Of a stretch of DNA of 64,000 bases, positions 1-64,000 are shown piece by piece. The stretch spans positions 10,186-74,185 of the forward strand of contig JBLWVX010000005.1 of the NCBI GenBank assembly GCA_048268245.1, in the 5' to 3' direction. How positions within the stretch are numbered: position 1 is the stretch's first letter; each line of letters begins with the position of its first letter. The position numbers were made by a program, and so were the translations under genes. This stretch comes from Arcobacteraceae bacterium. Its GTDB lineage: Bacteria; Campylobacterota; Campylobacteria; Campylobacterales; Arcobacteraceae. Under the pieces are notes generated by a model. The model was given only the letters and a program-made list of their open reading frames with translations. It searched no databases and was not told the DNA's origin.

Positions 1-276
1 AATATTATTTAGTCTATTTTTAATACTATCAACTAAATAAGTTTTGAAATGAAAGTTATTATTAAGCTCATTTTTTATGTCTTGAGGTATTTCTTCTTCA
101 TTGATATACAGTTCAGATATATAATCGATAAAGGCATTGTAATCATCACTTAAATCATATAAAAAAGATTTATTGCTTATTTTAATATTGTATTTATTTA
201 ATAAGGATTCAACAGCTAAATTTTCACTATCCATATCTAAGTATGCACTTGCATTATTTGAAGAAATATTTGACAT
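1..276 (-). CDS. Hypothetical protein, 5' part (runs off window start)
   Basis: ATG at 276-274 preceded by GGGAG RBS; open frame MSNISSNNASAYLDMDSENLAVESLLNKY... to the window edge. Confidence 0.6.
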   Translation of the reverse strand, partial: MSNISSNNASAYLDMDSENLAVESLLNKYNIKISNKSFLYDLSDDYNAFIDYISELYINEEEIPQDIKNELNNNFHFKTYLVDSIKNRLNNI

Positions 277-346
277 AATAACTCCCTAGGTTTATATTAT
301 ATATTATATTACTTATTTACTTATAAACCTAAATAGAATCAAGAAA

Positions 347-938
347 CTATTTAGTAATTCTACTTCTTGTTTGACTAAGAAAATTTAGAAAGAAAATAAT
401 GATTATTGATAAAATTATACTTGTTCCAAATGTTACTGCAACAATAAATTTTTTCTTAGGTTTGTTAATTGGTTCATTATCTATCTTAATACCATCTATT
501 TGACTTGTGATTATATATTCATCAAAAAATTTCGCTTTTTCATTATGTCTGTTGATAATAAATCTTTTTGCTTTATTGAGTGTTTTTTTTAATTTCATCT
601 TTGCTTATATTTTTTGATTTTATAATTAGTATTTTATTTGTTCGTTTTGGGATGTCAACATTAATCAAAAATTTTTTTTCTAAAACCTCTTTTAAATTAT
701 ATACGTTGTCGAAATAAACTTGATTTGGATTATCTGTCTTTACTTCACCTATCTCTATCATAATATTACCTTCATAAATAGGAGTAGGATTTAATCTTAA
801 TACATAAATTATACTTAATAAAGTTGTTATTAATGTAAATATAATTATAAGTAATTTTTTCTCTAATATTATATGTAACAGCTCTTTTAAATCAATCTCA
901 TCCTCATGTATAGTATCGTTATTGTTTGTTTCTCTCAT
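347..938 (-). pseudogene. Wzz/FepE-like polysaccharide chain-length determinant split by a frameshift
   Basis: ORF 573-938 has the Wzz N-terminus (EDEIDLKEL + TM); ORF 347-598 has the C-terminal Pro-rich motif + TM (PINKPKKKFIVAV). The frames join if the A8 run at 583-590 is shortened to A7. Confidence 0.75.
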
Positions 939-1011
939 GCTTAACCTCTCTTATAAAAGTGTAATAATATCAAAAAAATACTAAATAATAACTTTTATAT
1001 TTTATTATTTA

Positions 1012-1626
1012 TTATAAGCCTTGAAGTAGAATATTCCATAAGTATTCAACCTCTTCATCTGTGAAGCTAATAAGTTTTTTTTCTTCAAATAATTCTTTTA
1101 TTTTTTTCATTTCAAAAACTTTGCTGTAAGTACATTTTGCATGTACAGGAAGAAAGCTTCTAACAAGTGATATATCTTTTTTTATAATATTTTCACATAA
1201 AAGACATTCATAGTTTGTATGAAGTCTTCCTTCATGTTCAAGTAGATGTATATATGTCTCACAAATAGCTCTTAATGCATTTTGCTTTATCATTACATGG
1301 GTAAGGTGGTCTAATAGATAAAAATAGTAAGAATCAACTTCTTCTAAATCTTTAAGGTGTGGATGAAATAATTTTATAAACCTTTGCCAACAGTACATCT
1401 TTTCATAGTCTAAAATCCATTCAAAACCTAGTTGAATAACATCTTTCAATCTTGGTATATTAGCCCTTGTATTTTCAAGTTCAAAGTCTATCTTATACCC
1501 AATATTTATATTTGAGTGTCTAGCTCCATAGAATCTATAGCTTGTATATAAATGATTTTCTGTAAGTATTGTAACTATTAAGTCATCATCTTTTACAGGT
1601 TTTATATCTATTATATAACCTTGCAA
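1012..1626 (-). CDS. recO: Recombination protein RecO (Campylobacterota type)
   Basis: MQGYI..DDLIV, YRFYGARHS, LLEHEGRLH, CxxC motif. Confidence 0.9.
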   Translation of the reverse strand: MQGYIIDIKPVKDDDLIVTILTENHLYTSYRFYGARHSNINIGYKIDFELENTRANIPRLKDVIQLGFEWILDYEKMYCWQRFIKLFHPHLKDLEEVDSYYFYLLDHLTHVMIKQNALRAICETYIHLLEHEGRLHTNYECLLCENIIKKDISLVRSFLPVHAKCTYSKVFEMKKIKELFEEKKLISFTDEEVEYLWNILLQGL

Positions 1627-1629
1627 TTA

Positions 1630-1884
1630 TTAGTTTTCCTCTAACATCTCATTTATTTCTTCAATAATCTCTTGACACTCTTCATCATCAATTTCTCCTG
1701 CTTCTAAATCTTTAAGCATTTGATGAAAGTCATCTCTCATTTCTTGAATATCTGCTAACTCTTCCTTAGTTCTTTCATCATCTTTTTTTGAAGCAATTAA
1801 TTCAAATAGTTCATCAATATAATCTTCAACATGTGTTAATACATCATTTTTTATCAATTGCTCTAATTGTTTTTGAATAGTCAT
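1630..1884 (-). CDS. Small acidic helical hypothetical protein
   Basis: 84 aa ORF with AAGGA RBS, 3 nt upstream of recO. Confidence 0.7.
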   Translation of the reverse strand: MTIQKQLEQLIKNDVLTHVEDYIDELFELIASKKDDERTKEELADIQEMRDDFHQMLKDLEAGEIDDEECQEIIEEINEMLEEN

Positions 1885-2010
1885 TTTTTTCCTTAATGTA
1901 TAATGTTGGGATTATAACAAAAAACAACTACTCTTTTGCTTCAATATTCATAAAAAATATATTTTAATTATGATATGATATTTAAAAATAATTATGTAAG
2001 GAAAATGTAA

Positions 2011-2322
2011 ATGGCAGAATTTAATAATGTATCTATTGCAAAAGCTGCAAATATTTTATTTGAAGGAAATATCACTAGTAGAAGTATCGAGTTTGAAGAT
2101 GGTTCTAAAAAGACATTAGGAATTATGTTACCTGGTGAATATGAACTAAACACAGTTCATTCAGAGATTATGGATATTCAAAGAGGAAAACTTGAAGTTA
2201 TGCTTCCTGCTGAAGATTGGGTTGTTTTTGAAGGGCCTGCAACTTTTGAAGTTCCTGCAAATTCAAAGTTTAAATTAAAAGTACATTCATTAGTTGATTA
2301 TTGTTGTTCTTTTGTAAAATAA
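2011..2322 (+). CDS. ppnP: Pyrimidine/purine nucleoside phosphorylase (DUF1255 cupin)
   Basis: KANI.F.G..TSR, KTLGIMLPGEY, FEVPANSKF, DYCC. Confidence 0.85.
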   Translation: MAEFNNVSIAKAANILFEGNITSRSIEFEDGSKKTLGIMLPGEYELNTVHSEIMDIQRGKLEVMLPAEDWVVFEGPATFEVPANSKFKLKVHSLVDYCCSFVK

Positions 2323-2333
2323 TATTTTTCTTA

Positions 2334-2357
2334 ACAATGCGGTATTAATCGCATTGT
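2334..2357 (+). terminator. Hairpin downstream of ppnP
   Basis: ACAATGCG-8nt-CGCATTGT perfect 8-bp stem 11 nt after the stop. Confidence 0.5.
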
Positions 2358-2509
2358 AAAAGAAAAATTCTATCTTCCAATAAAAATAGCTAATAAATAT
2401 TAACTGTTTTCTAAATGGTCAAAAATCTAAATAATTGTTTTAAGTCCCAAATAAACACCTTATTTTAAATTTTTAATATATATAATGATTTTTATATATG
2501 CTTATTAAT

Positions 2510-3290
2510 AAAATTAAACTAATACTAATCACAATCTTTCTTATTGTTAAATTTAAATGCTCAAGAAATAGACGAACCCTTGCCAACTCTTTTGTCTTAT
2601 GATAAAAAAAGGTAAATCTAGAAATAAAAATATATCATGCTCTTCATGTCATTGTGTAGCTGATAAAAAGTTTAATTTAGGAGATAATAACAAAACTGGA
2701 AATATTAATACAATAAGTATTTTTAATAATAAATTTAACTTAAGTTTTTTTGAAATGGAAGAGTAAATAATTTAGAAGAACAACTTTTAGATGGAGCACT
2801 TTTTAATGAACATAAAATGAATATTTCTAAAGAACAAATAGAAAAAAGATTAAAGTCATCGCTAAAATATCAAAGACTTTTTTCAGAAGTATACTCTTCA
2901 AAACCAAGTTTTGAAAATACTATTGATGCAATTGTAGCTTTTGAAGAAACTTTAGTCACTCCAAATTCAAAATTTGATAAATATCTAAGAGGTGAAATAA
3001 ATCTATCAAAAAAAGAGAAAAAAGGTTTTGAACTTTTTAATTCTTATGGCTGTGTCTCTTGTCATAATGGTATTAATTTAGGTGGAAACTCTTATCAAAA
3101 ATTTGGAACTATTATTAGTTACAATAGCAACAAAAATCATAGGCTTTGGGAAGATAGGTTTAAATATATACTAGTAATTAAAAAGATAAAGATGTTTATA
3201 TAGTTCCAAGTCTTAGAAATATAGCTAAAATAGGTCCATATTTTCATTCAGGCGATGCAAGTGATCTAAAACATACAATAATTTTAATTG
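2510..3290 (+). pseudogene. Decayed di-heme cytochrome c peroxidase (CCP/MauG family)
   Basis: First heme motif CSSCH at 2638-2652 in a broken frame; second CVSCHNG in ORF 2817-3203; VPSLRNIAKIGPYFHSG after an in-frame stop at ~3203; several stops and shifts. Confidence 0.8.
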
Positions 3291-4224
3291 ATATTATTAA
3301 AAGATATTGCTAAGTTTCTAGATAAAAGATTTGAAAAAGTTTATAGAGTAGGGGGGTAGACAACTTTGCTATACTATTTAAAGATAAACCTACTTTTTAG
3401 CATCAATATCTCAAGATTTGTTAGTAGAGTTAGATAATAATAAGTTTATCTACAAATCTATTGAAGTTCCAGTTAGTTTAAATATAGGAATTTCAAATAT
3501 ATAATCATGTTTAAAAAATGCAGAAATAGCTATTTTAAAATCATAAAATAGCTATGAAAGAGTAAATGTTTACAGTAAAGAGATGAATAAAAAAGAAGTG
3601 ACTTTAAAAAACTTCTCAATGCTAGCAAAGATGAAACAAGTAATTGAAAATGATAAAGCTATTAGTCCTTTTTTCTTTCTTGATATTACTAAAAAATCTA
3701 AACTCTATTCAGAAATTATAAAAATAGTTATCAAAAAAAGTATTGAGTTTATAAATCTAAGAAAATAAGCTGTTTCAATAAATCTATCATATCAAGATAT
3801 TACTGATAAAAACACTTTAGATTATATAACAACTTTAGTACATAATGAAGAAATTGCTTCATATATAACTTTTGAGATGTTAGAGAGTGATGAAATAGAT
3901 AGCTATGAATATATTGAAAAAATAAAGTCTTATGGTTGCAAGTTAGCTATTGATGATTTTGGTAGTGGATATTCTAACTTTACTCAACTATTTAATATGA
4001 AACCAAATATTGTAAAAATAGATGGAAGCTTAATAAAAGATATAAATACTAATCAAAATTCTAAAAATATAGTTGAAGCAATAATAAATTTATCTAAAAA
4101 AAGTGGTATTCAAACAGTTGCTGAGTTTATAGATAATAAAGAAGTTGAACAAACAGTATTAAATCTTGGAGCAGATTTAGCACAAGGGTTTTATTATGCA
4201 AAACCAGAGGATCTTTTAACTTAA
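3290..4224 (+). pseudogene. Decayed GGDEF-EAL protein; only the EAL C-terminal part (3877-4224) is open
   Basis: YRVGG(shift)DNFAIL remnant ~3340-3380; EAL motifs FEMLE, AIDDFGSGYSNF, KIDGSLI, VAEF, QGFYYAKP; several stops. Confidence 0.8.
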
Positions 4225-4525
4225 ATTTACATAAAAAATACTATAGTTGCATTTTTATGTGAATATAATCATTTTAATTTTAATATAAGTTTGTGAAAAC
4301 AAAAAAAGATTTATATATTTTATTCAACACCTCAAAGAAGAATTGGATCAAGAAAGTATTAAATCATTTGCTGTTGGACTGCAAATACACAAAGATCAAA
4401 TAATTGAAATAGTAGAAAAAGTTTTTCAATAGAATTAATATGAAGATAAAAAGCCAAAAAATAATGATAATACTTTTAATGTAATTTTAGATAAGTTAAA
4501 AATTATTATTTTATGAGGATTAAAT

Positions 4526-6667
4526 ATGCTGTCAAATGAACAACCAATAAATAAAAGAGAAGAAGATTTTTTAGATAGAAAATATTTTGCTGACCATATG
4601 ATAAGTGCAATTAAAAATTATGAAGATAAAAATAAAAGTAGTTTAACTATTGGTTTATATGGTAAATGGGGAGCAGGTAAAACTTCTTTGATAAACATGG
4701 TTATTGAAAAATTGGAAGAAGAAAAAGATTTTATAATTTTAAATTTTGAACCTTGGTTATTTTCAGATACTAATCAATTGATAAGTAGTTTTTTTAAAGA
4801 ATTTGCAAAAAAAATAAATTATAATGCAAATGAGTCTGAAGATATGAAATCTATTGGTATGAAAATGGAAACTTATGCCAGTTTTTTTGAACCTTTGACA
4901 TTAGTACCTGAGCCAACAATCTCATTAACAGGTAAAGCAATTTCATATATTTTATCTTGGGGTGGAAAAAGCTATAAAAAAGTAGGTGAAGCTTATAAAA
5001 AGGATTTGTCTACTACAAAAGAAGATATTGAAAAACAACTACTTAAGTTAGATAAAAAGATTTTGATAATAATTGATGATATAGATAGATTAAACAATAC
5101 AGAAATTAAACAGATATTTCAATTAATTAAGTCTTTAGGTAATTTCCCAAATACTATTTATCTCCCATCTATGGATAAAGATGTTGTTGTTAATGCTTTA
5201 TCAGAAGTGCAACAGGGAGATGGAAATGAATATTTAGAAAAAATCATTAATGTTCCTCTTGAAATACCACAATTATCAAAATTAGATGTACATAAATTTC
5301 TATTTTCTAAATTAGATGAAATAATAAAAGATATTGATGAAAAAGATTTTGACCAAAACTATTGGGGTAATATATTTCATAGTGGTTATAAAAACTTTTT
5401 TAATAATATAAGAGATGTTGTTAGATATATTAACATTTTAAGATTTAATCATAATGCACTTAAACAGAAAGTTAATATTATTGATTTAATGGTTATTAGT
5501 GCTTTTCAAGTTTTTGAACCCAAAATATATGATTTTCTAAAACATAATAAAGATTTATTAAGTGGTCAAGAATCTGACAGCAGTTATGGTTATAGCCAGA
5601 AATCAGAAAATCAAAAAAAATTAAGAGAACAATTAGATAAATGTAAAGACAATCTACAAAAACTTGATGAAAATTCATTCTCTGGTTTACTGAAAGAGCT
5701 ATTTTTAAAAGTAAATGAAGCATCTTCTAATACTAGCTATATGGGTGGATTATCTGATTTAAGAAAAAAATCAAAAGTTTCAAGTCCAGAGTATTTTGAT
5801 GCTTATTTTAGTTTAACTCTTACAGAGACATTATCAAATTATGAAATTGAAAATATAATTAGCAAAACATCAAATGCAGATGATTTTAGTAGAGCTATTA
5901 TTGAGTTGATAAAAGATAATAGAATTTCAATTTTTTTACAAAGAGTTCAAGATTTTACAAAAGAAGATATTCCAAGAGAAAACTTTCAAATTATATTTAA
6001 TGTTTTAATGAACCTTAGTGATTATATTCCTGAAAATAAAAATGGAATGTTCTCATTTGGTAATAGTATGGAAGTAATGAGAATTTTTTATCAATTATAT
6101 ACTCAATTAGATAATGAAAATGATAAATATCTTTTATTCAAAGAATCTATTGAAAAATCTAAAGAAAGTCTTTATATCCCATGTAAAAAAGTTATAGGTT
6201 TTATGAAAGAACATGGAGAATATGATAAGGATAAGGAAAAAAATGAGAAAACAATTACTTATGAACATTTACAAGAATTAAAAAAGATTTTGTTAAATAA
6301 AATAAATGATTGGGTTAAAGATAAAATTCTATTTGAACATAATAAAGCCTTATCAATCCTTTACCTATGGAAAAAAATAGATGAAGAAAACTGCTTGAAA
6401 TATATAAAAAATAATATTGAAACTGATGAAAAACTATTAAAATTTCTTAAAACATTTATTCATTATTCATATAGTCAAACTATGGGTGATTATACAGAAA
6501 GAAAAAATAAGGAATTTAATTATAAGTCTGTAAAAGATTTTATTGATGTAGAATTAATAATTTCAAAGGTTAAAGGTATAAAATGTGATTTAAGTGAAGA
6601 AAAAAAGTTTTGTATTGATACTTTTATTGGTTTTTATGAAAATAAACTTACAAGTGACGAGTTTTAG
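4526..6667 (+). CDS. KAP-family P-loop NTPase with long helical C-terminal region
   Basis: D.LDR..FA, Walker A GKWGAGKTS, FEPW, Walker B IIIDDIDRL, YLEKII, NIRDVVR. Confidence 0.9.
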   Translation: MLSNEQPINKREEDFLDRKYFADHMISAIKNYEDKNKSSLTIGLYGKWGAGKTSLINMVIEKLEEEKDFIILNFEPWLFSDTNQLISSFFKEFAKKINYNANESEDMKSIGMKMETYASFFEPLTLVPEPTISLTGKAISYILSWGGKSYKKVGEAYKKDLSTTKEDIEKQLLKLDKKILIIIDDIDRLNNTEIKQIFQLIKSLGNFPNTIYLPSMDKDVVVNALSEVQQGDGNEYLEKIINVPLEIPQLSKLDVHKFLFSKLDEIIKDIDEKDFDQNYWGNIFHSGYKNFFNNIRDVVRYINILRFNHNALKQKVNIIDLMVISAFQVFEPKIYDFLKHNKDLLSGQESDSSYGYSQKSENQKKLREQLDKCKDNLQKLDENSFSGLLKELFLKVNEASSNTSYMGGLSDLRKKSKVSSPEYFDAYFSLTLTETLSNYEIENIISKTSNADDFSRAIIELIKDNRISIFLQRVQDFTKEDIPRENFQIIFNVLMNLSDYIPENKNGMFSFGNSMEVMRIFYQLYTQLDNENDKYLLFKESIEKSKESLYIPCKKVIGFMKEHGEYDKDKEKNEKTITYEHLQELKKILLNKINDWVKDKILFEHNKALSILYLWKKIDEENCLKYIKNNIETDEKLLKFLKTFIHYSYSQTMGDYTERKNKEFNYKSVKDFIDVELIISKVKGIKCDLSEEKKFCIDTFIGFYENKLTSDEF

Positions 6668-6853
6668 TATAAAAAGATAGAGATAAAAATGATTCCAAAA
6701 GGCAAGAGAGTATAACAATTTAGAATATGTTGTAGAAAATTGCAAACGTAAGAACATCTATTTTTTTGACAGATTACGCTGCTTTAATTGATGAAATTAG
6801 TTTTAAGTTTTATTAATAATACTTTTTTATATAAAGCTGTACTAACATAAAAA

Positions 6854-6880
6854 AAGGTAAAAGCTAAAAGCTTTTACCTT
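6854..6880 (-). terminator. Intrinsic terminator of the SOR-like gene
   Basis: AAGGTAAAAGC-TAAAA-GCTTTTACCTT 11-bp stem followed by a T run on the minus strand. Confidence 0.75.
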
Positions 6881-6907
6881 CTTACGAAATTAAGATACAA
6901 ATAGAAA

Positions 6908-7294
6908 TTAAGCTTCTACAGCTACTTCTACAGGAGTACCTTCCCAAATTCCGTGCTTAGTACAGTATCCGTGTGCAACTAAGTTTAATTTCTTACCAGT
7001 TGGGATAATTGTAAAAGTTGTAGTGTTGTGAGCTTTAACGTTTCCTAAAGTTCCTGGAACGTAAGTAGCTTTTGCTAATAAAGTTTCACCGTTGAATAAT
7101 GATACAGACTCAATGTAGTGATCGAAATCATCTGGGTGAGTATACTCGTTACCCATTTTAACAGTTACTTCGAATGGTTCACCTTGCTTTGCAGTTTCAG
7201 CACAGTGGATGAATGGTGAGTGTCTATCAATTAAATCTTTTTTTGCTTCTCTTTCAACAGTGTCAATGTCAACGTATTTATTAATTTTTGGCAT
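6908..7294 (-). CDS. Desulfoferrodoxin/class II superoxide reductase-like protein
   Basis: RHSP, HPDDFDHYI, YCTKHGIWE iron-site motifs; start moved to ATG 7294 behind AGGAGA RBS. Confidence 0.85.
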   Translation of the reverse strand: MPKINKYVDIDTVEREAKKDLIDRHSPFIHCAETAKQGEPFEVTVKMGNEYTHPDDFDHYIESVSLFNGETLLAKATYVPGTLGNVKAHNTTTFTIIPTGKKLNLVAHGYCTKHGIWEGTPVEVAVEA

Positions 7295-7349
7295 TTTGTC
7301 TCCTAATATTTTAAATTGAGTATTATTATACAATAATTTTCTTAAAAGT

Positions 7350-7374
7350 AAATAGGATAAAAACTATCCTATTT
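7350..7374. promoter_or_regulatory. Palindromic operator between the divergent SOR-like gene and thiL
   Basis: AAATAGGATA-AAAAC-TATCCTATTT, perfect 10-5-10 inverted repeat. Confidence 0.55.
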
Positions 7375-7437
7375 AAAAATGTAACTTTTTGGTAACAAAA
7401 AAAGCTCTTGTTTTATTCTTCTTTGGTATAATTGCGT

Positions 7438-8259
7438 ATGAATAAAGAAGATTATTTTATAAAACAGTTTTCAAATAGTAAATTTATTGGAGATGATGCT
7501 GCTGTTGTTGGTAAGTGGTCATACTCAATGGATGCATTTTTTGAAAATGTACATTTCAAAAAAGATTGGATGAGTTTAAAACAAATAGCTTATAAATCCA
7601 TGATAGTTAATATCTCAGATGCAATAGCTATGAATTCATATCCTAAGTATGCATTACTTACTGTAGCTATCCCTAAATCTTATTCAAATGATGAATTAAA
7701 GCAATTAGCAAAAGGTTTTAAAAAAGCAGCAAAAGAGTTTGATGTAGAGATTATTGGTGGAGATACTATTGCTAATGAAAAACTTGATATTTCTATCACA
7801 ATAATTTCAAAAGTTAAAAATCCTATTTATAGAAGTGGTGTAAAAAAAGATGATTTAGTTTGTTTTACGGGTGAACTAGGAACTTGTAAAAAAGATTTGG
7901 AAAAACTTTTTAAAAATAAAAAAGTTTCTAAAAATTCCAAGTTTATTAAACCCAAACTAAAAGCTGATTTTTTTTATGAGGCTTCAAAATATATAAATGC
8001 TTCATTAGACATATCAGATGGTCTATTTTTTGAGTTAGAAAGATTATCAAAGCAAAGCAAAGTGGGATTTGATTTTTTTGAAAAAATAAGTGATGAGATT
8101 GGAACTTCAGGTGAAGAGTATGAAATACTTTTTACTTTTGAAGAAAAAAATAGAAAGAAAATAGAAAAAATAGCTAAAAAACATGGTGTAAAACTAAATA
8201 TATTTGCAAAAGCAATTAAAGGTAAATATAGAACAAAAGTTAAAAACCACCATTTTTAA
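7438..8259 (+). CDS. thiL: Thiamine-monophosphate kinase
   Basis: IGDDAAV, NISDAIAM, IIGGDT, DISDGL, SGEEYEIL. Confidence 0.92.
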   Translation: MNKEDYFIKQFSNSKFIGDDAAVVGKWSYSMDAFFENVHFKKDWMSLKQIAYKSMIVNISDAIAMNSYPKYALLTVAIPKSYSNDELKQLAKGFKKAAKEFDVEIIGGDTIANEKLDISITIISKVKNPIYRSGVKKDDLVCFTGELGTCKKDLEKLFKNKKVSKNSKFIKPKLKADFFYEASKYINASLDISDGLFFELERLSKQSKVGFDFFEKISDEIGTSGEEYEILFTFEEKNRKKIEKIAKKHGVKLNIFAKAIKGKYRTKVKNHHF

Positions 8260-8277
8260 ATAAAATAAGGAAAATTA

Positions 8278-9342
8278 TTGGAACAATTACAAAGATATTT
8301 AAATCATGCAAAAATAGATGTTGTATTTAAACAAACAAAAGATGACTTCGTAGTAACAGAAGTGCCTTTATATGAATTCTCAGGAGAGGGTGAGCATCTT
8401 ATTTTAAAAATTAGAAAAAAAGATTTATCTACTTGGGATGCAGTTGAGATTATCTCAAATCATGTAGGATGTAAAGTAAGAGATATTGGTTACGCTGGTC
8501 TAAAAGATAAAAATGCAATGACAATCCAATCAATCTCTCTTCATAAAAGCTTTGAAGATAAACTAGATAGTTTTGAGCATCCAAATATTAAGATTTTAGA
8601 GAAAACTTACCATAATAACAAAATAAAAGTAGGGCATTTAAAAGGAAATAAGTTTTTTATTAGATTAAAAAGAGTAAACCTTGTTGATCAAAGAAAAATA
8701 GAACAAGCCTTAAGTAGTATTGTTACTTTAGGTATGCCAAACTATTTTGGTTTCCAAAGATTTGGTATTGAAGGGGATAACTACAAAAAAGGTAAAGATA
8801 TTATTGATGGTAAGTTAAAAGAAAAAAAAAGAAACTTAAAACAGATATATATAAACGCATACCAAAGTCATCTTTTTAACTCTTGGCTTTCAAAAAGAAT
8901 AGAAATATCTAAACTTGTAGAAGCTTTTGAGCCAAAAGAAGTTTATGAAAAATTAAATTTACCTCTTGATGTTGTAAAACAAATGAAGAAGCAAAAACAT
9001 CCATTAAAGCTAATTACTGGGGATTTATTATCTCATTATCCATTTGGTAAAATTTTTACTATTGAAGACTTAGAGACTGAATCTAATAAGTTTTATGAAA
9101 GAGATAGAGTTCCAACTGGACTTTTAGCTGGTAAAAGAGTTAAAAACAGTGAAGGTCTAGCTTATGAAATAGAAAAAGAGTTTGATGCTAAAACTTTACA
9201 AGATGGTGCTAGAAGATTTGCATGGGTTTTCCCTGAGGAAGTTGAGAGTAATTATAAAGAAGATAAAAACTGGATGGAATTACAATTTTATCTTCCAAAA
9301 GGATCTTACGCAACTGAATTAATAGCAGAAATAATTCACTAG
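8278..9342 (+). CDS. truD: tRNA pseudouridine(13) synthase
   Basis: DFVVTE, GEGEH, YAGLKDK.A.T.Q, PNYFG.QRFG, LPKGSYAT. Confidence 0.95.
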   Translation: MEQLQRYLNHAKIDVVFKQTKDDFVVTEVPLYEFSGEGEHLILKIRKKDLSTWDAVEIISNHVGCKVRDIGYAGLKDKNAMTIQSISLHKSFEDKLDSFEHPNIKILEKTYHNNKIKVGHLKGNKFFIRLKRVNLVDQRKIEQALSSIVTLGMPNYFGFQRFGIEGDNYKKGKDIIDGKLKEKKRNLKQIYINAYQSHLFNSWLSKRIEISKLVEAFEPKEVYEKLNLPLDVVKQMKKQKHPLKLITGDLLSHYPFGKIFTIEDLETESNKFYERDRVPTGLLAGKRVKNSEGLAYEIEKEFDAKTLQDGARRFAWVFPEEVESNYKEDKNWMELQFYLPKGSYATELIAEIIH

Positions 9343-9421
9343 TAATAAAAAAGTAACATTTTTCTTTTCATTAAGTAAAAATAGGTTAAACTCATGTATA
9401 AAGTATATTCAAGGAAGACAT

Positions 9422-9772
9422 ATGAAGTATGAAGAGCTAATACATGAGTTGTGTGATGTAATAAAACAATCAGAAAATAACGCTACTTTAATATATGAAA
9501 ATCTACAAAATATCTCAGATACTACTGAAAATCTAAGTGTGATTGAACATGAAAAAGATAAGATAAGAAGTCAAGTTTCAGAAGCAATGGGGCATTTACA
9601 ACATCAAGATTTATATAGACAAAGAATAGAAAAAGTTGTAAATTTTGTTTGTGAAAAAAATGATATTGACAAATCTCAATACAATCTTGCTAACAGTGCT
9701 AAAAATATTGTAAGTGATGATAATTTAAGTGAAGAAGAGTTAGAAGAACTTATTAAACAAATGCAAGCTTAG
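9422..9772 (+). CDS. Small CheZ-like protein
   Basis: LQHQDLYRQRIEKV resembles the CheZ DxxxQ active-site helix; acidic amphipathic C-terminal helix SEEELEELIKQM. Confidence 0.55.
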   Translation: MKYEELIHELCDVIKQSENNATLIYENLQNISDTTENLSVIEHEKDKIRSQVSEAMGHLQHQDLYRQRIEKVVNFVCEKNDIDKSQYNLANSAKNIVSDDNLSEEELEELIKQMQA

Positions 9773-9783
9773 CTACAGAGGAT

Positions 9784-9951
9784 TTATCTTTCTACTTCAA
9801 TTAGATTTTTACCTTTTCTTTTAGCTTTATAAAGAGCAATATCTGCTCTTATTATTAAAGATTCATGATTAGCTTCATTATTTTGAATACTAATACCTAT
9901 ACTTGAAGTGATTTCTCTATTTACAGAAAAGTTAAACTCTTCAATACTTTT
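9784..9951 (-). pseudogene. C-terminal remnant of a GGDEF domain
   Basis: Translation KSIEEFNFSVNREITSSIGIS...IIRADIALYKAKRKGKNLIEVER*; stop immediately upstream, no start. Confidence 0.75.
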
Positions 9952-10102
9952 TTACTTTATTAGTAGTGTAATTTCTATCTTCTATTTTTGTAAGAATAAA
10001 CATATTATCATTAAATGTATTCCTCAATGCTCTAAATAGAAGAAGTTCACCTTCTTCTATTATATTATTAAAACTATTATGTTTAGTCATAAAGTCTAAC
10101 TT

Positions 10103-12292
10103 CTATTTTTTACAGGCATCTTCTTTTAAGTGGTTTAGATTACCAAATATTTTAAGTGTTGTAATTTCTACTTCTTTTGCTTTTTCATTTAATATTGCAT
10201 TATCCTCTTTATTTGCATTAGCATCAACTAAAGCTTGAAGAGAAGATCTAAAGTTATCTGTTAGTATACTCAACTCATTCATTGTATCAGGGTTTTGTTT
10301 TTTACCTGATAATTTATGTTTTTCGTACCAGTTTTTAAGATTTGTATCTTCTGGTACATTCCATGTGCTATATGTTCCAAGTTTAGAATATGTATCATCT
10401 TTTTTTGTAAGTAAGTCTACTTTTAATTCCGCTGTATCATAAACAAGGTCAACATCACAAACTTTATTTAAAGACTCTTTTAAGAAAGAAGCTCTTGAAG
10501 CTGCTGTTACTAATGAGTTTGACATAGATGATATATTTTCAGCCATATGCGAAATCTCACCTGCAACTTGTGCATTTTTTTGAGTTGCTTGATCAAGTGT
10601 ATTTATTGCATCATTTATTTGAATAATACCTTTTTCTTGCTCTTTAGAAGCATTTGCAACTTCCTCGATAGTTATTGTTGTATTAGAAATATTGCCATTT
10701 AATTCTTTGTACCCTTCAATCATCTCATCAGAAATATTTTTACCTTCTTGGGCTTTATTTGTAGCAAGTTCTACAATCTCTTTAATCTCTTTAGCTGCTT
10801 CTGCAGATCTAGAAGCTAAGTTTCTTACTTCTTGGGCAACTACTGCAAATCCTTTACCTGCTTCACCTGCTGTTGCAGCCTCAACGGCTGCATTTAGTGA
10901 AAGAATATTTGTTTGGAATGCAATTTGATCAATTACTTCAATAGCTTCATTAATCGAGCTAACTTGTGTATTAATTTCATCCATAGAACCAGCTGTTCTA
11001 TTAGCTAAACTTTCACCTTTTTTAGCAGAGTTAGTAACACTTTGTGCAAGCTGTGACATTCTTACAGTTGCTTGTGTATTTGATTGAATATTTGCTGTAA
11101 TTTGCTCTAAGGCTGCTGCTGTTTCTTCTAAAGATGCGGCTTGTTGGTTTGATGAAGCTGATAAGTTTTGCGATGCACCTGATAGAGTTTTAGTGTTTTC
11201 ACTTAATGAATCACCTGTATTCATAATCATTGCTAAAATTTCAGATGTATTATTACCAACTAATTTTATACCAGAAGCTAATGAACCTAAATCTCCATAA
11301 ATACCTTTGTCATCAATTTTATAGTCAAATTTAGACTCTGAATATTTTCTAAGTGTTTCATTGATTTTATCTAATGTTTCTTTTGTATGTAAAATCATTG
11401 AATTTAATTGATTTTTTAAGTTCTCAACATGAGGGTTTGAAGCAGTACTTTCCACTTGATAAACGAAGAAACCACTTGCAGTTTTTTCTAAGATATCATT
11501 TGCTTCTTCAATAACAATTTCATCTTTTTTAAGTCCAGCTCTAACTTTATCCATATAAGCATTAAATAAGTCAGCAACTTCTCCAACTTCATCTTTTGAT
11601 TGAACATCAAGAGTAATTGTAGGGTCATTTGATTGAAGCAGTTTTTCAAATCCAGTTTTTAAGTCACCTATTGTATTAGTAGCTCTTTTTACTATAAAGA
11701 ATACAAATAAAATTGTAATCCATCCAGCAATTGTAGCAACTACTAAAATATGAATAAGTAAATCCCAAATCTCTTCATCAGCTTCATCAAGTGAGAATGT
11801 TAAATCCATAACACCAATAACATCACCTTCTGCTTGGTTTGCATGACATAATAAACACTCTTGTGTTGCAATCATTGGCTTAACCATTCTTAAGTTATGT
11901 CCATTTTCATTTTCTGTTTCTAATAATAAAGGTTTTTTAGTTTCAAATGTTTTTAGTATTTCAGGGTCTGTAGTAAAGCTATAATTTGGATTGGGATACA
12001 TTTCCATTAAAGGTTTACTTTTTGCTACTGTTAAGTTTTTTACACCTTTAATCTCTCTTGCATCATCTTCTGCTTTTTTAATTTGAGCAGGATCACCTGT
12101 ATTCATAGCATTTCTTAAACTTTGGAACATTGCTGCATTTAGCATTTCCAAACTTTCTTTCGTATTCTCAATTGTATTTCTACTAACTTCTTTAGTACTG
12201 AAATAAACGATTGTTAATGTACTAATTGTAAGTAAAACCAAAAGTGAAAATATGATTTTATTACTAATCTTTTTTGTTACTAAATCAAACAT
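10103..12292 (-). CDS. Methyl-accepting chemotaxis protein with heme-c periplasmic sensor and HAMP domain
   Basis: Two TM segments, [50 protein letters not shown]. Confidence 0.93.
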
Positions 12293-12386
12293 AGTTGTAG
12301 CCTTTATTTTTAAGTCTATTTATTATATAATCAAAATTATTTATTAAATATTAAATGTAACATAAATTTTAACAAAAAGTAGGAAA

Positions 12387-12953
12387 ATGATTGTAGGTCT
12401 TGAAGGAAAAATAACTAAAAAAGAGCCCACATTATTAAATATAAATGTAAATGGTATAATATACGAAGTAAATGTATCTCTTAACTGTTCTCAAAAGATA
12501 GTATCTAACGAGATTTCACTACACATAACTCAAATAATAAGAGAAGATGCACATACTCTTTATGGCTTTTTAGACCCTAATGAAAAGAAGCTTTTTGATA
12601 CTGTTATTAAAATTAATGGAGTGGGGCCAAAAGTAGCACTTGCAATTTGTTCAACTTTTACTCCTAACTCTTTTTCACAAATTGTAACAGACAATGATGT
12701 ATCAATGCTAAAAAGAGTTCCAGGAATAGGTCCAAAAGGTGCAAGTAGAATTTTAGTAGAATTATCAGGATTTATTGTAGATGGTAATGACTCTAGTGAA
12801 GAGAACTTAGCTGCAACAGCTTCACTTGAAGCAGCACTTGCTTTAGAATCTCTAGGCTTTAAAAAAGATATGGTTTCAAAAATCTTAAAAACTTGTAAGG
12901 GTACAAATACAAGTGAGTTAGTAAAAGAAGCTCTTAAAAAATTACAAAAATAA
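12387..12953 (+). CDS. ruvA: Holliday junction branch migration protein RuvA
   Basis: [28 protein letters not shown]. Confidence 0.95.
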
Positions 12954-12971
12954 AATCACAAAAGGAATTTA

Positions 12972-14012
12972 ATGAAAATAGCAATAGTTTTCGGTGGGAT
13001 AAGCTTTGAACATGAAATTTCAATTGTAAGTTCAATTGCAATGAAAGATGTTTTAAAAAATGAATTAGTTTATATATTTTTAGATGAAAATAGAGAATTT
13101 TATCATATCCCAACAGATATAATCAAATCAAAACTTTTTAGTTCAGGTGATTATAAAAAGTTTGATAAATTAAGTATTGCAAAAAATGGTTTTTATAAGA
13201 AAGGTGGATTGTTTTCAAAAGAAAAGCCACTAGACTTTGATATTGCACTAACACTTATGCATGGTGGAGATGGTGAAGATGGTGTTATTGCTTCACTTTT
13301 TGAATTCTACAATATTCCTTATTTAGCTCCAAGAGTTGAAGCTTGTGTTGTAAGTTCAAATAAGTTTTTAACAAAAGGTTATGCTTCATCTGTTGATGTA
13401 AATGTTGTTGATTATAAATACTTTACAAAAGGTGATGAAGTAAAAGTTGATGAGTTCCCAGTGATTTTAAAACCTGTTAAATTAGGTAGTTCTATTGGTG
13501 TATCTATTGTAAAATCAAAAGAAGAATTAGACTATGCTTTAGATGTTGCTTATGAATTTGATGATGCTATTATTATTGAACCATTTATTAGTGGTGTAAA
13601 AGAGTATAATTTAGCAGGAACAAAAGTAAATGGAGAGTTTAAGTTCTCTATTTTAGAAGAACCTCAAAAAGCTGAGTTCTTAGACTTTGATAAAAAATAC
13701 TTAGACTTTTCAAGAACTTCAAAAGCTAAAGAAGTTGATCTTGGTGTTGAGTTAAATACAAAAGTAAAAGAAGCATTTAAAAGAATCTATAACAACTTAT
13801 TTGAAGGCTCGCTAATTAGATGTGACTTTTTTGTTATTGACAATGAAGTTTATCTAAATGAAATAAATTCAATTCCAGGATCTATGGCAAACTATTTATT
13901 TGATGATTTTAATGCTTTATTAAATGAAGTAGCTTCAAATCTTCCAAAAAGAAAACATATACCAATTTCATATGAGTATGTAAATAAAATACATAGTGCA
14001 AAAGGTAAGTAG
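12972..14012 (+). CDS. ddl: D-alanine--D-alanine ligase
   Basis: FGG.SFEHEISIVS, HGGDGEDG, GSSIGV, RCDFF, NEINSIPG. Confidence 0.93.
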   Translation: MKIAIVFGGISFEHEISIVSSIAMKDVLKNELVYIFLDENREFYHIPTDIIKSKLFSSGDYKKFDKLSIAKNGFYKKGGLFSKEKPLDFDIALTLMHGGDGEDGVIASLFEFYNIPYLAPRVEACVVSSNKFLTKGYASSVDVNVVDYKYFTKGDEVKVDEFPVILKPVKLGSSIGVSIVKSKEELDYALDVAYEFDDAIIIEPFISGVKEYNLAGTKVNGEFKFSILEEPQKAEFLDFDKKYLDFSRTSKAKEVDLGVELNTKVKEAFKRIYNNLFEGSLIRCDFFVIDNEVYLNEINSIPGSMANYLFDDFNALLNEVASNLPKRKHIPISYEYVNKIHSAKGK

Positions 14013-14014
14013 TT

Positions 14015-14734
14015 TTGGCAAAAAAAAGTATAAAAGTAGATAATAAAGATTATGAAATTTCTTATGAACTAGTAAATCCAACTGCAAAAAAAGATTTTGT
14101 TGTTTTACATGGATGGGGTTCAAATAAAGAGATTATGAAAAACTCTTTTAGTTCATATTTAAAAGATTATAGACATATTTATATTGATATGCCAGGCTTT
14201 GGAAAAAGTCCTACATCTTATGAACTTACTACACCTTTATACGCCAAAATATTAGAATTATTTTTGACTAAATTAAACTCTTCAAAAGAGATAATAGCAG
14301 GTCATTCATATGGTGGAAAAGTAGCAACACTTTTAAAGCCTAAGTGTTTAGTTCTTTTAAGTAGTGCAGGTATTTTAGAAGAAAAAGCATTTGATGTAAA
14401 AGTGAAAATTGCTATTTCTAAATTCTTTAATTCTATTGGTTTAGGTGGTATTACAAAAGCTTTTAGAAGCAAAGATGTAAATACTATGAGTGAAAACATG
14501 TATGCAACATTTAAAAATGTAGTAAACGAAGATTTCAGCTCTAACTTTAAAGCTTTTGAAAATCAAGCTTTAATCTTTTGGGGAGAGAAAGATACAGCCA
14601 CTTCCTTAGATTCTGGTAAAAAAATAGCCTCTTTAATAAATAACTCAACATTTATATCATATGATGGTGACCATTACTTCTTTGCTAAAAATGCAAAAGA
14701 TATTTGTGAGAGAATAGAAAATGCAATACCTTGA
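14015..14734 (+). CDS. Alpha/beta fold hydrolase
   Basis: LHGWG, DMPGFGKS, GHSYGG nucleophile elbow, WGEKD, GDH. Confidence 0.88.
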   Translation: MAKKSIKVDNKDYEISYELVNPTAKKDFVVLHGWGSNKEIMKNSFSSYLKDYRHIYIDMPGFGKSPTSYELTTPLYAKILELFLTKLNSSKEIIAGHSYGGKVATLLKPKCLVLLSSAGILEEKAFDVKVKIAISKFFNSIGLGGITKAFRSKDVNTMSENMYATFKNVVNEDFSSNFKAFENQALIFWGEKDTATSLDSGKKIASLINNSTFISYDGDHYFFAKNAKDICERIENAIP

Positions 14735-16166
14735 ATATTTTAATATATTTACACATATAGTTTTAATAATGAGTTTAGGTTGGTATCTTATTACTAACCT
14801 TCAATGGTACAACTACAAAATAGAAAGAGTTGTCTTAAAGCACCACAAATGGCAGTGGCATATCACTTACTTTTTAGCTCCAATCGTTCTTTTTTATTTA
14901 ATCCCTGAACTTTATTATGCTATTTATTTTTATGCTTTATATTTAGTTAGTTTTATATTATGGAACAAAAAACTTGATAAACCTTTAGTTTTAACTGCAA
15001 GGGTGAAAAGATTTTTAACTATACTTCTTTTTACAACTTTTGTATTAACAGCACTTTGTTTAGCAAGTCAAGAGTGCTCAAATAAGTTTATATTCGCACC
15101 ACTTCTTTTAGCATATGGTATTTCAACTATTTTAGAGAAAATATTTTTTATCTCTTTTAAACACAAAGCAAAACAAAGATATGAAAATATTAGAGGTTTA
15201 AAAACTGTTGCTATTACTGCATCATTTGGTAAGACTTCAATCAAAAACTTTTTATATCATGTAATCAAAAATAAGTTTAAAACATACAAAACACCAAGAT
15301 CAGTAAATACAATAGGTGGTATAATTTTAGATGTAAATAGAGATTTACCTGATGATACACAAGTTTATATTGCAGAAGCAGGTGCTAGAGTAAAAGGTGA
15401 TATTGAAGAAATTACTATGTTCCTAGAACCACAACTTTGTGTAGTTGGAACTATTGGTGAAGCTCATATTGAGTACTTTAAAACTATAGATAATATTATT
15501 CATACAAAAATGGAGCTTTTAAAATCTCCTAAAATGGAAATGGGATTTGTTCATGAATCAACTCATATAAAAGATTATGACACAATTACAAAGTTTCCAA
15601 ATGGCTTACATGTTACTAAGAGTGATTTAAATGGTATATGGTTTGATGTGGAAATCAATGGTCAAATTGAACATTTTCATGCACCAGTTTTAGGAAGCTT
15701 TAATGCTGTAAATTTAACAGCAGTAATTTTAGTATCACATCATTTAGGCATGAGTATAGATGAAATTAAATTAGCACTTCAAGACTTACCACAAGTTGAA
15801 CATAGACTTCAAAAAATTGAAGCAGGTGGTAAGGTAATCATTGATGATTCATTTAATGGAAATATTGAAGGAATGCTTGAAGGTATAAATATCTGTTCTT
15901 CATATGCTGGAAGAAAAGTGATTGTAACACCAGGATTAGTTGAGTCAACTGATGAAGCAAATATGCTACTTGCAAATGCAATTAATGAAAAGTTTGATTA
16001 TGCGATTATTACAGGGGATTTAAACTCTCATTTATTAAGTTCAAATATTGATGAGAAAAAAGTATTTATATTAAAAGATAAATCAAAAATGGAAGAAATT
16101 TTGGCAGAAAAAACTAGATCAGGTGATTTAATTCTTTTTGCAAATGATGCTCCAAACTTTATATAA
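14721..16166 (+). CDS. murF: Mur ligase (MurF-like) with N-terminal membrane segments
   Basis: ITASFGKTS, SVNT, HRLQ, IDDSFNGN; located in the ddl cluster. Confidence 0.82.
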   Translation: MQYLEYFNIFTHIVLIMSLGWYLITNLQWYNYKIERVVLKHHKWQWHITYFLAPIVLFYLIPELYYAIYFYALYLVSFILWNKKLDKPLVLTARVKRFLTILLFTTFVLTALCLASQECSNKFIFAPLLLAYGISTILEKIFFISFKHKAKQRYENIRGLKTVAITASFGKTSIKNFLYHVIKNKFKTYKTPRSVNTIGGIILDVNRDLPDDTQVYIAEAGARVKGDIEEITMFLEPQLCVVGTIGEAHIEYFKTIDNIIHTKMELLKSPKMEMGFVHESTHIKDYDTITKFPNGLHVTKSDLNGIWFDVEINGQIEHFHAPVLGSFNAVNLTAVILVSHHLGMSIDEIKLALQDLPQVEHRLQKIEAGGKVIIDDSFNGNIEGMLEGINICSSYAGRKVIVTPGLVESTDEANMLLANAINEKFDYAIITGDLNSHLLSSNIDEKKVFILKDKSKMEEILAEKTRSGDLILFANDAPNFI

Positions 16167-16179
16167 GGAATAATAAATT

Positions 16180-16668
16180 ATGGAACACTTATATGCACCT
16201 TGGAGATACTCTTATGTTAGTGAAGAAAAGATTGAAGGTTGTGTCTTTTGTCATATTTCAAAAAATTTAGATGATGAAAGACTTCAAGTCTTATTTCATG
16301 ATGAGTACTGTTTTGTGGTAATGAATAAGTTCCCATACTCTCCTGGTCATATGATGGTAATACCTCATTTTCATACTGATAAAATCGAAGAGTTAGATGA
16401 TAAAACTTGGGAGGTTATGAGTGTGAGAGTTAGACAAGGTGTAAAGCTTTTAAAAGAAATAATGCCTTGTGAGGGTGTAAATATAGGAATGAACCTAGGA
16501 AAAGCTGCAGGTGCAGGAATAGAACAACATGTACACTATCATATGCTTCCAAGATGGCTTGGAGATACTAACTTTATAAGCTCAATTGGTGGAAACAGAG
16601 TATACCCTGCAAATTTTGATGAGATTTTTAACAAATTAAAAAATAGTGCTTCAAAATATTTCGTATAA
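16180..16668 (+). CDS. HIT family hydrolase
   Basis: APWR, CVFC, NKFPYSPGH, HVHYHM histidine triad. Confidence 0.92.
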   Translation: MEHLYAPWRYSYVSEEKIEGCVFCHISKNLDDERLQVLFHDEYCFVVMNKFPYSPGHMMVIPHFHTDKIEELDDKTWEVMSVRVRQGVKLLKEIMPCEGVNIGMNLGKAAGAGIEQHVHYHMLPRWLGDTNFISSIGGNRVYPANFDEIFNKLKNSASKYFV

Positions 16669-16769
16669 CTTATCAATTAAATAAATTATATTATAATACT
16701 CACACATATTTTATCTACAAAAATACAAAATATTAATATATTATTAGAAAAATATTCTAAGGATTTTTT

Positions 16770-18014
16770 ATGAAACGAGATATCGTAATAATCGGTGGTG
16801 GTATTATTGGATTAATGAGTGCTTATTTCTTGCATAAAGCAGGAAGAAAAGTCACTTTAATTGATGAAAATGATATTACTAATAGTACCTCTTTTGGAAA
16901 TGCTGGTTTATTGTCAGCTTTTGATAAAGCTCCTTTAAGTCATCCTGGTGTTGTGGGTGAGACAATAAAAATGATGTTAAAAGGTGAATCCCCTGTAAAA
17001 CTTCATCCTAAGTTTGATTGTGAGCTATTTAAATGGCTTTTAGCTTTTGTAAAAAATGCAAATGAAGAGAGACTTAAAAAAACACTAATTCTTTTTGAGA
17101 AGTATGGACAAGATACTATTGATTTATATAAGCAAATTCAAAAAGAAGAAGAATTAGATTTTGACTTTCATCATACAGGTATGCTATCTGTTTTTACAGA
17201 ACAAGATACTTATGATAAAAAGTTAAAGCAATATAATTATGAAGATAGTAAAAGATTTGAGATACTTACAAAAAGTAGACTTGAAGAGTATCTTCCTTGT
17301 GCAAGTTCAGATGTAAAAGGGGCAATTTTATTTAAGAAAAATGCTCACTTAGATCCTCAAAGAGTTATGCTTGAAATGAAAAGATACCTTATGGAAAATG
17401 GTGTTGAATTTATCTTAAATGAGAAGATTGAAGATATAAGCTTTAGTGATGAAAAAGTTCTAAGCGTTAGCTCAAAAAGTGCTATATATGAAGCAAATAG
17501 TTTTATCATGGCTACAGGTTATCAAACACTTTTAGCAAAAAGAAGAAAGAAGAAACTTCTTATGACTCCTGCGAAAGGTTATAGTATTACTTTTGAAATG
17601 CCTCAAGAATTAAGACCTAAGACTTCTTGTTTATTTAATGATTTATTCATTGTTATGACACCAAGAAGAGATGATGTGAGACTTACTTCTAAGCTTGAAT
17701 TAGGCTCTTCTAATCCTGCAATTGTAAAAGCACAAATAGATAGTATAAAAGAGAATTTCAAAAAGTATACAAAACCTTTTGAAATGGAAAATATCAAAGA
17801 GTGGAGTGGCTTTAGACCCTTAACACCAAATGATAGACCACTATTTGGAAAAGATGAAGAGTATGACAATCTTGTCTATGCTATGGGTCTTGGTTGGCTT
17901 GGTATGACTTTTGCTCCAAGTATTGCTAAAACACTTGAAAATTTAATAGTAAATGATTTAAAAAATGAAGAAGATGATGATGTTCTTCTTTTCTCTGGAT
18001 TCTACCAAGGGTAG
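16770..18014 (+). CDS. FAD-dependent D-amino acid dehydrogenase-like oxidoreductase
   Basis: GGGIIG Rossmann motif, TSFGNAG, PAKGYS, WSGFRP.TP. Confidence 0.85.
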   Translation: MKRDIVIIGGGIIGLMSAYFLHKAGRKVTLIDENDITNSTSFGNAGLLSAFDKAPLSHPGVVGETIKMMLKGESPVKLHPKFDCELFKWLLAFVKNANEERLKKTLILFEKYGQDTIDLYKQIQKEEELDFDFHHTGMLSVFTEQDTYDKKLKQYNYEDSKRFEILTKSRLEEYLPCASSDVKGAILFKKNAHLDPQRVMLEMKRYLMENGVEFILNEKIEDISFSDEKVLSVSSKSAIYEANSFIMATGYQTLLAKRRKKKLLMTPAKGYSITFEMPQELRPKTSCLFNDLFIVMTPRRDDVRLTSKLELGSSNPAIVKAQIDSIKENFKKYTKPFEMENIKEWSGFRPLTPNDRPLFGKDEEYDNLVYAMGLGWLGMTFAPSIAKTLENLIVNDLKNEEDDDVLLFSGFYQG

Positions 18015-18038
18015 AATTCAGAAAATATAAACTCTATT

Positions 18039-18554
18039 TTAATTTCTTAAATTAGAAGTATAAGCTTGTAGTTTATCTCTTATATCTGAACTTTGTGTTT
18101 GTTCATTTATTTTATCCATCATATTTGCAAAAGATGAAAGTTTATTTTCACTTCCAGTATTTGCAGTTTCTTGACTAATACTAAATAGTGCAGCTGCATA
18201 GTTGGCATCTGTTGTAATACTGTTTTGAGTATTTAGAACTTGCTCTTGTAAGTTTAAATTATTTAAGCCATTATCTCCTAAAAAATTACTAAAATCTTCT
18301 GTAGAAATATTTCCACTTCTAAGCTCATCAAGATTATATAAAAAGTCTTGCTGTAAAGCTTGTGCTTGTATATTATCTTGTTCAAGTGCATCTATATTTA
18401 TAACAGCTGCATTACCTATTTCTCTGGGTGGAGCAACCTGATCTATTGGATCTAGTGATTCAAAAGCAGGGCTTGAAGGTTGTATGGATATATCAGCATA
18501 ATCTGGTATATCTAAACCATAACTATCAATAGATGAAATATTCATAATAATCAA
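18039..18554 (-). CDS. Acidic Asn/Gln-rich hypothetical protein
   Basis: 171 aa ORF with GGGAG RBS; no recognised motif. Confidence 0.6.
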   Translation of the reverse strand: MIIMNISSIDSYGLDIPDYADISIQPSSPAFESLDPIDQVAPPREIGNAAVINIDALEQDNIQAQALQQDFLYNLDELRSGNISTEDFSNFLGDNGLNNLNLQEQVLNTQNSITTDANYAAALFSISQETANTGSENKLSSFANMMDKINEQTQSSDIRDKLQAYTSNLRN

Positions 18555-18693
18555 CTCCCTTCATATATTTATATATAAAGTATATCATCTAAAAGTAAAT
18601 GAAATGTATAGAAATTGTAAAGTTCTTATAAAAAATAGCTTAAATATTTAATTTAATAAAGGATTTTAAAGTATGAATAGATAAGATACCAAC

Positions 18694-20043
18694 ATGATTG
18701 ATTATAAAAATAAAAATATATTTTTTACAGGAAGAGCTAACCTTATAGATTTAGAAGAGTTAGAAAAGTATTTATTACAAAAAGGTGCAGTTCTTGTTGA
18801 GAGTATGGAAAAAGCAGATATTGTTATAAAAGGTAAATTTACACCTATTATTATAGAAGAAGAGTTATATGTACTCTCTTTGACACAATTAGATATTTTA
18901 GAGATTAATAAATTAGAAGAGGAGTTTTCAAAGAATCTTGATATAGATTCAATACTTTTGGCAATAAAAATATCTAAAGACCAAGAAAGGTTATTGAAAC
19001 TTTTAAGTAATGAGTATTTTGAAGATGAAGTTTTTATAAAGCTTTTAAGATTATATGATTTTAAAGATGAAGATATTTATGATACTGATGAAAATAGGGA
19101 TGTTTGCACAAAAATAGTTGAGAGGTTTTGTAGTTTAGTTGAAACAAATCACAATATACAATATGCACCAATAGGAGTATATTATACAGCATTAGAAGCA
19201 AGTAGTGATAAGCTTTTAGAAGTTATCTATAATATGCCTGATTTCTCAATCTCTGACAAAAATGCTCAAGAAGATCAGCCTTTAAGTCTTAAAGAAGTTG
19301 TGGCATTAAATCCAAATAGTTCTAAGACTATGCATTTGCAGATTATCAAAAATAATAGAGTAAATGAACTAAGATTTTTAGCTTTAAATGAAGCTATTTC
19401 TCCTATGGTTCAAAAAAAACTTTTTGAAAAAAATATACAAGTAGTAAATATTTCTTTGATAAAAGCTTCAAACTACGATGAGAATATGATAGATGAGTTT
19501 TTAAAAGATGATATTTTAAGAAAAGAACTTTTTAAAGTAGTGAATTTAGATGATAGACTATTTGATAAGTTTTTTGAGAGTATTGATGATATTTCACTTG
19601 TTTATTTATGTATGAACAAAAGTTTGAGTAGTAGTATGATAAAAAAAGCATTTGAAAAAAATATAGATAATGCAAACATAAACCTTCTAAAAAACAAAAA
19701 CTGTCCAAATGATAAAATAGAAGAGTTTTTAAATAAACAAGATAAAATTTATAATATATCATTAGCTCATAATGAAGCTTTAACTAAAGAGCAGTTTGAA
19801 TCTCTTTATTCTTTAAATGATTATGATGTAAATATTTCTTTAGCTTTAAATACAAGTACACCAAAAGAGATATTAAAAAACTTGAGTTTAAAAGAAGATA
19901 GACTAATAAATGAAACTTTATGTGCAAATGTAAGTACACCAATTGGTGTATTATTACAGTTTCAGTATGATGGTGGTTTAAAATCTATAATCTCTAATAA
20001 TGATAGTTTTAGAGAGTTTACAAGAAAAAATATAGGAATGTAA
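18694..20043 (+). CDS. BRCT-like N-terminal domain + leucine-rich-variant/HEAT-like repeat protein
   Basis: N-terminus IFFTGR..IDLEELEKYLLQKGA.LVE....ADIVIKG fits the BRCT pattern; repeated ALNPNS/LALNEA/LKNKNCP/LAHNEAL/LALNTSTP/CANVSTP units. Confidence 0.7.
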   Translation: MIDYKNKNIFFTGRANLIDLEELEKYLLQKGAVLVESMEKADIVIKGKFTPIIIEEELYVLSLTQLDILEINKLEEEFSKNLDIDSILLAIKISKDQERLLKLLSNEYFEDEVFIKLLRLYDFKDEDIYDTDENRDVCTKIVERFCSLVETNHNIQYAPIGVYYTALEASSDKLLEVIYNMPDFSISDKNAQEDQPLSLKEVVALNPNSSKTMHLQIIKNNRVNELRFLALNEAISPMVQKKLFEKNIQVVNISLIKASNYDENMIDEFLKDDILRKELFKVVNLDDRLFDKFFESIDDISLVYLCMNKSLSSSMIKKAFEKNIDNANINLLKNKNCPNDKIEEFLNKQDKIYNISLAHNEALTKEQFESLYSLNDYDVNISLALNTSTPKEILKNLSLKEDRLINETLCANVSTPIGVLLQFQYDGGLKSIISNNDSFREFTRKNIGM

Positions 20044-20044
20044 G

Positions 20045-21049
20045 ATGAAAGCAAGTGATTTAAAAAACTCATTAGAGTCTTTGATAAATAGTAAAGTTCC
20101 TGTTTTTATTTGGGGAAATCCAGGAGTTGGTAAATCTTCACTTGTAAAACAAATAGCAAATGAAAAAAACATGAACTTTATTGATTTAAGACTAAGCCTT
20201 CTTGATCCTACTGATTTAAGAGGAATACCTTTTTTCCAAAGTGAAACAAAAAGTGCTGTTTGGGCAAAACCTGAATTTTTACCTGATACTAATTCACAAG
20301 AAAAAGGAATACTATTTTTAGATGAAATAAACTCAGCACCACCAACAATACAAGCGGCAGCTTATCAACTTATTTTAGATAGAAAAATAGGGGAGTATAC
20401 TCTTCCTTTAAACTATGCAATTATTGCAGCAGGGAACTATGAAACAGATAGAGGTGTAACATACAGAATGCCAACACCCTTAGCAAATAGATTTGTTCAC
20501 CTTGATTTTGATTTAGATTTTGATGAGTGGAAGAAATGGGCTTATGCTTCTAATATTGATACAAGAATAATCTCTTTTTTATCATACAAAAGTGAAAACT
20601 TATTTACATTTGATGCAAAATCAAAAGAAAAGTCCTTTTCAACACCTAGATCTTGGTCTTATGTGGATGATATTTTAAAATCAAAACTTCATATGGATTT
20701 ACTAGAAGAGGTTATAAGTGGTGCAATTGGAAAAGATAGTGCAGTTGAGTTTATGAACTATTGTAAAGTTATGAAAGATTTACCCAATATAAATAGTATC
20801 TTAGATGGAACTTTAAAAGAAGTTCCAGAAAATAACTCAGTTTTATATGCCTTATGTACAGGTATAACTTATGCTTTAAAACAAAATGAAACCATAGAGT
20901 CAATTACAAATGTTTTAGATTACTCTTTAGAGTTACCAAATGAATTCTCAGTAATGCTTATAAGAGATATTCAAAAAGAGGGTATCAATATAGAAGGCTC
21001 TCCTTCATGGAAGACATGGAGTGATGCAAATAAGTTTTTAATAGGCTAA
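20045..21049 (+). CDS. MoxR-family AAA+ ATPase
   Basis: Walker A GNPGVGKS, DPTDLRGIP, Walker B LFLDEIN, AAGN, PLANRF, TPRSW. Confidence 0.92.
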   Translation: MKASDLKNSLESLINSKVPVFIWGNPGVGKSSLVKQIANEKNMNFIDLRLSLLDPTDLRGIPFFQSETKSAVWAKPEFLPDTNSQEKGILFLDEINSAPPTIQAAAYQLILDRKIGEYTLPLNYAIIAAGNYETDRGVTYRMPTPLANRFVHLDFDLDFDEWKKWAYASNIDTRIISFLSYKSENLFTFDAKSKEKSFSTPRSWSYVDDILKSKLHMDLLEEVISGAIGKDSAVEFMNYCKVMKDLPNINSILDGTLKEVPENNSVLYALCTGITYALKQNETIESITNVLDYSLELPNEFSVMLIRDIQKEGINIEGSPSWKTWSDANKFLIG

Positions 21050-21052
21050 ATT

Positions 21053-22144
21053 TTGCAAAATCAAATTGAACAGCGAATCTCAAAGGTTAAATCCTCTCTT
21101 ATAATAGAACAACCATATTTTGGCTCAATAGCTTCAAGTCAAAAGGCTGTTTTAAATGAGGATTTAAAAACATATCTTTCAACTAGTAGAAACTTTGAAT
21201 ATAATGATGATTATATAAACTCTTTGAGTGATGAAGAGTTAGGTTTTGTACTCACAAACTCAGCAATGCATCAAGCTTTTTTGCATGATAAAAGAGTTGA
21301 TTCAAGAATGCAATGGCTTTGGGTTTTAGCAACTGATTATGCAATAAATTGTTTATTAGTAAACAATGGCTTAGAACTTCCAGATGGTGTAAACTATGAT
21401 GAAAGATTTGATGATATGAGTGCAGAGGCTATTTATGCTGCACTTGAAAATGAAATAGATGATGATAAACATACTCCTGAACAAGTTTCACAAATAAAGT
21501 TTGAAAAACATCAAGAACAAGAAATAGATGATAATCAAGAAATACAAGATATGCACGAACAGCTTTTAAATAAAGCAAAACTTCAAGGTGATTTACCTCT
21601 AGGAATAGAAATACTTGTACCAAATCTATATGAAGGTAAAATCTCTTGGGAAGATGAACTTTATAACATAATAGAGCAATCAGTAAGGTTTGATTATAAA
21701 TTAATACCTCCAAATAAAAGATATATATCTCAAGGTTTCGCCTTACCTTCACTTCAAGGTACTAAAGCTAAGCTTGTAGTTTGTATAGATAGCTCAGGTT
21801 CTATTGATGGTAAACTTTTATCAAAGTTTTTAGCAGAAGTTGAATCTATAATGAATAGTTTTGAGAACTTTGAGATTGATTTACTTGTAGCTGATGCTAA
21901 GGTACATGAACATCATATTCTATATGCAGGAGATGAATTGTCATATACTTTAAAAGGTGGTGGCGGTACTAACTTTGAAAATACCTTTAAGTATGTTGAT
22001 GAAAATATTGATGAGGTAAATTTACTTTTATATTTTACAGATGGTTTTGGAAAGTTTCCCCAAGAAGAACCCACATATGAGAGTGTTTGGGTTTTAAGTG
22101 AAGACATAGAAGTTCCTTTTGGAAGAAAGCTTCTATTAATCTAA
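21053..22144 (+). CDS. DUF2201-type protein: metallopeptidase-like N-terminal domain + vWA domain
   Basis: W..ATDYAIN, SAEAIY, MIDAS DSSGS, GGGGTNF, YFTDG. Confidence 0.88.
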   Translation: MQNQIEQRISKVKSSLIIEQPYFGSIASSQKAVLNEDLKTYLSTSRNFEYNDDYINSLSDEELGFVLTNSAMHQAFLHDKRVDSRMQWLWVLATDYAINCLLVNNGLELPDGVNYDERFDDMSAEAIYAALENEIDDDKHTPEQVSQIKFEKHQEQEIDDNQEIQDMHEQLLNKAKLQGDLPLGIEILVPNLYEGKISWEDELYNIIEQSVRFDYKLIPPNKRYISQGFALPSLQGTKAKLVVCIDSSGSIDGKLLSKFLAEVESIMNSFENFEIDLLVADAKVHEHHILYAGDELSYTLKGGGGTNFENTFKYVDENIDEVNLLLYFTDGFGKFPQEEPTYESVWVLSEDIEVPFGRKLLLI

Positions 22145-22165
22145 TTTTCACATTTTATTTTATTA

Positions 22166-22288
22166 TTATGTTGTAAACAAATTGAAAACAGGTATGTTTT
22201 TTTGCATATGCATAAGTAAAATAAGAGTGAATGAAAAAACAGCTAAAAAAAAGCTATTTTTCAATCCTTTTGCTATAAGTGTTCTCAT
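22166..22288 (-). CDS. 40-aa hydrophobic small protein (not in ORF track)
   Basis: AGGAGA RBS, ATG at 22288, MRTLIAKGLKNSFFLAVFSFTLILLMHMQKNIPVFNLFTT*, TAA at 22168-22166; lies downstream of the riboswitch. Confidence 0.6.
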   Translation of the reverse strand: MRTLIAKGLKNSFFLAVFSFTLILLMHMQKNIPVFNLFTT

Positions 22289-22387
22289 TTTTAATCTCCT
22301 AGAATGTTCAAAGAAGTGTAGTTCGCGTGTAACTTCTTTTCATTTTAATTCATAGATTAGATTAAAATTGCCAATTGCATTGGTTAT

Positions 22388-22466
22388 AAGCATGTGCAAT
22401 CCGGCTATCTTAAATCTAAGACCCGTGACTTTCCGTCCCTACCTCACGATAGGTTTGGCTATACTA
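22388..22466 (-). ncRNA. c-di-GMP-I (GEMM) riboswitch
   Basis: Minus strand AGTATAGCCAAACCTATCGTGAGGTAGGGACGGAAAGTCACGGGTCTTAGATTTAAGATAGCCGGATTGCACATGCT: GEMM core CAAACC..GNRA..GGGACG.AAAG, GGGTCT, AGCCGG.TTGC, closing P1 AGTAT/ATGCT. Confidence 0.9.
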
Positions 22467-22518
22467 ATTTTATGTTATTTTTTATTATAAAAAGCTTACT
22501 TGTGGGAAATATATAGTT

Positions 22519-23148
22519 TTATTTACTCATTTTCCTTATTAAATCTTTACCTTTTTGTGTTAAATTTGGATAAATCATAAACTCAAAGAATACTTCTTTT
22601 GACTCTTGAAGTGTTTCAAGACTTACATCTTCTATAGTAGAAACAAAGCTTTGCCAATATGCAGTAATAAACCAATGAAGTTTAGCTCTTTTATTTAGAG
22701 AACTTCTATTTAGTTCCTTTAGTAAACCTTCTTTTATAAGATATGTTAAAAGACCTTCTATTTGTTTTATTCTTAACTCTTGATTTTGAGTAAATACTTT
22801 CTTGAAATCTGAATCAACAGCTATTAGAATTGTTGCATCTCTTAGCAAAAATTTATATTCAAAAAACAGTTTTGCATATTGATTAAACATTTCATCCATA
22901 GCTTCAAAAAAGTTTTCATGCATTAACATCTTCTCAAAACTATTTAGTTCAACAAATTTAGAGTTTAATTCTAAATATAAATCAAGAATTATTTCCTTTT
23001 TGTTTTTATAGTGATAGTAGAGATTACCTGGTGATATACTAGCTTCTTTGGCTATGTGGTTTGTAGTAATACTCAATGAATCATTTTCATTGAAAAGTTT
23101 CATTGCACTTTGTTTTATCTTTGTTTTTGCATCTATTCTTTTTTTCAT
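22519..23148 (-). CDS. TetR/AcrR family transcriptional regulator
   Basis: ITTNHIAKEASISPGNLYYHYKNK HTH. Confidence 0.93.
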   Translation of the reverse strand: MKKRIDAKTKIKQSAMKLFNENDSLSITTNHIAKEASISPGNLYYHYKNKKEIILDLYLELNSKFVELNSFEKMLMHENFFEAMDEMFNQYAKLFFEYKFLLRDATILIAVDSDFKKVFTQNQELRIKQIEGLLTYLIKEGLLKELNRSSLNKRAKLHWFITAYWQSFVSTIEDVSLETLQESKEVFFEFMIYPNLTQKGKDLIRKMSK

Positions 23149-23185
23149 ATTTTATTATATCACTTTAGAGCTTTTACTTAATAAA

Positions 23186-23203
23186 TTAGAGTAATTACTC
23201 TAA
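23186..23203. promoter_or_regulatory. Putative TetR operator
   Basis: Perfect 18-bp palindrome TTAGAGTAATTACTCTAA between divergent tetR and dinB-like genes; degenerate copy near 23165-23181. Confidence 0.7.
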
Positions 23204-23264
23204 AATTAAGTTCTATATAAAAATAACTATATTAGAATACATTAAATAACAAGAAAGGTTACAT

Positions 23265-23834
23265 ATGGAAGCAAAAGCAGGCGAAGGACTACCTCATATA
23301 GAAAAGAGTATAATCAGGTATATTTTAATACCAATTGTAAGGTTATTGTTGAGTTGGAACTTGGCACTATTTCTTTTAAAAAGAGAAAGAAAAATCATAG
23401 ATAAGTTAACATCTTGTTTAACAAATGAGCAAAAAGAAAAACGAGTTAAAATAAATAGGACTTTTGCTATAGAAGAACATAGTTCTGATTATTCTGTAAA
23501 TATGGCTTGTGAGCATTTATATATAACTGGAAATGCAATCATGAAAGTAATTGATACTTTATCTAAGGAAAGAGAGTACAAAAAAAATATTACAATAGAA
23601 GCTGTAAAACCAACAGGTAAAGATAAAAATGCAGTTTCTAGTTTCTTGTCATTTATGAATCAATATGAAGAGTATATAAAATCTCATAAAAAAAATCAAT
23701 CAAAACAGACAAAAGCACATCCTTGGTTTATAAACTTTAATAACCATGATTGGAGTTGTTTTATGTTTATGCATACATTTATTCATAGAAGACAAATTGA
23801 AGAAATTATAAAAGTTCAAAAGGAAAGAAAATGA
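23265..23834 (+). CDS. DinB-family four-helix protein
   Basis: YSVNMACEHL, HPWF, W..F...HTFIHRRQI (three metal His). Confidence 0.75.
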   Translation: MEAKAGEGLPHIEKSIIRYILIPIVRLLLSWNLALFLLKRERKIIDKLTSCLTNEQKEKRVKINRTFAIEEHSSDYSVNMACEHLYITGNAIMKVIDTLSKEREYKKNITIEAVKPTGKDKNAVSSFLSFMNQYEEYIKSHKKNQSKQTKAHPWFINFNNHDWSCFMFMHTFIHRRQIEEIIKVQKERK

Positions 23835-24034
23835 GTAATTATACTGGAACACTAATCAGAGTTGGCATGATATTTATATTTTTGATGCTAGTATGGAGTT
23901 TTTTAGCTTTTAGTATATCTTTTTTGATTGCTTTTTTATTTAGTATAAATTATAGTTTATCTATACTTCTTTATAGTTTTGTTGCTATTTTAGTAATAAG
24001 AACTTTTTACCCAAAGTTTATTTTTAAAAATTAA
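23831..24034 (+). CDS. Small two-TM membrane protein
   Basis: 67 aa hydrophobic ORF, ATGA overlap with the upstream gene. Confidence 0.7.
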   Translation: MSNYTGTLIRVGMIFIFLMLVWSFLAFSISFLIAFLFSINYSLSILLYSFVAILVIRTFYPKFIFKN

Positions 24035-24042
24035 AGGAAAAT

Positions 24043-25233
24043 ATGATGAAAGAGAGTTTCAAAAACTTTTATAAAAACAATTTTGTATTTAAAGGAAAAG
24101 AGAAACTCTCTAAACTTGCTATAGTTTTTATTGTACTGTTAGATTTATTTGTTTTTTCTATTTTACAAATGGGAGTTGACTTTCAAGTAAAGATACTAAA
24201 TAACCCTTATAACTCATACTCTAGTACTTGTAAAAATATAGTAACATCAAGTAAAATTGATAGCTTAAATAGCTACTATTATACAAATGAAAATAGATAT
24301 AAATATAATAGTATTCAAAAGCAAGATATATCAAATAACTGTAAAGAACTAATATCTTTAATAGATAATATAAAAAAGCAACACAACATAAAAGAGCTTC
24401 GTAAAACTAAAAGATTACTAAACAAAGAGTTATCATCAGTAAATACACAAATAAACTTCTATAGAGAAAACTATAACACTTCACTTTTTGAAAATATACA
24501 AACACAAAATAAAGAAGAATTAAATAGTGAAGTAAAAAACAAATACAACAGTTATCTTACAAAAAGAAAAGAGTTGACTGATAAAATAAATCAAATAGAT
24601 AAAAACTTTGCTTCTTCAAAAACTGTGAAAGAACTAAGCTCTTATATCAATGAAAATAAAGAGTTGATAAAAGAAGACTATAAAGCAAAAGTAAAAGCAT
24701 ATGAAGTAAAAAAAGATTTAATTACACTTGCATTTTTATTACCTCTTTTATTAGTAGCCTTCTTTGCAATGAAAAAATATATGTTAAAAGAGAACTATAT
24801 TTTATATATAATTGCAAAAAATGTTTTAGTAATAGTATCCATTCCTACACTTATATCTTTTATTTCTTTAGTGTATACACTTTTACCAAAAGTGTTTTTT
24901 GAAAAGTTGATGAGATTTTTTGCTAACTTAGAGATTCCCTTTGTAGTTTACTATTTTGCTTTGGCTGTATTAGTTGTAGTATTTACTTTTATCATAATAA
25001 GAGTGCAAAAGAAATACAAAGAAAGTAATAGCCAGTTTCAAAACACAACTATTTCAAAAATTGAGTCATATAATAAAAATATATGTAATAACTGTAACAA
25101 TAAAGTAAACTACGAAACAATGAACTTTTGCCCTAACTGTCAAAATAAAATAAGAGTAAAATGCAAAGCTTGTGGAAATATGACAGTTGATTCTTTAAAG
25201 TATTGTAGTTCTTGTGGAGAGGAACATAACTAG
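24043..25233 (+). CDS. Membrane protein with extracytoplasmic coiled coil and C-terminal double zinc ribbon
   Basis: 1 + 3 TM segments; CNNC, CPNC, CKAC, CSSC at the C-terminus. Confidence 0.8.
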   Translation: MMKESFKNFYKNNFVFKGKEKLSKLAIVFIVLLDLFVFSILQMGVDFQVKILNNPYNSYSSTCKNIVTSSKIDSLNSYYYTNENRYKYNSIQKQDISNNCKELISLIDNIKKQHNIKELRKTKRLLNKELSSVNTQINFYRENYNTSLFENIQTQNKEELNSEVKNKYNSYLTKRKELTDKINQIDKNFASSKTVKELSSYINENKELIKEDYKAKVKAYEVKKDLITLAFLLPLLLVAFFAMKKYMLKENYILYIIAKNVLVIVSIPTLISFISLVYTLLPKVFFEKLMRFFANLEIPFVVYYFALAVLVVVFTFIIIRVQKKYKESNSQFQNTTISKIESYNKNICNNCNNKVNYETMNFCPNCQNKIRVKCKACGNMTVDSLKYCSSCGEEHN

Positions 25234-25332
25234 TATTTTATTTAAAAAACATGAGATATAGTATTTTAAAAAATGATACTATTGTGATACCTTTTGTAAA
25301 TATAATGAATATTATAAAAAAAGGAGTCTGGT

Positions 25333-25509
25333 ATGAAGAGTATAAATATTTTGATTTTAACAATTTTTACATTGGTAGTAGCAGGCTGTAATAGTCAAAA
25401 CAATAAGATTACAAAACAAGATTGTATTGATGAAAATAAAAAATACAAAATAGAAAAACAACTCAACTACAGAACTGGGAAATATGAAGATAGGGTGATT
25501 TGTATTTGA
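25333..25509 (+). CDS. 58-aa lipoprotein (not in ORF track)
   Basis: AAGGAG RBS; MKSINILILTIFTLVVAGC lipobox; two further Cys; TGA at 25507-25509. Confidence 0.7.
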   Translation: MKSINILILTIFTLVVAGCNSQNNKITKQDCIDENKKYKIEKQLNYRTGKYEDRVICI

Positions 25510-25592
25510 TTAGCTAGATTTATAATCTTAAAAAATTATTCCACTTTTATTATAAAATTATATAATAACTCTAAAATTATTTTGGAGTTGTT

Positions 25593-26435
25593 ATGAAAGA
25601 ATCAAAAGAAATAAATATTTGGTGGGAAGGACCATTATCAATTAATGATGTAATTGAAAATAATATTGATGAAAAAAAATATAAAGTAAATGGTAATAGT
25701 ATAGGCTTATATCAGATTTACGGTTCACATCCTTTGTATGGAGAGGGAGTACTTGTTTATATCGGCAGAACAAAAAATAAAAAAGGTTTTAAATCAAGGT
25801 TAAAAAATAGATGGGAAACTGAATTTGGGAATGATACTGAAAATGTTCAGATTTACTTAGGAACAATATTTAGTGATGAAATAGAATTAAAAATTGATGA
25901 AGAAGAAGAGATGATAGATAAGGCAGAGGTGTTATTGATAAATTCTTTAAAACCTGCATTTAATTCTTCTAATATAAAAAGTGTAAAAAATGAATTAGCT
26001 GAAGAAAATTATATTGTATATAATCATGAGAACTATAGAAACTTATATCCTATAGTTGATAGTAAGTATTTTTGGAGAGAGTTTAAAAATTATATTGTAG
26101 TAGATAAATTATATGAGGAATTGAAATCAAATGTAACCTTTCAAACAGAAGATTCATATGGAATAGATATTAAAGTTAATGAAAAATATAATATTTGGTT
26201 TGGAGTAGATTACGAGTTATGGGATATTAAAAATATACCATTATGTTTACAGGTGTATTCAATAGATGATAAAAAAGTGAATAATCTAAAAGGTATTAAA
26301 GGGTTTAAGCATTATAAATATTTAGATGAAGAGTACGGAACAACAAATTATAAATGTATTTCAACACAAGAAGAAATATCATATATAAAAAATGAAATAG
26401 AGTCATTGAAAAAACAAATTGAAATTTCTAAATAG
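25593..26435 (+). CDS. GIY-YIG-like nuclease with uncharacterised C-terminal domain
   Basis: GLYQIY...VYIGRT, SRL, AEVLLI, KPAFN: the Tyr/Tyr/Arg/Glu/Asn set of the GIY-YIG fold. Confidence 0.7.
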   Translation: MKESKEINIWWEGPLSINDVIENNIDEKKYKVNGNSIGLYQIYGSHPLYGEGVLVYIGRTKNKKGFKSRLKNRWETEFGNDTENVQIYLGTIFSDEIELKIDEEEEMIDKAEVLLINSLKPAFNSSNIKSVKNELAEENYIVYNHENYRNLYPIVDSKYFWREFKNYIVVDKLYEELKSNVTFQTEDSYGIDIKVNEKYNIWFGVDYELWDIKNIPLCLQVYSIDDKKVNNLKGIKGFKHYKYLDEEYGTTNYKCISTQEEISYIKNEIESLKKQIEISK

Positions 26436-26440
26436 TATTT

Positions 26441-27082
26441 ATGAATAATTATAATGAAATATTAGAAAGAATAAAAGACATCCTATCTCAAGAGCTAGGT
26501 GATAAAAAACTATTTAATAAAGATATTGCAAATGCTCTTGGGATAAATTATGATAACTTCAGAAAACAAAAGGCAAGAGGAACAATACCTTATGCAGAGA
26601 TACTGAGCTTCTTAGCTCAAAGAAATATATCTATTAATTGGTTCTTCTTTAATCAACTGCCAGAGTCACTTATAGAACCAACATCAAACTTTATATTAGT
26701 TAACTATCAAAAGAACATTCATGCATCATCAGGAGCTGGTGCAATAAACTATCATTTGGATACAACCTCATTAGTTATTGATAAAGAATTATTAGATCAC
26801 ATAGATACAAACTATAACTATACAGAAGTAATAAAAAACATAGGCGATAGTAATGAGCCAGATATTCCAGACAATAGTTTACTCTTTATAGATAAAAGTG
26901 ATACATATATAAATAGTAAGAGTATATATCTTATTAATACGAATGATGGCTTATATATAAAAAGAATACATATTAAAGAAAATAAACATTATATGAGAAG
27001 TATTAACAACATATATAAAGATATACAGTTAGAAGAATATGAAGTAATAGGAAGAGTAAAAGGAGTACTTTTAAAACTTTAG
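26441..27082 (+). CDS. Phage CI/LexA-like repressor (HTH + S24 peptidase)
   Basis: KDIANALGINYDNFRKQKARGTIPY HTH; ASSGAG; GDSNEP (Ser); YIKR (Lys); VIGRV. Confidence 0.85.
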   Translation: MNNYNEILERIKDILSQELGDKKLFNKDIANALGINYDNFRKQKARGTIPYAEILSFLAQRNISINWFFFNQLPESLIEPTSNFILVNYQKNIHASSGAGAINYHLDTTSLVIDKELLDHIDTNYNYTEVIKNIGDSNEPDIPDNSLLFIDKSDTYINSKSIYLINTNDGLYIKRIHIKENKHYMRSINNIYKDIQLEEYEVIGRVKGVLLKL

Positions 27083-27323
27083 ATTTGTAAATGAAATGTG
27101 AGTAATATAACCTTAGATAGTCTATTTCTATGCATACACACATTTCATAAGCAAATAATTAACATTTCAAAAGCGGTTTTACAACAATTGTTTCCATTTT
27201 GTAATAGTCCCAAATTTTAAGCTTTATACTTAGTTTATACTTAAAATGATATCAAATATATACTATCTTTCCTTTTTAAAAGGAAATAAAATATGCTTTT
27301 TTTCTATGTAACCCCCATAATAC

Positions 27324-27352
27324 TTGACATTTAATCCCTTTTAAGTTATAAT
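27324..27352 (+). promoter_or_regulatory. Sigma70 promoter of the S10 operon
   Basis: TTGACA-17nt-TATAAT followed by GC-rich CCGCG discriminator. Confidence 0.8.
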
Positions 27353-27418
27353 CCGCGTCCACTAAATGTGGTTAGAGTGCTTTTTCGGTACGTCTAACGA
27401 GTTCTTTAAAGGAAAAAA

Positions 27419-27733
27419 ATGGAAAAAATCAGATTAAAGCTTAAAGCTTACGATCATAGAGTTTTAGACAGAAGTGTTGCTTCAATTGTTGAAGCTGTTA
27501 AAAGAACTGGTGCTGAGTTAAGAGGTCCAATTCCTCTTCCAACTAAAATCAGAAGATATACAGTTCTTAAAGGTCCTCACGTAAACAAGGATTCAAGAGA
27601 GCAATTCGAAATCAGAGTTCATTCAAGAATGATTGATATCATTGCAGCGACTCCTGATACAGTAGATTCATTAATGAAACTTGACTTAGCTCCTGAAGTT
27701 GATGTTGAAGTTAGATCTATGGGTCAAGAATAA
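27419..27733 (+). CDS. rpsJ: 30S ribosomal protein S10
   Basis: [26 protein letters not shown]. Confidence 0.98.
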
Positions 27734-27749
27734 GAAGAAAGGGTAATAA

Positions 27750-28325
27750 ATGGAATTTATCGTAGAAAAAATTGGTATGAGTAGAACTGTTTCAGTTCCT
27801 GCTGTTCCTGTTACACTTTTAAAAGTTCTAGATACTAAGGTATGTGAAGTGACTGACGGTGTAGCAATTGTTTCTTACGCATCTGGTAAGAAGATGAATA
27901 AAACAATTGAAGGTCAACAAAAAAAATATAATCTATCTAAAGAGTTTAACAGATTTGCAACAGTTACTGTAGCAAACGCTGAAGCTGGTGATTTAGATGT
28001 TGCTCCTTTATCTGAAGCGAAAGTTTTAAAAACAACTTTCAAAACTAAAGGTAGAGGTTTCCAAGGTGGAGTTAAAAGATGGAACTTCGCAGGTGGTAGA
28101 GCATCTCACGGTCACAGAATGGGTAGAAGAGTTGGTTCAATCGGTAATGCTGAATGGCCAGGTAGAGTTCAACCAGGTAAAAAAATGCCAGGACAATACG
28201 GAAATACGAATGTAAGTGTTAAAAATGATGTAGTTTCATTTGACGCTGAAACTGGAATCTTAGTTGTTAAAGGTTCAGTATCAGGACCAAATGGTGCATT
28301 AGGAAAAGTAAAGGTTGCTAAATGA
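27750..28325 (+). CDS. rplC: 50S ribosomal protein L3
   Basis: [23 protein letters not shown]. Confidence 0.98.
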
Positions 28326-28933
28326 GTAATGCAGTAGTATTAAACGAAAAATTTGAAAACAATGGTGAGTTAGCATTACCAGCAAGTTATGAAGAGATTA
28401 ACTCTCACAACTTATACTTATATGCTAAATCTTACTTATCTTCATTAAGAGCAAATACAGCTAGAGTTAAAAACAGATCTGAAGTAAGCGGTGGTGGTAA
28501 AAAACCTAAAGCTCAAAAAGGTTCTGGTGGTGCTAGATGGGGTTCTAAAAGATCTCCTTTATTCGTAGGTGGGGGTCAAGTATTTGGACCATCAGCTAGA
28601 AACTATAATCAAAAAATTAACAAAAAACAAAAAGCTTTAGCATTAAAATTCGCTTTAAATGCACAAGCTAACAATGGTTCATTATTTGTAGCAGATTCTG
28701 TTAAAGTTGAATCAGGAAAGACTAAAGACGCAGTTGCAGTTTTAAATAAACTAGACAAAAGAGATACTCTTGTTGTAGTTGATACAATTGATGAGAAAAC
28801 ATACTTAGCGTTTAGAAATGTTAAAAACTGTTATATGGTTGAAAAGCAAGAAGTTAACGCTTACATAATTGCTGCATACCACTCAGTACTAATTGAAAAA
28901 TCAGTATTTGATGCATTAACAAAAGAGGCTTAA
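28322..28933 (+). CDS. rplD: 50S ribosomal protein L4
   Basis: [21 protein letters not shown]. Confidence 0.98.
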
Positions 28934-28934
28934 G

Positions 28935-29216
28935 ATGGCAGATATTACAGATATTAAAGCGATATTATATACAGAAAAAACAATCGAGCTTCAAGAGAAT
29001 GGTGTAATCGTTGTTCAAACTAGTCCAAGAATGACTAAAAACGGTTTAAAAGAAGTATTTAAAGAGTATTTTGGTGTTACTCCATCAAAAGTTAATTCTT
29101 TAAGACAAAACGGTAAAGTTAAAAGATTTAGAGGAAAGCCTGGTAAAAGACCAGATTTCAAAAAATTCTACGTTACATTACCAGAGGGCGCTGAAATAGC
29201 GAACCTATCAGCTTAA
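28935..29216 (+). CDS. rplW: 50S ribosomal protein L23
   Basis: YTEKT, KVNS, KKFYVTL; operon position. Confidence 0.97.
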
Positions 29217-29227
29217 GGAGATTATAG

Positions 29228-30055
29228 ATGGCAATTAAAAAATTTAGACCAATAACTCCTGCAAGAAGATTCATGTCTGTTATGGATACTTCTGATATTA
29301 CTTCTAAACCAACAGTTAGATCTTTACTTGTAAGAGTTAAAGCTTCAGCTGGTAGAAATAATAACGGTAGAATCACTTCTAGACATAAAGAAGCAGGTGC
29401 TAAAAAATTATATAGAATTATCGATTTCAAAAGAGATAAATTTGGTGTTCAGGGTACAGTATCAACTATTGAGTACGACCCATACAGAAACTGTAGAATT
29501 TGTTTAGTTACTTACGCTGATGGTGATAAGAGATATATCTTACAACCTTCTGGATTAAAAGTTGGTGATAAAGTTCAAGCTGCTGAGTCTGGTTTAGATA
29601 TTATCCCAGGTAACGCTATGAGATTAAAATCTATCCCTGTTGGTACTATGGTTCATAACATTGAAATGAAACCAGGTAAAGGTGGACAAATTGCAAGATC
29701 TGCTGGTGGATATGCTCAAATTATGGGTAGAGAAGACAAGTATGTTATCTTAAGATTACCATCTGGTGAAATGAGAAAGATTCTTGGTGTATGTATCGCA
29801 ACAATTGGTATTGTTGGTAACGAAGACTACATTAATATGGTTGTTGGTAAAGCTGGTAGAACTAGACACATGGGTATTAGACCTCAAACTAGAGGTTCTG
29901 CAATGAACCCAATTGATCACCCACACGGTGGTGGTGAAGGTAAGACTAACTCTGGTAGACATCCTGTTACTCCATGGGGTATGCCAACTAAAGGTTACAA
30001 AACTAGAAAGAAAAAAGCTAGTGATAAGCTAATCATTTCAAGAAGAAAGAAGTAA
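29228..30055 (+). CDS. rplB: 50S ribosomal protein L2
   Basis: [28 protein letters not shown]. Confidence 0.98.
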
Positions 30056-30064
30056 GGGTTTAAG

Positions 30065-30340
30065 ATGGCAAGATCAATTAAAAAAGGTCCATTTGTAGAT
30101 GCACACCTAATGAAAAAAGTTATCAAAGCTGTTGAAGCTAACGATAAAAAACCAATTAAAACTTGGTCAAGAAGATCAATGGTATTACCTGATATGATTG
30201 GTTTAACTTTTAATGTGCACAATGGTAGAAACTTTGTTCCTGTAAATATTACAGAGAACCACGTTGGATATAAATTAGGTGAATTTGCACCAACTAGAAC
30301 ATTTAAGGGTCATAAAGGCTCTGTACAGAAGAAGGCGTAA
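30065..30340 (+). CDS. rpsS: 30S ribosomal protein S19
   Basis: [24 protein letters not shown]. Confidence 0.98.
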
Positions 30341-30343
30341 TCA

Positions 30344-30676
30344 ATGGGTAAAGCAATATTAAAATTTATTAGACTTTCTCCTACAAAAGCAAGATTAATT
30401 GCTAGAGAAGTTCAAGGTATGAATGCTGAGTATGCTATCGCATCTTTAGAATTTACTCCTAACAAAGCTGCTGGAATCATCTCAAAAGTTATTGCATCTG
30501 CAGTAGCAAATGCTGGTTTAGAGCCAGAAGAAGCTGTAATTACTTCAGCTAGAGTTGACAAAGGTCCAGTTCTTAAGAGATTTACTCCAAGAGCTAGAGG
30601 TAGTGCATCACCTAAGCACAAACCAACTGCACACATTATGATTGAAGTAGCGGCTGCTGAAAAAGGAGACAAGTAA
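30344..30676 (+). CDS. rplV: 50S ribosomal protein L22
   Basis: [20 protein letters not shown]. Confidence 0.98.
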
Positions 30677-31374
30677 TGGGTCAAAAAGTTAATCCAATAG
30701 GTTTAAGACTAGGTATCAATAGAAACTGGGAATCAAGATGGTTTCCTAAATTTTCTAACATGCCAGCAAACGTTGCTGAAGATGATAAAATTAGAAAGTT
30801 CGTTAAGAAAGAGTTATACTATGCAGGTGTTGCTCAAACTATCGTAGAAAGAACTGCTAAGAAAATTAGAGTTACTATCGTAGCTGCTAGACCTGGTATC
30901 ATCATTGGTAAAAAAGGTGCTGACGTTGAGAAGTTAAAAGTTAATCTTTCTAATTTAGTTGGAAAAGAAATCGCTGTTAACATCAAAGAAGAGAGAAAGC
31001 CTCAACTTTCTGGTCAATTATCTGCTGAAAATGTTGCTCAACAATTAGAAAGAAGAGTTGCATTCAGAAGAGCTATGAAGAGAGTTATGCAAAACGCTTT
31101 AAAATCTGGTGCTAAAGGTATCAAGGTTTCTGTTTCTGGTAGACTTGGTGGAGCTGAAATGGCTAGAACTGAGTGGTACTTAGAGGGTAGAGTTCCTTTA
31201 CATACTTTAAGAGCTAAGATCGATTACGGATTCGCTGAAGCTCATACAACTTATGGTTGTATCGGTATTAAAGTTTGGATCTTCAAAGGTGAAATTCTTG
31301 CAAAAGGAATTCCAGCTGAGAGAACTGAAGAGCCTAAGCAAAAGAGAAGACCAAGTAAGAGAAGAGGTAAATAA
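30676..31374 (+). CDS. rpsC: 30S ribosomal protein S3
   Basis: [25 protein letters not shown]. Confidence 0.98.
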
Positions 31375-31376
31375 TT

Positions 31377-31802
31377 ATGTTAATGCCTAAAAGAACAAAA
31401 TATAGAAAAATGATGAAAGGCCGAAACAGAGGTAAAGCCCATAGAGGTAATACTTTAGCATACGGTGACATCGGACTTAAAGCTGTTGAACACGGAAGAA
31501 TTGATTCAAGACAAATCGAAGCTTCTAGGGTTGCAATGACTAGAAAAGTTAAGAGACAAGCGAAAGTTTGGATTACTGTATTCCCAGATAAGCCACTTAC
31601 TGCTAAGCCATTAGAAACAAGAATGGGTAAAGGTAAAGGTGCTGTTGATAAATGGGTTATGAACATTAAGCCTGGAAGAATTTGTTTTGAAATGGCAGGT
31701 GTTAGTGATGAGTTAGCAAGAGAAGCTTTAACTTTAGCACAACATAAATTACCATTTAAAACTAAAATTGTAACAAGAGATAGCGAAAATGAACTATACT
31801 GA
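31377..31802 (+). CDS. rplP: 50S ribosomal protein L16
   Basis: [18 protein letters not shown]. Confidence 0.98.
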
Positions 31803-31980
31803 TTTAAAAGACAAAAGCCTAAACGAGCTTCAAGAGTTATTAAAAGAGAAAAAGGTGCTTCTTTTTGAATTAAAAGCTAAGCTAAAAACTATGCAGTTAA
31901 CAAATACATCTGAATTAAGAGTAGCGAAGAAAGATATCGCAAAAATTCAAACAGCAATTACTGCAGCAAAAGCTAACTAA
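31789..31980 (+). CDS. rpmC: 50S ribosomal protein L29
   Basis: [14 protein letters not shown]; operon position. Confidence 0.96.
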
Positions 31981-31991
31981 GGATCCAAAGT

Positions 31992-32243
31992 ATGACACAT
32001 AAAAGAGAGATTCAAGGTGTAGTGGTAAAAAAATCTGGAGATAAAACAGCATCTATTTTAGTTACTAGATACGTTTTACACCCAAGATATCACAAGACTG
32101 TAAAAAGATTTAAAAAATATTTAATTCATGATGAAAGAAATGAGTTAAATGAAGGTGACAAAGTTATCGCTGTTGAGTGTAGACCTTTATCAAAAACTAA
32201 GTCTTTCAGATTAAAAACTATTGTTGCTACAGGAGTTAAGTAA
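31992..32243 (+). CDS. rpsQ: 30S ribosomal protein S17
   Basis: [19 protein letters not shown]. Confidence 0.98.
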
Positions 32244-32611
32244 TGATTCAAAGTTTTTCAAGATTAAACGTAGCTGATAACACAGGTGCTAAAGAGATCA
32301 TGTGTATCAAAGTTCTTGGTGGATCTAAGAGAAGATATGCATCTGTAGGTGATGTAATTGTTGCTTCTGTTAAAAAAGCTTTACCAACTGGAAAAGTTAA
32401 AAAAGGTCAAGTAGTTAAAGCAGTAGTTGTTAGAACTCATAAAGAAGTTCAAAGAGAAAATGGTTCATTAATCAGATTTGACGACAATGCAGCAGTAATT
32501 TTAGATGCTAAAAAAGACCCAATTGGTACAAGAATCTTTGGACCTGTTGCTAGAGAAGTTAGATATTCAGGTTTCATGAAAATCGTTTCACTTGCACCGG
32601 AGGTATTATAA
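32243..32611 (+). CDS. rplN: 50S ribosomal protein L14
   Basis: [23 protein letters not shown]. Confidence 0.98.
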
Positions 32612-32612
32612 T

Positions 32613-32852
32613 ATGGCAATTAAATTAAAAATCAAAAAAGGTGATACTGTAAAAATTATCGCTGGTGATGACAAAGGTAAAACTGGTGAAGTTTTAGCTG
32701 TATTACCAAAAGAAATGAAAGTAATCGTTAAAGATTGTAAAGTTGCTAAAAAAACTGTTAAGCCTGATCAAGAAAAAAACCCAGAAGGTGGTTTTGTAAA
32801 CAAAGAAATGCCTATTGATATTTCAAATGTAGCAAAAGTAGAAGGTGAGTAA
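32613..32852 (+). CDS. rplX: 50S ribosomal protein L24
   Basis: [25 protein letters not shown]; start set at ATG 32613. Confidence 0.97.
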
Positions 32853-32853
32853 A

Positions 32854-33402
32854 ATGGCAGCAAGATTATTAGAAAAATACAATGCAGAGATTAAACCAGC
32901 ATTAGAAGCTGAGTTCCCAAAAAACAAGATGTTAACTGCTAAGTTAGAAAAAGTAGTTATCTCTGTTGGTGCTGGGGAAGCTATGAAAGATAGTAAATTA
33001 ATGCAAAACATTGAAGATACTATCTCTTTAATTGCTGGTCAAAAATCAGTTAGAGTTATCGCTAAAAAATCAGTTGCTGGTTTTAAAGTAAGAGAAGGTT
33101 ATCCTGTAGGTGTTAAAGTTACACTTAGAGCTGAAAGAATGTATGAATTCTTAGACAAATTATGTTCTATTGCATTACCAAGAGTAAAAGACTTCCAAGG
33201 TTTAAACAGAAATGGTTTTGATGGAAGAGGAAACTTCAACTTCGGTTTAGATGAGCAGTTAATGTTCCCAGAAGTAGTTTATGATGATATTATCAAAACT
33301 CACGGTATGAATATTTCAATTTCTACTAGTGCTGATAATGATGCTGAAGCATTTAGATTATTAGAGTTAGCAGGAATTCCATTTACTAAAGGAAGAGCGT
33401 AA
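32854..33402 (+). CDS. rplE: 50S ribosomal protein L5
   Basis: GQK, FKVREG, LPRVKDF, FDGRGN; start set at ATG 32854. Confidence 0.97.
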
Positions 33403-33587
33403 TGGCAAAGAAATCTATGATTGCTAAGCAAAAGAGAACTCCTAAGTTCTCTTCAAGAGCATATACAAGATGTTCAGTGTGTGGTAGACCACACTCAGTA
33501 TACAGAGACTTCGGACTTTGTAGAGTTTGTTTAAGAAAAATGGCTAACGAAGGTTTATTACCTGGTGTTAGAAAAGCTAGTTGGTAG
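33402..33587 (+). CDS. rpsN: 30S ribosomal protein S14, zinc-binding type Z
   Basis: 61 aa, [18 protein letters not shown]. Confidence 0.97.
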
Positions 33588-33601
33588 GGAGAAAATAAGC
33601 T

Positions 33602-34000
33602 ATGATGAATGATATAATCGCAGATGCTTTAACTAGAATTAGAAATGCTGCAATGAGAAAATTAGATGTTGCAACATTATTACATTCGAACACTGTTGTT
33701 GGTATTTTAGAAGTATTACAACAAAAAGAGTATATTGAAAGTTACAAAGTTATTGATGGTGAGAACAACAAAAAAACTGTTCAGGTTACATTAAAATATG
33801 ATGATAATGATAACTCTGTAATTAACGAAATCAAAAGAATTTCTAAACCTGGAAGAAGAGTTTATAAACATTTTGATGAATTAAAAAACTTTAAAAATGG
33901 ATACGGTACAATCATTGTTACAACTAACAAGGGTGTTATTGCTAACGACGAAGCTTACGCTTCTAAAGTTGGTGGTGAAGTACTGTGTACAGTATGGTAG
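33602..34000 (+). CDS. rpsH: 30S ribosomal protein S8
   Basis: [24 protein letters not shown]. Confidence 0.98.
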
Positions 34001-34009
34001 GAGAGTGTA

Positions 34010-34543
34010 ATGTCTAGAATTGGAAAAAAACCTATCGCAATCCCTTCAGGGGTTGAAGTATCAGTTGATGGTACTATCGTAAACGTTAAAAAAGGGAATA
34101 AAACTATTCCTGTTGAAACTCATGGAAGAGTATCTGTAGAAATTGCTGATAACCAAGTTATTTTAGGTAAAGTTGGTGAAGCAAAAGAAGCAGCTGCATT
34201 CTGGGGAACTTATAGAGCATTAATTAACAATGCAGTTGATGGTTTATCTAAAGGTTTCCAAAAATCTTTAGAAATCAACGGTGTTGGTTATAGAGCTGCT
34301 GTAAAAGGTAAAGTTTTAGAGTTACAATTAGGATACTCTCACCCAATTAATTATGATATCCCAGAAGGATTAGAAATTACTGTTGAGAAAAACTTAATTC
34401 ACGTTAAAGGTGCAGACAAACAACAAGTTGGTCAAGCTGCTGCAATTATTAGAGGCTACAGAAAACCAGAACCGTACAAAGGTAAAGGTGTTAAGTATAC
34501 TGACGAGCATATCGTTAGAAAAGCCGGAAAAACTGCTAAGTAA
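34010..34543 (+). CDS. rplF: 50S ribosomal protein L6
   Basis: [23 protein letters not shown]. Confidence 0.98.
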
Positions 34544-34553
34544 GGTGTGAGTA

Positions 34554-34913
34554 ATGAGTAGAGCAAAAGATTTAGCAAAGAAAAATGCATTAAGAGCAAG
34601 AAGAAAAAGAAGAGTTAGAGGATCAATTTTTGGTACAGCTGAAAAGCCAAGAGTAACAATTTTTAAATCTAACAAATATGTAAGCGCTCAAGCGGTTAAC
34701 GATGTTGAAGGTGTAACTTTAGCAGCTGTTAGTTCTCAAAATATGGGACTTAGAGTAAGTAAAGAAAATGCAGTAAAAGTTGCAGCACAATTCGCTGAAA
34801 ACTTAAAGTCTGCTGGTATTGAAACAGTAGTATTTGATAGAAATGGGTACCTTTATCATGGTGTTGTTGCAGCTTTCGCTGACGCATTAAGAGAAAATGG
34901 TATTAAATTATAA
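34554..34913 (+). CDS. rplR: 50S ribosomal protein L18
   Basis: FDRNGYLYHG. Confidence 0.97.
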   Translation: MSRAKDLAKKNALRARRKRRVRGSIFGTAEKPRVTIFKSNKYVSAQAVNDVEGVTLAAVSSQNMGLRVSKENAVKVAAQFAENLKSAGIETVVFDRNGYLYHGVVAAFADALRENGIKL

Positions 34914-34919
34914 GGGTTA

Positions 34920-35363
34920 ATGATGGCAGTAAATAGAGAAGACTTTCAAGAAGCAATCGTTAAAATCGGAAGAGTAACAAAAGTTGTAAAGGGTGGTAGA
35001 AGATTCAGATTTACAGCTTTAGTTGTTGTTGGAGATAAAAACGGAACAGTTGGATTTGGTACAGGAAAAGCTAAAGAGGTTCCTGATGCAATTAAAAAAG
35101 CTTTAGATGATGCATTTAAATCTTTAGTAAAAGTTAGTATTAATGGTACAACTATTGCACACGATATTGAACACAAATATAACGCATCTAAAATCTTATT
35201 AAAACCAGCATCTGAAGGTACAGGACTTATCGCAGGTGGTGCGGCAAGACCAGTTCTTGAACTTTCTGGAGTTAAAGATATTATTGCAAAATCTTTAGGT
35301 TCAAATAATCCAAATAACCTTGTACAAGCTACAGTTGAAGCTTTAGCAAGAATCAAAGGATAG
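34920..35363 (+). CDS. rpsE: 30S ribosomal protein S5
   Basis: [19 protein letters not shown]. Confidence 0.98.
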
Positions 35364-35367
35364 TAAG

Positions 35368-35766
35368 ATGGCATTAGAAAATTTACAACCAGCTCCTGGT
35401 AGTACAAAAAACAGAAAAAGAGTAGGTAGAGGTCAAGGTTCTGGAACTGGTAAGACTTCTGCTAGAGGACAAAAAGGTCAAAAATCTAGATCTGGTTACA
35501 AGATCAAGAGAGGATTTGAAGGTGGTCAAATGCCAATGCAAAAAAGACTTCCTAAGATTGGATTCTTCTCAAGAACAGTTAAGCCTTACTCTATCAACGT
35601 TGATAAAGTAAAAGCAGTTGCTGAACTTGAAGAGATTACAGTTGAGTCAATCAAATCTGTATACAAATTATCTAAATCAGTTGTTAAAGTTAAATTAATT
35701 GGAGCTGCTGCAAAAGATTTAGTATCTAAAATTAAAGACGAAAACGTAACAACTACTGGAAAATAA
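35368..35766 (+). CDS. rplO: 50S ribosomal protein L15
   Basis: [18 protein letters not shown]. Confidence 0.98.
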
Positions 35767-35768
35767 TT

Positions 35769-37031
35769 ATGAGTAAAGATCTAATAAATAAGATTCTTAT
35801 TACATTAGGTTTTATTTTACTTTACAGGTTACTGGCATACGTGCCAGTACCTGGTGTAAATATAGACGTAGTTAAAGAATTCTTCGATTCAAATGCAAAT
35901 AATGCATTAGGTCTTGTAAATATGTTTAGTGGTAATGCAGTTGAAAGACTGTCTATTATCTCACTAGGAATTATGCCTTACATCACGGCTTCTATTATTA
36001 TGGAACTATTAGCCGCAACTTTCCCTGCACTTGGTAAAATGAAAAAAGAGAGAGATGGTATGCAAAAATATATGCAAATCATCAGATATACAACTATTGT
36101 TATTACATTAATTCAATCTATTGGTGTATCAATGGGATTAAACTCTTTAACAGGACAAAGTGGACAAAGTGCGATTTCAATTGATATGAATACATTTATA
36201 TTTGTGTCTTCTGTATCTATGTTAACAGGTACTATGCTTCTTATGTGGATTGGTGAACAAATCACACAAAAAGGTATAGGTAATGGTATTTCATTAATTA
36301 TCTTCGCTGGTATTGTATCTGCAATCCCAAGTGCAATTGGTGGAACTATTGACTTAGTTAATAATGGACAAATGAACTTCTTAACAGTTATTGCAATTAT
36401 TGTAATTATTTTAGCTACTGTTGGAGCTATTATTTATGTTGAGTTAGGTGAGAGAAGAGTTCCTGTATCATATTCAAGAAAAGTAATGATGCAAAATCAA
36501 AACAAAAGAGTTATGAATTATATTCCTATTAAGGTTAACTTATCAGGTGTAATTCCAGCTATTTTTGCAAGTGCGATTTTAATGTTCCCTGCAACTGTTT
36601 TACAGGGATCACAAAATGAATACTTATTAGTAATTGCTGACTATTTAAGTCCAAGTTCTTATACATTTAATGTATTTATGTTCTTATTTGTAGTTTTCTT
36701 TGCATTCTTCTATGCATCAATTACATTTAATGCAAAAGACATTTCTGAGAACTTAAAAAAACAAGGTGGATTTATTCCAGGTGTAAGACCAGGAGCAAGT
36801 ACAGCTGAGTTTTTAAATGAGACTGCAAGTAGATTAACATTCTGGGGTGCATTATATTTAGGTGCTATCTCAACTGTTCCTTGGCTAATTGTTAAAGGAA
36901 TGGGTGTACCATTCTATTTTGGTGGTGTTGCAGTATTAATTGTTGTTCAAGTTGCAATTGATACAATGAGAAAAATTGAAGCACAACAGTACACTAATAA
37001 ATATCAAACTTTAAGTGCAGTAGGTCTATAA
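35769..37031 (+). CDS. secY: Preprotein translocase subunit SecY
   Basis: LGIMPYITASII, GIGNGISLIIF, FIPGVRPG. Confidence 0.98.
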   Translation: MSKDLINKILITLGFILLYRLLAYVPVPGVNIDVVKEFFDSNANNALGLVNMFSGNAVERLSIISLGIMPYITASIIMELLAATFPALGKMKKERDGMQKYMQIIRYTTIVITLIQSIGVSMGLNSLTGQSGQSAISIDMNTFIFVSSVSMLTGTMLLMWIGEQITQKGIGNGISLIIFAGIVSAIPSAIGGTIDLVNNGQMNFLTVIAIIVIILATVGAIIYVELGERRVPVSYSRKVMMQNQNKRVMNYIPIKVNLSGVIPAIFASAILMFPATVLQGSQNEYLLVIADYLSPSSYTFNVFMFLFVVFFAFFYASITFNAKDISENLKKQGGFIPGVRPGASTAEFLNETASRLTFWGALYLGAISTVPWLIVKGMGVPFYFGGVAVLIVVQVAIDTMRKIEAQQYTNKYQTLSAVGL

Positions 37032-37033
37032 AA

Positions 37034-37798
37034 ATGGCTATTCCAATTAGAAAACCTAACGAAATAGCTAAACTTAAAGCAGCAAATGAAATTGTTGCTA
37101 AAACACTTAATTATCTTAGAGAAAACGTAAAACCTGGCATGACTTTATTAGAAGTCGATGCCATGGGTGATAAGTTTTTAAGAGACTTAGGGGCAAGACC
37201 ATCTTTCAAAGGTCTTTATGGTTTCCCTAATTCTGTATGTACTTCATTAAATGAAGTAATAATTCACGGAATACCAGATGATACTGTTTTAAAAGAGGGC
37301 GATATTCTTGGCCTTGATATTGGAACAGAACTTGATGGTTGGTATGGTGATTCTGCGATAACAATGCCAATTGGAAAAATATCAAAAGAAGATGAAGAAT
37401 TAATTGCTTGTGCAAAAGACTCTTTATATTATGCTATTGATATTATTCATGAAGGTATGAGATTCAAAGAACTTTCAAAAGCTATTGAAGAATTTATCGT
37501 TGCTAGAGGTTATCAACCACTAGTAAGATTTTGTGGTCATGGAATTGGAAAGAAACCTCATGATGAGCCAGAGATTCCAAACTACTTAGAGAATGGTAGT
37601 CCAAAATCTGGACCAAAAATTAAAAACGGTATGGTATTTTGTTTAGAACCTATGATTTGTCATAAAGATAGAGAACCAGTTATTTTAGAAAATGATTGGG
37701 ATGTTGTATCAAGAGATGGATTAAGAGGTAGCCATTACGAGCATACAGTTGCTGTTGTTGATGGTAAAGCAGTTATTTTAAGTACAGTTGAAAACTAG
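37034..37798 (+). CDS. map: Methionine aminopeptidase type I
   Basis: HGIP, GDSA, GHGIG, LEPMI, HYEHT. Confidence 0.97.
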   Translation: MAIPIRKPNEIAKLKAANEIVAKTLNYLRENVKPGMTLLEVDAMGDKFLRDLGARPSFKGLYGFPNSVCTSLNEVIIHGIPDDTVLKEGDILGLDIGTELDGWYGDSAITMPIGKISKEDEELIACAKDSLYYAIDIIHEGMRFKELSKAIEEFIVARGYQPLVRFCGHGIGKKPHDEPEIPNYLENGSPKSGPKIKNGMVFCLEPMICHKDREPVILENDWDVVSRDGLRGSHYEHTVAVVDGKAVILSTVEN

Positions 37799-37812
37799 GG
37801 AGAACATAAAAA

Positions 37813-38031
37813 GTGGCAAAAGATGATGTAATTGTAATTGATGGTAAGGTTATTGAGGCTTTACCTAATGCAATGTTTAGAGTTGAATTAGACAATGGTC
37901 ATGTAGTATTATGTCATATCTCAGGAAAAATGAGAATGCACTACATTAAAATTTTACCAGGTGATAAGGTTAAAGTAGAAATTACTCCTTATTCATTAGA
38001 TAAAGGTAGAATTACTCACAGATATAAATAA
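37813..38031 (+). CDS. infA: Translation initiation factor IF-1
   Basis: [23 protein letters not shown]. Confidence 0.98.
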
Positions 38032-38048
38032 GGATTTTTCCTTATTTA
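38025..38048 (+). terminator. Terminator of the ribosomal protein operon
   Basis: TAAATAAGGA-TTTT-TCCTTATTTA followed by a T run. Confidence 0.65.
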
Positions 38049-38063
38049 TATTTTTTTGGTTTC

Positions 38064-38159
38064 ATAAAATATACAAAACTATGAAGCCCTAACAATTAAT
38101 ATTTCGCGCACTTTAAAAAGTTTACTAAAGGCTATGGCTTCATAGTTTTATATATTTAT
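38064..38159. repeat. Long inverted repeat with 47-bp spacer
   Basis: AAAACTATGAAGCC (38075-38088) / GGCTTCATAGTTTT (38136-38149), perfect 14 bp, extendable to ~24 bp. Confidence 0.8.
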
Positions 38160-38160
38160 A

Positions 38161-38370
38161 TTATACTCTTTTCTTGGTTAGACTTATCTCATGTTCAATT
38201 ATTTCTTTTTGTTTTATAAGAATCTCAAGGTTTTTTTTTAGCAGTTCTTTATCTTTATATGAATTAATTATAAATTCATAAAGTTTAGGTCTATTTTTTT
38301 TCCAATTATGCAGGGTTGTTTTATTTACTTCTAAATCTTCTTCTAATCTTCTAAGACTTGGTGATGTCAT
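38161..38370 (-). CDS. Small HTH + coiled-coil protein
   Basis: LRRLEEDLEVNKTTLHNWKK HTH-like segment followed by heptad leucines; AGGG RBS. Confidence 0.65.
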   Translation of the reverse strand: MTSPSLRRLEEDLEVNKTTLHNWKKNRPKLYEFIINSYKDKELLKKNLEILIKQKEIIEHEISLTKKRV

Positions 38371-38497
38371 TTTTATTTTCCCTAAAAATATTTAGCTTAT
38401 TTTATAAAATATTGGAACAAATGTCAAGTAATAATATGATTTTATACAAATAATTGGAACAAATAGTTAACAAAGTAAGATTTTTGTACAATTTTGT

Positions 38498-39169
38498 ATG
38501 ACAAAATCAACTAAATATAAATTATTACATCATTTAAAATTTTTAAAATCTATTGGGTATTCTTATCATGAACCAATTAACTTCATATCAAATGAAATTA
38601 ATGGTTTTAATTTACCAAATAATTTAGAATTACTTAAAAATAGTGTTGAAAACTGCTACTTATGTGAATTATCAAAAAGTAGAAAAAATACTGTTTTTGC
38701 TGGTGGTAATATAAATGCTAAGATCATGTTTATCTCAGACTTTCCTGGAAGTTTGGAAGATGAAACAGGAAAAATATTCGTAGGTAAAACAGGTGAATTA
38801 CTTACTAAGATGATTGAAAATGTTTTAAATATAAAAAGAGAAGAAGTTTATATTGCAAATGTTTTAAAATGTAAGCCTATAAATACGACCTCTTTTAGTA
38901 ATGAAGCTAATCTTTGTAAATCCTATTTATTTAAACAAATTGAATTAGTTAAACCAAAAATTATTGTCACTTTAGGAGAAAATGCTTATAAGTATTTAAC
39001 AAATGAGGATGTGAATATAAATATGTTAAGAGGTCAAACAATAAACTATAAAGATATGGTGTTAATACCAACTTTTCATCCTAGCTTTTTATTAAGAAAT
39101 CCTTCTTCTAAAAAAGATGCATATGTTGATATGCTAAAAATCAAAAATCAATTGGAGTCTTTAAATTGA
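38498..39169 (+). CDS. Family 4 uracil-DNA glycosylase (Fe-S)
   Basis: CYLC, PG.LED.TG..FVG, NVLKCKP, TLG, TFHPSFLLRNP. Confidence 0.88.
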   Translation: MTKSTKYKLLHHLKFLKSIGYSYHEPINFISNEINGFNLPNNLELLKNSVENCYLCELSKSRKNTVFAGGNINAKIMFISDFPGSLEDETGKIFVGKTGELLTKMIENVLNIKREEVYIANVLKCKPINTTSFSNEANLCKSYLFKQIELVKPKIIVTLGENAYKYLTNEDVNINMLRGQTINYKDMVLIPTFHPSFLLRNPSSKKDAYVDMLKIKNQLESLN

Positions 39170-40296
39170 AACAGTTATTAAGTATTATATTTGTAGCAGC
39201 TATTTTTATCGGTTGTACACCTAAGCAAGAAGTTGAAATTAATATTCCTCAAAAGGAATTAAATGAGCAATTAGGTAAGCCTATTACAAATAATTTTGAA
39301 TTAGGTCAGAGTGTTGGTGAAGAAGTAGAAGAGTTTGATCCTTTAGGTATTGAAGAGAATGAATTTAGCTTAGAGGGTTCACAAAAGTCAGTTAATATAG
39401 CTGTTGTTTACGCTTCTAGAGTAGTAGGTAACTATGCAAAAAGCTCAGTAAATACAATTTTAGGGTATTTGTCTTTTATGAATGCAAGTTATAATATAAA
39501 AGTTTATGATACTGAAAATGAAAAACCAGAGAATATTACAAAAGCATTTGAAGATTTAAAAACTGATGGATATGAAAAAGTTATTGCTTTATTTACTCCA
39601 AAAGCAGCAAATACACTTCATAGTTTAGATAGCTCTTCACTAAGTGTTTTTCTTCCTTTAAGTAATAAAGAAGACTATGAAACATACAATGATAACTTTA
39701 TCTATGGTGCTATTTCTTATGATAAGCAGATACAAAAACTTTTAGAGTATTCAAATACTAAAAATACTATGTTTTATCAAGAATCATATATTGGTAAAAA
39801 ATTAAAAGAAAAATATGAAAAGCAAGTTCCTAATACTATAATAACAAAACTAATTAAAAATAAAAGAAACTATTTTAAAGCTATAGTAAAAGATTATAAG
39901 TTAAATAATTCCACACTATTTTTAAATACTAAAATTGTTAAGACATCTATTGTTTTATCTCAATTGAGAGCATACGAAACTACACCAAAAGTTATTTTAT
40001 CAACACAGTTAAATTTTAATCCAAAAATTATTGCATTGACTCAAGAAAAGGATAGAAGTAATTTTGTTGTAGCAAGTTCAATTGATAAAGTTGATGACAA
40101 GTTAATTGATACAATTAAAATGTATGGTGGAGATATTGAGTACAATTGGGTGGATTATTCAACACTAGTTGGTGTTCATTATTTATTTGAATCTAATAAA
40201 TCAAATGGAATTAATACATTGATTGAAGATAATAAAGTTGTTTATGAACCAAAACTATACAAAACAACTAGATTTGGTTTTTTAGAAATTAAGTAA
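39166..40296 (+). CDS. Lipoprotein, periplasmic-binding/LpoA-like fold (tentative)
   Basis: Lipobox FIGC; IAVVY, VYDTENE pattern. Confidence 0.65.
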   Translation: MKQLLSIIFVAAIFIGCTPKQEVEINIPQKELNEQLGKPITNNFELGQSVGEEVEEFDPLGIEENEFSLEGSQKSVNIAVVYASRVVGNYAKSSVNTILGYLSFMNASYNIKVYDTENEKPENITKAFEDLKTDGYEKVIALFTPKAANTLHSLDSSSLSVFLPLSNKEDYETYNDNFIYGAISYDKQIQKLLEYSNTKNTMFYQESYIGKKLKEKYEKQVPNTIITKLIKNKRNYFKAIVKDYKLNNSTLFLNTKIVKTSIVLSQLRAYETTPKVILSTQLNFNPKIIALTQEKDRSNFVVASSIDKVDDKLIDTIKMYGGDIEYNWVDYSTLVGVHYLFESNKSNGINTLIEDNKVVYEPKLYKTTRFGFLEIK

Positions 40297-40340
40297 AAGT
40301 TAGATAAAATCGCGCATATTTATTATTTATGGAGTTTGAA

Positions 40341-42092
40341 TTGAGAACACATTATTGTACAGAAGTAACTGAAAATATCATCGGTGAAAAAGTTACTGTT
40401 GCTGGATGGGTAAACAGTAGAAGAGACCACGGTGGAATTATATTTATTGATTTAAGAGATAAGGGTGGAATAGTTCAACTAGTAGCTGACCCTAAAGAGT
40501 TAGATGTAGCAGAGTCTGTAAGAGATGAGTTTGTTTTAATTGCAACTGGTACTGTAAGACAAAGAGGTGAAGGATTAGAAAATCCAAACTTAATTACTGG
40601 AAAAATCGAAATTGTATTAGATGAATTAGTAATTGAAAATAGATCTAAACCAATGCCATTTGATTTAAATGATGAAAAAGTTAATGATGAGATTAAATTA
40701 AGAAATAGATTCTTAGAGTTAAGATCAGATAAAATGTATGACATTTTCAAGTTAAGATCAAAAGCAACTATTCAAGTTAGAAACACTTTAGATGAATTAG
40801 GTTTCTTAGATGTTGAAACTCCTATATTAACAAAATCAACTCCAGAGGGAGCTAGAGATTATCTTGTACCATCAAGAGTTCACCCAGGTGAGTTTTATGC
40901 ACTACCTCAATCTCCACAATTATTTAAACAATTATTAATGGTATCTGGATTCGATAAGTATTTCCAAATTGCTAAATGTTTTAGAGATGAAGATTTAAGA
41001 GCTGATAGACAGCCTGAATTTACTCAAATAGATGTTGAAATGAGTTTCTGTGATCAAGAAGATGTAATCAAAGTAGCTGAAAAATTAATTTACGATACAT
41101 TTACAGCTTGTGGTAAAGAAGTTCCTACTAAATTCCCAAGAATTACTTATGCAGATGCTATGGAAAAATATGGTTCAGATAAACCTGATTTAAGATTTGA
41201 TATGGCTATGGTAGATGTTATTGATATTTTTGCTAACTCTACAAATGAAATCTTTGCATCAATTGCAAAAGATACAAAAAACAACAGAATCAAAGCTTTA
41301 AGATGTCCAAATGGAGATAATATTTTCTCTAAAAGACAAATGAAAGGTTTTGAAGATTACGTTAGAAAGTTTGGAGCTAAAGGTTTAGGTTACTTCCAAA
41401 TGAAAGAAGATGGATTAAAAGGTCCATTAACTAAGTTCTTCTCAGAAGAGGATTTAGAAGCAATTGTTAAAACAACTGAATTAGAAGTTGGTGATGTTGT
41501 ATTCTTTGGTGCAGGTGATAAAAAGACTGTATGGGATTACATGGGAAGATTTAGACTTTATTTAGCAGAGCAAATGGATATTATTCCTGCTGATGTTTAT
41601 GAGTTTGTATGGGTTGTTGATTTCCCAATGTTTGAAGTTGAAGATGGAAGAACAAAAGCATTACACCATCCATTTACTATGCCAAACTTAGAAAAATGTG
41701 ATTTAGATAATATTGAAGATATCGAAGATATTGAATCAATTGCTTATGACATTGTATTAAATGGTACTGAGCTTGGTGGTGGTTCTATCAGAATTCATAA
41801 AGAAGAAATTCAAGCTAAAGTATTTAAGCTTATGGGAATTTCTGATGAAGAAGCTAAAGAGAAATTTGGATTCTTATTAGATGCACTTCAATATGGTGCA
41901 CCATCTCATGGTGGTTTTGCAATGGGACTTGATAGAATGATTATGTTACTTGCAGGAACTGACTCAATTAGAGATGTTATTGCATTCCCTAAAACTCAAA
42001 AAGCTCAATGTTTATTAACTCAAGCTCCAAGTGAAGTTGATGCTGAGCAATTAAAAGAGTTAAGCTTAAGAATTAGAAAATTAGAACAATAA
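40341..42092 (+). CDS. aspS: Aspartate--tRNA ligase
   Basis: [41 protein letters not shown]; probable TTG start 40341 after GGAG. Confidence 0.97.
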
Positions 42093-42111
42093 GTTTTATT
42101 AGGTAAGAATT

Positions 42112-42906
42112 GTGAAAAAAACTCTTTTTTTACTAATTCTTCCTTTATTGGCATTTAGTAAGTTTCAAATAACTGTCTATATGCCAATAGAAGAGTTTTT
42201 TATAAAGAAAATAGCTCAAAACTATGTTCGAGCTAAGAAGATAACTTTATACTACACTGACCAAGAAATTGATTTAAAATACTCTGATCTTTCTAGACTA
42301 GCTAATACTAGAGCTTATTTTCATTTTGGATTAAATATTGAAAAATCTTATATTAAAAAATTGAAAGAAATAAATCCTCAACTAAAAATATATGACTTAT
42401 CTGTAGGAATAAATAAATTAAAACTAAAAGATGGAACAGTAAATCCATATATTTGGACTGATCCTTTGATATTAAGAGATGTTGCTACTAATATTTATGA
42501 GTATTTAATTGAACTTGATTCAATAAATCAAGAGCACTACAAAAGAAATTATGAATTACTACTTGCCAAACTTGATAAACTTTTTTTAGATATAAGAAAC
42601 AACTTATATGAAAGTGAAATATACAATATATATGTATTTGATGATTACTGGGATTATTTTGCAAATAGATTTACTCTTAATTTATATAAAAGAGAAAAAA
42701 AGATTATAAAAGCAAATGAATTAGAGGATATTAAAAAGTTTGCAAATCTAAATGAAATAAAAGCAATTTTAATAAAAGATAAAAATGATATTAATTATGC
42801 TAAGTCTCTTGCTGATGAAATGAATATCATTATAAAAGAACATGATATATTCGAAGAATTATTCTTTTTTAACCTAGAAACACTATCTAAAAAATTATCA
42901 AAATAG
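42112..42906 (+). CDS. ZnuA/TroA-like solute-binding protein (metal ligands degenerate)
   Basis: Signal peptide; NPYIWTDP, Y..NY..L, WDYFA. Confidence 0.7.
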   Translation: MKKTLFLLILPLLAFSKFQITVYMPIEEFFIKKIAQNYVRAKKITLYYTDQEIDLKYSDLSRLANTRAYFHFGLNIEKSYIKKLKEINPQLKIYDLSVGINKLKLKDGTVNPYIWTDPLILRDVATNIYEYLIELDSINQEHYKRNYELLLAKLDKLFLDIRNNLYESEIYNIYVFDDYWDYFANRFTLNLYKREKKIIKANELEDIKKFANLNEIKAILIKDKNDINYAKSLADEMNIIIKEHDIFEELFFFNLETLSKKLSK

Positions 42907-43006
42907 TTATTATAAATTATACAAGAGTATAAAAACTATACACTCTAATAAAAATTATTTCTTCTTTGTAATGTATAATTTATACATACAAATTGGGAGA
43001 ATTTAT

Positions 43007-45586
43007 ATGTCAAAAAAGTTTATTAATTACAAAGGTATAAATGTAAAAAAAGAATTATATCCTATTATTAAGCATATTGAAGATGTTGACAAATATAGAG
43101 AAGAGTTGGGAAGACTTAGCTCTTCTTGGGATATTTTTGCTCTTTTAGGTCAATTAGGAGATATTAATATTGACATTGGAAAAACAAAAGAGAATTTTTT
43201 AAACCTAACATCTACTTTATTAAATCACTTAAGTGAAGAAACTATTAAAAAAGCTACTGCTGAGATGAAATTTAAATCACAAGTTGCTATTGATGTTGTT
43301 ATTAGAAATCTATTTGAAAGAACTGCAGATATTGGATTTTTAGCTACAGATGATGATATTAGAAACTTCATACAAACATATGTTTCAGATTATAATGAAG
43401 AGAGTTTAGAACTAAAAAAACAAATCCAAAAAAGATTTAAAGAGTATGTTGCTAAGTACTCTGTATATTTTGATATTGTACTTGTAAATCCAAATGGAAA
43501 AGTAATTGCAAGATTAGATGAAACAAATAAAATCGATAAAATAGATAATAGTTTTATCCAAGAAGTATTAAATACAAGTGATGAATATGTGGAAACTTAT
43601 AAGCATCATGATTTTATCCCCCAATATAAAAAGACATTAGTATACTCATATAAAGTTACAAAAACAAATAATCCAAATAGTGAAAATCTTGGGGTTTTAT
43701 GTTTATGTTTTAGGTTTACAGATGAAATGAAAGGTATTTTTAAAAACCTAATTGATACAAGAAATAAAGAGGCTTTAAGTATCCTAGATGAAGATGGGAG
43801 AGTAATAGCTTCAAGTGATAGATCATATATTCCTTTAGGAGCTAAATTACCTATTGTTTTAAATGAAGACTATAAAGTTGTAACGTTCTCAGGAAGAGAC
43901 TATATAGCTAAAACTTGTAAAACAAATGGTTACCAAGGCTTTAAAGGTCTTAAATGGTATGGACATATAATGATACCTATTGAGTACGCTTTTTTAAGTG
44001 ATGATTTAAACCCTATTGATACGGATGATAATATTATTGAAGCTATGATGGATAATGAAGAACATTTTTCAAAAGAGCTTAAAGATGTATTTAATAAAAG
44101 TAGAACAATTCAAGATAATTTAAGTCGTGTAATTTGGAATGGTAATATTGCTCAAAGTAAATTAAATTCATCAAATAGAGGTTTTTCAAAGTCACTACTG
44201 AATGAAATTGGTATTACTGGAATTAAAGCAAACTCTTCTTTAGAGAATTTAAATCAAACTATTATCACATCAATTTTAAAAGATAGTGAATTTTTATCTT
44301 TTTTAGCTATTGATATTATGGATAGAAACCTTTATGAAAGAGCAAATGACTGTAGATGGTGGGCTTTAACTTCTTATTTTAGAGAAGCTTTAGATGATAT
44401 GAACTCAATTGCTCACAAAAAAGATGAGATTACATCTATTTTAAAATATATAAATGACTTATATACAGTTTATACAAATTTACTTATTTTTGATAAAGAT
44501 GGAAAAGTAATAGCTGTGTCAAATGATAAAGATGAGTATTTAGTAGGAAAGGTATTATCTCAAGAGTGGGTTGGAAAAACTTTAACTTTAGGTGATACTT
44601 CAAAATATACAGTATCAAAGTTTGAAAAAACAAATCTTTATAACAATGAACCAACATATGTTTATTGTTCTGCAATTAGGTCTTTTAAAAATGAAAAACA
44701 AATAAATGGTGGTATTGCAATTGTTTTTGATTCGACACCTCAGTTTCATGCAATGCTTGAAGAAACACTTCCTTCAAATAAAAGTGGAGTTTTTGCTGTA
44801 TTTACCAATAGGTCAAAGAAGATAATCTCTTCTACAAATAGTAATTTGGAAGTTGATGGTTTCTTAGATATTGATGATAAATTCTTTTCAATAGAGAATG
44901 GTCATAAATATAGTGAAATTATTGAATATAATGGTTGCTATTATGCTATTGGTGCACGATGTTCTATGGGATATAGAGAATATAAAAGTAGAGTTGATGA
45001 TTATAAGAATGATGTTTTATGTTTAGTATTTATTAAAATTGGTGATATTGAAAATAGTAATAAAATACTATCTAATAAAAACAATACATTTACAGATCAA
45101 AATGAAACGAAAAAGTTTACAAAAGATAGTACTGAACTTGCAACATTCAATATTGGAAACAAGTTTTTAGCAGTTGAAGCTCAAAATGTATTAGAATCAA
45201 TTTCTATTGATGAGTTAGAAGAGTCTATTGATATTGATAAAAACAATCCCTTTAAAGGTATGGTTTTATACAAAGATAGGTTGATTTCTGTTTTAGATAT
45301 TAGAGACTTTATAAATGTTGAAGTTGAAGATGATGAGCTTAATAATATCATTTTATTTGAGTATGACAAAGATAATATAGAACATTGTATTGGAATAATG
45401 GTTTCTACTTTACAAAGTATTAGTGTTGTTCAAAGAAGTTCAATTCAACATATAGAAAACCACTTTTTAGGTTCAGGTACATTAGTTCAAAGTTTAGTTG
45501 ATATTACAGACAATAATGAGTCAAAAGTAGCAATGATTTTAGATATTAAGAAAATCGATGATAACCTGACACAAAGGGTAGGGTAG
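43007..45586 (+). CDS. Soluble tandem Cache-like domain protein with C-terminal CheW domain
   Basis: Two repeats RNLFERTAD / RNLYERAND; C-terminal ATFNIG..FLAV, LISVLD, IGIMV; start set at ATG 43007 after GGGAGA. Confidence 0.75.
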   Translation: MSKKFINYKGINVKKELYPIIKHIEDVDKYREELGRLSSSWDIFALLGQLGDINIDIGKTKENFLNLTSTLLNHLSEETIKKATAEMKFKSQVAIDVVIRNLFERTADIGFLATDDDIRNFIQTYVSDYNEESLELKKQIQKRFKEYVAKYSVYFDIVLVNPNGKVIARLDETNKIDKIDNSFIQEVLNTSDEYVETYKHHDFIPQYKKTLVYSYKVTKTNNPNSENLGVLCLCFRFTDEMKGIFKNLIDTRNKEALSILDEDGRVIASSDRSYIPLGAKLPIVLNEDYKVVTFSGRDYIAKTCKTNGYQGFKGLKWYGHIMIPIEYAFLSDDLNPIDTDDNIIEAMMDNEEHFSKELKDVFNKSRTIQDNLSRVIWNGNIAQSKLNSSNRGFSKSLLNEIGITGIKANSSLENLNQTIITSILKDSEFLSFLAIDIMDRNLYERANDCRWWALTSYFREALDDMNSIAHKKDEITSILKYINDLYTVYTNLLIFDKDGKVIAVSNDKDEYLVGKVLSQEWVGKTLTLGDTSKYTVSKFEKTNLYNNEPTYVYCSAIRSFKNEKQINGGIAIVFDSTPQFHAMLEETLPSNKSGVFAVFTNRSKKIISSTNSNLEVDGFLDIDDKFFSIENGHKYSEIIEYNGCYYAIGARCSMGYREYKSRVDDYKNDVLCLVFIKIGDIENSNKILSNKNNTFTDQNETKKFTKDSTELATFNIGNKFLAVEAQNVLESISIDELEESIDIDKNNPFKGMVLYKDRLISVLDIRDFINVEVEDDELNNIILFEYDKDNIEHCIGIMVSTLQSISVVQRSSIQHIENHFLGSGTLVQSLVDITDNNESKVAMILDIKKIDDNLTQRVG

Positions 45587-45665
45587 AAGCTTTATAGTAT
45601 ATGTTAAAACATATTGTGGCACAATACGAAAAATATAAATACAAATAAATTTAAAAGAATATATA

Positions 45666-47447
45666 ATGAGCCATAATAAAAAACCAAATAAATTTTTACC
45701 AACAACTAAAGAGGAAATGAAACAAAGAGGTTGGGATGAACTAGACGTTGTCCTAATAACAGGAGATGCCTATATAGACTCTCCTTTCATGGGAATTGCA
45801 GTTGTTGGAAGAATATTAGAAGATATAGGATTAAGAGTTGGAATAATAGGGCAACCTGATGTTGATTCTGATGTTGATATCAAAAGATTAGGTGAACCAA
45901 AACTTTTTTGGGGTGTAAGTGGTGGAAGTATTGACTCTATGGTGTCAAACTATACTGCTACAAAGAAGTTTAGAAATTCAGATGATTACACTCCTGGTGG
46001 AAAAAACGATAAAAGACCAGATAGAGCTACTTTAGTATATACAAATCTAATTAGAAGACATTTTAAAAATACAGTTCCTGTTGTTCTTGGAGGAATTGAG
46101 GCAAGTCTTAGAAGATTAACTCACTATGATTACTGGACAAATAAGCTTAGAAAGCCAATACTTTTTGATTCAAAAGCTGACTATATGATTTATGGTATGG
46201 GTGAACAAGCTATTATTGATTTAGGAAATACTTTAAGACAGGGTGGAGATCCAAGAAATATTAGAGGACTTTGCTATATTTCAAAAGAAGCACCTACTGA
46301 TGAAAACTTCAAAGAAATACCATCACATCAAGAGTGTTTAGATGATAAAGAAAAATACATAGACCTTTTTAGAGATTTTTATGATAATAATGACCCAATA
46401 TACTCAAAAGGGCTTTATCAAAAAGTTGATAATCGATATCTAATCCAAAATCCACCAAGTGACCATATGGATGAAGATGAAATGGATAAAATAGCATCTT
46501 TTCCATATCAAAGAGATGCCCATCCCTATCATAAAAAAGATGGAAAAGTTAAGTGTTTAGAGACTATCAAGTTTTCAATTATGACTCACCATGGATGTTG
46601 GGGAGAGTGTAACTTCTGTGCTATTGCTGCTCACCAAGGTAGAACTATTAGAACAAGAAGTGAAAAAAACATCTTAGAAGAAGCAAAATCTTTTACTAAA
46701 ATGAAAGACTTTAAAGGAATTATCTCTGATGTTGGTGGTCCAACTGCTAATATGTACGGTTATGAGTGTAAAAAGAAAATGAAACTTGGAACTTGTGTGG
46801 ATAATAAAAGATGTGTAGATGCAACAAGACTTTGTAGAACAATGAAAGTTGACCATAGTAGAAACATACAACTTTTAAAAGATATTAGAGAAATTCCAGG
46901 AATTAAAAAAGCCTTTGTAGCTTCTGGTGTTAGATATGATTTAATTACTGCTGATAAAAAACATGGGTATGAGTATTTAAAAGAGATGGTTGACCATCAT
47001 ATTTCAGGTCAAATGAAAGTTGCACCTGAACATACTAGTGATGAAGTGCTTCATCATATGGGAAAACCTGGAAAACAAACACTTATTGATTTTAAAAAGA
47101 TGTATGATAGATTAAATAAAGAATCAGGTAAAAAACAGTTCCTAACATACTATTTAATTGCAGCTCATCCTGGGTGTGAAGAGAAGCATATGAAAGAGCT
47201 TAAGGATTTCACTACAAATGAACTTAAGATGAATCCAGAACAAGCACAAGTATTTACCCCAACACCAGGTACTTATTCTGCTGTAATGTATTATACAGGT
47301 CTTGATCCATTTACAAAGAAAAAAATCTTCGTAGAAAAAGATCCAAGAAGAAAAGAGAAGCAAAAAGAGATTGTTATTAAAAAACATAAATTTAACCACT
47401 ATGGTGGAACAAAGAAAAGAGAATTCGGTGCAGGAATGCAAGGGTAA
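45666..47447 (+). CDS. YgiQ-family radical SAM protein
   Basis: GDAYIDSP, GCWGECNFC CxxxCxxC, GGPTANMY, VAPEH. Confidence 0.92.
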   Translation: MSHNKKPNKFLPTTKEEMKQRGWDELDVVLITGDAYIDSPFMGIAVVGRILEDIGLRVGIIGQPDVDSDVDIKRLGEPKLFWGVSGGSIDSMVSNYTATKKFRNSDDYTPGGKNDKRPDRATLVYTNLIRRHFKNTVPVVLGGIEASLRRLTHYDYWTNKLRKPILFDSKADYMIYGMGEQAIIDLGNTLRQGGDPRNIRGLCYISKEAPTDENFKEIPSHQECLDDKEKYIDLFRDFYDNNDPIYSKGLYQKVDNRYLIQNPPSDHMDEDEMDKIASFPYQRDAHPYHKKDGKVKCLETIKFSIMTHHGCWGECNFCAIAAHQGRTIRTRSEKNILEEAKSFTKMKDFKGIISDVGGPTANMYGYECKKKMKLGTCVDNKRCVDATRLCRTMKVDHSRNIQLLKDIREIPGIKKAFVASGVRYDLITADKKHGYEYLKEMVDHHISGQMKVAPEHTSDEVLHHMGKPGKQTLIDFKKMYDRLNKESGKKQFLTYYLIAAHPGCEEKHMKELKDFTTNELKMNPEQAQVFTPTPGTYSAVMYYTGLDPFTKKKIFVEKDPRRKEKQKEIVIKKHKFNHYGGTKKREFGAGMQG

Positions 47448-47545
47448 CTCTTTTTAAATCAAGGTATTCTTTACCTTTGATTTAATAACATTTTCGATAA
47501 AATCTCATTATTAAAAACTTAAATATACTCAAGGAAAATCTATAT

Positions 47546-48130
47546 ATGAAAAAACTATTTTTAATCATTGGAGCTCCAGGTTCTGGAAAAACTACTGATG
47601 CTGAACTAATCGCACAAAAACATGAAGATATTACACACTATTCTGCTGGTGGTATGTTTAGAGCTGAGGTTGCAAGTGGTAGTGACAGAGGACAATTAAT
47701 AGACTCTTTTATTTCAAAAGGTCTTATTGTTCCTATTGATATTGCAATTGAAACTATAGTAGATGCTATTAAAAATGCTCCAACAAAAGTAGTAATAATT
47801 GATGGTTATCCAAGATCAAATGAGCAAATGACTGAACTTGATAAATACTTAGAGAATGAAAAAGAAGTTGAATTATCAAGTGTTATTGAAGTTGAAGTAT
47901 CAAAAGATACTGCTTTTAAAAGAGTTTTAGGAAGAGCTGCAGTTGATGAGGTTGTAAGAGCTGATGATAATGAAGAAGTATTTTTAAATAGAATGAGAGT
48001 TTATACTGAGCCATTAAAAGAGATTCAAGAGTTTTATCAAGAGAAAAACTTACATAAGGTAATTTCAGGTGAAGGAACTATTGAGCAGATTGTAAGTGAA
48101 ATGAATGAGTTTATTGAATCTAAAATCTAA
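47546..48130 (+). CDS. adk: Adenylate kinase
   Basis: [19 protein letters not shown]. Confidence 0.88.
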
Positions 48131-48885
48131 TGGTAAAAAAAGTTAATTTCTACTCAGTTATTATTGGAACTGAGCTATTAAATGGGCGACGAAAAGATGC
48201 CCATTTTTCCTTTTTGAATGAACAACTATTAAGAAGAGGTTGGGAACATAAAGCCTCTTTTGTAATAGAAGATGACACAGAGCTAATGCTAAATATCTTT
48301 AATCTTATAAAAGCTGATAAAAACTCTGTTATGTTTTGTTTTGGTGGTATTGGTTCAACTCCGGATGATTATACAAGACAAACAGCTGCAAAAGCTTTTA
48401 CTGATTCAAAGATGGAATTTCATAAAGAGTCAAAAAGAAAAATAGAGAATAGATTTAAAGAAGAAGCATATCCTCATAGAATAAATATGGCATATCTTCC
48501 TATAAATGCAAAATTACTTCAAAATGTAGTAAATGACATACCAGGGTTTTATTTAGAAGATAGATTCTTCTTTACACCAGGATTTCCTTCAATGAGTCAA
48601 AGTATGGTAATAGAAGCATTAGATAAGTTGTATCCTAAAAGTACTGCTAAATATAAAAGAGTTTTAACTGCATCTTGCGGTGAAAATGATTTAATTGATA
48701 TTATGAAAAAAATGCCAAGTCATTTAGATTTTGCATCATTACCTAAAATAATAGATGAAAAAAGAAAAGTAGTAATTTTTCTTGCAGGATATGAAAGTGC
48801 TGAGGTTGATGAAAACTTTCAACTTTTTATAGATTATTTAGAAGAAAATGAAGTAGAGTATGTTTTAAAAGATATAAGTTTTTAA
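48130..48885 (+). CDS. CinA/molybdopterin-binding-like competence/damage-inducible protein
   Basis: IIGTELLNG, GGIGSTPDD.TR, PGFP. Confidence 0.85.
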   Translation: MVKKVNFYSVIIGTELLNGRRKDAHFSFLNEQLLRRGWEHKASFVIEDDTELMLNIFNLIKADKNSVMFCFGGIGSTPDDYTRQTAAKAFTDSKMEFHKESKRKIENRFKEEAYPHRINMAYLPINAKLLQNVVNDIPGFYLEDRFFFTPGFPSMSQSMVIEALDKLYPKSTAKYKRVLTASCGENDLIDIMKKMPSHLDFASLPKIIDEKRKVVIFLAGYESAEVDENFQLFIDYLEENEVEYVLKDISF

Positions 48886-48893
48886 ATAGTTAT

Positions 48894-49460
48894 CTACTCT
48901 ACGGGTTTATTATAATCTCCAATTTGCCAACCTTTGTCTTTTGGGTATTTAGCTAAATTATAATCCCTCCAAACTTTTTTACATAGTTTATCACCTTTTT
49001 CATACTGCTTTTTAGCAAAGACATGGGCTCTTCCAAAGTTTGGAAAGGCACCTTTCCCACTTGCATACATATAAGAAATATAGCAATTTGCTTTATACTC
49101 TTTTTGTTTTGAGGCTTCTTTGAAATAGTATAAAGCTTTATCATAGTCTTTAGGTGTTGTTATTCCTTGTAAAAAAAGCCTACCTGCAATTAGTTGTGAT
49201 TTTGCATGACCTTTATTTGCTGCGTATACAAAGCTATTGTATGCTTTTATCTTATCATAGTATTTAGTTTTTTTAGATAGATATATTTTCCCTAAAGTAT
49301 AATAGGCATCTAAGTTTTTGTTCTCTTTTGAAAGTAAAAGTAAAGTATATGCTTTATCAATATCTTTATTTTTTATGTATTTTAAGGCTTCATCATAGTA
49401 GTTTGTTGTTGCAAATAGTAAGTTTGATAAAATACTCAAGGCAACAACAGTTTTTTTCAT
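48894..49460 (-). CDS. Secreted Sel1-like repeat protein
   Basis: Signal peptide; [30 protein letters not shown]. Confidence 0.85.
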
Positions 49461-50479
49461 ACTATTTGCCTTGGTATTTGTGTGTTAAGTGTTGTTATGA
49501 TTTCATAAGTAATAGTATCATGAATCTTTGCTAAATCCTTTGCATCATCAAAAATACATACTTCTTTTTCATCACAGTTTAATGATAAGTTATCCATAGA
49601 TACTCTTCCTAAAATTCTATAACCTTTAGGTGTAAAGTATTCAGTTCTTTCATTTATTCTTAAAAATCCATCGCCATAACCTAAGTCATATGTTGAAGCT
49701 ATCATGTCTTCTTTTGCTTTATATGTTCCACCATATCCAATAGTTTGACCTTTAGTTATTTTTCTAGTAGCAATTTTTTTAGCCCAAAGTGATAAAACAG
49801 GTTTTAAAGCTGGTACCTTTAAAGGTTTTTTATTTTCAATATAACCATAAGTGGCTATTCCAACTCTAGCAAAATCTTCATCAAAGTGGTTATGTCTAAA
49901 TAAAGCAGAAGAGTTACAAGAATGGAACTTTGGAAGTGGTAGTGAAAGTTTTTCACATAAATTCACAACTATTCTTTTAACCTCCTTAAAATTCTCATTT
50001 TGCCAATAAAACTCTGTTGATAATTCATCTGCACTTCTATGATGAGTAAATACTCCAGTAATGTTTACATTTTTCTTACATAAGCCTTCAATACATTCTT
50101 CTAGTTCATTTATTGAAATTCCATTTCTATGCATTCCCGTATCAACTTTTATATGAACATTAGCATTTTCTGGCAAATTGCTAATATTTTCTATGGAGTT
50201 TAAGGCTATGTGAAAAGTCTGTGAATAAGTAGGAAAATTTGTTTCAGCTAGGATTAATATATAGTCAAATAATTTTTCTATTTTAATAGCTTCTTCATAG
50301 GTTCTAACCACTGCTTTTTTTATACCAAATTCACTTGCCATAGTGGCTATCTCAACTAATCCATGACCATAAGCATTGTCTTTTAGTACAACGGCTACTT
50401 TTTCTTTACTTCCTGCATACTTTTTGATTATTTCTAGGTTATGAAATAAGTTTTCTTTACTTAATAGGATTTTTGCCAA
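49457..50479 (-). CDS. alr: Alanine racemase
   Basis: [30 protein letters not shown]. Confidence 0.95.
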
Positions 50480-50483
50480 ACTA

Positions 50484-52334
50484 TTATTCCCCGTTTTCTT
50501 TAAAATAATTATATATTAGGTTTGCATCTTTTTCATTTATAACTTCTTTTAATTCTTCAACTGATGCATTTTTAATTTTTTCAAACTCTCCAAAGTATAA
50601 AAGAAGTTTTTTAACTTTTGCTTCACCAATACCTTTTATTTGAAGTAATGAAATCTGTTTATCTTCTTTTCTTTTTTGTTTTTTGTGAAAGTTGATTACA
50701 AATCTATGGGCTTCATCCCTTTGTCTTTGAACAAATTGAAGTCTTTGGTCACTTGTTTTTAGTTTTATATTTCTAATAGATCCATCTTTATGTTTATAAT
50801 GAACTATATCTTTAGCTGCACCTTTAGCTCTATGGGCTTTTGCATCTACTTTTTCTTTTGCAATAGCTATAATGTCAAGGTTTACACCAACAGATTGAAC
50901 TATATCAAAAGCAAGTTTAAGTAGAGTCTCACCTCCATCAATAACCCATAAATCAGGAGCAGGGTTTTTCTCAAAACTATCAACTCTTCTCATTAGCATT
51001 TCTCTCATTTGAGAGTATTCATCTTTTGATTCTAAGTTATAGTGTCTAAAAGCTTTTCTATCAAAAGAGTTTAACTCTTCATTCCAAACAACCATAGCTC
51101 CAACTGTTGCTTGACCCATCATATGTGAATTATCAAAAGACTCAACTCTATAAGGTAATAAAGATAGGTTAAATAGGTTTTTCAATTCATCATAAATCGT
51201 AGTTTGATTTCTACTTGAAACAATTCTAAGAAGCTCATCACAGTTGCTTAAGGCGATTTCTAAAAGAGTTTTTTTCTTTCCTCTTTGAGGTGTAATTATG
51301 CTTATGTTTCTTTCAAATCTGTTTTTTAAGAACCCTTCTAGCTCTTCTTTATCTTCAACTTCTTGAGCTGTTAATACTTCTTTTGGTAAAAGTGGTATTT
51401 CATTGTCATAGTAGTTAATAATAGCTCTTTTATAGGCTTCATTTAAATCTATGTTTGTATTGTTTTCTAAGAAGTCAAGTTTTACAAAATCGTGGGAAGA
51501 AGAAGTTAGTTTACCATCTCTTATAAACATTCTTACAATCACAGCTTTTTTAGTTCCTGCTTTTATAGCAAATAAGTCTAAATCTTCATTTGTAGCTAAA
51601 TCCATACCTGATTTGATTTGAGATTTTTCTATTGTTTTTATTCTATCTCGAAGTTTCATTGCTTCTTCAAACCTAAACTCTTCTGAGTATTGCATCATTT
51701 TTTCTTCTAGCTTTGAAATTAGCTTTGTTTTATTGTATATAAAATTAAGTGCTTCTTCCACTATTTTTCCATAATCAGCAGTTGAAATTTTACCTTCACA
51801 AGGAGCATGACACTTTTTGATTTGATGGAAAAGACAAGCTTCTTTTCCTTTTACACATGATTTTTTTTGTACAAGAGGAACTATCTCATAAATAGAATCA
51901 AGCATATCTTTTGCCCCTATTGAGTAAGGTCCAAAATATTTAATATTTTTGCCTTTATATACTTTTCTTGTTATTTCAAGTCTAGGAAAAAGCTCATTAT
52001 AATCAACCATAATATAAGGATATGTTTTGTCATCTCTAAGAAGAATATTGTATTTAGGTTTTAACTGTTTTATTAAAGAGTTTTCCAAAATCAAAGCATC
52101 ATGCTCATTTGGAACAACTATCCATTCTAAAGATACAACTTCTGTAATCATTTTATAAATTCTAGGACCTAGTTTATCAGATGGAAGAAGTTTTGGAGTA
52201 AATTTGAAGTATGATCGAACTCTATTTTTAAGTACTTTTGCTTTTCCTATATAAAGTAAATGACCATCTTTATCAAAGTATTGATATACCCCAGCATCAT
52301 TTGGTAGTTGTTTAAGTTTCTCTTCTAATTGCAT
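50484..52334 (-). CDS. uvrC: Excinuclease ABC subunit C
   Basis: [47 protein letters not shown]. Confidence 0.97.
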
Positions 52335-52411
52335 TTTGAAATAATATCCAAAAAATGCTTTACAAGAATTATAAGTTTGGTTAAATTTTGTTTAAATAAA
52401 CCTTTAGCTAA

Positions 52412-52957
52412 TTATTTAGCTAAAAGTCCATTTTTTACACTTTGGTAGGTTTCATTTCCACAAAGAGTTTTTACTAATTGTAGAGCAAAAGTTGTAGCAG
52501 TTCCTGGTCCTCTTGAAGTTATAACTTTACCATCTTCTACAACATCTTGCGTTGAACTATATCCTTTATCTCTTATTTTTTGCTCAAAAGAGGGATAACA
52601 AGTATAATTTGTGTTTAAAACATTAGCTTTATGAAGTGCATAGGGTGCTGCACAGATTGCTGCTATATATTTATCACTATTTTTCATAGTTTTTAAAAGT
52701 TCTTGTACTTTTTCATTTTCAGCAAGTGTAAAAGCATTTGGTAGTCCACCAGGAAGTACAATCATATCAAACTCATCAGAGTTAATATCTTCAATCATAC
52801 AATCAGCTATAATTTTTATACTGTTTGCTCCTTGTGTCTGTAAAGATTCAACACCAGCTACGCATACTTCAATACCAGCTCTTCTACATATATCGATAAT
52901 TGATACAGCTTCAATCTCTTCAAATCCATTTGAAATAGGTACTATGATTTTTGCCAT
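52412..52957 (-). CDS. DJ-1/YajL/PfpI family protein
   Basis: GFEEIE, LPGG, AICAAP, TSRGPGTA. Confidence 0.93.
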   Translation of the reverse strand: MAKIIVPISNGFEEIEAVSIIDICRRAGIEVCVAGVESLQTQGANSIKIIADCMIEDINSDEFDMIVLPGGLPNAFTLAENEKVQELLKTMKNSDKYIAAICAAPYALHKANVLNTNYTCYPSFEQKIRDKGYSSTQDVVEDGKVITSRGPGTATTFALQLVKTLCGNETYQSVKNGLLAK

Positions 52958-52999
52958 TATATCTCCTAAGTTTAGTTTATTTATTATATAAAATTATAA

Positions 53000-53902
53000 T
53001 TAATGATAATTTATATAGTAGGGTTGCTCTTCTATTTTTTGACTACCAACATTTTCAAAACCAAGTATTTTTTTTGGTGTCATTAATGGTTTTATATCAT
53101 TGTTATAAAAGATTTTAAATCCACCTATAGCTCTGTTTGTTTGTTCTCTTGCATATAAGGCATTGTAGATTTTAACTTTTACTCCTGCTTGTCCATGTCC
53201 ATCTATATTATAAATTAGTTTTATGTTTTTATAGTTTTTTATATCATCTTTTTGTCTTAACATTCTTTTATGGAACATATGAACTATGATTTTTTTAGCA
53301 GTTTTAATATCATTTTCTTTTAGGTATGAACTTACATACTCTTGAAGTTCATTTAACTCTTTAGCTTTTACATGGCCTACATATTTTCCTGGTGGGTATC
53401 TTCTATGTGTTGGGATTCTAAATTCTGGATCAATAGCTAAGTGTACATTTTCATACTTTAGATATTTAAGAAGTGGTTCTACTGCTTCTTTTGGTGTTTT
53501 TACTGATAATTGAACATCTAAAATTACAGCAAAGTTTTCTTTTCGGGCTCTTTTTATATATTTTAATACTGTTTTTTCACTCATTCCTAAAAGGTAATCA
53601 TTTCTTCTACCTGGGTCTTTTGTTGCAAGGGAGTGAATAATATGAAATGCCATCTTTACTTTAATATTTTTATTAAAAGACTCTAAATCTTTTTTATAGT
53701 ATTTTTGTTTCTCTCTCATTTTAATAACAAGTTCATCAATATTATTTTCTCCTAAAATACCTAAAGATTTACTATTTGGTCTTCCATAAAAGCCAACTAA
53801 AACTTCATTTTTATAGCTTTTTGAATACTCTGTAGTTTTGGCATTTAGTGTATTTAAGAAAAGTAGGGCTATAAGACTTATAAAGCATAGTATTTTATTC
53901 AT
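53000..53902 (-). CDS. Secreted hypothetical protein
   Basis: Signal peptide; motifs GFYGRP..LG.LGE, ILDVQ, HLAIDPEF, NIDGHG. Confidence 0.7.
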   Translation of the reverse strand: MNKILCFISLIALLFLNTLNAKTTEYSKSYKNEVLVGFYGRPNSKSLGILGENNIDELVIKMREKQKYYKKDLESFNKNIKVKMAFHIIHSLATKDPGRRNDYLLGMSEKTVLKYIKRARKENFAVILDVQLSVKTPKEAVEPLLKYLKYENVHLAIDPEFRIPTHRRYPPGKYVGHVKAKELNELQEYVSSYLKENDIKTAKKIIVHMFHKRMLRQKDDIKNYKNIKLIYNIDGHGQAGVKVKIYNALYAREQTNRAIGGFKIFYNNDIKPLMTPKKILGFENVGSQKIEEQPYYINYH

Positions 53903-54030
53903 TTTCTGCCTCGAAAAAAATTATTTTACTTTAAAGTATATTCTAATATCTTGAAATAAAATTTAAAATTTTCTAATAAGGCACTTTACAGTTAAATATT
54001 ATTAGTATTTCATTAAAAAAAGGAAAAGTT

Positions 54031-54726
54031 TTGCCAGGAAGATTAGCTGTATTTGATGATAACTCTTTTAAAGAAGACTCAAAATATTTGATAAAAAATG
54101 ATATGGTAGGAGTTTTACAAAAAAGATACAATATCCCACCAACTACACCTATTCCTGCACTTTTAAATAATGGTAACTATTTATATACTCATTTTGGTTT
54201 TTTACCTTCTTGGGCAAGTTCAAAATCTTCTATGAACATAAATGCAAGAAGTGAGAGTATTTATGAAAAAAAGACTTTTAGAGAAGCTTTTAGATTTAAA
54301 AGATGTATTATTCCTATAAATGGTTTTTATGAATGGCAAATAGAAGATAAAGAGAAAACACCTTTTTTTGTAAAAGACATGAAACATGACTATTTAGGTG
54401 TTGCTGGTATTTGGGATGAGTACTTTGAAGAGCAGTTAAATATGAATATTGTAACAGTAGCTTTAATAACTTGTGATGCAAATGATAAATTAGGAAAAAT
54501 TCATCATCGAATGCCAGTGATTTTAGAGAAAAAAGAGTTTTCAACTTGGCTTAAAAGTGATGACTTAAAAGAAGTAAATTCTCTTTTTAAAATCTATGAG
54601 TCAGAAAAACTAGACCTTTATGAAGTATCAAGTGATGTTAATAAAGTTCTATTTGACAAACCTTCATGTATTCAAAAAGTAGAAAAAAAAGAGTTTGAAC
54701 CTACTGGGCAGTTATCACTTTTCTAA
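54031..54726 (+). CDS. SOS response-associated peptidase (SRAP/HMCES/YedK family)
   Basis: RYNIPPT, INARSE, RCIIP.NGFYEW, IHHRMPVIL, VN; TTG start after AAGGA. Confidence 0.88.
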   Translation: MPGRLAVFDDNSFKEDSKYLIKNDMVGVLQKRYNIPPTTPIPALLNNGNYLYTHFGFLPSWASSKSSMNINARSESIYEKKTFREAFRFKRCIIPINGFYEWQIEDKEKTPFFVKDMKHDYLGVAGIWDEYFEEQLNMNIVTVALITCDANDKLGKIHHRMPVILEKKEFSTWLKSDDLKEVNSLFKIYESEKLDLYEVSSDVNKVLFDKPSCIQKVEKKEFEPTGQLSLF

Positions 54727-55473
54727 AGCTTTAAACCATAAAATCCAAAGATTAGTGCATATCTTTTTATAAGCTTTTAGTTTTTCTTTGTGCTCCTTTT
54801 TTACGTTTTTAAAATACTCTTTTAATAAATACTTTTCTTGTTTTTTGTTTAGCTTATATTCTATACACAAAGCTGCTAAATCAAAAAATCTGTCATTAAC
54901 ACAAGCAAATTCCCAATCAATTAAAAAAGCTTTATTTCTATGAAAAAGTATATTTTTTAGGTTTAAATCATGGTGACATAAAACTAAATCTTTTTTATAC
55001 TTTTTTAAAGTATATAGTTGTTTTAAAGATTGACTAACAAGAGTTTTTGTTTTTTTATCTTTTAAGAGTTTTTTATAGTTCTTAAAATCTTTTTTTAAAT
55101 CATAAGGCTTTTGTTTTATTTTTATAGTATGAAGCTTTTTAAGAGTTCTTATAACTGCTTTTAAATGAGCTTTTTTAAGTTTTTCTTTGTGCTCACCTTT
55201 TATAAAATCACAGATCATTAATGAGTTTTTTTTATCTAAGATATAGGCTTTCGCACCTATATTTCTTTTGTAAGCTTTATTTTGTATTTTAAACTCAGTT
55301 TCTCTTTTTTTCTTTTCTTTATGGGTGTGTTTAAAAACTCTTATACTATAAGTTTTTTTGCTACTTTCTAGTTTGTATATGGTATTGCATACGCCTTGGT
55401 TTTCTAGAAGCTTTACACTTAAAAGCTCTTCACTTTTAAAAAGTCTATACTCTTTAAGCTTTTTGATCTTCAT
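54715..55473 (-). CDS. Choline/thiamine kinase-like phosphotransferase
   Basis: CHHDLNLKNI Brenner motif, IDWE, FDLA. Confidence 0.8.
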   Translation of the reverse strand: MKIKKLKEYRLFKSEELLSVKLLENQGVCNTIYKLESSKKTYSIRVFKHTHKEKKKRETEFKIQNKAYKRNIGAKAYILDKKNSLMICDFIKGEHKEKLKKAHLKAVIRTLKKLHTIKIKQKPYDLKKDFKNYKKLLKDKKTKTLVSQSLKQLYTLKKYKKDLVLCHHDLNLKNILFHRNKAFLIDWEFACVNDRFFDLAALCIEYKLNKKQEKYLLKEYFKNVKKEHKEKLKAYKKICTNLWILWFKALEK

Positions 55474-56023
55474 AATCTTTTTTCCATTTTAAGTATGCTA
55501 CAAATGCAAGAACTGTATAAATTGCAAATAAAATAGCAGTTAGCTTTAAATCTTTTTGAATATAAATATAAATAGAAATAGTATCTATTACTATCCAATA
55601 AATCCAGTTTTCTAGTACTTTTTTTGCTAGCATGTATGTAGAAAATATTGCAAATACAGTAGTAAAAGAATCAATATAAGCAAAATCAGCATGGGTATAA
55701 GTTGCCATGATAAAGCCAAGTATTGAAGATATGATACTTAAAGCTATAATTATTTGTATGTTTTTCTTTATTCCATAGCTAGTAACTTCTAATTCTTTTT
55801 CTTGTAGTTTATTTCCATATCTCCAAGAATACCAACCATAAAGTGCCATAACTAAATAGTATACATTTAAAGCACTATCCATTAGAAGTGCTACATCAAA
55901 AAATATTATTGCATAAATAAGGGTTGAAAAAAATGCAGCTACCCAACACCATAAATTTTGTTTGATAGCAAGAAGTAGGTAAGCAATAGATAAACTCATA
56001 GCTATTGCTTCCCAATTTGACAT
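55454..56023 (-). CDS. pnuC: PnuC-family vitamin transporter
   Basis: WCW, YGWYSW, DSFTT, LENWIYWIVID. Confidence 0.88.
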   Translation of the reverse strand: MSNWEAIAMSLSIAYLLLAIKQNLWCWVAAFFSTLIYAIIFFDVALLMDSALNVYYLVMALYGWYSWRYGNKLQEKELEVTSYGIKKNIQIIIALSIISSILGFIMATYTHADFAYIDSFTTVFAIFSTYMLAKKVLENWIYWIVIDTISIYIYIQKDLKLTAILFAIYTVLAFVAYLKWKKDYEDQKA

Positions 56024-56117
56024 AATTTTTAAATAATCAATTACAGGGGTAATAAAATCTTCGATAATAAATCCTTTTTATAAAAAAGGAAATATATCTA
56101 AAATGTTCTAAAAAAAA

Positions 56118-56666
56118 CTATTTATTTAAAAGCTCTTTTATTTTTGGTTCTATGTCTAAAGGTTTTGTAGTTGAACCATATCTTTCAACAACATTTCCTT
56201 TTTTATCAATAAGAAACTTTGTAAAGTTCCATTTTATGCTTTCAGTTCCAAATACTCCTGCCGCTTCTTTTTTCAGGTGAGTATATAAAGGGTGTTCATT
56301 ATCACCATTTACATCAATCTTAGAAAACATATCAAATTTTACACCAAATGTTAGGGTACAAAACTCTTTTATCTCTTCATTTGTTCCTGGTTCTTGGTTT
56401 GCAAACTGGTTTGAAGGAAAACCTAAAACCATAAAATTTTCATCTTTATATTTAGCATGAAGCTTTTCTAAGCCTTCATATTGAGAAGTAAAACCACATT
56501 TGCTAGCTACATTTACTATTAGAAGAACTTTGTCTTTATATTTTGACATGGAAATCTCTTTTCCCTCTATATCTTTTACTTTAAAATCATAAATACTCAT
56601 ACTATTCTCCTTAGCAAATAAAGTTCCAATTAACAATGAAAGTATTACAGTTAATTTTAATATCAT
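56118..56666 (-). CDS. Exported glutathione peroxidase-like protein
   Basis: NVASKCGFT, GFPSNQF, KWNFTKFL; signal peptide. Confidence 0.92.
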   Translation of the reverse strand: MILKLTVILSLLIGTLFAKENSMSIYDFKVKDIEGKEISMSKYKDKVLLIVNVASKCGFTSQYEGLEKLHAKYKDENFMVLGFPSNQFANQEPGTNEEIKEFCTLTFGVKFDMFSKIDVNGDNEHPLYTHLKKEAAGVFGTESIKWNFTKFLIDKKGNVVERYGSTTKPLDIEPKIKELLNK

Positions 56667-56729
56667 AATATGTTCCTTTATTTTAATAACATATTTTAAC
56701 GCAAATTACTGTTGTTTTGTATGTGTTTT

Positions 56730-57243
56730 TTATAAATTCACATTAACTTGGTTTCTTCCAAGCTCTTTTGATTTGTATAATGCTTTATCTGCTCTTGCAA
56801 TAATAGTGTCTAAGTTTTCATCAATATTTTTAATTTGGGATATTCCTATACTAATAGTTACTGGTATATCAAGCTTTTTATTTTTAAAGTTATTTTCACT
56901 AAAAAAGTTTCTAATATTTTCAGATAGATTTGATGCTCCTTGTATATCTGTATTATTTAAAATAATCATAAATTTTTCCCCACCTGTACGTGCTAGAATA
57001 TCTGACTTTCTAATTCTACTTTTAAGTGAACTTGAAACATACATCAATACTTCATCTCCTATTTGATGACCAAAGTCTAGTATTTACAATATTATTAAAA
57101 AGACTTGATGCTTCTTGAAAAAGTATTTTTTGAGATACTTTAATATAACTTACTTTTGTTTGATTAATATAGTTTACAATGATTACTGTAAATATAAAAA
57201 TTAAAGTGACTATAAAATAAATAATGAAGTTTTTGTTTTTCAT
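56730..57243 (-). pseudogene. Diguanylate cyclase with large internal deletion
   Basis: N-terminal TM fragment (57052-57243) abuts out of frame onto FGHQIGDEVL..ARTGGEKF..ADKALYKSK.GRN. Confidence 0.78.
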
Positions 57244-57391
57244 ACTACTACCTATAATACTTATATAGATGTTGTATCATAAAATAATTTTATTATTTGC
57301 TATTTTGGGATATAAAATATACAACTTTTAGATAATAGATTGTAACTAAGTTGTTATAATAATAGTATATAATCCACTAAAAGGAGAAATT

Positions 57392-57490
57392 ATGGAAATT
57401 ATATATATCACATTTGCATGCATTTTTCTAGTTGGGATTACAGCTTGTTATATAGTAAAATTTTTTGGCAATTATGAAAAAACTATTTAG
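57392..57490 (+). CDS. 32-aa single-TM small protein (not in ORF track)
   Basis: TATAAT ~57368, AAGGAG RBS, MEIIYITFACIFLVGITACYIVKFFGNYEKTI*. Confidence 0.55.
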   Translation: MEIIYITFACIFLVGITACYIVKFFGNYEKTI

Positions 57491-58415
57491 CTTTTATAAC
57501 TTTGTTTCTTCCACTAGTTTTTGCTTCATATAAAGCTTCATCAGCTCTTGCAAAAGTTTGCTCTAAATTATCATTGTCCTTTTGCTCATTAAACTCAGCA
57601 ACACCTAAACTAACAGTATATTTTATTTTAGTATCTTCATCTATTTTAACTTCAGTATTTTGTATATATTCTCTAATTTTTTGAGCAACTGCATAAGCAT
57701 CTTCTATATTACAATCTTGAAGAAGTACAACAAATTCTTCTCCTCCAAACCTTGAAATAATATCACTATCTCTTAAGTTTTTTTCTAAAGCTCTTGCAAT
57801 ATGAATAATTACTTCATCTCCCACAAGGTGTCCATAGCTATCATTTATGTTTTTAAATTTATCTATATCTAAGACAATAAGCGAAAGACTTACATTATTT
57901 CTTTTGCTGTAAGATTTTATCTTTTTTGATTGCATTGAGAAGTATCTTCTATTTGAAAGTTTTGTTAATGGATCTCTATGAATCATTTCTACAAGTTCTT
58001 CATTTAGAAGTTCTAGTTTATGATTTGTTTCACAAAGATTTGTTGTATTGTATATAAATAAACAAACAAGCTCTTTATTTTTATCATAAGGTACAATAGT
58101 AATATTTTGTTGCATATATTTATATATACTATTAGTAATAGACTCTACTGGAATTTTTATTAGATATCTATTTGGATTCACATTATAAAAAGAAGGGTTG
58201 TTTGTAACTAAAACAGATTTTACTTTTCTTTTTAACTTTTTTTCATTTATGTAGTTATATAGTTCACAAATATTTTTATTTACAACATCTTCTTCTTTTT
58301 TGTATGTAAGTATTTCAAGCCATCTATTCCAAGCTAAGATATTTAGTTCTTTATCAAGTATTATAATTCCATTATCAACACTATTAAATATTACATCATT
58401 GTTTATATCAATCAT
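57483..58415 (-). CDS. PAS-GGDEF diguanylate cyclase
   Basis: PAS (GIIILD..WN), DPLTKLSNRR, DIDKFKNINDSYGH, RDSD I-site, RFGGEEF. Confidence 0.93.
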   Translation of the reverse strand: MIDINNDVIFNSVDNGIIILDKELNILAWNRWLEILTYKKEEDVVNKNICELYNYINEKKLKRKVKSVLVTNNPSFYNVNPNRYLIKIPVESITNSIYKYMQQNITIVPYDKNKELVCLFIYNTTNLCETNHKLELLNEELVEMIHRDPLTKLSNRRYFSMQSKKIKSYSKRNNVSLSLIVLDIDKFKNINDSYGHLVGDEVIIHIARALEKNLRDSDIISRFGGEEFVVLLQDCNIEDAYAVAQKIREYIQNTEVKIDEDTKIKYTVSLGVAEFNEQKDNDNLEQTFARADEALYEAKTSGRNKVIKAK

Positions 58416-58421
58416 TTATAT

Positions 58422-59042
58422 TTATAAATCCTCTAAAAACTGAGAGATTGATTCTCTTAAATATTCAGATGATTCATTTTTCGAAAGTATAATTAATTCA
58501 CCTTTTATATGTTCATCTTCAAAATTAAGCTCTGTAGAGATTATAATGATATTCTCATAACTTTTGTCAAAGCCATCATTGAAGTCTTTTATGTTTGAAA
58601 CTCTTTTTATATTTGGAGCTGAAAATGAAATATTCGCATCAATTAAAGAAGCTAATTTTCCTGATGTTACAGATGAAATGATATTTGTAACTTCTAAAAC
58701 AACATCTTTTATTTCATCATCATCAATTTCATCATCTTCTAAACCAAACTCTTTTGTAAGGTTATAGCTAGATTTTTCATCAATTATAAAAAGATTCTCT
58801 CCTGAAATATTTCCATGGATAAGTTGATTAGCTATAAAGTAAGTTCCATTTTCTACAATTTTTTCATTTAAGTGTTTAAGTAAACCTTCTGAAGTTACTG
58901 TATTAATTATTGGAATATTTAAAGTTGCAAACTTATCAATGATTTTAGATATGGCAGCAGTTGCTTCACCATAAGCAATATTCATTAATTCTTGTAAGCA
59001 GTCTCTTTCCTCTTCATTTAAATCAATAAGATTTTTGCCCAT
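58422..59042 (-). CDS. CheC-like protein
   Basis: LQELMNIAYG and VLEVTNI (two ExxN motifs), FSAP. Confidence 0.82.
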   Translation of the reverse strand: MGKNLIDLNEEERDCLQELMNIAYGEATAAISKIIDKFATLNIPIINTVTSEGLLKHLNEKIVENGTYFIANQLIHGNISGENLFIIDEKSSYNLTKEFGLEDDEIDDDEIKDVVLEVTNIISSVTSGKLASLIDANISFSAPNIKRVSNIKDFNDGFDKSYENIIIISTELNFEDEHIKGELIILSKNESSEYLRESISQFLEDL

Positions 59043-59407
59043 TAGATTAATCCAAGTTTTTCAAGCATCTTTTTTAAATTTTCTAAGTTTATAGGTTTTT
59101 TTATAAAACCTAAAGCACCATTATCTTTAGCTTTTTGCATAGCTTGTTCTTGAATGTCAGCACTTACTATAATGATTTTAGAATCTTTATCAAATTCGCT
59201 AATTTGTTTAGTTGCTTCAAATCCATCAACTACTGGCATTGTTAAGTCCATAAAACAAATAGAAGGATTGTGCTCCTTGTAAAGCTCAATAGCTTCTTGG
59301 CCATTTGTAGCTTCTACAATATTTGAGTCATCACTTATTATCTCTTTTAAATTCTTAATTGTCATTTTTCTTGCTAGTTTAGAATCATCAACTACTAAAT
59401 ATGTCAT
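59042..59407 (-). CDS. Single-domain (CheY-like) response regulator
   Basis: VVDDS, MDLTMP.VDG, VSAD, FIKKP. Confidence 0.92.
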   Translation of the reverse strand: MTYLVVDDSKLARKMTIKNLKEIISDDSNIVEATNGQEAIELYKEHNPSICFMDLTMPVVDGFEATKQISEFDKDSKIIIVSADIQEQAMQKAKDNGALGFIKKPINLENLKKMLEKLGLI

Positions 59408-59516
59408 AAAGTATCCTCAATTAATTTCCAACATTGTAGCATAATAAATTTTGTTTTAATTTGAAAAAAGTGTTAGTTTGTAATGTTTTTTGTGATTTTA
59501 TATTTGTGTACGTAAA

Positions 59517-59594
59517 TGGTCGGGGCGAGAGGATTCGAACCTCCGGCCCCCTGGTCCCAAACCAGGTGCGCTAACCAGACTGCGCTACGCCCCG
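59517..59594 (-). tRNA. tRNA-Pro(UGG)
   Basis: CGGGGCGTAGCGCAGTCTGGTTAGCGCACCTGGTTTGGGACCAGGGGGCCGGAGGTTCGAATCCTCTCGCCCCGACCA; anticodon TGG, encoded CCA. Confidence 0.97.
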
Positions 59595-59658
59595 ACGATT
59601 AATAAGGCGGGAATAATACTATGTTTTTTAATAATTGTCAAGGGTATATGATAAAAAG

Positions 59659-60129
59659 TTACTGAATTTTTGAAATTTCAATATCATTTATGTTTTCTAC
59701 TAGTTTAAATAAGCTATTATCTTTCATTTCTAAATAACCTTTACTTTTAATTCTTCCTTTAGAATTATAAACAAATTTGTAGTTTTTATCAAAACTTACT
59801 GTAATAAACTTATCTTTTTTTACTTCTAATTTTTCAGTTTTCACATCATTTGCCATAGCTTTTTTTAAAATATATATAATTGCGTATTTATCTTTTTTAT
59901 ATTTTGTAGTTTCTTTATTTTTTATACCATTAAAATCTTCGTTATAAAAAACAAACTTGTCTTTTCCAAGTAAAAATCTTGCTATTGAATTTGTTACTTT
60001 TGCTTCTAAATAGTTCTCTTTTAATGAGCCAAAGTTTTCTATTTCGCCTAAAGTAATTCCTTTAAATTTTATAGAGTAGTTAGCAAAAGCAAAGTTTGCT
60101 AGTAGTAGAACTGGTAATAAAAATTTCAT
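59659..60129 (-). CDS. Secreted hypothetical protein
   Basis: Signal peptide MKFLLPVLLLANFAFA; AAGGA RBS. Confidence 0.7.
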   Translation of the reverse strand: MKFLLPVLLLANFAFANYSIKFKGITLGEIENFGSLKENYLEAKVTNSIARFLLGKDKFVFYNEDFNGIKNKETTKYKKDKYAIIYILKKAMANDVKTEKLEVKKDKFITVSFDKNYKFVYNSKGRIKSKGYLEMKDNSLFKLVENINDIEISKIQ

Positions 60130-60181
60130 TTTCTTCCTTTAACATGTATCGTATATCTAAAAAGTGTATTTTTTGTGAGCC

Positions 60182-60685
60182 TTAGTTATTAAAGATACTT
60201 GTTTTTTCAATCAAAATATCATTGTGATTAACAAATCTTTCACATCTAAGTCCATTTATTTTTTTACAAATTAGTTGCCATTTTTTTGTATGTCCTGAAT
60301 TTTCTTTTGAAAAGTCACCTAAAAAAAACATAATAGCATGAGCATACTCATGTGGTAAAACATCATTTATCATATAATTAGAACTTTCTTTAAATCTTTT
60401 TTTGTTTAAATATATTTTTATACTGCCATTTTTTTCATATACTGCCATACCAAATCTATTATCATTCATATCACTTGATACTATAACTGGAAAGTCTTTT
60501 ATCACATTAAAATTAATTTTTGCTAAATATTTAAGTTCTTTTTGTTTTATTTTTATTTGTTGTATATATCTTTTATCTAAGGGGTTTTCAAAAAAAGTAT
60601 AATCTTTATACCAAATAAAAACTAATAGTGCAGCTGCACTAATAGTTATAAATAAAAATATTTTTTGTAGATTTTGAAAAAACAT
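60182..60685 (-). CDS. Membrane-anchored SprT-like zinc metalloprotease
   Basis: LPHEYAH, GHTKKWQ..C; N-terminal TM. Confidence 0.82.
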   Translation of the reverse strand: MFFQNLQKIFLFITISAAALLVFIWYKDYTFFENPLDKRYIQQIKIKQKELKYLAKINFNVIKDFPVIVSSDMNDNRFGMAVYEKNGSIKIYLNKKRFKESSNYMINDVLPHEYAHAIMFFLGDFSKENSGHTKKWQLICKKINGLRCERFVNHNDILIEKTSIFNN

Positions 60686-60690
60686 TTGTT

Positions 60691-61164
60691 TTATCCAATT
60701 GTTTTTATTAAAATATCTCTGTAGTGATTTAACTCTTTCATTTTTGTATCATCTCCACCATTTATATCAGGATGATATTTTCTTGCTAATTCTTTGTATC
60801 TTTTTTTTACCTCTTCTTTTGTAGGCTCACTTGTGAAACCAAAAAAGTCTTTTGCTTGTTGTATTTCATTATATCTTGGCTGGTTTGCAAAATTCTGGAA
60901 ATCATTGGCATTGAAATTTTTAAAATCATTAAAGTTAAAGTTTGGATTTCCTCCTTGAGAAAATTCTTGACCATTAAACTTGAAGTGAAAACTATTTGAA
61001 CGTATTTTCTTTTTTAAATTATAGATAATTATAAATCCTATAATAAAGATAATACCAATTATCATCAAAAATGTTCCAAAGTTTGTAAATATTAAATATA
61101 AAATAAAAAATATTATTGAAAGTCTTACTAGTCTGTTAAATATATAAATAGCTGTATTGTTCAT
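60691..61164 (-). CDS. Membrane-anchored J-domain protein
   Basis: Two TM segments, YKELARKYHPD. Confidence 0.85.
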   Translation of the reverse strand: MNNTAIYIFNRLVRLSIIFFILYLIFTNFGTFLMIIGIIFIIGFIIIYNLKKKIRSNSFHFKFNGQEFSQGGNPNFNFNDFKNFNANDFQNFANQPRYNEIQQAKDFFGFTSEPTKEEVKKRYKELARKYHPDINGGDDTKMKELNHYRDILIKTIG

Positions 61165-61386
61165 AAAAATCTAAATCCTTTAAAATAAATATGTATTATA
61201 GTATTCTTTTTAAAATAAGTAAATTAAAGGTATTTCTTATATTAAAATTAATTATATTTATTAAATGTGTTACAAAAGTAATCATTAAAACTTTAAAAAT
61301 ATTGCTATTTAAATGCTATGCAAAAATTATCATAAAAATATCACATGCTAGGAATATTCTTTTTGAGTTAAAACAAGGAGGAATAC

Positions 61387-63078
61387 ATGAGTATTGGTTT
61401 ACAAGCATTTTTTGCTGCATTACCTATATTTTTAGCTGGTATTTTACTAGTAGGTTTAAGGGTTTCTGCTAAAAAAGCAATGCCTTTAGTTTATATTGCA
61501 ACAGTTGGTGTTGCATTTGTTGTGTGGGAAGTTTCTTTCAATAGAGTTATGGCTTCAACTATTCAAGGTCTACTTATAACAGTTGCTGTTTTATGGATTA
61601 TTTTTGGTGCGATTTTACTTTTAAATACACTAAAACATTCAGGTGCGATTGCTGTAATTAGACAAGGTTTCAACAATATTAGTCCAGATAGAAGACTTCA
61701 AGTGATTATTATTGCTTGGTTATTTGGCTCATTCATTGAAGGTGCTTCTGGATTTGGTACACCTGCTGCTATTGCTGCACCACTTTTAGTTGCGATTGGT
61801 TTCCCTGCTATGGCTGCTGTAATGGTTGGTATGATGATTCAAAGTACACCTGTATCTTTTGGTGCAGTTGGAACGCCTATTTTAATAGGGGTAAATAAAG
61901 GTTTAGATGCTCAAGGAATAGGGCTAACTTTAGAAACTTTAGGTTCATCTTGGGATGCTTATTTACAAATTATTACTTCTCAAGTTGCTATCACTCATGC
62001 AATAGTTGGTACTTTAATACCTTTATTTATGACAGTAATGCTAACAAGATTTTTTGGTGAAAATAAATCATGGAGTGAAGGTTTAAGTATTTTACCATTT
62101 GCTATTTTTGCTGGACTTGCATTTACTATTCCTTATGCTTTAACAGGAATTTTCTTAGGTGCGGAATTCCCATCATTAATAGGTGCATTAGTTGGACTTC
62201 CAATAGTTATGTTTGCAGCTAAAAAAGGTTTCTTAGTTCCTAAGAAAACTTGGGATTTTGCTCCTAAAGAGAAATGGCCTACATCATGGGTTTCAAAATT
62301 AGAGATTAAATTAGATGCAATGAGTGCAAAAGTTCCAATGTCTTTAACAAAAGCTTGGATTCCATACGTATTAGTTGCTGTAATTTTAGTAATCACAAGA
62401 GTTAGTGATGAAGCAAAAGCTTTTGTTAAATCTTGGGTTATTCCATTTAAAGATATTTTAGGTGAAAACTTAGCTTACTCTATTACGCCACTTTACTTAC
62501 CTGGTGGTATTTTAGTATTTGTGGTATTAGTTACTTATTTCTTACATAAAATGGAATTTAAAGAAATGAAAGAAGCTATTGGTGAGTCTTCTAAAATTAT
62601 GTTAGGTGCTGGATTTGTTCTTGTATTTACAATCCCTTTAGTTAGAGTTTTAATCAATTCAGGTGTAAATGATTCTGGTTTTGATTCAATGCCTGTAGCA
62701 ATGGCTAATTTTGTGGCTGCATCAGTTGGAGATATTTATCCATTATTCGCTCCAATGGTAGGTGCTTTAGGTGCATTTATTGCAGGAAGTAATACTGTTT
62801 CAAATATGATGTTAGCACAATATCAGTTTGGTGTAGCAGATGCTTTAGGAGTATCAACTGCGTTTATGGTTGCACTTCAAGCTGTAGGAGCAGCAGCTGG
62901 TAATATGATTGCAATTCATAATGTTGTTGCAGCAAGTGCAACTGTTGGACTTCTTGATCAAGAAGGACAAACACTAAGAAGAACAATTATTCCTACAATT
63001 TATTATTGTTTATTAGCAGGTATTATAGGACTTGTTGGTATGTATGTATTAGGTGTAGTTGATCCACTTATGAAATAA
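61387..63078 (+). CDS. lctP: L-lactate permease
   Basis: [39 protein letters not shown]. Confidence 0.92.
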
Positions 63079-63104
63079 AGAAAAGAGAATTTCTCTCTTT
63101 TCTT
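63078..63104 (+). terminator. Terminator after the lactate permease
   Basis: AAGAAAAGAGA-ATTTC-TCTCTTTTCTT stem. Confidence 0.65.
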
Positions 63105-63182
63105 AAACTACTATTTTAACCTCTTTATAACCTCTTTTTTGATAATCTAAACTATAATTTTTATACATAGGCAACTAATTTT

Positions 63183-64000
63183 ATGTTAAATAAACTTTTA
63201 GAAAAAAAAGAACTATTATTTGGTAAAAAAGAGTCATTAGAAGAACTTGTACTAAAAAAGCCTTTTAATGAAAAAAAACTTCAAAAAGCAATATATTCAT
63301 ATGAATTAGACTTAAATAATCAATATTTATTAAAACTATGTATAGAGAATAACTCTTATGAAGCTTTAACTTTTCTTGTGGAAAAAGCTGGTTTTAAAAT
63401 AGAAAAACTAGATGTAAATAAAGAGAACTTACTATTCTTAGCTATAAAAGAAAAATCCAAAGAGTGTTGTAAAGTTTTATTAGCAAATAATATAGATGTA
63501 AATCAAGCAAACATAAATAAAGTAACCCCCTTACATCTTGTAACAAAAAGTGGAATGCAAGAGATATTTGATATTATCACTGATAGAGTTGATAACCTTG
63601 AAATTGAAGATAAAGATGGAAGAAATATTCTATTTTATGCTATACAATCAAAAAAGTTTGAGATTATAAAAAAAGTATTTCAACTAACTTCTATAAAACT
63701 TAACTTTAAAGATAAGCAAGAAAATACTATCGTTCATTTAAAAGAAATTACTGCAAATCTTGAGTTATTTAAATTCTTTGTAAGTAAAGGATTAAATGTA
63801 GATAATATAAATAAGAATAATGAAGATTTTTTATATTTAAACTGTTTAGATTTAGATATCCCAGAAGAACTTTTTATATCATTTTTACAAAAAAGTAATT
63901 TAAAAGATAGAAAATATGGATTAAATGAAGAATCAATTTTGATGAGAATAGTAAAAAAAATACTCTCAATAGATATTCAAGTTTTAGAAAACAAAGGGCT
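63183..64000 (+). CDS. Ankyrin-repeat protein, 5' part (runs off window end)
   Basis: ATG at 63183; NLLFLAIK, DVNQAN..VTPLHL, EDKDGRNILFYAI, KDKQENTIVHL; open to the edge. Confidence 0.82.
   Translation, partial: MLNKLLEKKELLFGKKESLEELVLKKPFNEKKLQKAIYSYELDLNNQYLLKLCIENNSYEALTFLVEKAGFKIEKLDVNKENLLFLAIKEKSKECCKVLLANNIDVNQANINKVTPLHLVTKSGMQEIFDIITDRVDNLEIEDKDGRNILFYAIQSKKFEIIKKVFQLTSIKLNFKDKQENTIVHLKEITANLELFKFFVSKGLNVDNINKNNEDFLYLNCLDLDIPEELFISFLQKSNLKDRKYGLNEESILMRIVKKILSIDIQVLENKG

Follow-up and report, generated by a model that had tools for sequence, protein, structure and literature searches.

Three closely packed genes in a 64,000-nucleotide stretch of an Arcobacteraceae genome (assembly GCA_048268245.1, contig JBLWVX010000005.1; the whole stretch is hereafter the window) raise the question of whether they form a single molecular machine, and of what such a machine would act upon. 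We addressed this by assessing the parts of each protein, the conservation and linkage of the genes, and the resemblance of the trio to known systems.

Layout of the locus and identity of genes 2 and 3

The open reading frames occupy 18694-20043, 20045-21049 and 21053-22144, share the + strand and are separated by 1 and 3 nt, in agreement with the co-oriented and tightly spaced arrangement described in an earlier note on this DNA. Their features are as follows.

18694..20043, + strand: gene 1, a 449-aa protein with a predicted BRCT fold, an orphan helical domain and an LRV solenoid (open reading frame, AlphaFold2 model)
18694..18939, + strand: gene 1 residues 1-82, predicted BRCT fold (VIA-align, Foldseek, near-invariant residues)
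18940..19293, + strand: gene 1 residues 83-200, orphan conserved helical domain (conservation table, profile search)
19294..20040, + strand: gene 1 residues 201-449, predicted LRV-type alpha-solenoid and conserved C-terminal end (1lrv_A, LRV and LRV_2 matches, invariant Asn)
20045..21049, + strand: gene 2, a 334-aa MoxR-class AAA+ ATPase, N4 gp24-like (Pfam AAA_3, match to phrog_1297)
20114..20137, + strand: gene 2 Walker A, G24-S31 (invariant columns G24, P26, G27, G29, K30 and S31)
20321-20326, + strand: gene 2 Walker B, D93-E94 (invariant columns)
21053..22144, + strand: gene 3, a 363-aa DUF2201 protein with an inactive zincin and a vWA domain, N4 gp25-like, phrog_1314 (PF13203, PF09967)
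21257..21271, + strand: gene 3 degenerate HExxH, N69-S-A-M-H73 (alignments with phage homologues)
21788..21802, + strand: gene 3 MIDAS, D246-S-S248-G-S250, plus T306 and D330 (invariant columns)

Upstream of the trio, the window and a Poseidonibacter locus share the order ruvA-ddl-murF-HIT. dN/dS ratios ranged from 0.03 to 0.28 across genes 1, 2 and 3, which are under purifying selection. Numbers of promoter-like sites (24 vs. 29 expected) and terminator-like sites (1 vs. 1.3 expected) are uninformative in this AT-rich DNA. The transcript evidence consists of contigs, in which DNA carry-over is possible and uncovered parts carry no information: one exact contig inside gene 2 (20079-20336) was present in each of two metatranscriptome runs from one study, and fragments over all three genes and the gene 1/gene 2 junction came from two libraries that are only guessed to be RNA.

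The best Pfam match of gene 2 was AAA_3 (36.6 bits, cut-off 27, E = 4.9e-9), with a narrow lead over the generic AAA model (36.0 bits), and a match to bpMoxR (E = 0.018) fell below that model's cut-off. Residues G24-S31, D93-E94, N131, R149 and R202 were invariant in 22 aligned relatives, and we read them as Walker A, Walker B, sensor 1, the arginine finger and sensor 2. With AAA_3 above its cut-off and the catalytic residues invariant, gene 2 is, judged by its sequence, a complete MoxR-class AAA+ ATPase, as had been claimed.

Gene 3 matched PF13203 (E = 7e-26, 91.9 bits, cut-off 23.2) and PF09967 (E = 1.7e-19, 70.6 bits, cut-off 26.4), and its MIDAS residues D246, S248, S250, T306 and D330 were invariant in 45 sequences. 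The HExxH position reads N69-[S/A/C]-x-x-H73 in 16 of 16 aligned gene 3 sequences, and two homologues, from phages phiFa and Presley, keep HELLH and HELMH there. By homology, gene 3 is a DUF2201 member with an apparently inactive peptidase, which upholds the earlier description of a pseudo-peptidase with an intact vWA MIDAS. A PDB sequence search with gene 3 gave chance-level matches only, and the literature on DUF2201, judged by title or abstract, held nothing on function.

Both proteins have full-length relatives in phages (gene 2 vs. phrog_1297, E = 3.7e-107; gene 3 vs. phrog_1314, E = 5.8e-73). The AAA+/zincin-vWA pair is widespread there: tblastn against 50,697 phage records returned gene 2 homologues in 858 and gene 3 homologues in 308, including N4-like, rV5-like and jumbo phages, and in one N4-like phage record the gene 3 homologue is annotated 'N4-like (gp25)'. 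Phage copies of gene 3 share no more than 31% identity and those of gene 2 24-43% among the 60 matches listed, and in the loci viewed the neighbours of the pair were replication and nucleotide-metabolism genes. At the level of sequence, genes 2 and 3 are the already known phage N4 gp24/gp25-type pair, the function of which is unexplained in print; our literature search found no tested function for it. The available portion of PMC7824862 describes a MoxR-vWA pair with an N-terminal metallopeptidase in group 2.2 jumbo phages and proposes a role in virion assembly. In the available portion of the HIDEN-SEQ preprint, overcoming a predicted defence system is reported to require a phage MoxR ATPase, which shows that the family acts in phage-host conflict, but on the phage side.

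Domain structure of gene 1

The AlphaFold2 model of gene 1, built on 75 family members, had a mean pLDDT of 91.6. In this model, residues 1-82 run beta-alpha-beta-beta-alpha-beta-alpha, giving a predicted four-stranded parallel sheet with three helices of the BRCT type. VIA-align matched these residues to the BRCT entry 4bmd_A (Z 9.0, rmsd 3.2, 80 aligned), followed by the BRCT entries 3qvg_B (Z 8.4) and 9dev_A (Z 8.2), with rmsd of ~3 over 77-80 residues; among the 50 matches listed, ~35 were BRCT entries (counted by title) and three, over the stretch 1-82, were MurC N-domains. Folded alone, the domain reached a pLDDT of 84.7, and its top Foldseek matches were the BRCTs of LigA, RFC1, Dbf4, XRCC1 and PARP1 at probability 1.0, with E-values from 1.1e-3 at best up to 5e-2 and none below 1e-3. 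Foldseek with the whole model against the PDB returned nothing at E ≤ 1e-3, a PDB sequence search with gene 1 gave chance-level matches only and no BRCT, and none of the 75 family members matched a BRCT Pfam model at E ≤ 0.01. The BRCT N-terminus proposed in the earlier note is thus supported by the predicted fold, with no corresponding Pfam match.

The phosphate pocket of BRCT domains is made up of a Ser/Thr-Gly in the beta1-alpha1 loop and a Lys in alpha2. Near-invariant residues in the BRCT part of gene 1 were G13, E22, G47 and E75. Position 12 is Thr in the window protein and Leu in the family consensus, such that the phosphate-binding Thr is not conserved in the family, and no conserved Lys was seen in alpha2 in the family alignment. 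The domain resembles the DNA-end-binding BRCTs of LigA and RFC1 in that these gave the best Foldseek matches (9a6z_B, TM 0.61, rmsd 2.3; 2ebu, TM 0.57) and in the T12-G13 pair of the window's protein, but differs from them in the marginal E-values, the Pfam result and the consensus Leu.

Conserved residues of the orphan domain were Y121, D130-x-D132-x-N134-R135-D136-V137, R144-F145 and N152-H153-N154. Its profile retrieved 106 proteins from 1.84 billion representatives, nearly all of them 400-470 aa long with the domain at ~residues 85-200, and a search with the middle domain alone returned only its own family.

For residues 178-440, the top VIA-align match was the LRV protein 1lrv_A (Z 9.0, which for helical repeats is not far above background; rmsd 9.5, 217 aligned), with a Foldseek probability of 1.0. 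Pfam LRV_2 matched 19 of the 75 family members (best E = 1e-10) and LRV matched eight (best E = 1e-12), and neither model matched the window's own protein. Asparagines recur with a period of 26 residues (N334, N360, N386 and N412), and N360, N386, N412 and N436 were invariant in the gene 1 alignment. The repeat solenoid noticed earlier is borne out by this period and by the match to 1lrv_A, and the C-terminus is modelled as a right-handed solenoid of two-helix repeats.

The family comprises 137 database proteins, all of them unnamed or annotated as hypothetical, and none has a precomputed Pfam domain; gene 1 is an undescribed partner protein with a BRCT fold, and its family is not named in print. 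The known bacterial proteins with a BRCT fold thereby gain an undescribed family, which also brings an orphan conserved domain. What looked like a fusion of genes 1 and 2 (in L047) was an artefact of an open reading frame that reads through a run of N, and the 657-aa protein P0110 was ruled out as a gene 2 fusion.

Relatives of gene 1 were also sought in viruses. tblastn against the 50,697 phage records gave one 55-residue match at E = 3e-3 only, and a pattern scan of IMG/VR found none. Three profiles (gene 1 as a whole, the BRCT part and the middle domain) had no hmmsearch matches among all open reading frames of 80 IMG/VR loci, and hhalign of 37 neighbour-gene clusters against the corresponding alignments gave probabilities below 3% throughout. 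Matches of the model in a viral structure library were limited to LRV and ankyrin solenoids. As a lead only, the ESM Atlas gave a match to a viral 411-aa cluster (score 0.78).

Linkage and inheritance of the trio

In 60 of 74 assessable loci, gene 2 directly follows gene 1 at no more than 200 nt, often with a 10-13 nt overlap, and in nine more it lies within 6 kb; in the remaining five, which lack a gene 2 that close, the genome has the orthologous gene 3 at a distance of 9-65 kb. Of 58 assessable loci, 48 have gene 3 adjoining gene 2, as in the window, and in seven no gene 3 follows gene 2 within 1.3-5 kb. Stop and start codons of genes 1 and 2 overlap in most Sulfuricurvum-type loci, and linkage between gene 1 and the pair holds at 23-29% gene 1 identity across families. 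Across a sample of 401 Campylobacterota genomes, gene 1 was found in 48 and gene 3 in 55, with both in 47, gene 1 only in one and gene 3 only in eight; related genomes are non-independent samples, so these co-occurrence counts overstate the support. Gene 1 is linked to the MoxR-vWA pair far beyond chance, and the trio seen in the window is conserved across Campylobacterota.

Linkage was looser in some lineages. Read from the coordinates, 13 of the 46 genomes with both have genes 1 and 3 widely separated or on different contigs, and in family f6 they were often hundreds of kb apart or on separate contigs. Unrelated genes are inserted between genes 1 and 3 in some genomes. The pair can also exist without gene 1: in Arcobacteraceae, paralogous pairs (52-54% and ~40% identity) lack a neighbouring gene 1, and one genome (G021) has the MoxR-vWA pair and no gene 1 match.

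The prevalence of gene 1 in the 401 genomes differed among families (f15, 28/34; f6, 13/20; f4, 3/4; f26, 0/118; f11, 0/158), and in Arcobacteraceae a match at E ≤ 0.001, in some cases partial, was present in 11 of 36 genomes. The gene 2 tree follows taxonomy. The trio thus behaves as an accessory housekeeping module that free-living Campylobacterota pass on vertically, and unlike a mobile defence island. A Pif1-like helicase was considered as an obligate fourth gene, as all 21 Sulfuricurvum-type loci with a complete gene 3 have one after it, and one other family has one nearby; we rejected it, since it was not found in the genome that contains the window (99.3% complete) and its distribution among taxa does not match that of the trio.

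Function and comparison with known systems

On balance, we lean towards reading the trio as one machine, in which a MoxR motor and a non-cutting vWA co-factor serve gene 1 as a dedicated client or targeting adaptor. Gene 2 would be the MoxR-class AAA+ motor and gene 3 its vWA co-factor, descended from a phage zincin-vWA protein of the N4 gp25 type, which would grip its target without cutting it because the HExxH is lost and the MIDAS intact. Gene 1 would be a lineage-specific client or adaptor, tethered by its BRCT domain to a partner, with proteins, phospho-epitopes and DNA ends as candidates. The LRV solenoid and the acidic helices of the orphan domain may present surfaces to both the MIDAS and the cleft of the pseudo-protease. 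Hydrolysis of ATP would then drive remodelling or release of the complex held by gene 1. Physical binding within the trio, its direction of action and its link to DNA are what we infer here, and the trio possibly acts at DNA. The looser linkage in some lineages and the MoxR-vWA pairs that occur without gene 1 count against this reading. More tentatively, and with considerable doubt on our part, the BRCT-LRV protein might hold a non-proteolytic MoxR-vWA remodeller at DNA, or at proteins of the replisome or of DNA repair. If true, the trio would be a bacterial, phage-derived counterpart of the eukaryotic logic of AAA+ segregase and adaptor at chromatin, and the target of the phage N4 gp24/gp25 pair would be revealed as DNA-replication-associated protein complexes.

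The chromosomal version of the pair has a single dedicated partner, predicted to be well folded with a BRCT fold, and a naturally dead protease domain. Arcobacteraceae and Sulfurimonadaceae carriers may include culturable hosts. A vertically inherited version with these properties would therefore offer a clean genetic and biochemical handle on what the machine grips.

The earlier note had gone further in its overall interpretation, taking gene 1 as the sensor or client of such a machine in a DNA-damage or anti-phage response; its linkage and BRCT fold stand, and the assigned role is conjectural, so that this interpretation is partly supported. In a defence against phages or mobile elements, gene 1 would sense a DNA end, a phosphoprotein or ADP-ribose and the pair would set a threshold or activate the response, which we regard as unlikely. 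PADLOC-DB 2.0 gave no family for genes 1 and 3 and generic AAA matches only for gene 2 (best DolB, 2.9e-9), and Pfam detected no effector, nuclease or toxin domain in the trio, whose sole peptidase is dead. Gene 1 is patchy in its home family, as a defence gene might be, but prevalence is near-universal in some families, with a tree along taxonomy, unlike a typical defence island. Flanks are mostly housekeeping genes, as upstream of the window's trio, although some genomes have defence-like cassettes inside or after the operon (methylase with AAA_21 and DUF4276, methylase with Fic, RhuM, Sir2) and two loci have a Macro-domain gene after gene 3. The phage relatives of the pair are compatible with a conflict role, and the HIDEN-SEQ MoxR ATPase points the same way, though on the phage side. 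The pocket Ser/Thr is not conserved, and the third components of published ternary conflict systems are absent. High family prevalence, taxonomic inheritance, the lack of an effector and the lack of a specific PADLOC match together argue against a classical defence system.

To our knowledge, every well-studied MoxR-vWA pair serves a dedicated client, in line with PMC9976466 and PMC13036017 and with the systems listed in PMC7159879. A role as a chaperone for metal-cofactor insertion or enzyme maturation, of the NorQ/NorD, CbbQ/CbbO or CobS/CobT kind, would fit that pattern, with gene 1 as scaffold or client and its D-x-D-x-N-R-D and N-H-N motifs as a putative metal site. These acidic and His motifs are conserved in the orphan domain and the CpcE/CpcF lyase 5n3u_A is a further match to the solenoid (Z 8.5), but no metalloenzyme gene is consistently adjacent, a cofactor-insertion role is not known for the BRCT fold and the phage relatives sit among replication and nucleotide-metabolism genes; we consider this role improbable to a similar degree. 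Least credible is that gene 1 is independent of the pair and syntenic merely through shared descent in one phylum, as the separated genes, the insertions and the pairs without gene 1 would allow, given co-occurrence in 47 of 48 genomes even with the genes separated, the overlapping codons and the linkage retained at low identity.

Read as one machine of motor, co-factor and client or adaptor, the trio can be set beside known arrangements. MoxR AAA+ proteins and their vWA partners remodel a target, according to the available portions of PMC9976466, PMC13036017 and PMC7159879. As in NorQ/NorD, CbbQ/CbbO, CobS/CobT and RavA/ViaA, a MoxR-class AAA+ gene lies beside a vWA gene with an intact MIDAS and a third, specific protein; unlike NorQ/NorD-type pairs, the vWA protein here has a zincin-derived N-domain, and the third protein is a BRCT-LRV scaffold and not an enzyme, with no client enzyme identified. 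The available portion of PMC7159879 describes ternary conflict systems with a MoxR-vWA core and a VMAP, iSTAND, FtsH or beta-propeller component, as well as inactive peptidase domains fused to the vWA component; the word BRCT does not appear in that paper. The trio shares the three-gene logic of a core and a third conserved component, but gene 1 is none of those components, effector domains are lacking and bpMoxR fell below its cut-off. A full-text literature search for BRCT together with MoxR returned no paper, in keeping with the earlier statement that no characterised system has this architecture, and a search for BRCT domains in a bacterial anti-phage context returned one unrelated review. 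The closest relative is the N4 gp24/gp25 pair, to which genes 2 and 3 correspond end to end, whereas the Campylobacterota copies have lost the HExxH, are chromosomal, are inherited largely along taxonomy and are accompanied by gene 1.

Locus and predicted proteins

The three genes are arranged head to tail on the + strand of the window, with spacers of 1 nt between genes 1 and 2 and 3 nt between genes 2 and 3:

18694-20043, + strand: gene 1, 449-aa ORF (predicted BRCT-like fold, orphan helical domain and LRV-type repeats)
20045-21049, + strand: gene 2, 334-aa ORF (MoxR-class AAA+ ATPase)
21053-22144, + strand: gene 3, 363-aa ORF (DUF2201 zincin-vWA protein)

The window is AT-rich (GC ~24-35%) and belongs to a 2.68-Mb genome, 99.3% complete, whose closest named relatives are Arcobacter and Poseidonibacter. 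Same-strand genes for ddl, a hydrolase, murF and a HIT protein lie 5' of the trio both in the window and at one Poseidonibacter locus; ahead of them, Pfam confirmed ruvA at the Poseidonibacter locus alone, and the window has a 188-aa ORF at that place. At that Poseidonibacter locus the HIT gene is immediately 5' of gene 1; in the window the two are separated by an inserted FAD oxidoreductase gene and a reverse-strand ORF of 171 aa for which no family match was found (16770-18554). On the other side, convergent with gene 3 and just 3' of a TetR gene, is a c-di-GMP-I riboswitch (22392-22469, - strand), which scored 62.8 bits (gathering score 35). After it come an AGGAG-type ribosome-binding site and a hydrophobic ORF of 40 aa (22166-22288, - strand), an arrangement that looks like a small membrane peptide under riboswitch control.

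Gene 1 matched no Pfam, NCBIfam, PADLOC or PHROG model. Its AlphaFold2 model, built on an alignment of 75 family members, was confident (pLDDT 91.6) and had three parts. Residues 1-82 form a beta-alpha-beta-beta-alpha-beta-alpha unit which, in an all-against-48,161-chains structural search, matched Rad4 BRCT3,4 (Z 9.0, rmsd 3.2, 80 aligned), XRCC1 (Z 8.4) and PARP4 (Z 8.2); among the 50 matches listed for the whole model, ~35 were BRCT entries and 3 were MurC N-domains. Folded alone, the domain reached pLDDT 84.7 and had the BRCTs of LigA, RFC1, Dbf4, XRCC1 and PARP1 as its best Foldseek matches, with probabilities near 1 but E-values of only 1e-3 to 5e-2. The window's protein carries a T12-G13 pair, for which the family consensus has Leu in place of Thr. 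A BRCT fold is thus supported by structural matches of the predicted model, despite BRCT sequence profiles matching none of the 75 family members.

The best-conserved part of gene 1 was residues 83-200, with conserved motifs at Y121, D130-x-D132-x-N134-R135-D136-V137, R144-F145 and N152-H153-N154. Its profile matched only 106 of 1.84 billion representative proteins searched, nearly all of them 400-470 aa long with the domain at the same place, and judged by sequence it is an orphan domain. Residues ~200-449 form a two-helix solenoid in which a conserved Asn recurs every 26 residues; the top structural match was 1lrv (Z 9.0, but rmsd 9.5), and the LRV_2 and LRV profiles matched 19 and 8 of the 75 family members, respectively. 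The family as a whole is small (137 proteins, 5.8 billion clusters searched), and all its members lack Pfam domains and are called 'hypothetical protein' where the source gives a name.

With 36.6 bits (cut-off 27), the MoxR family model AAA_3 was the top Pfam match of gene 2, followed by generic AAA and AAA_5; over its full length the protein matched phage family phrog_1297 (E 3.7e-107). Among 22 aligned relatives there was no variation in Walker A (G24-S31), Walker B (D93-E94), N131, R149 or R202. Gene 3 contains PF13203 (DUF2201_N, putative metallopeptidase; E 7e-26) and PF09967 (vWA-like DUF2201; E 1.7e-19) and matched phrog_1314 (E 5.8e-73). Its MIDAS residues D246, S248, S250, T306 and D330 were unvarying in 45 sequences. 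Where two phage homologues show HELLH and HELMH, the window's gene 3 reads N69-S-A-M-H73, and each of the 16 Campylobacterota copies aligned has N-[S/A/C]-x-x-H. This change removes the first zinc ligand and also the catalytic Glu, so the earlier note was right to call gene 3 a pseudo-peptidase.

Linkage and distribution of the trio

We fetched 79 loci with a gene 1 relative from one-genome-per-species contigs, nearly all labelled Campylobacterota. Three were otherwise labelled or unlabelled (one MAG each under 'Desulfosporosinus' and 'Pseudomonadota', and one entry called just 'bacterium'), and were taken to be mis-binned because they nest within Arcobacteraceae or Sulfuricurvum clades of the gene 2 tree, which broadly mirrors taxonomy. 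Five loci ended too early to judge. Gene 2 lay within 200 nt of gene 1 in 60 of the 74 assessable loci, with overlaps of 10-13 nt in most Sulfuricurvum-type loci, and within 6 kb in a further 9, across gaps of 415-555 nt (3 loci) or inserts of 2.4-5.2 kb (6 loci) carrying unrelated genes (short-chain dehydrogenase, chemoreceptor, FtsH-like protease, PCMT, RhuM, MetE). The remaining 5 had no gene 2 inside 6 kb; all five genomes had an orthologous gene 3 on the same contig, 9-65 kb off (identity 68-70% in four of them and 34% in the fifth). At L047 (447-2930) genes 1 and 2 seemed to be fused in frame, but this was rejected as an artefact of a run of N in the record. A RhuM-family gene sits between genes 1 and 2 at one locus (L024, 7471-8526).

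Of 58 assessable loci, 48 had gene 3 adjoining gene 2 and 3 had it farther off; in the other 7 it was not found within 1.3-5 kb after gene 2. Downstream genes were covered for six of these seven, leaving out L032. Two Sulfuricurvum-type loci have, in the usual place of gene 3 directly 3' of gene 2, a DNA methylase with an AAA_21/AAA_15 ATPase and DUF4276 (L078, 8260-11885) or a DNA methylase with Fic/HTH (L086, 8263-11318); in both, a defence-like cassette has been inserted in the operon. From ORF layout alone, L088 resembles L078, and L083 has the layout of L079, where Lgt and ClpB follow gene 2; unrelated genes follow it in L030. In one MAG a Sir2-family gene sits between genes 2 and 3 (L031, 9599-10309).

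We also searched 401 genomes drawn evenly from the phylum (E <= 1e-20). Gene 1 occurred in 48 and gene 3 in 55, with 47 having both, 8 gene 3 only and 1 gene 1 only, the last being an assembly of 210 contigs in which the gene sits close to the end of one of them. By family, gene 1 was present in 28/34 (f15), 13/20 (f6), 3/4 (f4), 2/2 (f19) and 1/23 (f1, leaving out the window's genome), and was not found in f26 (0/118) or f11 (0/158) of this sample. Hand-read coordinates for the 46 genomes with full genes 1 and 3 placed the two <=2.4 kb apart in 30, 5-6 kb in 3 and at least 64 kb in 4; in the other 9 they were on separate contigs. Purifying selection was evident in pairwise dN/dS against five relatives (gene 1 0.14-0.28, gene 2 0.06-0.20, gene 3 0.03-0.21; dS near 1).

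Arcobacteraceae also have a second MoxR/DUF2201 pair (52-54% and ~40% identity), which has the degenerate N-C-x-x-H motif too and has no gene 1 beside it:

L098, 7260-9499: second MoxR/DUF2201 pair
L099, 5412-7528: second MoxR/DUF2201 pair
L100, 6065-8235: second MoxR/DUF2201 pair

In one compared Arcobacteraceae genome (G021) the second pair was present and gene 1 had no match. The gene 2 tree places the second pair as sister to the Hydrogenimonas-type clade that is linked to gene 1 (SH-aLRT 98), which suggests a copy acquired by transfer that either lost gene 1 or relies on one in trans. Its occurrence without gene 1 is evidence against a strict three-part unit.

Lineage-specific neighbours

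Where gene 3 is complete, Sulfuricurvum-type loci always (21/21) have a Pif1-like helicase gene beginning at the end of gene 3 or shortly beyond it, making a four-gene string with the trio; in one other family it lies 1.3 kb 3' of gene 3. This helicase gene does not follow the trio in its distribution, and a search of the window's genome (99.3% complete) did not find it. Within the Hydrogenimonas-type clade, six loci have an ankyrin-repeat gene 5' of gene 1, and two have a Macro-domain gene directly 3' of gene 3. Together with the ddl-to-HIT genes upstream of the trio, these neighbours are hints, no more, of a DNA-related setting. At L044 a Y-family polymerase gene comes next, on the other strand.

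L048, L053-L055, L057, L059-L061, L063, L065, L067-L070, L072, L076, L080, L082, L085, L087, L089, L101: Pif1-like helicase gene 3' of gene 3
L044, 5465-5959 and 9545-10060; L049: ankyrin-repeat/Macro-domain neighbours

Phage relatives and proposed function

By homology, genes 2 and 3 are the phage N4-type gp24/gp25 pair: one N4-like phage record labels the gene 3 homologue 'N4-like (gp25)' and another labels the gene 2 homologue 'N4 gp24-like'. The pair lies just 5' of an exonuclease and a DNA polymerase in phage Presley, and an RNase H gene separates its two genes in Thermus phage phiFa. Recurrent Pfam-named neighbours within 4 kb at 80 IMG/VR loci, a few of which look bacterial, were 5'-3' exonuclease (22), ThyX (14), PD-(D/E)XK nuclease (10), DUF5906 primase-helicase-like (10), thymidylate synthase (6), Nmad5 (6), RNA ligase (5), DHFR (5), SNF2 helicase (5) and 3'-5' exonuclease (5); the two largest neighbour clusters (25 and 23 loci) had no Pfam match. 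For this pair the jumbo-phage paper PMC7824862 proposes virion assembly; the phage contexts covered here point away from that role. Phage-record, IMG/VR pattern, profile and neighbour-cluster screens found no gene 1 homologue beside phage copies of the pair.

In studied MoxR-vWA pairs the AAA+ ring provides force, and the vWA protein uses its MIDAS to connect the ring with a specific target. We lean towards reading the trio as a holder/remodeller machine in which gene 1 would be the client or the targeting adaptor dedicated to it. The analysis shows gene linkage and co-occurrence, the folds, the state of the motifs and selection; binding, direction of action and a DNA connection we infer. The gene 2 ring would be the force source, and since gene 3 keeps its MIDAS and has lost proteolysis, the machine would hold and remodel. 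Action of MoxR AAA+ proteins and a vWA partner on a target is the common scheme of studied pairs (PMC9976466, PMC13036017, PMC7159879). That the trio is a cofactor-insertion chaperone seems unlikely. A preprint reports that the rV5-like phage Bas54 needs one of its genes, for a MoxR ATPase, to overcome a predicted defence system (10.1101/2025.11.20.689424), and gene 2 homologues occur in rV5-like coliphages. That the trio itself is a classical defence system seems to us equally unlikely. Mere synteny of gene 1 with the pair is less probable still: linkage persists from 94% to 23% gene 1 identity, with counts that overstate the statistical weight because related genomes are not independent.

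The pair of genes 2 and 3 is already known. A literature search returned no published description of an inactive chromosomal form with a BRCT-LRV partner, and it is this combination that is new, as far as that search reaches.

What the first reader, a model, noticed from the sequence alone, without database searches (positions are those of the whole stretch)
54031..54726. SRAP/HMCES protein with Pro in place of the catalytic N-terminal Cys
Seen: the start reads TTG CCA GGA AGA = M-P-G-R, while the other catalytic residues (FYEW Glu, HHRMP His) are intact. Known: HMCES/YedK begin MCGR, and Cys2 forms a stable thiazolidine crosslink to abasic sites in ssDNA; Fpg/Nei enzymes use an N-terminal Pro as the Schiff-base nucleophile for AP-lyase cleavage. 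Inference: a natural variant that cannot make the protective crosslink and may instead cut abasic DNA, i.e. different repair chemistry on the SRAP scaffold. CCA differs from TGY at all three positions, so a sequencing error is unlikely.
Basis: partly seen in the sequence, partly recalled or inferred. Interest (0 to 1): 0.72.

Follow-up and report, generated by a model that had tools for sequence, protein, structure and literature searches.

The report
Proline-swapped abasic-DNA repair protein
This marine Arcobacter-family bacterium carries an intact, well-conserved member of the YedK/HMCES family of DNA-damage proteins in which the cysteine that normally locks the protein onto base-less DNA sites is replaced by proline, a swap that appears to have arisen several times in bacteria, so it likely cuts such sites instead of shielding them.

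Summary
Observation confirmed. TTG-CCA-GGA-AGA (M-P-G-R) starts a full-length, 231-aa SRAP gene, the genome's only one. It is no strain quirk: all 50 family genomes read have Pro2, all four Pro codons occur, and dN/dS is about 0.1 against the nearest relatives. The other catalytic residues and nearly all mapped DNA-binding residues are kept. Pro2 SRAPs occur in about nine phyla, and a single Pro clade is rejected (AU p=2e-5), so the swap likely recurred. Pro is the commonest non-Cys residue 2 in a metagenome sample. Pocket residues that hold the crosslink in YedK are altered in three Pro clades. In published work YedK stops crosslinking and cleaves abasic ssDNA when Cys2 is mutated, or when formaldehyde caps it as a proline-like ring. 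Best reading: an ssDNA abasic-site lyase, probably tethered to the sliding clamp by a C-terminal QLSLF (0.6). Main rival: a reversible, non-locking shield (0.22). No activity was measured. Eight literature searches showed no report of the variant; this scan noted it before on other genomes. New variant of a known kind.

The parts
54031..54726 (+). SRAP-family gene (PF02586), 231 aa, TTG start; only SRAP match in the genome
54020..54024 (+). AAGGA, ribosome-binding-site-like, 6 nt before the TTG
   Evidence: sequence
54034..54036 (+). Pro2 (CCA) in place of the family's catalytic Cys2; predicted N-terminus after Met removal
   Evidence: Met aminopeptidase gene present
54040..54042 (+). Arg4, ssDNA contact (YedK Arg4)
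   Evidence: 170 of 170 Campylobacterota Pro rows; role from PMC6821365
54241..54249 (+). Asn71-Ala-Arg73 (YedK Asn75, Arg77)
54325..54336 (+). Phe99-Tyr-Glu101-Trp102: pocket residue (YedK Trp103) and catalytic Glu (YedK Glu105)
54463..54474 (+). Leu145-Ile-Thr147-Cys148: pocket residue changed from the usual Ile (YedK Ile147) to Leu; Thr147 = YedK Thr149
54502..54516 (+). His158-His-Arg160-Met-Pro162 (YedK His160, Arg162, pocket Pro164)
54709..54723 (+). C-terminal QLSLF, matching the QxxLF sliding-clamp-binding consensus; binding not tested
   Evidence: consensus from PMC12926913
50484..52334 (-). uvrC, on the opposite strand and two genes away here; directly adjacent and divergent in 6 of 28 related loci

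Best explanation
This is an intact SRAP (YedK/HMCES) protein whose N-terminal cysteine is replaced by a conserved proline, so it would be unable to form the protective thiazolidine crosslink and likely cuts single-stranded DNA at abasic sites instead. Steps: (1) Met1 is removed, exposing Pro2 in the Cys2 position (inferred; the enzyme gene is present and the model places Pro there). (2) Arg4, Trp61, Arg73, Thr147 and Arg160 bind ssDNA as in YedK (residues shown, binding inferred). (3) Glu101 and His158 open the abasic sugar to the aldehyde (residues shown, role taken from YedK). (4) With no thiol to close the ring, the opened site undergoes beta- or beta,delta-elimination, most likely through a Pro-iminium as in Fpg/Nei, or else simply from the opened aldehyde (inferred). 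(5) The C-terminal QLSLF likely tethers the protein to the sliding clamp at forks or repair gaps (motif shown, binding untested).
For: Conservation: Pro2 in 50 of 50 family genomes read, with all four Pro codons and three start codons; dN/dS 0.09-0.12 to the two nearest loci, median 0.25 over 903 pairs. Active site: Arg4, Asn71, Arg73, Glu101, Thr147, His158 and Arg160 in 170 of 170 Campylobacterota Pro rows (redundant set). Fold: pLDDT 95; Z 25.7, rmsd 2.4, 210 aligned to the YedK crosslink structure 6nua. Recurrence: 14 changes on a 268-row tree, and one Pro clade rejected, p-AU 2.2e-5. Selectivity: among 35 distinct non-Cys SRAPs in a metagenome sample Pro is commonest (14). No Pro row shows an early stop (8 of them only partly read), against 7 of 11 Tyr/Phe rows; both full-length Thr2 rows lack the Glu and His. 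Pocket: the YedK thiazolidine pocket positions (PMC6821365) depart from the Cys consensus in 7 of 9 clade-by-position cells against 13 of 99 elsewhere; four Cys groups give 1 of 12. Biochemical proxies (PMC9436759, sections 5 and 6): YedK C2A forms a borohydride-trappable Schiff base and has Glu105-dependent lyase activity. YedK capped with formaldehyde, which turns Cys2 into a thiazolidine ring (the sulfur analogue of proline; my inference), loses crosslinking and gives strand cleavage that needs Glu105 and His160. In two Rhodobacteraceae-group genomes the Pro copy sits beside a normal MCGR copy, and 16 of 17 such genomes have a second SRAP match, which suggests a distinct job.
Against: No activity was measured. 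Cutting ssDNA at a fork would risk double-strand breaks, the harm HMCES prevents. In this family, and in the one Anaerolineales Pro genome searched whole, the Pro form is the only SRAP, and in one Nitrospinales locus it sits right behind umuD-umuC; both fit a drop-in replacement that keeps the old role. In this protein's own clade only 1 of the 3 pocket positions changed, and mildly (Ile to Leu). The phylogeny-aware test of pocket co-change had only 4 independent pairs and showed nothing. YedK C2A cleaves far more slowly than it forms the Schiff base (rate constants 0.05 against 1.7). The genome already has Xth, Nfo and an Nth-like enzyme. Fpg/Nei was found in 0 of 184 family genomes, with or without SRAP, so there is no complementation pattern.
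Confidence: 0.6

Rival explanations
1. Soft shield: the protein binds abasic ssDNA tightly, non-covalently or through a quickly reversible iminium, and blocks AP endonucleases and error-prone polymerases without a lasting crosslink and with little cutting. The proline ring would fill the pocket that the thiazolidine ring occupies in YedK.
For: Only SRAP in the genome. In Anaerolineales the Pro forms nest inside Cys orthologues, with 49 of 50 sampled loci Cys. One Pro gene lies directly behind umuD-umuC. The clamp-like tail is kept. YedK binds an abasic analogue non-covalently with Kd 0.17 uM (PMC6821365). Several isolated Pro forms show little pocket change.
Against: Both published thiol-less states of YedK (C2A and formaldehyde-capped) cleave DNA when Glu and His are present, and those two residues are invariant here. 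A pure binder could lose them, as the Thr2 variants have. Coexistence with a Cys copy in the Rhodobacteraceae group argues against redundancy.
Confidence: 0.22
2. Different substrate: the Pro form trims or caps already broken ends (3'-unsaturated aldehyde, 5'-deoxyribose phosphate) or acts at ss/ds junctions in excision gaps, rather than at internal abasic sites in ssDNA.
For: YedK reacts with 3'-aldehyde lyase products (PMC9436759 passages). uvrC is adjacent and divergent in 6 of 28 Campylobacterota loci, and recD2 is directly upstream in 2. The family has an Nth-like enzyme but no Fpg/Nei match, so a delta-eliminating end-cleaner could be useful.
Against: 20 of 28 Campylobacterota loci and 25 of 27 other loci showed no repair gene among the neighbours scanned. 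The ssDNA-binding residues are unchanged. Xth and Nfo can clean 3' ends (established knowledge; genes present).
Confidence: 0.08
3. Thiol-free lock: the Pro-iminium is trapped by another nucleophile, either the Gly3 backbone amide (an imidazolidinone) or Cys148, giving a stable crosslink and the usual protective role.
For: Cys148 is present in 158 of 170 Campylobacterota rows, 21 of 21 Rhodobacteraceae-group rows and 3 of 4 Anaerolineales Pro rows, against 16 of 202 Cys-type rows. Aldehyde capture by prolinamides is recalled chemistry, from no call.
Against: Deeper branches of the same clade have Thr there. YedK C2A has the same Gly3 amide and makes no stable crosslink.
Confidence: 0.07
4. Decayed or non-catalytic relic, or a wrongly called start.
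For: The gene is patchy: 64 of 184 family genomes, 0 of 44 in one genus. Two family copies look broken (G377 with stops; L044 truncated).
Against: Purifying selection, synonymous variation of an invariant Pro codon, an invariant catalytic set. Many Pro loci have an in-frame stop right before the start codon, so no other N-terminus is possible there.
Confidence: 0.03

Closest known systems
E. coli YedK and the human HMCES SRAP domain (PF02586; PDB 6NUA, 6KCQ, 5KO9, 6OOV)
   Same: Fold (Z 25.7-27.0, rmsd 2.3-2.5, 208-215 aligned); residue 2 at the N-terminus; Gly3-Arg4, Asn71, Arg73, Glu101, Trp102, Thr147, His158, Arg160, Pro162.
   Different: Cys2 is Pro, so there is no thiol for the thiazolidine. 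Pocket Ile is Leu. The usual W-G motif is F-G (Phe55). The protein ends in a QLSLF tail.
YedK C2A (PDB 8D2M) and formaldehyde-capped YedK (PMC9436759)
   Same: SRAP active site with Glu and His but no free thiol. Both laboratory forms cleave abasic ssDNA. The capped form has a five-membered ring at residue 2, like proline.
   Different: Those are engineered or chemically made states. Here the change is natural, under purifying selection, and recurrent.
Fpg/MutM and Nei glycosylase-lyases
   Same: An N-terminal proline as the candidate amine nucleophile for abasic-site cleavage (Zharkov 1997, seen only as a title in a reference list; otherwise recalled).
   Different: No Fpg/Nei Pfam domain in this protein; the fold matches SRAP; no sign of a base-excision pocket; ssDNA preference predicted. 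It may work like them but is not a member.
Bacteroides thetaiotaomicron BT_1218 (PDB 2F20)
   Same: Closest solved structure by sequence (E 1.2e-28) and by fold (Z 28.6, rmsd 2.1, 215 aligned).
   Different: 27% identity; a structural-genomics protein described as Cys-type in PMC3765255.

Membership tests
SRAP superfamily (PF02586) | Full-length profile match above the curated cut-off | tested here: met
   184 bits against 27.1, model 1-214 of 214
SRAP superfamily (PF02586) | SRAP fold | tested here: met
   Model pLDDT 95; all 21 chains with Z of 8 or more are SRAP structures
SRAP superfamily (PF02586) | Conserved Asn, Glu and His | tested here: met
   Asn71, Glu101, His158
YedK/HMCES thiazolidine crosslinkers | Cysteine as residue 2 ('absolutely conserved', PMC3765255) | tested here: not met
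   Pro2
YedK/HMCES thiazolidine crosslinkers | ssDNA-binding residues (YedK R4, P40, W67, W68, R77, T149, R162) | tested here: met
   R4, P37, W61, R73, T147, R160 kept; the W68 position is Ala, the commonest residue in the bacterial Cys set too
YedK/HMCES thiazolidine crosslinkers | Pocket W103/I147/T149/P164 | tested here: inconclusive
   F99, L145, T147, P162: only Ile to Leu differs from the Cys consensus in this clade; larger changes in two other Pro clades
YedK/HMCES thiazolidine crosslinkers | Stable covalent adduct with abasic ssDNA | not testable with these tools
   Needs purified protein; a thiazolidine is chemically excluded without a beta-thiol
Fpg/Nei glycosylase-lyases | N-terminal proline after Met removal | tested here: met
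   Sequence; Met aminopeptidase gene present; processing itself inferred
Fpg/Nei glycosylase-lyases | Fapy-glycosylase, H2TH and zinc-finger domains | tested here: not met
   Pfam scan gives SRAP only, covering residues 1-206 of 231
Fpg/Nei glycosylase-lyases | Borohydride-trappable Pro adduct and beta,delta-elimination | not testable with these tools
   Bench assay needed
Beta-clamp-binding proteins | QxxLF motif in a flexible segment | tested here: met
   C-terminal QLSLF; pLDDT 61 in the last block; consensus from PMC12926913
Beta-clamp-binding proteins | Physical binding to DnaN | not tested
   No complex prediction was sent; a pass on such a textbook pair would add little

The most novel reading that the evidence does not exclude
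The SRAP scaffold has repeatedly and independently been switched from a shield into a cutter by one Cys-to-Pro change, converging on the N-terminal-proline iminium chemistry of Fpg/Nei on an unrelated fold. The result is a clamp-tethered, ssDNA-specific abasic-site lyase: a bacterial repair route that deliberately breaks abasic ssDNA at forks or gaps, in some genomes alongside the protective copy.
Probability: 0.4. Interest if true: 0.85.

Novelty: new variant of a known kind. Interest (0 to 1): 0.7.

Why it matters
The family's defining paper calls Cys2 absolutely conserved, and the HMCES/YedK model rests on that thiol turning a strand-breaking intermediate into a protective lock. A natural proline form under purifying selection, arising several times, shows that the family does something useful without the lock. 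[quoted passage not shown] Genomes with both a Cys and a Pro copy give a built-in comparison. If it is a lyase, it is a case of convergent chemistry with Fpg/Nei and a possible ssDNA-specific reagent for mapping abasic sites. Database labels such as 'abasic site processing protein' would then be hiding opposite chemistry.

Tried and rejected
Sequencing error or wrong start: rejected. Decay: rejected. Single origin of Pro2: rejected by the AU test. Caveats: quick tree, no mixture model, 46 hand-picked rows; one origin with many reversions cannot be told apart without a root. Replacement of Fpg/Nei: no pattern, since 0 of 184 genomes match PF01149 whether or not they have SRAP. Link to the Y-family polymerase: 158 of 184 genomes have one, including genera without SRAP. 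SOS box: no LexA DNA-binding domain match in the genome; the three S24 hits do not look like an umuD next to the polymerase; no shared upstream motif was seen by eye in 110 nt of 52 rows. Co-change of pocket residues by independent pairs: only 4 pairs, no signal. Cys148 as a stand-in thiol: unlikely (see rivals). Expression: RNA-library contigs gave a 202-nt near-identical piece and a 603-nt piece of a relative; contigs cannot show transcription. Viral collection: 4 pattern matches, none Pro (that pattern needs W-G, so it cannot see this clade). No Fpg/Nei structure was among the listed fold matches, which alone excludes nothing. The 2019 YedK crosslink paper by Thompson and colleagues was not held. 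Only 1,510 characters of the 1.8 MB alignment supplement of PMC3765255 were readable, so Pro2 rows may stand there unnoticed.

Full report
OBSERVATION. The window reads TTG CCA GGA AGA at 54031-54042. The frame encodes 231 residues and is a full-length SRAP domain, PF02586, E 3.5e-54. TTG is the first common start codon of the frame and follows an AAGGA by 6 nt. It is the only SRAP match in the 2.68-Mb genome, 99% complete. Contigs from two public runs span the start with two differing letters each, none in the first codons; one of the two may be this DNA's source. Named homologues at 89-91% identity are Arcobacter species, so I call the family Arcobacteraceae.

CONSERVATION. Of the 120 best homologues listed (of 3,509), 116 begin xPGR, 3 have MPGR behind a called extension, 1 is truncated, and none has Cys. 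SRAP was found in 64 of 184 family genomes and 9 of 22 genera. I read 50 of those 64 and all have Pro2. The codons were CCA 24, CCT 21, CCC 5 and CCG 1, over 51 rows that include two duplicated loci and omit L009, which the script mis-parsed although its frame reads LPGRL. Starts are ATG, TTG or GTG, directly before Pro. Two copies look broken (G377, L044). dN/dS (Nei-Gojobori, 49 genes) is 0.09 and 0.12 to the two nearest loci, with a median of 0.25 over the 903 pairs with dS between 0.05 and 1.5. In a phylum sample only 6 of 301 genomes had SRAP; the two complete ones outside the family were MCGR. Of the best 150 representatives of 20,447, two were Pro2 and most of the rest Cys2.

ACTIVE SITE. 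Mapped onto YedK through the alignment, Arg4, Pro37, Asn71, Arg73, Glu101, Trp102, Thr147, His158, Arg160 and Pro162 are present in 170 of 170 Campylobacterota Pro rows, and Trp61 in 168 (the set is redundant). These match the YedK residues for ssDNA binding and catalysis in PMC6821365 (passages) and PMC9436759 (passages and sections 5 and 6). The AlphaFold model has pLDDT 95 and pTM 0.90. It matches only SRAP structures significantly. Its first residue aligns with residue 2 of YedK (6nua: Z 25.7, rmsd 2.4, 210 aligned) and HMCES (5ko9: Z 27.0, rmsd 2.4, 215 aligned). A methionine aminopeptidase gene is present; that it removes Met before Pro is established knowledge.

BREADTH AND RECURRENCE. 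Of these, 91 were SRAP and 28 were not; 8 of the 91 were Cys genes with a chance upstream match and were dropped, leaving 83. By record title they come from Campylobacterota (Arcobacteraceae, Sulfurimonas, Sulfurovum), Chloroflexota (Anaerolineales), Pseudomonadota (Rhodobacteraceae group, Hyphomicrobium, Thiotrichaceae, Sulfuricella), Verrucomicrobiota, Bacteroidota, Planctomycetota, Nitrospinota, Dadabacteria and Caldisericales; most are metagenome-assembled. With the first four residues removed, a 268-row FastTree needs 14 changes for Pro2, at least 4 forced by strong branches. A 46-row IQ-TREE needs 8, at least 5 forced, and rejects one Pro clade with p-AU 2.2e-5 (quick search, no mixture model, rows picked by hand, unrooted). 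The Campylobacterota Pro forms are one clade (support 96-99) next to Cys forms. In Anaerolineales 49 of 50 loci read (of 96 genomes with a match) are Cys and the Pro forms nest among them. In the Rhodobacteraceae group 17 of 121 genomes carry a distinct paralogue. Of these, 15 read xPGR and 2 are broken, and 16 have a second SRAP match. I read that second copy in two genomes, and both are MCGR.

IS PROLINE SPECIAL? As a control I scanned metagenomes for SRAP genes with ATG and any second codon lacking G in the middle; this leaves out Cys, Trp, Arg, Gly and AGY-Ser. The 35 distinct remaining rows were Pro 14, Tyr 8, Ser 7, Phe 3 and Thr 3. Tyr and Phe are one base from a Cys codon and 7 of those 11 rows stop early, like errors or pseudogenes. 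No Pro row does, though 8 of 14 run off the fetched DNA. Both full-length Thr2 rows lack Glu and His, and two Ser2 rows lack the Asn-Ala-Arg motif, while two other Ser2 rows look intact. Pro, at least two base changes from Cys, is thus the substitution most often kept with a whole active site.

POCKET. PMC6821365 names Trp103, Ile147, Thr149 and Pro164 as the pocket for the thiazolidine ring; here they are Phe99, Leu145, Thr147 and Pro162. Among 36 positions at least 85% conserved in 202 Cys rows, the three variable pocket positions depart in 7 of 9 cells across three Pro clades, against 13 of 99 for the other positions. Four Cys groups give 1 of 12 and 2 of 132. This is descriptive only. I had seen positions 145 and 162 before reading the paper, earlier scan notes had mentioned a changed pocket, this protein's clade shows only Ile to Leu, and the independent-pairs test had 4 pairs and no signal.

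CONTEXT. I scanned the nearest 66 of 145 and 91 of 139 called neighbours. uvrC is adjacent and divergent in 6 of 28 Campylobacterota loci; in the window it lies two genes away. recD2 is directly upstream in 2. Of 27 other loci, one has umuD-umuC-SRAP and one SRAP-topoisomerase IB; the rest showed no repair gene. The genome has Xth, Nfo, an Nth-like and a second HhH protein, two UDG matches and a Y-family polymerase. It has no LexA DNA-binding match, and no Fpg/Nei was found in 184 family genomes. The tail QLSLF ends 95 of 170 rows exactly, and by my hand count of the tally 151 end in QxxLF. That is the clamp-binding consensus given in PMC12926913 (passages). Only 5 of 2,177 long frames in the genome end in a loose version.

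MECHANISM. In YedK the N-terminal amine forms a Schiff base with the opened sugar and the thiol then closes the ring. C2A cannot close it; it is trapped by borohydride and cleaves DNA, 25-fold slower without Glu105. More telling, formaldehyde converts Cys2 into a thiazolidine ring, and this form does not crosslink but cleaves abasic DNA in a Glu105- and His160-dependent way. That ring is the sulfur analogue of proline (my inference), so it is the nearest existing proxy for Pro2. The authors took the capped N-terminus to be unreactive; a Pro-iminium route, as in Fpg (title only; otherwise recalled), is the alternative. Both routes end in a nick. I put an ssDNA abasic-site lyase at 0.6, a reversible shield at 0.22, another substrate at 0.08, a thiol-free lock at 0.07 and decay at 0.03. 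The main doubt is biological: the Pro form is often the sole SRAP and can sit in the usual umuDC context, and nicking ssDNA at forks is dangerous.

COMPARISON AND NOVELTY. It is a member of the SRAP superfamily. It fails the defining Cys2 test for thiazolidine crosslinkers, and it is not an Fpg/Nei member though it may work like one. PMC3765255 (passages) calls the cysteine absolutely conserved; its alignment supplement was almost unreadable and may bear on this. Eight full-text searches listed no paper whose title or abstract start points to a Pro2 SRAP. The three most direct (SRAP domain with N-terminal proline; HMCES with C2P; SRAP with Arcobacter) returned none. Most subscription papers are outside the library, and Thompson 2019 was not held. 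This scan had noted the same variant on eight other genomes, including an archaeal one that I did not check; those notes are not independent support.

VERDICT. A real, conserved and probably recurrent variant of a known family, with a specific and cheap test. Interest 0.7; new variant of a known kind.

Noticed in passing
L233, L247, L254 (metagenome loci): A Thr2 SRAP group (MTGR); the two full-length rows lack both the catalytic Glu and His, so probably a non-catalytic ssDNA-binding subfamily. It resembles a Pro2 group (L260, L269, L281, L300) that keeps the Glu.
   Followed up: partly
L216, L250 (metagenome loci): A Ser2 SRAP group (MSGRFYL) with Glu and His kept but the N-A-R motif changed to E-A-P; two other Ser2 rows (L186, L193) keep Asn, Glu and His.
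   Followed up: partly
L339-L355: The Rhodobacteraceae-group Pro paralogue is shorter (about 205 aa), lacks the C-terminal V-N segment, has a basic insert (GRxNARGRP) in the DNA-wedge loop and HxRM[G/A] for HxRMP: the most rebuilt Pro form.
   Followed up: partly
L108:2559-4915: Nitrospinales locus with umuD, umuC and a Pro2 SRAP in one row on one strand.
   Followed up: partly
G000:C11, first ORF: An RNase HII-like protein (recognised by eye from its GIDEAGRGP start) ends in QKSLF, a clamp-motif-like tail; a 337-aa frame on C6 without Pfam match ends in QASLF.
   Followed up: no
window 54715-56023 (-): A choline/thiamine-kinase-like gene with a PnuC-type transporter, probably a vitamin salvage pair; aminoglycoside-kinase hits are far below their cut-offs. 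The kinase overlaps the SRAP stop by 12 nt.
   Followed up: no
window 53000-53902 (-): A 300-aa secreted-looking protein without Pfam or NCBIfam match, divergent from the SRAP gene; unannotated ORFs of similar size flank SRAP in L023, L041 and L042.
   Followed up: no
family-wide: No Fpg/Nei match in any of 184 genomes of the family.
   Followed up: partly
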